A program made the translations under genes and the position numbers. Shown piece after piece: positions 1 through 10,458 of a stretch of 10,458 nucleotides of DNA; position 1 is the stretch's first letter; each line of letters begins with the position of its first letter. Source of the stretch: a virus (lineage: Duplodnaviria; Heunggongvirae; Uroviricota; Caudoviricetes). The stretch covers positions 74,237-84,694 of IMG/VR virus record IMGVR_UViG_2974644367_000001. One strand, 5' to 3'. The notes under the pieces are model-generated. The model had not been told where the DNA came from. It did not search any database and worked only from the letters and a program-made list of their open reading frames with translations.

Positions 1-285
1 GAAATCATCTTTCCAATCCTTGAGGTCACAACAGGGATTATGGTATCTGAAGAGGCTGACAACAACGAGTTGGCAGACTTCATCGTTAAAGAGTTCGCTA
101 CACGTTACCGTATCAAACCTTCTCAGGTAAAGCTGCAAGCACTGTTTGACATCGGTGATGATAGTCTGGTAGCATGGATTTCCCATCGTCGCTTTGACTT
201 AGCTCATGGGTTGATTCACATGAATGGTAAGCCTGTTACAGAGTTCTGGTTCCGTGCTTACAAGGACAAGAAAGGTACTGCGTAA
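1..285 (+). CDS. Hypothetical phage protein, 5'-truncated by the window edge
   Basis: Frame 1 is open from base 1 (EIIFPILEVTTGIMVSEE...), so the track start at 40 is probably internal. Stop TAA 283-285 overlaps the next ATG (TAATG). Confidence 0.8.
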   Translation, partial: EIIFPILEVTTGIMVSEEADNNELADFIVKEFATRYRIKPSQVKLQALFDIGDDSLVAWISHRRFDLAHGLIHMNGKPVTEFWFRAYKDKKGTA

Positions 286-650
286 TGCTTCGTCTGGTAG
301 TCTATAAAGATGCACCGAATGCCTTGCAATCTGAGGTCTACAAGTATCTTGAACGTGATAAGTTTGGCTACCTTAACTGCAATGACCACAGTGTAAGGCA
401 TCACTTCGGAGAAGAGTTCCCAAGGATTGATGTCAAGGACTTCTACAAAGGGATTATCAAGACTGCTGTTTACAGGGGTGAGCATATCATCTTTGTGAAC
501 AATGCAATCTCCTGCAAGGATTTGGGAAGACTTGAACATGCCATTTATTACTTGACAGGTAAACGTGGTGTAGGGCATCATATCAACATATTGGAGTTTC
601 TTGCTCCAGTGAGTTCACAACTGAATAAATTTTTGATGAAAAGGGTTTAA
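285..650 (+). CDS. Hypothetical protein (121 aa)
   Basis: ATG overlaps the upstream stop; next gene starts 1 nt after the stop; no recognised motif. Confidence 0.8.
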   Translation: MLRLVVYKDAPNALQSEVYKYLERDKFGYLNCNDHSVRHHFGEEFPRIDVKDFYKGIIKTAVYRGEHIIFVNNAISCKDLGRLEHAIYYLTGKRGVGHHINILEFLAPVSSQLNKFLMKRV

Positions 651-651
651 C

Positions 652-1218
652 ATGAATAAGATTGTCTGCATGATTGCTGGTAAGAGTCAAGAAGTCGTTA
701 TGGATGAATCTCACGTTTCATTCTCCACACATCACCGCTTCACAGCTTTCCCGTACACCTCTGAAGATGTGGGTAAGGCTATCTTGCACATGGCATCTCA
801 GCATCCTGAGAAGATTGTGTCTAAGATGATGGATGATGGATTGCTTCAGCATCTGAAAGAGTCTTTCGGCAAACTTCACAGTCTGGTGAATGAACTGAAC
901 CTTATTCAGCTTCACATGGACAATGGCGTAACCATCAGTCAGTTCTATCATCGTGACTTTGATGACGCTATCCAGACTGAAGAGGTTCGTTACGGTCGTG
1001 ATGAAAAGGGTAGTCTGGTAGAGCATAAAATGCCAGTGATTATCGCTGACACAACCCGCCGTGAGTGGTGGATGAATCACAAAGAGATTGGTGAAGTTGT
1101 TGAGCAGATTAACAAGTTCGTTGTATTCGAACCGTGGAAATCACATGACTTACTTCTGTCACTGTTCACTTCACAAAAGCTGGCACGTGAACGGAAATCA
1201 GAACTACCAAACTTCTAA
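652..1218 (+). CDS. Hypothetical protein (188 aa)
   Basis: Tightly coupled to the upstream gene and followed directly by a terminator. Confidence 0.85.
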   Translation: MNKIVCMIAGKSQEVVMDESHVSFSTHHRFTAFPYTSEDVGKAILHMASQHPEKIVSKMMDDGLLQHLKESFGKLHSLVNELNLIQLHMDNGVTISQFYHRDFDDAIQTEEVRYGRDEKGSLVEHKMPVIIADTTRREWWMNHKEIGEVVEQINKFVVFEPWKSHDLLLSLFTSQKLARERKSELPNF

Positions 1219-1226
1219 ATAAAAAT

Positions 1227-1246
1227 GGACTCTTCGGAGTCCTTTT
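1227..1246 (+). terminator. Rho-independent terminator
   Basis: GGACTC-TTCG-GAGTCC perfect 6-bp stem with a C(UUCG)G tetraloop, then TTTT. Confidence 0.8.
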
Positions 1247-1261
1247 CTCGTAGAGGGTTAA

Positions 1262-1618
1262 ATGAAAAACTATGTACTTATTGCACTACTGGTAGTATCT
1301 TTCCTTGCTGGATATAAAGCATCCAACTGGCATCAATCAGCACTGGAACTGGTTGCAGAGAAAGCAGCTACTAAAGCAGGTGGTCAATTCCAGAATGACC
1401 AAAAAGAAATTGCAACCAATGTTGTTAATTCACTTGACCAATGGAAGCAAAACAATCAATCATTCAATGAGAGGGTAACACATGAAAAGATTATTCAACC
1501 TGTTTTTCTTAACAAGTGTGTTAGTGATGACTACCGCATCATGTTCAACGAAGCCACAGCCAACTTTGCAGCAAAAGCCAGTGGTTCAAGCAAACCTGCT
1601 ACAAAAACAGGAAACTGA
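1262..1618 (+). CDS. Inner-membrane spanin (i-spanin, Rz-like)
   Basis: Single N-terminal TM segment (YVLIALLVVSFLAGY), helical periplasmic region, C-terminal Cys, SD GAGGG at 1253-1257. Its 3' end overlaps a lipoprotein gene in another frame. Confidence 0.85.
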   Translation: MKNYVLIALLVVSFLAGYKASNWHQSALELVAEKAATKAGGQFQNDQKEIATNVVNSLDQWKQNNQSFNERVTHEKIIQPVFLNKCVSDDYRIMFNEATANFAAKASGSSKPATKTGN

Positions 1619-1757
1619 CGGGACAAAGTTGAAACAGCTTGACGGGACAGACGGTCTTGCAGTAACATCAAGTCTTGAATATTGGCGTGACAAGTATTTC
1701 ACTTGCGCGGTTCCTTATAACGGGTTGATTGATGTCATCCTGAAACAACAAAACTGA
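1482..1757 (+). CDS. Outer-membrane lipoprotein spanin (o-spanin, Rz1-like)
   Basis: MKR n-region, hydrophobic h-region, lipobox-like TAS-C at Cys21, Pro-rich linker, second Cys. Starts inside the i-spanin gene with its own SD (GAGAGGG), the classic overlapped spanin architecture. Confidence 0.85.
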   Translation: MKRLFNLFFLTSVLVMTTASCSTKPQPTLQQKPVVQANLLQKQETDGTKLKQLDGTDGLAVTSSLEYWRDKYFTCAVPYNGLIDVILKQQN

Positions 1758-1764
1758 GGTTCAC

Positions 1765-2547
1765 ATGGTCGTTGACATTTTCACTGGTGATTTGTTTGCA
1801 GAATTCCGTAAAGGTAATTTTCATGCAATTGGTCAAGGATGTAACTGTCACAATATGATGGGTGCTGGTATTGCAGTACACTTTGCAAAGTTTTATCCGC
1901 AATGCTTTGCTGCTGATACACAGGCTTATGATTACTACAATGAGAAGGACGCTCATAAAGAGATGTTGGGTAAGCTATCCGTTGCTCATACAAATGACGG
2001 CCTTGTAGTGAACCTCTATACCCAATTTAACGGTGGTCGAAACGCTGACTACTTCGCTATGGCTGAAGCCTTTAAACACCTTGACGATTTTATGGTTGAG
2101 CATGTTGGTGAGGGTTATCGTTTAGGCTTACCGTTCATTGGGGCTGGTATCGGGGGTCTGGATATTAATGCGGTCATTAGTCTGGCTAATTCTCTTCTTG
2201 TTCGTGGTGATATTTACTTCGTGCGCCATCCAAGCGATGTTAATAATTTCATCATCAGCAAACAGTTCAAGCCAAAGACACCTACCAATCCACGTTACAC
2301 CTTCCTTGAATCAGATGGACTATTCTTCTCGGTGTGTAAAGAAGGGCGTGTTGATGAGTTACCCTCCAAGTTACCCCTCCAGCATCAGAAGCTGAGTAAG
2401 CTCAAATGTTTAGGTGAAGGTAAATTAGGTGGCAAAGTCTACACTAATAAGTTTGAACGTGTACTTGAAAGTGTTCTTATTATTCCCGCTGAGAATTGGG
2501 GAGCACAACAATTAAATATTCAATTGGGTGATGAGATACCTGATTAA
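1765..2547 (+). CDS. Macrodomain (ADP-ribose binding/hydrolase, Appr-1-p processing; T4 Tk.4-like) protein with about 100-aa C-terminal extension
   Basis: Macro-fold motifs GDLF, QGCNC-x3-MGAGIA, NLYTQ and LPFIGAGIGGL in residues 1 to about 155; SD GAGGT at 1756-1760. Confidence 0.88.
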   Translation: MVVDIFTGDLFAEFRKGNFHAIGQGCNCHNMMGAGIAVHFAKFYPQCFAADTQAYDYYNEKDAHKEMLGKLSVAHTNDGLVVNLYTQFNGGRNADYFAMAEAFKHLDDFMVEHVGEGYRLGLPFIGAGIGGLDINAVISLANSLLVRGDIYFVRHPSDVNNFIISKQFKPKTPTNPRYTFLESDGLFFSVCKEGRVDELPSKLPLQHQKLSKLKCLGEGKLGGKVYTNKFERVLESVLIIPAENWGAQQLNIQLGDEIPD

Positions 2548-2557
2548 TATACTAAAG

Positions 2558-2582
2558 AGCCTTCTTAATCGGGGGCTTTTTT
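2558..2582 (+). terminator. Rho-independent terminator
   Basis: AGCCTTC-TTAATC-GGGGGCT stem (two G-U pairs) followed by a T run, about 10 nt after the macrodomain stop. Confidence 0.75.
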
Positions 2583-2601
2583 ATTTCTATTACCGGATAG
2601 C

Positions 2602-2740
2602 TTTTTCATTTTCAATTTGTGCATAGGGACTGGCAACGTTTTTCATTTCAAAATCGTGCATAAGGTCTGGCAAGAAAAATCATTTTCGATTTGTGCATAG
2701 AGGGTCTGGAGAGGTTTTTCATTTTGAATTTGTGCATAGA
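2602..2740. repeat. Four imperfect tandem repeats, 37-39 bp period
   Basis: GTGCATA cores at 2619, 2656, 2693, 2732; consensus about TTTTTCATTTTCAATTTGTGCATAG(AG)GGTCTGGCAA. Confidence 0.9.
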
Positions 2741-2877
2741 GAAAGATTCCTGTAAATAACGCCCACCCTCCCTTCTACCATGTACCGAAATATCGTCCGG
2801 TTGTAGTATCATTTTCAGCCCTGTAAGCATTTTGTCTTTACATTCAGAGGCTTAGCCAGCCCCTCAACATGTGAAAT

Positions 2878-2907
2878 AGTATAAGCGATTCACCGGAATA
2901 ACGTCAA
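2878..2907 (-). promoter_or_regulatory. Leftward sigma70-type promoter, divergent from the early module
   Basis: Minus strand TTGACG (2907-2902), 18 bp, TATACT (2883-2878); A/T tract at 2911-2940 as a possible UP element. Confidence 0.6.
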
Positions 2908-2941
2908 GCGATTTTTTAAAAACTTTTTCTTTTATTTTTTG

Positions 2942-2970
2942 TTGACTTTAGAAAGGACAATCTTTATATT
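2942..2970 (+). promoter_or_regulatory. Sigma70 early promoter P1
   Basis: TTGACT-17-TATATT with upstream T tracts; predicted +1 about 2977-2978 (ATCGAAACAA). Confidence 0.85.
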
Positions 2971-3006
2971 TCTATCCATCGAAACAACCACAACGGAATA
3001 AAGAAA

Positions 3007-3354
3007 ATGAGAGACCCTTTTACAAGAATGTGTAAAGAAGTAGTTAACTCAACATGCCCCATTAATGTTGTATGTAATCCGGCTAAACACTCTTACCATA
3101 CAGCGGTTAATTCTAAGGTGTCTAACGAGGACGCATACAGTTATTTTAAACAGTGTGTTGTTCGTTGCCCTGATGAAAAAATTCTTGCTACCGTGTCACA
3201 CGTTATCATTACACGTGCTGATAAGAATGTAATTGTTTTCGGCTGTTATGAAGATGCAGACAGCTACTATAAAGAGCTTTTCCCTGTTGATGCAGAAAGA
3301 GAAAAGTTTTTAGAAAAACAGTTTGACAACGGTTTTATGGTTTTGGTAAAGTAA
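3007..3354 (+). CDS. Early hypothetical protein (115 aa)
   Basis: Follows P1 and a GGAA SD; no recognised motif. Confidence 0.8.
   Translation: MRDPFTRMCKEVVNSTCPINVVCNPAKHSYHTAVNSKVSNEDAYSYFKQCVVRCPDEKILATVSHVIITRADKNVIVFGCYEDADSYYKELFPVDAEREKFLEKQFDNGFMVLVK
3323..3352 (+). promoter_or_regulatory. Sigma70 promoter P2, embedded in the 3' end of the upstream CDS
   Basis: TTGACA (3323-3328)-18-TAAAGT (3347-3352) with extended -10 TG; predicted +1 3359 gives the same ATCGAAACAA start as P1. Confidence 0.75.
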
Positions 3355-3394
3355 CCCCATCGAAACAAAGCAACCCTAAACAAGGAATAAAATT

Positions 3395-4060
3395 ATGAAT
3401 ACTCCATTTATCGTTAACGCTAAACAACGTGCTATCCTTGCTGATAACTCTTTCAACCCTTCAATCTCAAAAGAGGGTAAAAACATTCGGGAAGGTGTCA
3501 CGATTCAAAAGTTTCTAAATCGTATGGGTATCTATTGCGAGGGTTTAAACCTTCAATCAGAAATCTATTTAGAAGCCCGTGAGTATTCACAATCGCGGGA
3601 CGTGTACGGCAACCGCACGGCGCATTATTGCGTTACTGTAATGATTGATGATAAAAAGGCTGGCAAATATTATCATCCGTTTGACATCGTGGGAAGTGGT
3701 TCACGCCGTCAACAAGTCGGGTATGGTAAAGATAATGGCGACATTACATACAGCCTTGAAAAGTTGGGTTATCCGGTTGAACTTGTTCAACGTTATGAAG
3801 AGACATCCGGCGCAATCCGTTACACTTACAGATTAAAATCTTTAGAAAATCTTCAAAAGGTTGTTGACGCTGCAAACGGTAACTTGTACTATAGCGCCAC
3901 GGTTGAAGGTTACGAAATCAAAGCGCCGTTATTCAGCTTGATTGAATTGAAGATTAAAAACCTTGTGTCACGGAAACGAGATTCAAGCCGTAAATTTGCG
4001 GTAACTGTTAGCCGTCACAAGGGCGACAAAGTTTCAAAAGTAACACGTTTAAATTACTAA
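3395..4060 (+). CDS. Early hypothetical protein (221 aa)
   Basis: Leader AACCCTAAACAAGGAATAAAATT precedes the ATG; long ORF. Confidence 0.85.
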   Translation: MNTPFIVNAKQRAILADNSFNPSISKEGKNIREGVTIQKFLNRMGIYCEGLNLQSEIYLEAREYSQSRDVYGNRTAHYCVTVMIDDKKAGKYYHPFDIVGSGSRRQQVGYGKDNGDITYSLEKLGYPVELVQRYEETSGAIRYTYRLKSLENLQKVVDAANGNLYYSATVEGYEIKAPLFSLIELKIKNLVSRKRDSSRKFAVTVSRHKGDKVSKVTRLNY

Positions 4061-4061
4061 A

Positions 4062-4116
4062 AAGTGCTTTACATGGTGTTTGTACTTAGATAGTATAAGC
4101 ACCAGATAAAGAGCTT
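4062..4116 (+). promoter_or_regulatory. Type-A hairpin-promoter, copy A1
   Basis: TTTACA (4068-4073)-17-TAGTAT (4091-4096) inside a long imperfect inverted repeat. Confidence 0.8.
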
Positions 4117-4147
4117 TTACAAACAACCCTTATAAAGGAATCAAGAA

Positions 4148-4645
4148 ATGAATGCTACCTTCTCAATCATCAAGCCAACTTTTGAAATCCGTTTCACTGC
4201 TGAAATGTCTGAATGTTGCCCTGCTTTCTTTAGTGACCAGTGGAAACTAACAAACAATCATCAGGGCGGCGTGACTATCAAAAACCCTTTAGCTTGCCGC
4301 AATAGTTATCCTTATGCAATCCCGTTGCAATGCAGCCTTGCACAGCTTACAGCGGAGTATGCAGAACAGGGAAGGGATAACCCATCTAAAGCGGCTTATG
4401 ACAGCTTACAGGCACAATTAAAGCGTGACATTGAAGCGGCTGAATATTTCATTACAGGTGCAATCTTTGACCTTGAAGGAAACGAGGTGATTAATTCTGT
4501 TGCAATGGGTTACGGTTTTGATTACTCTTATCTTGATGAAGAATCATTAGAAGAATCTTTAGAGCGTAACGTAAAAGATTCAGATTGTGAAACGCAAATG
4601 ATTGAAGCCGTTGAAGAGTTCAAGAAAAGAATCTCAAAAATCTAG
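4148..4645 (+). CDS. Early hypothetical protein (165 aa, acidic C-terminal half)
   Basis: CCCTTATAAAGGAA leader; recalled as similar to conserved Felix O1-like early proteins (TNNHQGGVTIKNP), not verified. Confidence 0.85.
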   Translation: MNATFSIIKPTFEIRFTAEMSECCPAFFSDQWKLTNNHQGGVTIKNPLACRNSYPYAIPLQCSLAQLTAEYAEQGRDNPSKAAYDSLQAQLKRDIEAAEYFITGAIFDLEGNEVINSVAMGYGFDYSYLDEESLEESLERNVKDSDCETQMIEAVEEFKKRISKI

Positions 4646-4683
4646 TTGCAAAGGGGTTACGGTTATGAGACTATAACCCCGTC
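4646..4683 (+). promoter_or_regulatory. Type-B hairpin-promoter, copy B1
   Basis: TTGCAA (4646-4651)-17-GACTAT (4669-4674) with extended -10 TG; GGGGTTA/TAACCCC inverted repeat; the -35 starts immediately after the upstream TAG. Confidence 0.75.
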
Positions 4684-4714
4684 GAAACAAACAACCCTTA
4701 TAAAGGAAAAAATA

Positions 4715-4996
4715 ATGAATGTTACTACTTACAATAATCTTCCCCCTGTTATGGATATTACTTTGCGAGAGGGGCACGGAAAGGAAATGCAGTTTACTGA
4801 TTTACGTGCTGAATATAAGCCTTTGTGGTGGCATGATGCCGGACTTTCTAAAACTAAAAGTGGTTACGGAAAAAATATCCCTACGCCGTGGGCTGTCAAT
4901 TGGGCTGGACGTTTGCGCCGTATTTATTCAACTTGTTACGGTAACGCTGCAAGCCTACACATAAACGTAAACGGTAAAAAGATTGCTGTAATGTAA
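4715..4996 (+). CDS. Early hypothetical protein (93 aa)
   Basis: Start reassigned to ATG 4715 (SD AAGGA 4703-4707). The GYGKNIPT..GRLRRIY..CYGN pattern is recalled from widespread phage hypotheticals. Confidence 0.8.
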   Translation: MNVTTYNNLPPVMDITLREGHGKEMQFTDLRAEYKPLWWHDAGLSKTKSGYGKNIPTPWAVNWAGRLRRIYSTCYGNAASLHINVNGKKIAVM

Positions 4997-4999
4997 TAA

Positions 5000-5053
5000 A
5001 GAGCTTTACAGGGTGTTTAGAAGTTTGATAGTCTAAGCACCTGATAAAGAACT
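5000..5053 (+). promoter_or_regulatory. Type-A hairpin-promoter, copy A2
   Basis: TTTACA (5005-5010)-18-TAGTCT (5029-5034), extended -10 TG, same inverted-repeat scaffold. Confidence 0.8.
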
Positions 5054-5084
5054 TTATCAATCAACCCTTATAAAGGAAACTAAC

Positions 5085-5501
5085 ATGATTCTTTCACCGA
5101 AAACTTTTAGCCGTTCACTGGTTGCCTCAAACGATTCTAAAGCTGCTGAAAGATTCAGCGCCCAAGAACTTGTAAAGGTTGCCCGTCAATTCCTTGCAAC
5201 GTTTCCCGCTAATCGTGAGCGTTTTTCAAGTAACGTTTTGAACTTGACAAAATCGGTGGAAAACGTAGAATTCACGCAAGGCGTTATTGCTGAAATTGAC
5301 GACATCATGAAACGCGGTACTAACTATGCGATGAATGAATCTAAAGCGTTTGAATTCGCCGTTAAAACCGTGTTAGTATGTGATTACGGGTTTACTAACA
5401 TCGTTTCACACGGTATCAGTGATGCACTATGGAAAGATGCCGAAAACAGAAAATTTATGCTTGACTTGAAATCTGATTTTCTGGCACAATCTGGTTACTA
5501 A
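5085..5501 (+). CDS. Early hypothetical protein (138 aa)
   Basis: CCCTTATAAAGGAA leader; clean ORF. Confidence 0.85.
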   Translation: MILSPKTFSRSLVASNDSKAAERFSAQELVKVARQFLATFPANRERFSSNVLNLTKSVENVEFTQGVIAEIDDIMKRGTNYAMNESKAFEFAVKTVLVCDYGFTNIVSHGISDALWKDAENRKFMLDLKSDFLAQSGY

Positions 5502-5532
5502 TTTCACTAACTCTTAAACAGGAATAAACATC

Positions 5533-5748
5533 ATGAAAATTTTCTTCTCTTCTCGTTCTGCTATGCGTTCTGCGACTTTTGGTAAAGCAACCGACAACGG
5601 CAAAGAAGCAACTAAACGCTGGTCACGTGACTTTGCAAAGGTTATCCGCGCCAAACGTGTTGAAGTTGTCCAGCAGGTTAACAGCGTGACAGGCAAAGTC
5701 AAACCTGTTAAAGTGACTTTCCGTAAATCTCGCAAAGTGGCGGCATAA
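5533..5748 (+). CDS. Small, highly basic protein (71 aa)
   Basis: CTTAAACAGGAA leader; 19 K+R versus 4 D+E. Confidence 0.8.
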   Translation: MKIFFSSRSAMRSATFGKATDNGKEATKRWSRDFAKVIRAKRVEVVQQVNSVTGKVKPVKVTFRKSRKVAA

Positions 5749-5749
5749 C

Positions 5750-6085
5750 GTGACACAATCAACGGTAAATTATCTTATGGGGGGCGGCCTTGCCGCTCTT
5801 ACAGTGGGCGGGTTTTACTTGTTCAACCTCATCAAAGAGGTTAAGCAGGTAGACGCAAACAAAGGGGCTGTTAAATCGTTTTTAGACGGCCTTACAGCGG
5901 CGCAAACGTCTTTGTTGATGTCGTCTATTACTCACGGTCACAACTTTGCAGGGGACTTTATAGCGGCCTTAAATGACGCTCAAAAATACCAGTATTCGGG
6001 CTTGCTTTCTGTCATTGGTTCGGGTACATTAAAGCCATATTACAGTGAGATTGTAGAATCTCATCGGGAAAAGGTAAGAGGTTAA
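5750..6085 (+). CDS. Putative membrane-anchored protein (111 aa; start uncertain)
   Basis: GTG 1 nt after the upstream stop (alternative ATG 5777); hydrophobic segment LMGGGLAALTVGGFYLFNLI; weak SD. Confidence 0.7.
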   Translation: MTQSTVNYLMGGGLAALTVGGFYLFNLIKEVKQVDANKGAVKSFLDGLTAAQTSLLMSSITHGHNFAGDFIAALNDAQKYQYSGLLSVIGSGTLKPYYSEIVESHREKVRG

Positions 6086-6087
6086 AA

Positions 6088-6213
6088 ATGATTGGTCTGA
6101 TTATCGTTTTAGGCGCTATCGGTATTTTTGCTTTACGTGTTATCGGTGAATGTGTCGGATTAATCAGACCTTTCGAAGATGTTTTAGCCGAACGTGAAAA
6201 ACTTAAAAAGTAA
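6088..6213 (+). CDS. Small membrane protein (41 aa, absent from the ORF track)
   Basis: SD AAGAGG then ATG 6088; MIGLIIVLGAIGIFALRVIGECVGLIRPFEDVLAEREKLKK; exactly fills the gap between two genes. Confidence 0.7.
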   Translation: MIGLIIVLGAIGIFALRVIGECVGLIRPFEDVLAEREKLKK

Positions 6214-6227
6214 AAAGGGGCTTGAAA

Positions 6228-6461
6228 ATGGAAAGTGTAGCGGGTATATTGTTTGTCGTAATGTGTATTGCTGTTGTTTTGTGGTTGGCGTTACTGCCTG
6301 CAATCATAGCCAACAAGAAAGAAAGCACGAACAAAGGTTTTATAATCGGCTTAACAATCGTCGGATTATTTTTCTTTCCGTGCTGGATTATTGCTCTGAT
6401 TTGGGCTATTGTGGATTCATCAAGCCAGCCGCAAAAGGTTATTTTAGTAAAAGAGGTTTAA
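6228..6461 (+). CDS. imm: Superinfection immunity protein, T4 Imm-like
   Basis: Hydrophobic 77-aa protein with LPAIIA-NKK...IGLTIVGLFFFPCWIIALIWA, matching the recalled Imm pattern (LPxIIA...W..ALIWA); SD AAGGGG 7 nt before ATG 6228. Confidence 0.75.
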   Translation: MESVAGILFVVMCIAVVLWLALLPAIIANKKESTNKGFIIGLTIVGLFFFPCWIIALIWAIVDSSSQPQKVILVKEV

Positions 6462-6516
6462 AAGTGCTTTACAAGGTGTTTATAGTTAGTTACCATAAGC
6501 ACCAGATAAAGAGCTT
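6462..6516 (+). promoter_or_regulatory. Type-A hairpin-promoter, copy A3
   Basis: TTTACA (6468-6473)-17-TACCAT (6491-6496); same scaffold. Confidence 0.8.
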
Positions 6517-6547
6517 TTCAAAACAACCCTCAAAGAGGAATAAAATT

Positions 6548-7135
6548 ATGTTATGCGTCCACGGTACAACTTTAGAAAACTTCAAAATGATGATTGCCGG
6601 AGAAGGCAAGCCGTCCGGTGCATGGAACGTGTCAGAATGTGACGCCGCAACCTATTTCTACCCGCTTGATAAAATCGCTAAAGCTGAATGTCTTGAACTC
6701 TCTGATTTTGACGATGAGGCAGATTATCAGGCCGCTATCCTTGAAGCTGCAAAACGCCACGCAAGAGGAAACGCCACGACAACGGCGGCAATCCTTGAAC
6801 GTGATGCTAAACTGATTATTTTTCTTGCTGATGTTCCCGATTGCCTATTAGAGGATGATTATTCTTGTGATAACATGGCCGATATTGCCTCTTTCATTCA
6901 TGAAGATGATTTTAAGGTTGAAATGATTCTTAAAATCTGGCAGTATGAGTTTTTCGGAATCTTTAGCCCGTATTGTGTGCAACCTGATAACCCTTACACG
7001 GCGACAATGAGTTATCACCTTGAACAAATGGCAAGGGCTATCCAGAATTCAAACGCTTATCTTTATGATACTATTGAAGAGTCATTAGATGAGAGTGAAC
7101 AAGAAAAAGATTTAGATTTTCTGATTAACATCTAA
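6548..7135 (+). CDS. Acidic early protein (195 aa) with an N-terminal HGT motif; possible ADP-ribosyltransferase-like fold
   Basis: Start reassigned to ATG 6548 (SD GAGGA after A3); 38 D+E versus 13 K+R. The CDS is well supported; the fold is speculative. Confidence 0.8.
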   Translation: MLCVHGTTLENFKMMIAGEGKPSGAWNVSECDAATYFYPLDKIAKAECLELSDFDDEADYQAAILEAAKRHARGNATTTAAILERDAKLIIFLADVPDCLLEDDYSCDNMADIASFIHEDDFKVEMILKIWQYEFFGIFSPYCVQPDNPYTATMSYHLEQMARAIQNSNAYLYDTIEESLDESEQEKDLDFLINI

Positions 7136-7142
7136 AAAGAGC

Positions 7143-7180
7143 TTTACAGGGGGTTACGGTTATGAGACTATAACCCCGTC
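7143..7180 (+). promoter_or_regulatory. Type-B hairpin-promoter, copy B2 (A-type upstream half)
   Basis: TTTACA (7143-7148)-17-GACTAT (7166-7171); 31-bp core identical to B1 and B3. Confidence 0.78.
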
Positions 7181-7213
7181 GAAACAAACAACCCCTTATA
7201 AAGGAATCAAAAC

Positions 7214-7540
7214 ATGTTACACATTGCCCACATGCAAAACTACCGTTCACGCACTGCATCAGTAAAACGTTATGGCAAATTTAAAGCGATGCGTTTTGAA
7301 TGGGCTTGCTATCGTAAATTCCTGAATTTTGACCGCTCAAAGTTTGTTGTACACTCTCAACCGCTGGATAATCGCAAGTTAGAAGCCCTTGCCCGTCACG
7401 CTGGCTTAATCCTTGCAAAACACGGTCAAGACGTTGCAAGCGACTTTGTAAACCGTTGTTTTACCGCTTTACCGTATACCAATAATCTAACGGTTGGCCT
7501 GTTTATTGAACGTGTTGAATTCTTCGCAACAACACACTAA
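7214..7540 (+). CDS. Early hypothetical protein (108 aa)
   Basis: CCTTATAAAGGAA leader; YRSRTASVKR and GLFIERVE recalled from Felix O1-like early proteins (unverified). Confidence 0.85.
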   Translation: MLHIAHMQNYRSRTASVKRYGKFKAMRFEWACYRKFLNFDRSKFVVHSQPLDNRKLEALARHAGLILAKHGQDVASDFVNRCFTALPYTNNLTVGLFIERVEFFATTH

Positions 7541-7546
7541 AAAGCA

Positions 7547-7584
7547 TTGCAAAGGGGTTACGGTTATGAGACTATAACCCCGTC
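7547..7584 (+). promoter_or_regulatory. Type-B hairpin-promoter, copy B3
   Basis: TTGCAA (7547-7552)-17-GACTAT (7570-7575). Confidence 0.75.
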
Positions 7585-7613
7585 AAAAGAAAACCTTAAA
7601 CAGGAATCAAAAC

Positions 7614-7859
7614 ATGTTAAATCATCAAAGCGGTATCGTTTCCCTTGAAAGTGGTCAAGAAATCACTCTGGCAAAACTGCAAGAAATCTATCTTGACTGG
7701 ATTAATAATTTCTTGACTGTTGAACGTTTCGCAGAATATTACGCTTTAGAAGTTGATGAAGCGCAAATAATCATTCAAGCGGGGCATAAGGTGCAAGGGC
7801 TTTACTCTGGAATGTTAAAAGAGCTTCAAGCCAGCGCATTAAAAGCACTTCAAGACTAA
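7614..7859 (+). CDS. Early hypothetical protein (81 aa)
   Basis: CCTTAAACAGGAA leader; YLDWINNFLTVERFAEYY recalled as a common small phage family. Confidence 0.85.
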   Translation: MLNHQSGIVSLESGQEITLAKLQEIYLDWINNFLTVERFAEYYALEVDEAQIIIQAGHKVQGLYSGMLKELQASALKALQD

Positions 7860-7860
7860 A

Positions 7861-7916
7861 AAGAGCTTTACAAGGTGTTTAGATGTTTGATAATCTAAGC
7901 ACCTGATAAAGAGCTT
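7861..7916 (+). promoter_or_regulatory. Type-A hairpin-promoter, copy A4
   Basis: TTTACA (7867-7872)-18-TAATCT (7891-7896), extended -10 TG; 19 of 23 symmetric positions pair. Confidence 0.82.
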
Positions 7917-7936
7917 TCTTAAAAAGGTGAAAACGC

Positions 7937-8215
7937 ATGAAAATGACAGATTCAGAACAGAAAACTGTTCAACGTCTAATGAAAGATTTAGGCTTTACCA
8001 CTATGACCGCCACAAAACAACCCGTTATGGAATGGTACAACGGCGTAATAGATGCAAAGGAAAAGATTGTAAACCTCTGGCGCTTCAATGGTGAATTGCA
8101 ATTTGAAGTTTACGACAACACAAACAAAAGCCCTACAAAGTCAACTAAAGATTTAGAACAATCTTACACGATTTGGGCAAACGGTCATTTTATCATCAAT
8201 CCGAAAAAGGTGTAA
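7937..8215 (+). CDS. Early hypothetical protein (92 aa)
   Basis: SD AAGGTG 7 nt upstream, directly behind A4. Confidence 0.8.
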   Translation: MKMTDSEQKTVQRLMKDLGFTTMTATKQPVMEWYNGVIDAKEKIVNLWRFNGELQFEVYDNTNKSPTKSTKDLEQSYTIWANGHFIINPKKV

Positions 8216-8218
8216 ATA

Positions 8219-8464
8219 ATGGTACTCTTTCCAACAATCTTGTTAATTGCTTCATCATGTTCTAACCTGAATTCTTGCCAATTCTCACAGCTTGATAGCT
8301 GGCAAGGTGTCCCGTCAAATGTGAGTATTGAAGAGTGTATAGCCCGCCGTGGCGACTTTCCAGATGATGAAACAGGGTGTTTTGTACTTGCCGGAGAAGA
8401 TGCCAAAACGCTAACCCTTGAAAACATCGAAACAGGGGAATGGGTAGAAATCGACAAAGATTAA
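8219..8464 (+). CDS. Small Cys-containing, probably exported protein (YebW/DUF1482-like pattern)
   Basis: Hydrophobic N-terminus, C-x5-C ... EEC-x13-CF; SD AAGGTG inside the upstream gene end. Confidence 0.7.
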   Translation: MVLFPTILLIASSCSNLNSCQFSQLDSWQGVPSNVSIEECIARRGDFPDDETGCFVLAGEDAKTLTLENIETGEWVEIDKD

Positions 8465-8477
8465 ATTATTTTTCATC

Positions 8478-8499
8478 AGGGGCTTTACAGCCCCTTTTT
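8478..8499 (+). terminator. Rho-independent terminator overlapping the next promoter
   Basis: AGGGGC-TTTACA-GCCCCT followed by TTTT. Confidence 0.8.
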
Positions 8500-8513
8500 C
8501 GTTTTGCTATACT
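8484..8513 (+). promoter_or_regulatory. Sigma70 promoter
   Basis: TTTACA (8484-8489)-18-TATACT (8508-8513) with extended -10 TG. Confidence 0.82.
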
Positions 8514-8566
8514 CTTTTCATCGGTTGAGCAGTCAACCACAACAAAACCTTAAACAGGAATAAAAC

Positions 8567-9139
8567 ATGAAAAAGTCAATCGCAATCAACCTTATCCGCT
8601 CTTCTTCTGTAATGACCCGTATCAACAAAGAAAGCTGGACTTTTCAGACCTCTTTTAGCGGTGAATTCGCAGTAATCAACAAGGCTTCAAATGGTGTCTA
8701 TTTCGTCCACACTAAAGGCAACAAGGCAACCACACACAAAACCTTTATGGCGGCTGTTGCGTCCATCCTTGACCTGTATTTAGAAATCATTCATGATTCT
8801 ATGCGCCGTAAGATTCAGGAGCTTAAAAGCCGTTACAACTCCTTAGAACTGATGCGCTACACTCACAAAGATAACCTTAATCGTTTTGTTATCGCTGATG
8901 AAGTTTTAGACATCATGCAGGGTGAAAATGGTGAAATTGTGACCGACATTTTAAAGGGTAACTTTGCAACGTATCGCACTGAATTAGCCGCTAAAGCCGC
9001 CATGAAACATCGTTTTGTGTCTGCTGCTTACACACTTGAAAGTGTTATTGAAAGGATGAGTAAAGCAACGTTTAAGACGCTCACACTATTACAAGCCAAC
9101 TTACCAGAATCTTTCAAAGTAACCACTTTCGACGCTTGA
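8567..9139 (+). CDS. Early hypothetical protein (190 aa)
   Basis: CCTTAAACAGGAA leader; clean ORF. Confidence 0.85.
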   Translation: MKKSIAINLIRSSSVMTRINKESWTFQTSFSGEFAVINKASNGVYFVHTKGNKATTHKTFMAAVASILDLYLEIIHDSMRRKIQELKSRYNSLELMRYTHKDNLNRFVIADEVLDIMQGENGEIVTDILKGNFATYRTELAAKAAMKHRFVSAAYTLESVIERMSKATFKTLTLLQANLPESFKVTTFDA

Positions 9140-9170
9140 CAGGTAACATCAAAGGGGGTTAAAATCCCCC
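9136..9170 (+). promoter_or_regulatory. Sigma70 promoter with GGGGG/CCCCC flanking the -10
   Basis: TTGACA (9136-9141, contains the upstream TGA stop)-18-TAAAAT (9160-9165); +1 about 9172 (ATCAAACAA). Confidence 0.75.
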
Positions 9171-9204
9171 TATCAAACAAAAACCTTAAACAGGAACAAA
9201 CAAA

Positions 9205-9447
9205 ATGAATATCTTGAAAACTAACGATTTATGCCGCTTGATGCACCGCGATTTAGGTAAACCATACGTTTACTTTATTGAGGACGGTAAAACATACTCT
9301 TACAACGTGAACAGGTTCGGGGCTTATGCTGCTAAAAACGGTCTTCTGATGAAGTCTAAAAAGCTGCTAATCATCGCTGATGAGGATGAAAAACCAACCT
9401 TAGCAGTCAAAATCTATTTCTATAAAAAGCCTAAAAATCCTCAATAA
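9205..9447 (+). CDS. Early hypothetical protein (80 aa), last gene of the module
   Basis: CCTTAAACAGGAA leader; clean ORF. Confidence 0.82.
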   Translation: MNILKTNDLCRLMHRDLGKPYVYFIEDGKTYSYNVNRFGAYAAKNGLLMKSKKLLIIADEDEKPTLAVKIYFYKKPKNPQ

Positions 9448-9469
9448 TCAGTAACTTATCAAATAGCCC

Positions 9470-9498
9470 TTGACATTCCACTTGACAGGGGCTAAAGT
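9470..9498 (+). promoter_or_regulatory. Sigma70-type promoter facing the ORF-less region
   Basis: TTGACA (9470-9475)-17-TAAAGT (9493-9498), overlapped by a 9-bp stem (9464-9472 / 9486-9494). Confidence 0.6.
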
Positions 9499-9592
9499 GT
9501 TTTAAGGGTTTTCTCTTAATCCACCCTTTCTATATTCTGTATTCCTCTCTTTAAAGACTCTTTACCATTCCTTTGATTATCGTCTAATTGTC

Positions 9593-9891
9593 TTCTAAAC
9601 AGCATTCTAAGCCGTTAACACTGGCATATAGTCCCGCTATAGTGATTCTTCTAAACAGTCTTCTAAACCGTTCCACTCCTTCCCTAACAGTGGGAACCCC
9701 ACAGGGAACCAGATTAGACAGTCTTCTATAACCCTTCTAAATCGCATTCTAAGCGTTTCTAAGTCTACCCCTTACGATTGGGTTAGTAACCCTTCTAAGT
9801 CTCTTCTAAGAGCATTCTACGGCCTCATTAAATGATTGCTTTCACACTTGCTTTCTGTTAGTCTTCTAAGCCCCTTCTAAGAGTCTTCTAC
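9593..9891 (+). repeat. Helically phased TTCTA(A) array
   Basis: 14 copies at 9593, 9605; 9649, 9661; 9724, 9735, 9747, 9757; 9793, 9804, 9815; 9864, 9875, 9886 (10-12 bp steps within clusters). Confidence 0.88.
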
Positions 9892-10034
9892 GATGAATCA
9901 CTATCATTGATTGTTGGTTGTTGGAGTCTTCAAAACGTCTTATTGTTGGCTTGTCAGACTCTTAAAAGATGGGTTAAGATACTGGACAAAACACTGTCAA
10001 TATTTACGCTATGGTTAGCCACTTTTACATTTCG

Positions 10035-10437
10035 TTAACAACTTTTTAACATCTCTGCAACATTCTATTCAGTCATCTGCATAACATCTTGACAACATTC
10101 TATTAACATTCCTGTTACAACTCTTTAACGATTCTTTAACACGGTCATGTTAAGAGTCTGTTACAACCCTGTTAAAATTTCTCGATACAAATTAACATTT
10201 CGATAACATGGTGATTCAACTGTAAAGCCATTTGTCAAGTCTAATAAATTCTCTTCAAACCCTTGACAATCCTGATTAGTTGAGTTGTTAAGACCCTGTT
10301 AAAATCCTGTTAAGATTGTTAAAGAGAATGGGTAAATGTTAACGGATTAGATGAATTGTTAAGAGCTTTGGAGAGTTGTTAAGAGACTGTTAAGAGAATG
10401 TTGCAGATATGTTAAGATTTTGCAAAGGAACGGTTAA
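10035..10437. repeat. 11-bp-phased TTAACA / TGTTAA arrays in inverted arrangement
   Basis: TTAACA-like at 10035, 10046, 10057, 10081-10136 (six at exact 11-bp steps), 10192, 10203; TGTTAA-like at 10148, 10159, 10170, 10286, 10297, 10308, 10317, 10337, 10357, 10377, 10388, 10399, 10410, 10432. Confidence 0.9.
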
Positions 10438-10458
10438 CTTCTGAGAAGCGGCCACTAA

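Follow-up and report, generated by a model that had tools for sequence, protein, structure and literature searches.

The closest described counterparts of the element studied here are the promoter-early stem-loop (PeSL) cassettes of the T4-like phages RB49/phi1, PST and nt-1 (PMC2839356, PMC4122927). The RB49 PeSL stems have 7-8 bp and lie within the promoter spacer, around the -10 or 3' of the -10. A second point of comparison is offered by the early RNase III sites of T7 (R0.3, R0.5, R1, R1.1 and R1.3), hairpins of two helical turns that lie between genes and have an internal loop at their centre. Moreover, the repeat itself has been recorded before. A 57-bp direct repeat was reported in Felix O1 (PMC3185647), and the features DR_1, DR_7 and DR_9 of phage wV8 (EU877232) correspond to the same element; both records list direct repeats only and assign no promoter, hairpin or function to them. 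In the wV8 record, one of the copies carries a terminator annotation, placed on the opposite strand. Felix O1-like phages have found wide use in biocontrol; how their transcription is regulated is unknown according to the Felix O1 genome paper (PMC3185647). In our literature search, no paper linking Ounavirinae with PeSLs was found.

The window, i.e. the whole stretch of 10,458 nt that was analysed, belongs to the 84.7-kb genome of a Felix O1-like phage, a Kolesnikvirus (Ounavirinae, Erwinia phage). Its early gene cluster contains four hairpins of 58-62 nt, here called type A, each overlapping a sigma70 promoter, and the genome contains no further copy. The first copy, A1 (4060..4118, + strand), is a two-tier hairpin with a lower stem of about 11 bp, an upper stem of 13 bp and a CA/GA internal loop at 4072-73/4105-06. 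Its first base (4060) is shared with the stop codon of the upstream gene, and its promoter consists of a -35 at 4068-4073 and a -10 at 4091-4096, with a 17-nt spacer. The other copies, all on the + strand, are A2 (4996..5057; -35 at 5005-5010, -10 at 5029-5034, 18-nt spacer), A3 (6460..6518; -35 at 6468-6473, -10 at 6491-6496) and A4 (7860..7917; -35 at 7867-7872, -10 at 7891-7896, 18-nt spacer). A4 has a second possible -10 at 7889-7894, and its leader is shorter than that of the other copies and unlike it. A leader with a Shine-Dalgarno sequence follows A1 (4119..4147, +) and recurs after A2, A3 and promoters that are not of type A. The ORFs behind the four copies, all on the + strand and of unknown function, are located at 4148..4645 (165 aa, phrog_4190), 5085..5501 (138 aa, phrog_25466), 6548..7135 (195 aa, phrog_3303) and 7937..8215 (92 aa, phrog_4401).

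A previous reading of the window, based on the sequence only, had described four copies of a common stem. This description was confirmed, even if the extents given were slightly short, and so were the U-G pair in the upper stem of all copies and the pairing of most of the A1 -10 (five of its six bases). The internal loop had been taken as a fixed 2x2 CA/GA loop, which holds for three copies; A3, like the family consensus, has a 3x3 loop. The predicted folding energies of the + strand RNA were -27.6, -23.7, -20.6 and -25.7 kcal/mol for A1 to A4, with z values from -5.1 to -6.6 and no equally good fold among 200 shuffles. The - strand also folds (z from -2.5 to -5.4), and among 125 family variants the + strand is more stable in 90, by a margin of only about 1.8 kcal/mol; for this reason, it is the wobbles and the orientation of the genes, rather than energy, that argue for a preferred strand. 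No terminator-type U-tract follows the stem in any of the four copies, as already noted from the sequence, and the element therefore does not have the GC-rich stem with an immediate U-tract of an intrinsic terminator.

Variants of the element were collected from related phages, giving a clean set of 97 rows, all distinct, from four Ounavirinae genera, and a larger set of 125 rows that includes about 3-4 strays. Outside Ounavirinae no convincing relative was found, looser patterns returning unrelated single hits, and a covariance model gave no match in T7 or in 11 kb of Pectobacterium phage Wc4. In the larger set, a TTTACA -35 and a TAnnnT -10 are separated by 17 nt (109 variants) or 18 nt (9 variants), so that promoter pattern and spacing are preserved in 118 of the 125. 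The type-A copies are almost certainly early promoters for the host sigma70, as judged from this pattern.

Several features of the family indicate that the hairpin, too, is maintained. In the family alignment 95.2% of cells are paired, and RNAalifold recovered identical stems unaided. Covariation was 0.120, as compared to 0.063 after shuffling and at most 0.025 after sliding. Clear compensatory swaps of G-C to U-A were found at two pairs of columns, 7/58 (13 rows) and 20/45 (12 rows). Ten of the 19 pairs are invariant, some of them fixed through the search pattern used. The earlier reading had chosen another position as its example of covariation, and the pairs it gave are correct (U-A at 4074/4104, G-U at 5011/5042, A-U at 7873/7904, mismatch in A3); however, this position is paired in only 45 of the 97 variants and was discarded as evidence. 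At helix positions, the frequent wobble types on the transcribed strand are six G-U and no A-C, compared with 16 and 16 among pattern-matched random hits. The asymmetry is valid for helix positions only, since the frequent types become 7 to 4 when loop-edge positions are included. This G-U excess on the transcribed strand favours an RNA structure. Thus, the compensatory changes and the G-U bias of the family, though not the position first highlighted, support the proposed dual use as a DNA promoter and a structure of read-through RNA, and on these sequence comparisons it is likely that the type-A hairpin has been selected as RNA structure.

The same symmetry might be a by-product of template switching at quasi-palindromes and of gene conversion, which mimic covariation, with only promoter and leader under selection. 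Independent compensatory events are in fact few (two clear ones), the copies recombine with one another, much of the invariance is explained by promoter constraints, and every wobble is a transition, the commonest class of mutation. Template switching, on the other hand, should erase the loop, the mismatch at -7 and the wobbles, all of which are retained across the four genera. Furthermore, at the free positions of the spacer, variation is confined to bases compatible with pairing (C or U facing G, 95 of 97 variants). We therefore regard this explanation as improbable. Equally improbable, in our view, is a role of the symmetry in DNA, either as paired operators flanking the promoter for a dimeric repressor of early genes or through cruciform extrusion. 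Either arm taken alone is a 10-bp palindrome, and of the 11 occurrences of this palindrome in the genome, 8 fall in type-A arms and 1 in a mosaic cassette. The sequence of the 3' arm is conserved even where it is unpaired. Nevertheless, 13 of the 97 variants have lost both arm palindromes and restored the pairing between the arms, and a cruciform would need both strands, whereas the wobbles favour one. As to the 3' arm, efficient initially transcribed sequences are purine-rich as well.

The probably selected RNA structure belongs to a unit that closely resembles a PeSL cassette. Type A is an intergenic unit that recurs in a hyperplastic region whose small ORFs are of unknown function. As in PeSLs, a stop codon is followed by an AT-rich tract, a sigma70-like -35/-10 (as a sequence pattern), a stem-loop, a Shine-Dalgarno sequence and, at the 3' end, a start codon; the stem-loop is of the G-tract/C-tract type with G-T pairs and overlaps the promoter. 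Type A differs from the RB49 cassettes in an additional 11-bp lower stem, in which the -35/UP region pairs with the leader to give about 22-25 bp in total, and which is absent from the RB49 PeSLs folded here. The likeness to RB49 is one of architecture. The type-A copies are best explained as PeSL-like intergenic cassettes with a dual use, a variant of a known cassette type. The motif had been suggested to be uncatalogued, which is true as far as Rfam is concerned (no match near the gathering score), but the repeat was on record in Felix O1 and wV8 and the cassette type is known. Neither the connection with PeSLs nor a role in gene exchange had been seen in the sequence-only reading.

The hairpin might act as a plain PeSL-type RNA barrier that does not involve RNase III, pausing or attenuating read-through transcription, or blocking 3' exonucleases and so stabilising the upstream mRNA. 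Covariation and G-U bias are compatible with any RNA structure, and the reduction of lacZ expression by one RB49 PeSL stem-loop equalled that by rrnB T1 (PMC2839356). Nearly all the cassettes of the cluster have a G-tract/C-tract hairpin of some sort, and the terminator label in wV8, though on the opposite strand, points the same way. The missing U-tract speaks against a barrier, which also does not account for the AU-rich 11-bp lower stem kept by compensatory change, because RB49 PeSLs and type-B cassettes manage without one. Type-B cassettes (4646..4680, +, and others near 7143 and 7547) consist of a promoter and a short G-tract/C-tract upper stem. A barrier of this kind is possible, but we consider it rather unlikely.

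The lower stem is where a resemblance to RNase III substrates was found. The boxes of this enzyme consist of a proximal box (G-C, W, A-U, W) and a distal box (U-A, then U-G) (PMC1540722). A box scan, which ranked the known T7 R1.1 site best with 5 of 6 positions, gave 6 of 6 at the loop register (that of R1.1) in all four copies and in 93 of the 97 variants. The putative half-site of A1 comprises 4061..4072 on the 5' strand and 4106-4117 as its partner (+ strand). The proximal box is matched in the four copies and in 95 of 97 variants; in the distal box, the first pair is matched in 96 of 97, and the second is the canonical U-G in 11 of 97 and U-A in the remainder, a position at which substitutions in a minimal substrate cost at least 5-fold. 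The lower stem has 11-12 positions, including one mismatch and one wobble, its weak pairs being limited to -7 and -8, between the boxes; with an upper stem of 8-13 bp, the hairpin attains about two helical turns, and one side of the predicted cut has 11 bp or more. The lower stem being palindromic, a second 6/6 register points at the stem base. The -35 of type A is never TTG, although TTG is present in 39 of the 46 other promoters of the cluster and would turn box position 4 into a G-C pair, which is inhibitory. A compensated TTG variant was sought across the family and not found. Four of the six box positions are expected free from the A-tract/-35 context, and 3 of the 46 other promoters could reach 6/6 if paired; the match is therefore worth about tenfold, no more. 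All type-A copies share one ancestor, which also limits its weight.

Other features are contrary to cleavage. At sites that are double-cut in vivo, the two central positions are paired (about 90%, mostly G-C) and D and D' are A-U (PMC6212723), whereas type A has C-A at one central position and G-C at D', an antideterminant in the upper half. Therefore, a single nick at most is expected. The stem adjoins the upstream stop codon, and terminating ribosomes could melt it. Processing by RNase III, one of the functions first proposed, thus agrees with the boxes at the loop register and disagrees with the centre of the site, and on balance we tentatively put the most likely role of the type-A hairpin, that of a host RNase III processing site, at slightly less than an even chance. 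Alternatively, the hairpin could be bound and left uncut, by RNase III itself or by a phage protein recognising the invariant CA/GA loop. Good binding boxes combined with the mismatch in the centre and the antideterminant above it would fit this, as would loop bases that do not vary among the 97 variants, and non-catalytic RNase III complexes have been described (PMC8708148); yet a central loop does not prevent nicking at T7 sites (PMC8708148) and no candidate protein was identified, so that we give binding without cutting very little credence.

In the T7 sites the box bases are like those of type A and in register, and, as in type A, the lower stems of R1, R1.1 and R1.3 share sequence with a promoter (C, phi1.1A and phi1.3, respectively). 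Unlike type A, however, the T7 sites do not recur as promoter cassettes. In addition, their good half-site is the upper stem, the nick falls in the 3' arm and the hairpin stays on the upstream RNA, while in type A the good half-site appears to be the lower stem, and the hairpin would pass to the downstream RNA. A lower stem with an RNase III-like half-site would also be what is new with respect to the RB49 PeSLs folded here.

No phage-encoded RNase III was found. With the enzyme of the host, the following scheme can be proposed. In DNA, each copy would be the sigma70 promoter that drives the next small gene (the pattern is observed, activity presumed), and it is a homology block for recombinational loss and gain of genes, as comparison of relatives shows. 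In read-through RNA from upstream promoters, the promoter region and the first ~15 leader bases would form the two-turn hairpin, a structure that covariation supports. The lower stem would present an optimal proximal and a near-optimal distal box, and the enzyme would therefore nick the 5' arm at the internal loop, at 4072^4073 in A1 (possibly also at 4107^4108) and at 5009^5010, 6472^6473 and 7871^7872 in A2, A3 and A4, as predicted by the box scan. Long early transcripts would be divided into gene-sized pieces, the downstream piece gaining a protective 5' hairpin and the upstream one being left with an exposed 3' end. The A-tract and -35 of the cassette would then be one strand of an RNase III helix, and each mobile module, subfamily-wide, would have its promoter, a recombination site, a processing site inverted with respect to T7 and a 5' hairpin stabilising the downstream mRNA while the upstream mRNA is stripped of protection; we hold this complete picture with less confidence than processing as such. 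If the RNase III reading is true, a post-transcriptional mechanism would let shuffled early genes be expressed independently of position, PeSLs would be extended from promoter/terminator to promoter/processing cassettes, and the cut sites are predicted to the single base. If it is false, type A is an otherwise ordinary PeSL-like cassette that still contains a compact, well-conserved RNA motif worthy of a curated family.

The role in gene exchange can be considered with greater confidence. Genes are gained and lost at type-A units, as at PeSLs. In fact, 107 elements at 22 loci gave 24 combinations of upstream and downstream gene families, with nested deletions, and the comparison of relatives showed genes lost precisely between cassette copies. 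From these comparisons, the type-A repeat is very probably a recombination point for the loss and gain of genes. Joints at cassettes were also present in contigs assembled from public RNA libraries, which were searched with a Felixounavirus locus because this genus has been sequenced more often and which may include DNA; their interpretation as mini-circles was not accepted, and they are accounted for by the different gene orders of related phages.

The type-A element is a real, conserved element, present in four copies, A1 to A4, at 4060-4118, 4996-5057, 6460-6518 and 7860-7917 (+ strand) and nowhere else in the whole 84.7-kb genome. Folded as + strand RNA, the four copies gave z values from -5.1 to -6.6. 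In each, a lower stem 11-12 positions long is separated by a CA/GA loop from an upper stem of 8-13 bp; the - strand also folds, less well than the +. Each copy directly adjoins the upstream stop codon or overlaps it, and contains a TTTACA -35 and a TAnnnT -10 box, 17-18 nt apart, with the -10 in the terminal loop or at the top of the upper stem. The coordinates and base pairs proposed for these copies in a sequence-only reading were correct, as was its statement that no U-tract follows the stems, which is true of all four. On the basis of the -10 spacing, an active A1 promoter should start transcription near 4104, inside the 3' arm, and therefore the full hairpin would form only in read-through RNA coming from upstream. 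Promoter-like sites precede A1 at 2942, 3323 and 3864, and no terminator-like site was found between them and A1.

A1 matches about 285 phage records, Ounavirinae nearly throughout, and 97 distinct type-A variants were taken from Kolesnikvirus, Felixounavirus, Mooglevirus and Suspvirus loci. In 76 aligned rows, 95.2% of cells are paired, and two clear compensatory G-C to U-A swaps were observed, one in the lower stem (13 rows) and one in the upper stem (12 rows). RNAalifold recovered both stems, with a 3x3 loop, and the loop-proximal pairs vary among U-A, A-U, G-C and U-G. The covariation score was 0.120. Shuffles, which take no account of relatedness among rows, gave 0.063, and slid registers never exceeded 0.025. 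Since, in addition, 10 of the 19 pairs are invariant and the extraction pattern itself dictated three pairs of the upper stem, this support is good but not overwhelming. The position previously put forward as the showcase of covariation (4074/4104 and its equivalents) did not hold up, as it pairs in just 45 of the 97 variants, and is better explained as a start-site purine opposite a free spacer base. A decayed copy at locus L049 (5448-5500) has an altered -35, has lost the 3' lower arm and partly retains the upper stem.

Frequent one-sided changes within the helices, read on the + strand, create G-U wobbles at six position-types and no A-C (16 and 16 in random pattern matches), and one column switches among C-G, U-G and U-A, never C-A (97 variants). 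Because of this wobble bias and because all early-cluster genes lie on the + strand, an RNA structure is the simplest reading. A DNA operator or cruciform would agree with palindromes being confined to the cassettes, but the compensation between arms speaks against it, and we regard it as unlikely.

The lower stem was compared with the RNase III boxes that Pertzev and Nicholson described for the E. coli enzyme (PMC1540722), by a scan that picked the known R1.1 site out of real T7 sequence. In the register placing the cut within the CA/GA loop, all six box positions agree in 4/4 copies and in 93 of the 97 variants, while a random perfect genome helix reaches 6/6 at 0.3% per register. In every type-A copy the -35 begins with TTT; 39 of 46 other cluster promoters have TTG there, which would turn box position 4 into an inhibitory G-C. 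However, four box positions are supplied free by the promoter context, and 3 of the 46 other promoters would reach 6/6 if paired. The lower stem keeps its box positions intact, with two weak positions between the boxes. Being palindromic, it offers a second register facing the stem base, which family variation harms, leaving the loop-facing one unharmed. The canonical distal box occurs in just 11 of the 97 variants. The phage encodes no RNase III gene, and host RNase III would nick at 4072^4073 and at the equivalent sites, so that the downstream mRNA would begin with a hairpin and the upstream mRNA would be left unprotected. Sites that are cut twice in vivo have a paired centre, and their D and D' positions are A-U (PMC6212723); type A departs from this pattern, so a T7-like single nick is at most to be expected (PMC8708148). 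We hold nicking by the host enzyme to be somewhat short of an even bet; a plain RNA barrier or attenuator is less probable, a symmetry that is a mere by-product is improbable, and a hairpin that is bound and not cut is very improbable. The RNase III prediction is specific and cheap to test. The same RNase III-like lower stem was seen in a long, near-perfect hairpin of an unrelated viral contig (L214, 10118-10180).

PeSLs, the promoter-early stem-loop cassettes of T4-like phages, comprise a stop codon, an AT-rich tract, a sigma70 promoter, a stem-loop with G-T pairs, a Shine-Dalgarno sequence and a start codon; the stem-loop often lies between the promoter boxes or overlaps the -10, and the cassettes serve as gene-shuffling points (PMC2839356, PMC4122927). 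All these defining features are present in type A. The PeSLs of RB49 have an upper stem alone (7-8 bp), as do the type-B cassettes of the window, whereas type A has an added lower stem. Type A is thus a PeSL variant distinguished by its lower stem; the repeat was already listed, with no function, in Felix O1 and wV8, and the new part is the specific RNase III prediction. Gene loss across relatives falls precisely between type-A copies: the order F8-F2-F4-F1-F5 is shortened to F8|F1 in Felix O1, to F2|F1 in the window and to F8|F6 or F2|F6 in other phages. A mosaic cassette at 7135-7180, in which a type-A 5' arm and -35 are fused to a type-B upper stem and the 3' lower arm is missing, suggests recombination at the -35; in phiEa21-4 the tract upstream of the equivalent site differs. 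A second Felixounavirus cassette class (L188, 2136-4240; L007, 6160) carries a G-rich/C-rich hairpin just past the start site, and appears to obtain directly the 5' hairpin that type A would gain through a nick. Its hairpin and leader closely resemble in sequence one RB49 PeSL (L216, near 6322), possibly through true homology.

Hairpins overlap other promoters of the window as well: a terminator with the next -35 in its loop (8478-8513), a stem caging a -10 (9136-9171) and a stem holding a -35 (9458-9498). In the shared leader (4126-4140, 5063-5077, 6526-6537 and other leaders) the Shine-Dalgarno sequence is covered by a weak hairpin of 4 bp, which is kept with differing loops and is a possible translational control site.

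The window covers the early, hyperplastic gene cluster of a phage in the genus Kolesnikvirus (Ounavirinae) and shares 99.6% identity with Erwinia phage Coenus and 85.7% with phiEa21-4. Function is unknown for nearly all of its genes; ORF 6548-7135 (+) corresponds to PHROG 3303 (function unknown) and had no Pfam match, and a macrodomain-type gene lies at 1765-2547. The non-coding gap ahead of the cluster contains four 35-nt direct repeats (2595-2742, spacing 37-39 nt), perhaps protein-binding or origin-related. The 84.7-kb record ends with the window, whose non-coding stretch 9590-10458, dense in short repeats of 11-nt period and with long imperfect inverted repeats (10024-10124 with 10372-10437), is probably a genome terminus or packaging region.

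Follow-up and report, generated by a model that had tools for sequence, protein, structure and literature searches.

Outward-facing ladders of ArcA-like boxes in the terminal repeat of a Felix O1-like Erwinia phage, with two candidate readers

What purpose is served by some 25 TGTTAA/TTAACA boxes set at 11-bp pitch in opposing blocks (10035-10437) near the end of a phage genome, and which protein, if any, reads them? The window, i.e., the whole stretch of DNA analysed, is 10,458 bases long and forms the final part of a complete phage record of 84,694 bp; all coordinates refer to the window unless marked as genome. An earlier sequence-only reading had offered three answers: a decoy for host ArcA or a similar regulator, a redox-sensitive control on replication or packaging, and a symmetric loop formed by a phage winged-helix protein. 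Over its final kilobase it shares 92-98% identity with Kolesnikvirus (Ounavirinae) phages of Erwinia, Salmonella and Hafnia, and the right part of the window shares 69-79% identity with Felixounavirus, Mooglevirus and Suspvirus. By sequence comparison the source phage is a Felix O1-like Erwinia phage, a Kolesnikvirus of the Ounavirinae.

The array is the terminal repeat of the genome, because genome positions 1-444 are identical to genome positions 84251-84694 (window 10015-10458). The same 444 bp thus stand at both genome ends, as is characteristic of a short exact direct terminal repeat (DTR; T7-type ends). For the close relative SPARTY a DTR of 439 bp was reported, determined with PhageTerm on long reads (PMC8928762). 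The record ends of SPARTY and Roscha1 map at most 4 nt from the limits of the 444-bp repeat; an assembly overlap, considered as its source, was rejected because of this agreement. The symmetric nucleoprotein site proposed earlier is the best frame for the array, and it lies at the terminus; that the array is the DTR had been missed, terminus mapping having been listed only as a check.

The DTR is AT-rich and gene-free. Both flanking gene sets are transcribed toward it, so that it has no obvious promoter to regulate; matches to the promoter consensus within it are weak (9 vs 5.1 +/- 2.2 by chance). An Rfam search returned no match, no DnaA box was found in the DTR, no IHF consensus at the junction, and the E. 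coli Chi octamer is absent from both strands of the whole genome. As a single strand the DTR folds stably (z -4.6), but this follows from the opposed orientation of the boxes and is not counted as evidence.

Exact boxes in the DTR number 16 (11 on the + strand, 5 on the - strand), compared with a mean of 0.76 and a maximum of 4 in dinucleotide shuffles. Same-strand pairs exactly 11 bp apart number 13 (mean 0.12 and maximum 2 in 1000 shuffles); both counts greatly exceed chance, and the densest 400-bp window genome-wide holds 16 boxes vs 0.53 expected. With in-register variants included there are approximately 27 boxes, the earlier estimate having been about 25. They form two outward-facing ladders, which begin 9 bp from the left end of the DTR and stop approximately 20 bp short of its right end (Table 1). 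Leftward boxes mostly on the left and rightward boxes on the right had been noted before, and this polarity is borne out, as are the 11-bp runs at 10148-10170 and 10286-10308 and the inverted repeat, in which 10046-10066 matches 10395-10415 at 20/21 positions. The run at 10377-10410 is present and continues in register to 10421 and 10432. The run of six boxes at 10081-10136 exists on the - strand, but only two of its boxes are exact, the others carrying one or two mismatches. The runs of the earlier layout are real, but it had overlooked the ladder of four boxes at 10024-10057, one step of 9 bp and a run at 20-bp pitch. Inboard of the left DTR, GTTAAG boxes occur at 12-13-bp pitch.

Table 1. 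Features of the DTR and its inboard flank (window coordinates)
Feature	Position	Strand	Remarks
Direct terminal repeat, right copy, 444 bp	10015..10458	.	true ends at most about 4 nt from these limits
Left-end ladder, four boxes, 11-bp pitch (10024-10057)	10024..10062	-	ArcA box scores 20.4, 19.7 and 15.1 bits
Six boxes, 11-bp pitch (10081-10136)	10081..10141	-	ArcA box scores 11.8-17.8 bits
Three boxes, 11-bp pitch (10148-10170)	10148..10175	+	
Box pair, 11-bp pitch (10192, 10203)	10192..10208	-	ArcA score 20.5 bits
Three boxes, 11-bp pitch (10286-10308), then one after a 9-bp step (10317)	10286..10322	+	
Four exact boxes, 20-bp pitch (10317, 10337, 10357, 10377)	10317..10382	+	pitch kept in four genera
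Right-end ladder, six boxes, 11-bp pitch, two degenerate (10377-10432)	10377..10437	+	best ArcA score 19.3 bits
Inverted repeat 20/21, left arm	10046..10066	+	
Inverted repeat 20/21, right arm	10395..10415	-	
Right-end anchor, 18 bp, about 35-50 bp inside the right end	10407..10424	+	kept in all seven lineages compared; candidate terminase recognition core
TTCTAA array next to the inner end of the right DTR, with 11 exact copies spaced 10-12 bp	9582..9891	+	genus-specific flank; without ArcA score

Five further lineages share this outward-facing ladder. It occupies the terminal gaps of four named phages, Felix O1, Moogle HP1, SUSP2 and Arno162, the last a phage of Pectobacterium; in Mooglevirus HP1 a repeat_region is annotated at 1-570. 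The fifth is the distant metagenomic phage G001 (L224), whose DUF5681 protein is 45% identical and whose terminal gap is filled in the same manner. That ladder starts with the same 14 bases as the left end of the source phage, and a looser copy of the 18-bp right-end anchor is present. The anchor itself is kept in all seven lineages compared, and both the 9-bp and the 20-bp pitches in four genera. The Hafnia phages Zyzzx and SarahDanielle, and also LPML1, carry instead a ladder of 19-23 copies of TGTAAA at 10-bp pitch (L128:10900-11520, L213, L225). LPML1 (OK283618.1) was deposited as a Listeria phage, yet it belongs to the Ounavirinae near Hafnia phage Zyzzx; its host label is probably wrong. 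The DTR of Pakpunavirus, too distant from the source phage to serve as a test, contains no such boxes, and its host is not known to have ArcA.

The element belongs to the known short exact DTRs of the Ounavirinae (SPARTY, 439 bp, PMC8928762; HP1, 1-570), with which it shares its limits and its place between the early-gene and lysis arms. These DTRs have been published as length and packaging class only, and no description of box ladders in them was found. Likewise, no description of the ladder, or of a phage ArcA site at genome termini, was found in the literature, and the text of the PhageMaP study on Bas63 reports nothing for the DTR.

Whoever the reader is, the ladder probably serves the processing of genome ends. 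It is very unlikely that the ladders have no specific reader at all, having arisen by slippage and copying and giving the junction a bendable shape or keeping it gene-free. The motifs do vary by flank and lineage (TTCTAA, TGTAAA, TGTTAA), and the ladder of Yersinia phage P778 is degenerate; but cores are kept while spacers vary from copy to copy, the differences among the three kolesnikviruses compared fall almost wholly in the spacers, outside the box cores, and the orientation of the boxes is kept between lineages without other DTR similarity.

Two proteins, host ArcA and the small terminase of the phage, are the leading candidates for the reader; they are nearly tied, and ArcA is ranked first. 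For ArcA, a matrix was tallied by hand from the 115 ArcA boxes in Table S3 of PMC3798270; it reproduced three published scores within 0.6 bit. The DTR contains 18 sites of at least 10 bits (0.55 in shuffles), with a top score of 20.5, and nine of the ten sites in the genome that reach 15 bits (0.05 in shuffles). The ArcA likeness proposed earlier thus stands up to matrix scoring against shuffles. Known ArcA sites consist of at least two TGTTA-type repeats spaced 11 bp apart and score 9-21 bits, and the DTR has sites of this description. ArcA accepts spacings of 11 or 22 bp, and a 12-bp step abolished binding; inside the ladders the additional repeats keep to this rule, but the conserved 9- and 20-bp steps break it. 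The in-register variants are of kinds tolerated by ArcA in the source phage (p<5e-5), in Arno162 (p 0.003) and in Moogle (p 0.02), but not significantly so in SUSP2 (p 0.11) and Felix O1 (p 0.24); homologous positions do not yield independent variants, and the null model for substitutions is a weak one. In 8 of the 10 terminal boxes with TGTTG, some of them at homologous positions, the next base is C, vs 53 of 322 (16%) elsewhere in the genome; by our count from Table S3 of PMC3798270, ArcA half-sites with G at position 6 have C at position 7 in 23 of 31 cases. The TGTTGC habit of the boxes thus matches ArcA half-sites. Their 3' flanks, on the other hand, are richer in G than those of ArcA sites, and TGTTAG, which is rare for ArcA, is common in the boxes of Felix O1 and SUSP2. 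A decoy for the -35 element of sigma-70 was also considered and rejected, because it explains neither the tandem 11-bp pitch nor the TGTTGC variant.

A high ArcA score alone cannot name the reader, because outward-facing TGTTAA ladders occur in unrelated phages or elements too (L067:7180-7530, L060:618-930, L042:7115-7500), where they adjoin genes for a sigma-factor-like protein, a primase or a terminase. Two more ArcA-like sites of 19 bits lie in intergenic gaps of Arno162 beyond its terminal region (L007:3891 and 7543).

The complete genome was also searched for a reader of its own. The symmetric layout behind the earlier proposal is real, but among the families searched no phage winged-helix protein that could bind it was found: no match to the OmpR-type winged helix (PF00486) was obtained at E<=1, and no Nu1 or Terminase_2 protein was found. 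A DUF5681 protein of 121 aa (genome 4355-4720, L005), outside the window, is conserved throughout the Ounavirinae. Its gene heads the arm carrying the tRNAs and the large terminase gene (genome 9585-11189), 4.9 kb upstream of the latter across the tRNA cluster. Of 51 unrelated viral contigs, at least 36 have a large terminase gene following the DUF5681-motif gene, which thus takes the slot typical of a small terminase. The predicted structure (pLDDT 70) has a helical hairpin beside a basic arm and is not a winged helix; the model made from the single sequence was poor. The fold known for TerS comprises a DNA-binding end, a helical hairpin and a C-terminal strand. Fold searches with the model gave no significant match, the TerS of 44RR and G20c appearing only at E 7-9, and an Atlas search returned DUF5681 clusters only. 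The DUF5681 protein is likely the small terminase of the Ounavirinae, with the tRNA cluster lying between its gene and terL; no description of an Ounavirinae small terminase was found in the literature.

It is possible, though slightly less probable than a role for ArcA, that this small terminase reads the ladder itself. A ring of subunits would then wrap the DTR, one basic GNPxGRP arm meeting one box per helical turn, and the match to ArcA would be coincidental. The genomic position of DUF5681-motif genes and the conservation of the gene in the Ounavirinae point this way, and the mixed pitches (9, 10, 11, 12, 13 and 20) suit the reading of single boxes on a curved surface. The boxes also resemble the R boxes of lambda cosB. 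Furthermore, residue 13 of the DUF5681 arm is H in the three phages with TGTAAA ladders and Q in all 46 other Ounavirinae proteins, the sole change among 26 otherwise invariant columns, so that the ladder switch (TGTAAA, 10 bp) and the altered arm of the small terminase occur in the same phages. This link, however, is a single evolutionary event, and 59 of 66 unrelated terminase-adjacent proteins likewise have Q, yet the 155 kb around their genes contain no TGTTAA pair at 11 bp. Recognition by an arm in the minor groove leaves the recurrence of TGTTGC unaccounted for, and near-optimal ArcA sites, if kept, would invite competition from the host.

Tentatively preferred is the reading in which host ArcA binds the ladders in an architectural role, with terminase at the anchor. 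At concatemer junctions the DTR would be a protein-coated scaffold for processing genome ends. Terminase (the DUF5681 small subunit plus the large subunit) would read the right-end anchor and the cut sites; host ArcA-P would coat the ladders head-to-tail and bend the DNA, and the bend would bring the two cut sites of one junction together. ArcA would be a helpful, probably dispensable factor, comparable to its part at plasmid psi and to that of IHF at lambda cos. The concentration of high-scoring sites in the DTR, the tolerated variants in the source phage and Arno162, the TGTTGC habit and the recurrence of the outward ladder from Felix O1 to the distant metagenomic phage all argue for this reading, as do converging flanking genes that leave no obvious promoter to control. 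In the Hafnia lineage motif and pitch have shifted together, and by consensus comparison TGTAAA at 10-bp pitch fits CpxR (PMC9603713). The phage has no OmpR-type protein of its own, while E. amylovora possesses ArcA/ArcB (PMC6895013), and a precedent exists in the wrapping of psi by ArcA and PepA.

Against ArcA stand the 9- and 20-bp pitches, which are not ArcA spacings although kept in four genera, the recurrence of the GTTAAG box outside the DTR at 12-13-bp pitch, the G-rich 3' flanks, the frequent TGTTAG, and the arm change that accompanies the ladder switch. In a screen for FelixO1 resistance in Salmonella, arcA was not among the hits, and arcB was weak (2.9, 2.6) and common to a T5-like phage too (PMC8744999). 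A wider proposal is more doubtful: that Felix O1-like lytic phages may have built their DTR from sites of host two-component regulators (ArcA, and CpxR in one Hafnia-phage lineage) used as an architectural protein for end processing, in which case host physiology could tune DNA maturation.

A redox-sensitive control, the second of the original answers, is weak. Near-consensus ArcA sites with four repeats stay bound even with oxygen (PMC4173790), which makes a redox switch unlikely even if ArcA binds; the ladder sites are expected to be filled with or without oxygen, because they hold four to six near-consensus repeats. Least probable is the decoy, in which replicated DTRs would titrate host ArcA-P and lift the repression of respiration genes. 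Each DTR offers approximately 27 high-scoring half-sites, and late in infection, with perhaps hundreds of copies present, the effect could be appreciable; but only two copies enter the cell, the effect would be late and confined to low oxygen, and a sponge needs no symmetric arms fitted to the cut sites. It is likewise unlikely, though somewhat less so than a decoy, that the DTR is a replication origin or a primer or duplication site, with the boxes as iterons for another phage or host protein. The AT-rich, gene-free DTR with phased direct repeats would suit an origin, and comparable outward-facing boxes stand beside the primase gene of an unrelated element (L060); however, no initiator candidate was found, the DTR has no DnaA box, and the arms match the cut sites rather than an internal unwinding element.

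Among known systems, the concatemer junction of T7 reportedly has a 160-bp terminal repeat and the short-repeat arrays SRL and SRR, as Dunn and Studier are said to have described in 1983. Both elements combine an exact DTR with arrays of short motifs on the inner side of each end, the motifs here being TTCTAA and GTTAAG. In contrast to T7, the DTR here is itself a two-armed ladder of one-turn pitch that matches a host regulator, and there is no phage RNA polymerase promoter system. At lambda cosB, boxes R1-R3 bind gpNu1 and IHF bends the DNA. The proposed likeness is that a terminase complex, aided by a host protein, is organised by opposed boxes beside the point of cutting; the phage differs in having no Nu1 homolog, no IHF consensus at the junction, and a DTR instead of cohesive ends. 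With the multi-repeat ArcA sites of E. coli (PMC3798270, PMC4173790) the ladders share the core, the 11-bp pitch, the tolerated variants and scores of 10-20 bits, whereas here the sites are predicted only, with at most six repeats per run, approximately 27 boxes facing both ways, steps of 9 and 20 bp and no promoter under control. In the accessory sequence psi of pSC101, ArcA and PepA form a wrapped synapse (10.64898/2026.02.23.706985). There, as predicted for the DTR, a mobile element employs ArcA as an architectural factor; here, however, the site is a linear genome end with far more boxes, and a Xer core is not expected.

Beyond T7 and T3, little is known about how phages recognise, duplicate and cut T7-type terminal repeats. 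Felix O1-like phages are used in diagnostics and biocontrol, and their small terminase was hitherto without assignment; a mapped cis element and a small-terminase candidate are gained. The lineage with altered box, pitch and arm residue is a natural experiment that could separate the two candidate readers. If ArcA is the reader, a host response regulator would have been recruited to the genome ends of a lytic phage; if terminase is, the ladder would be a packaging signal of the usual kind, for which a protein has now been assigned.

Other features were observed in the remainder of the window. An Rz/Rz1-like spanin pair and a Tk.4-like macrodomain/phosphatase gene (1262-1757 and 1765-2547) were assigned from the annotation in relatives. 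A 37-bp unit is repeated 3.8 times at 2595-2738, downstream of the terminator that follows the macrodomain gene and ahead of the first early promoter. Small early genes occupy 2940-9200, each with repeated promoter, hairpin and leader units upstream (families D1-D5).
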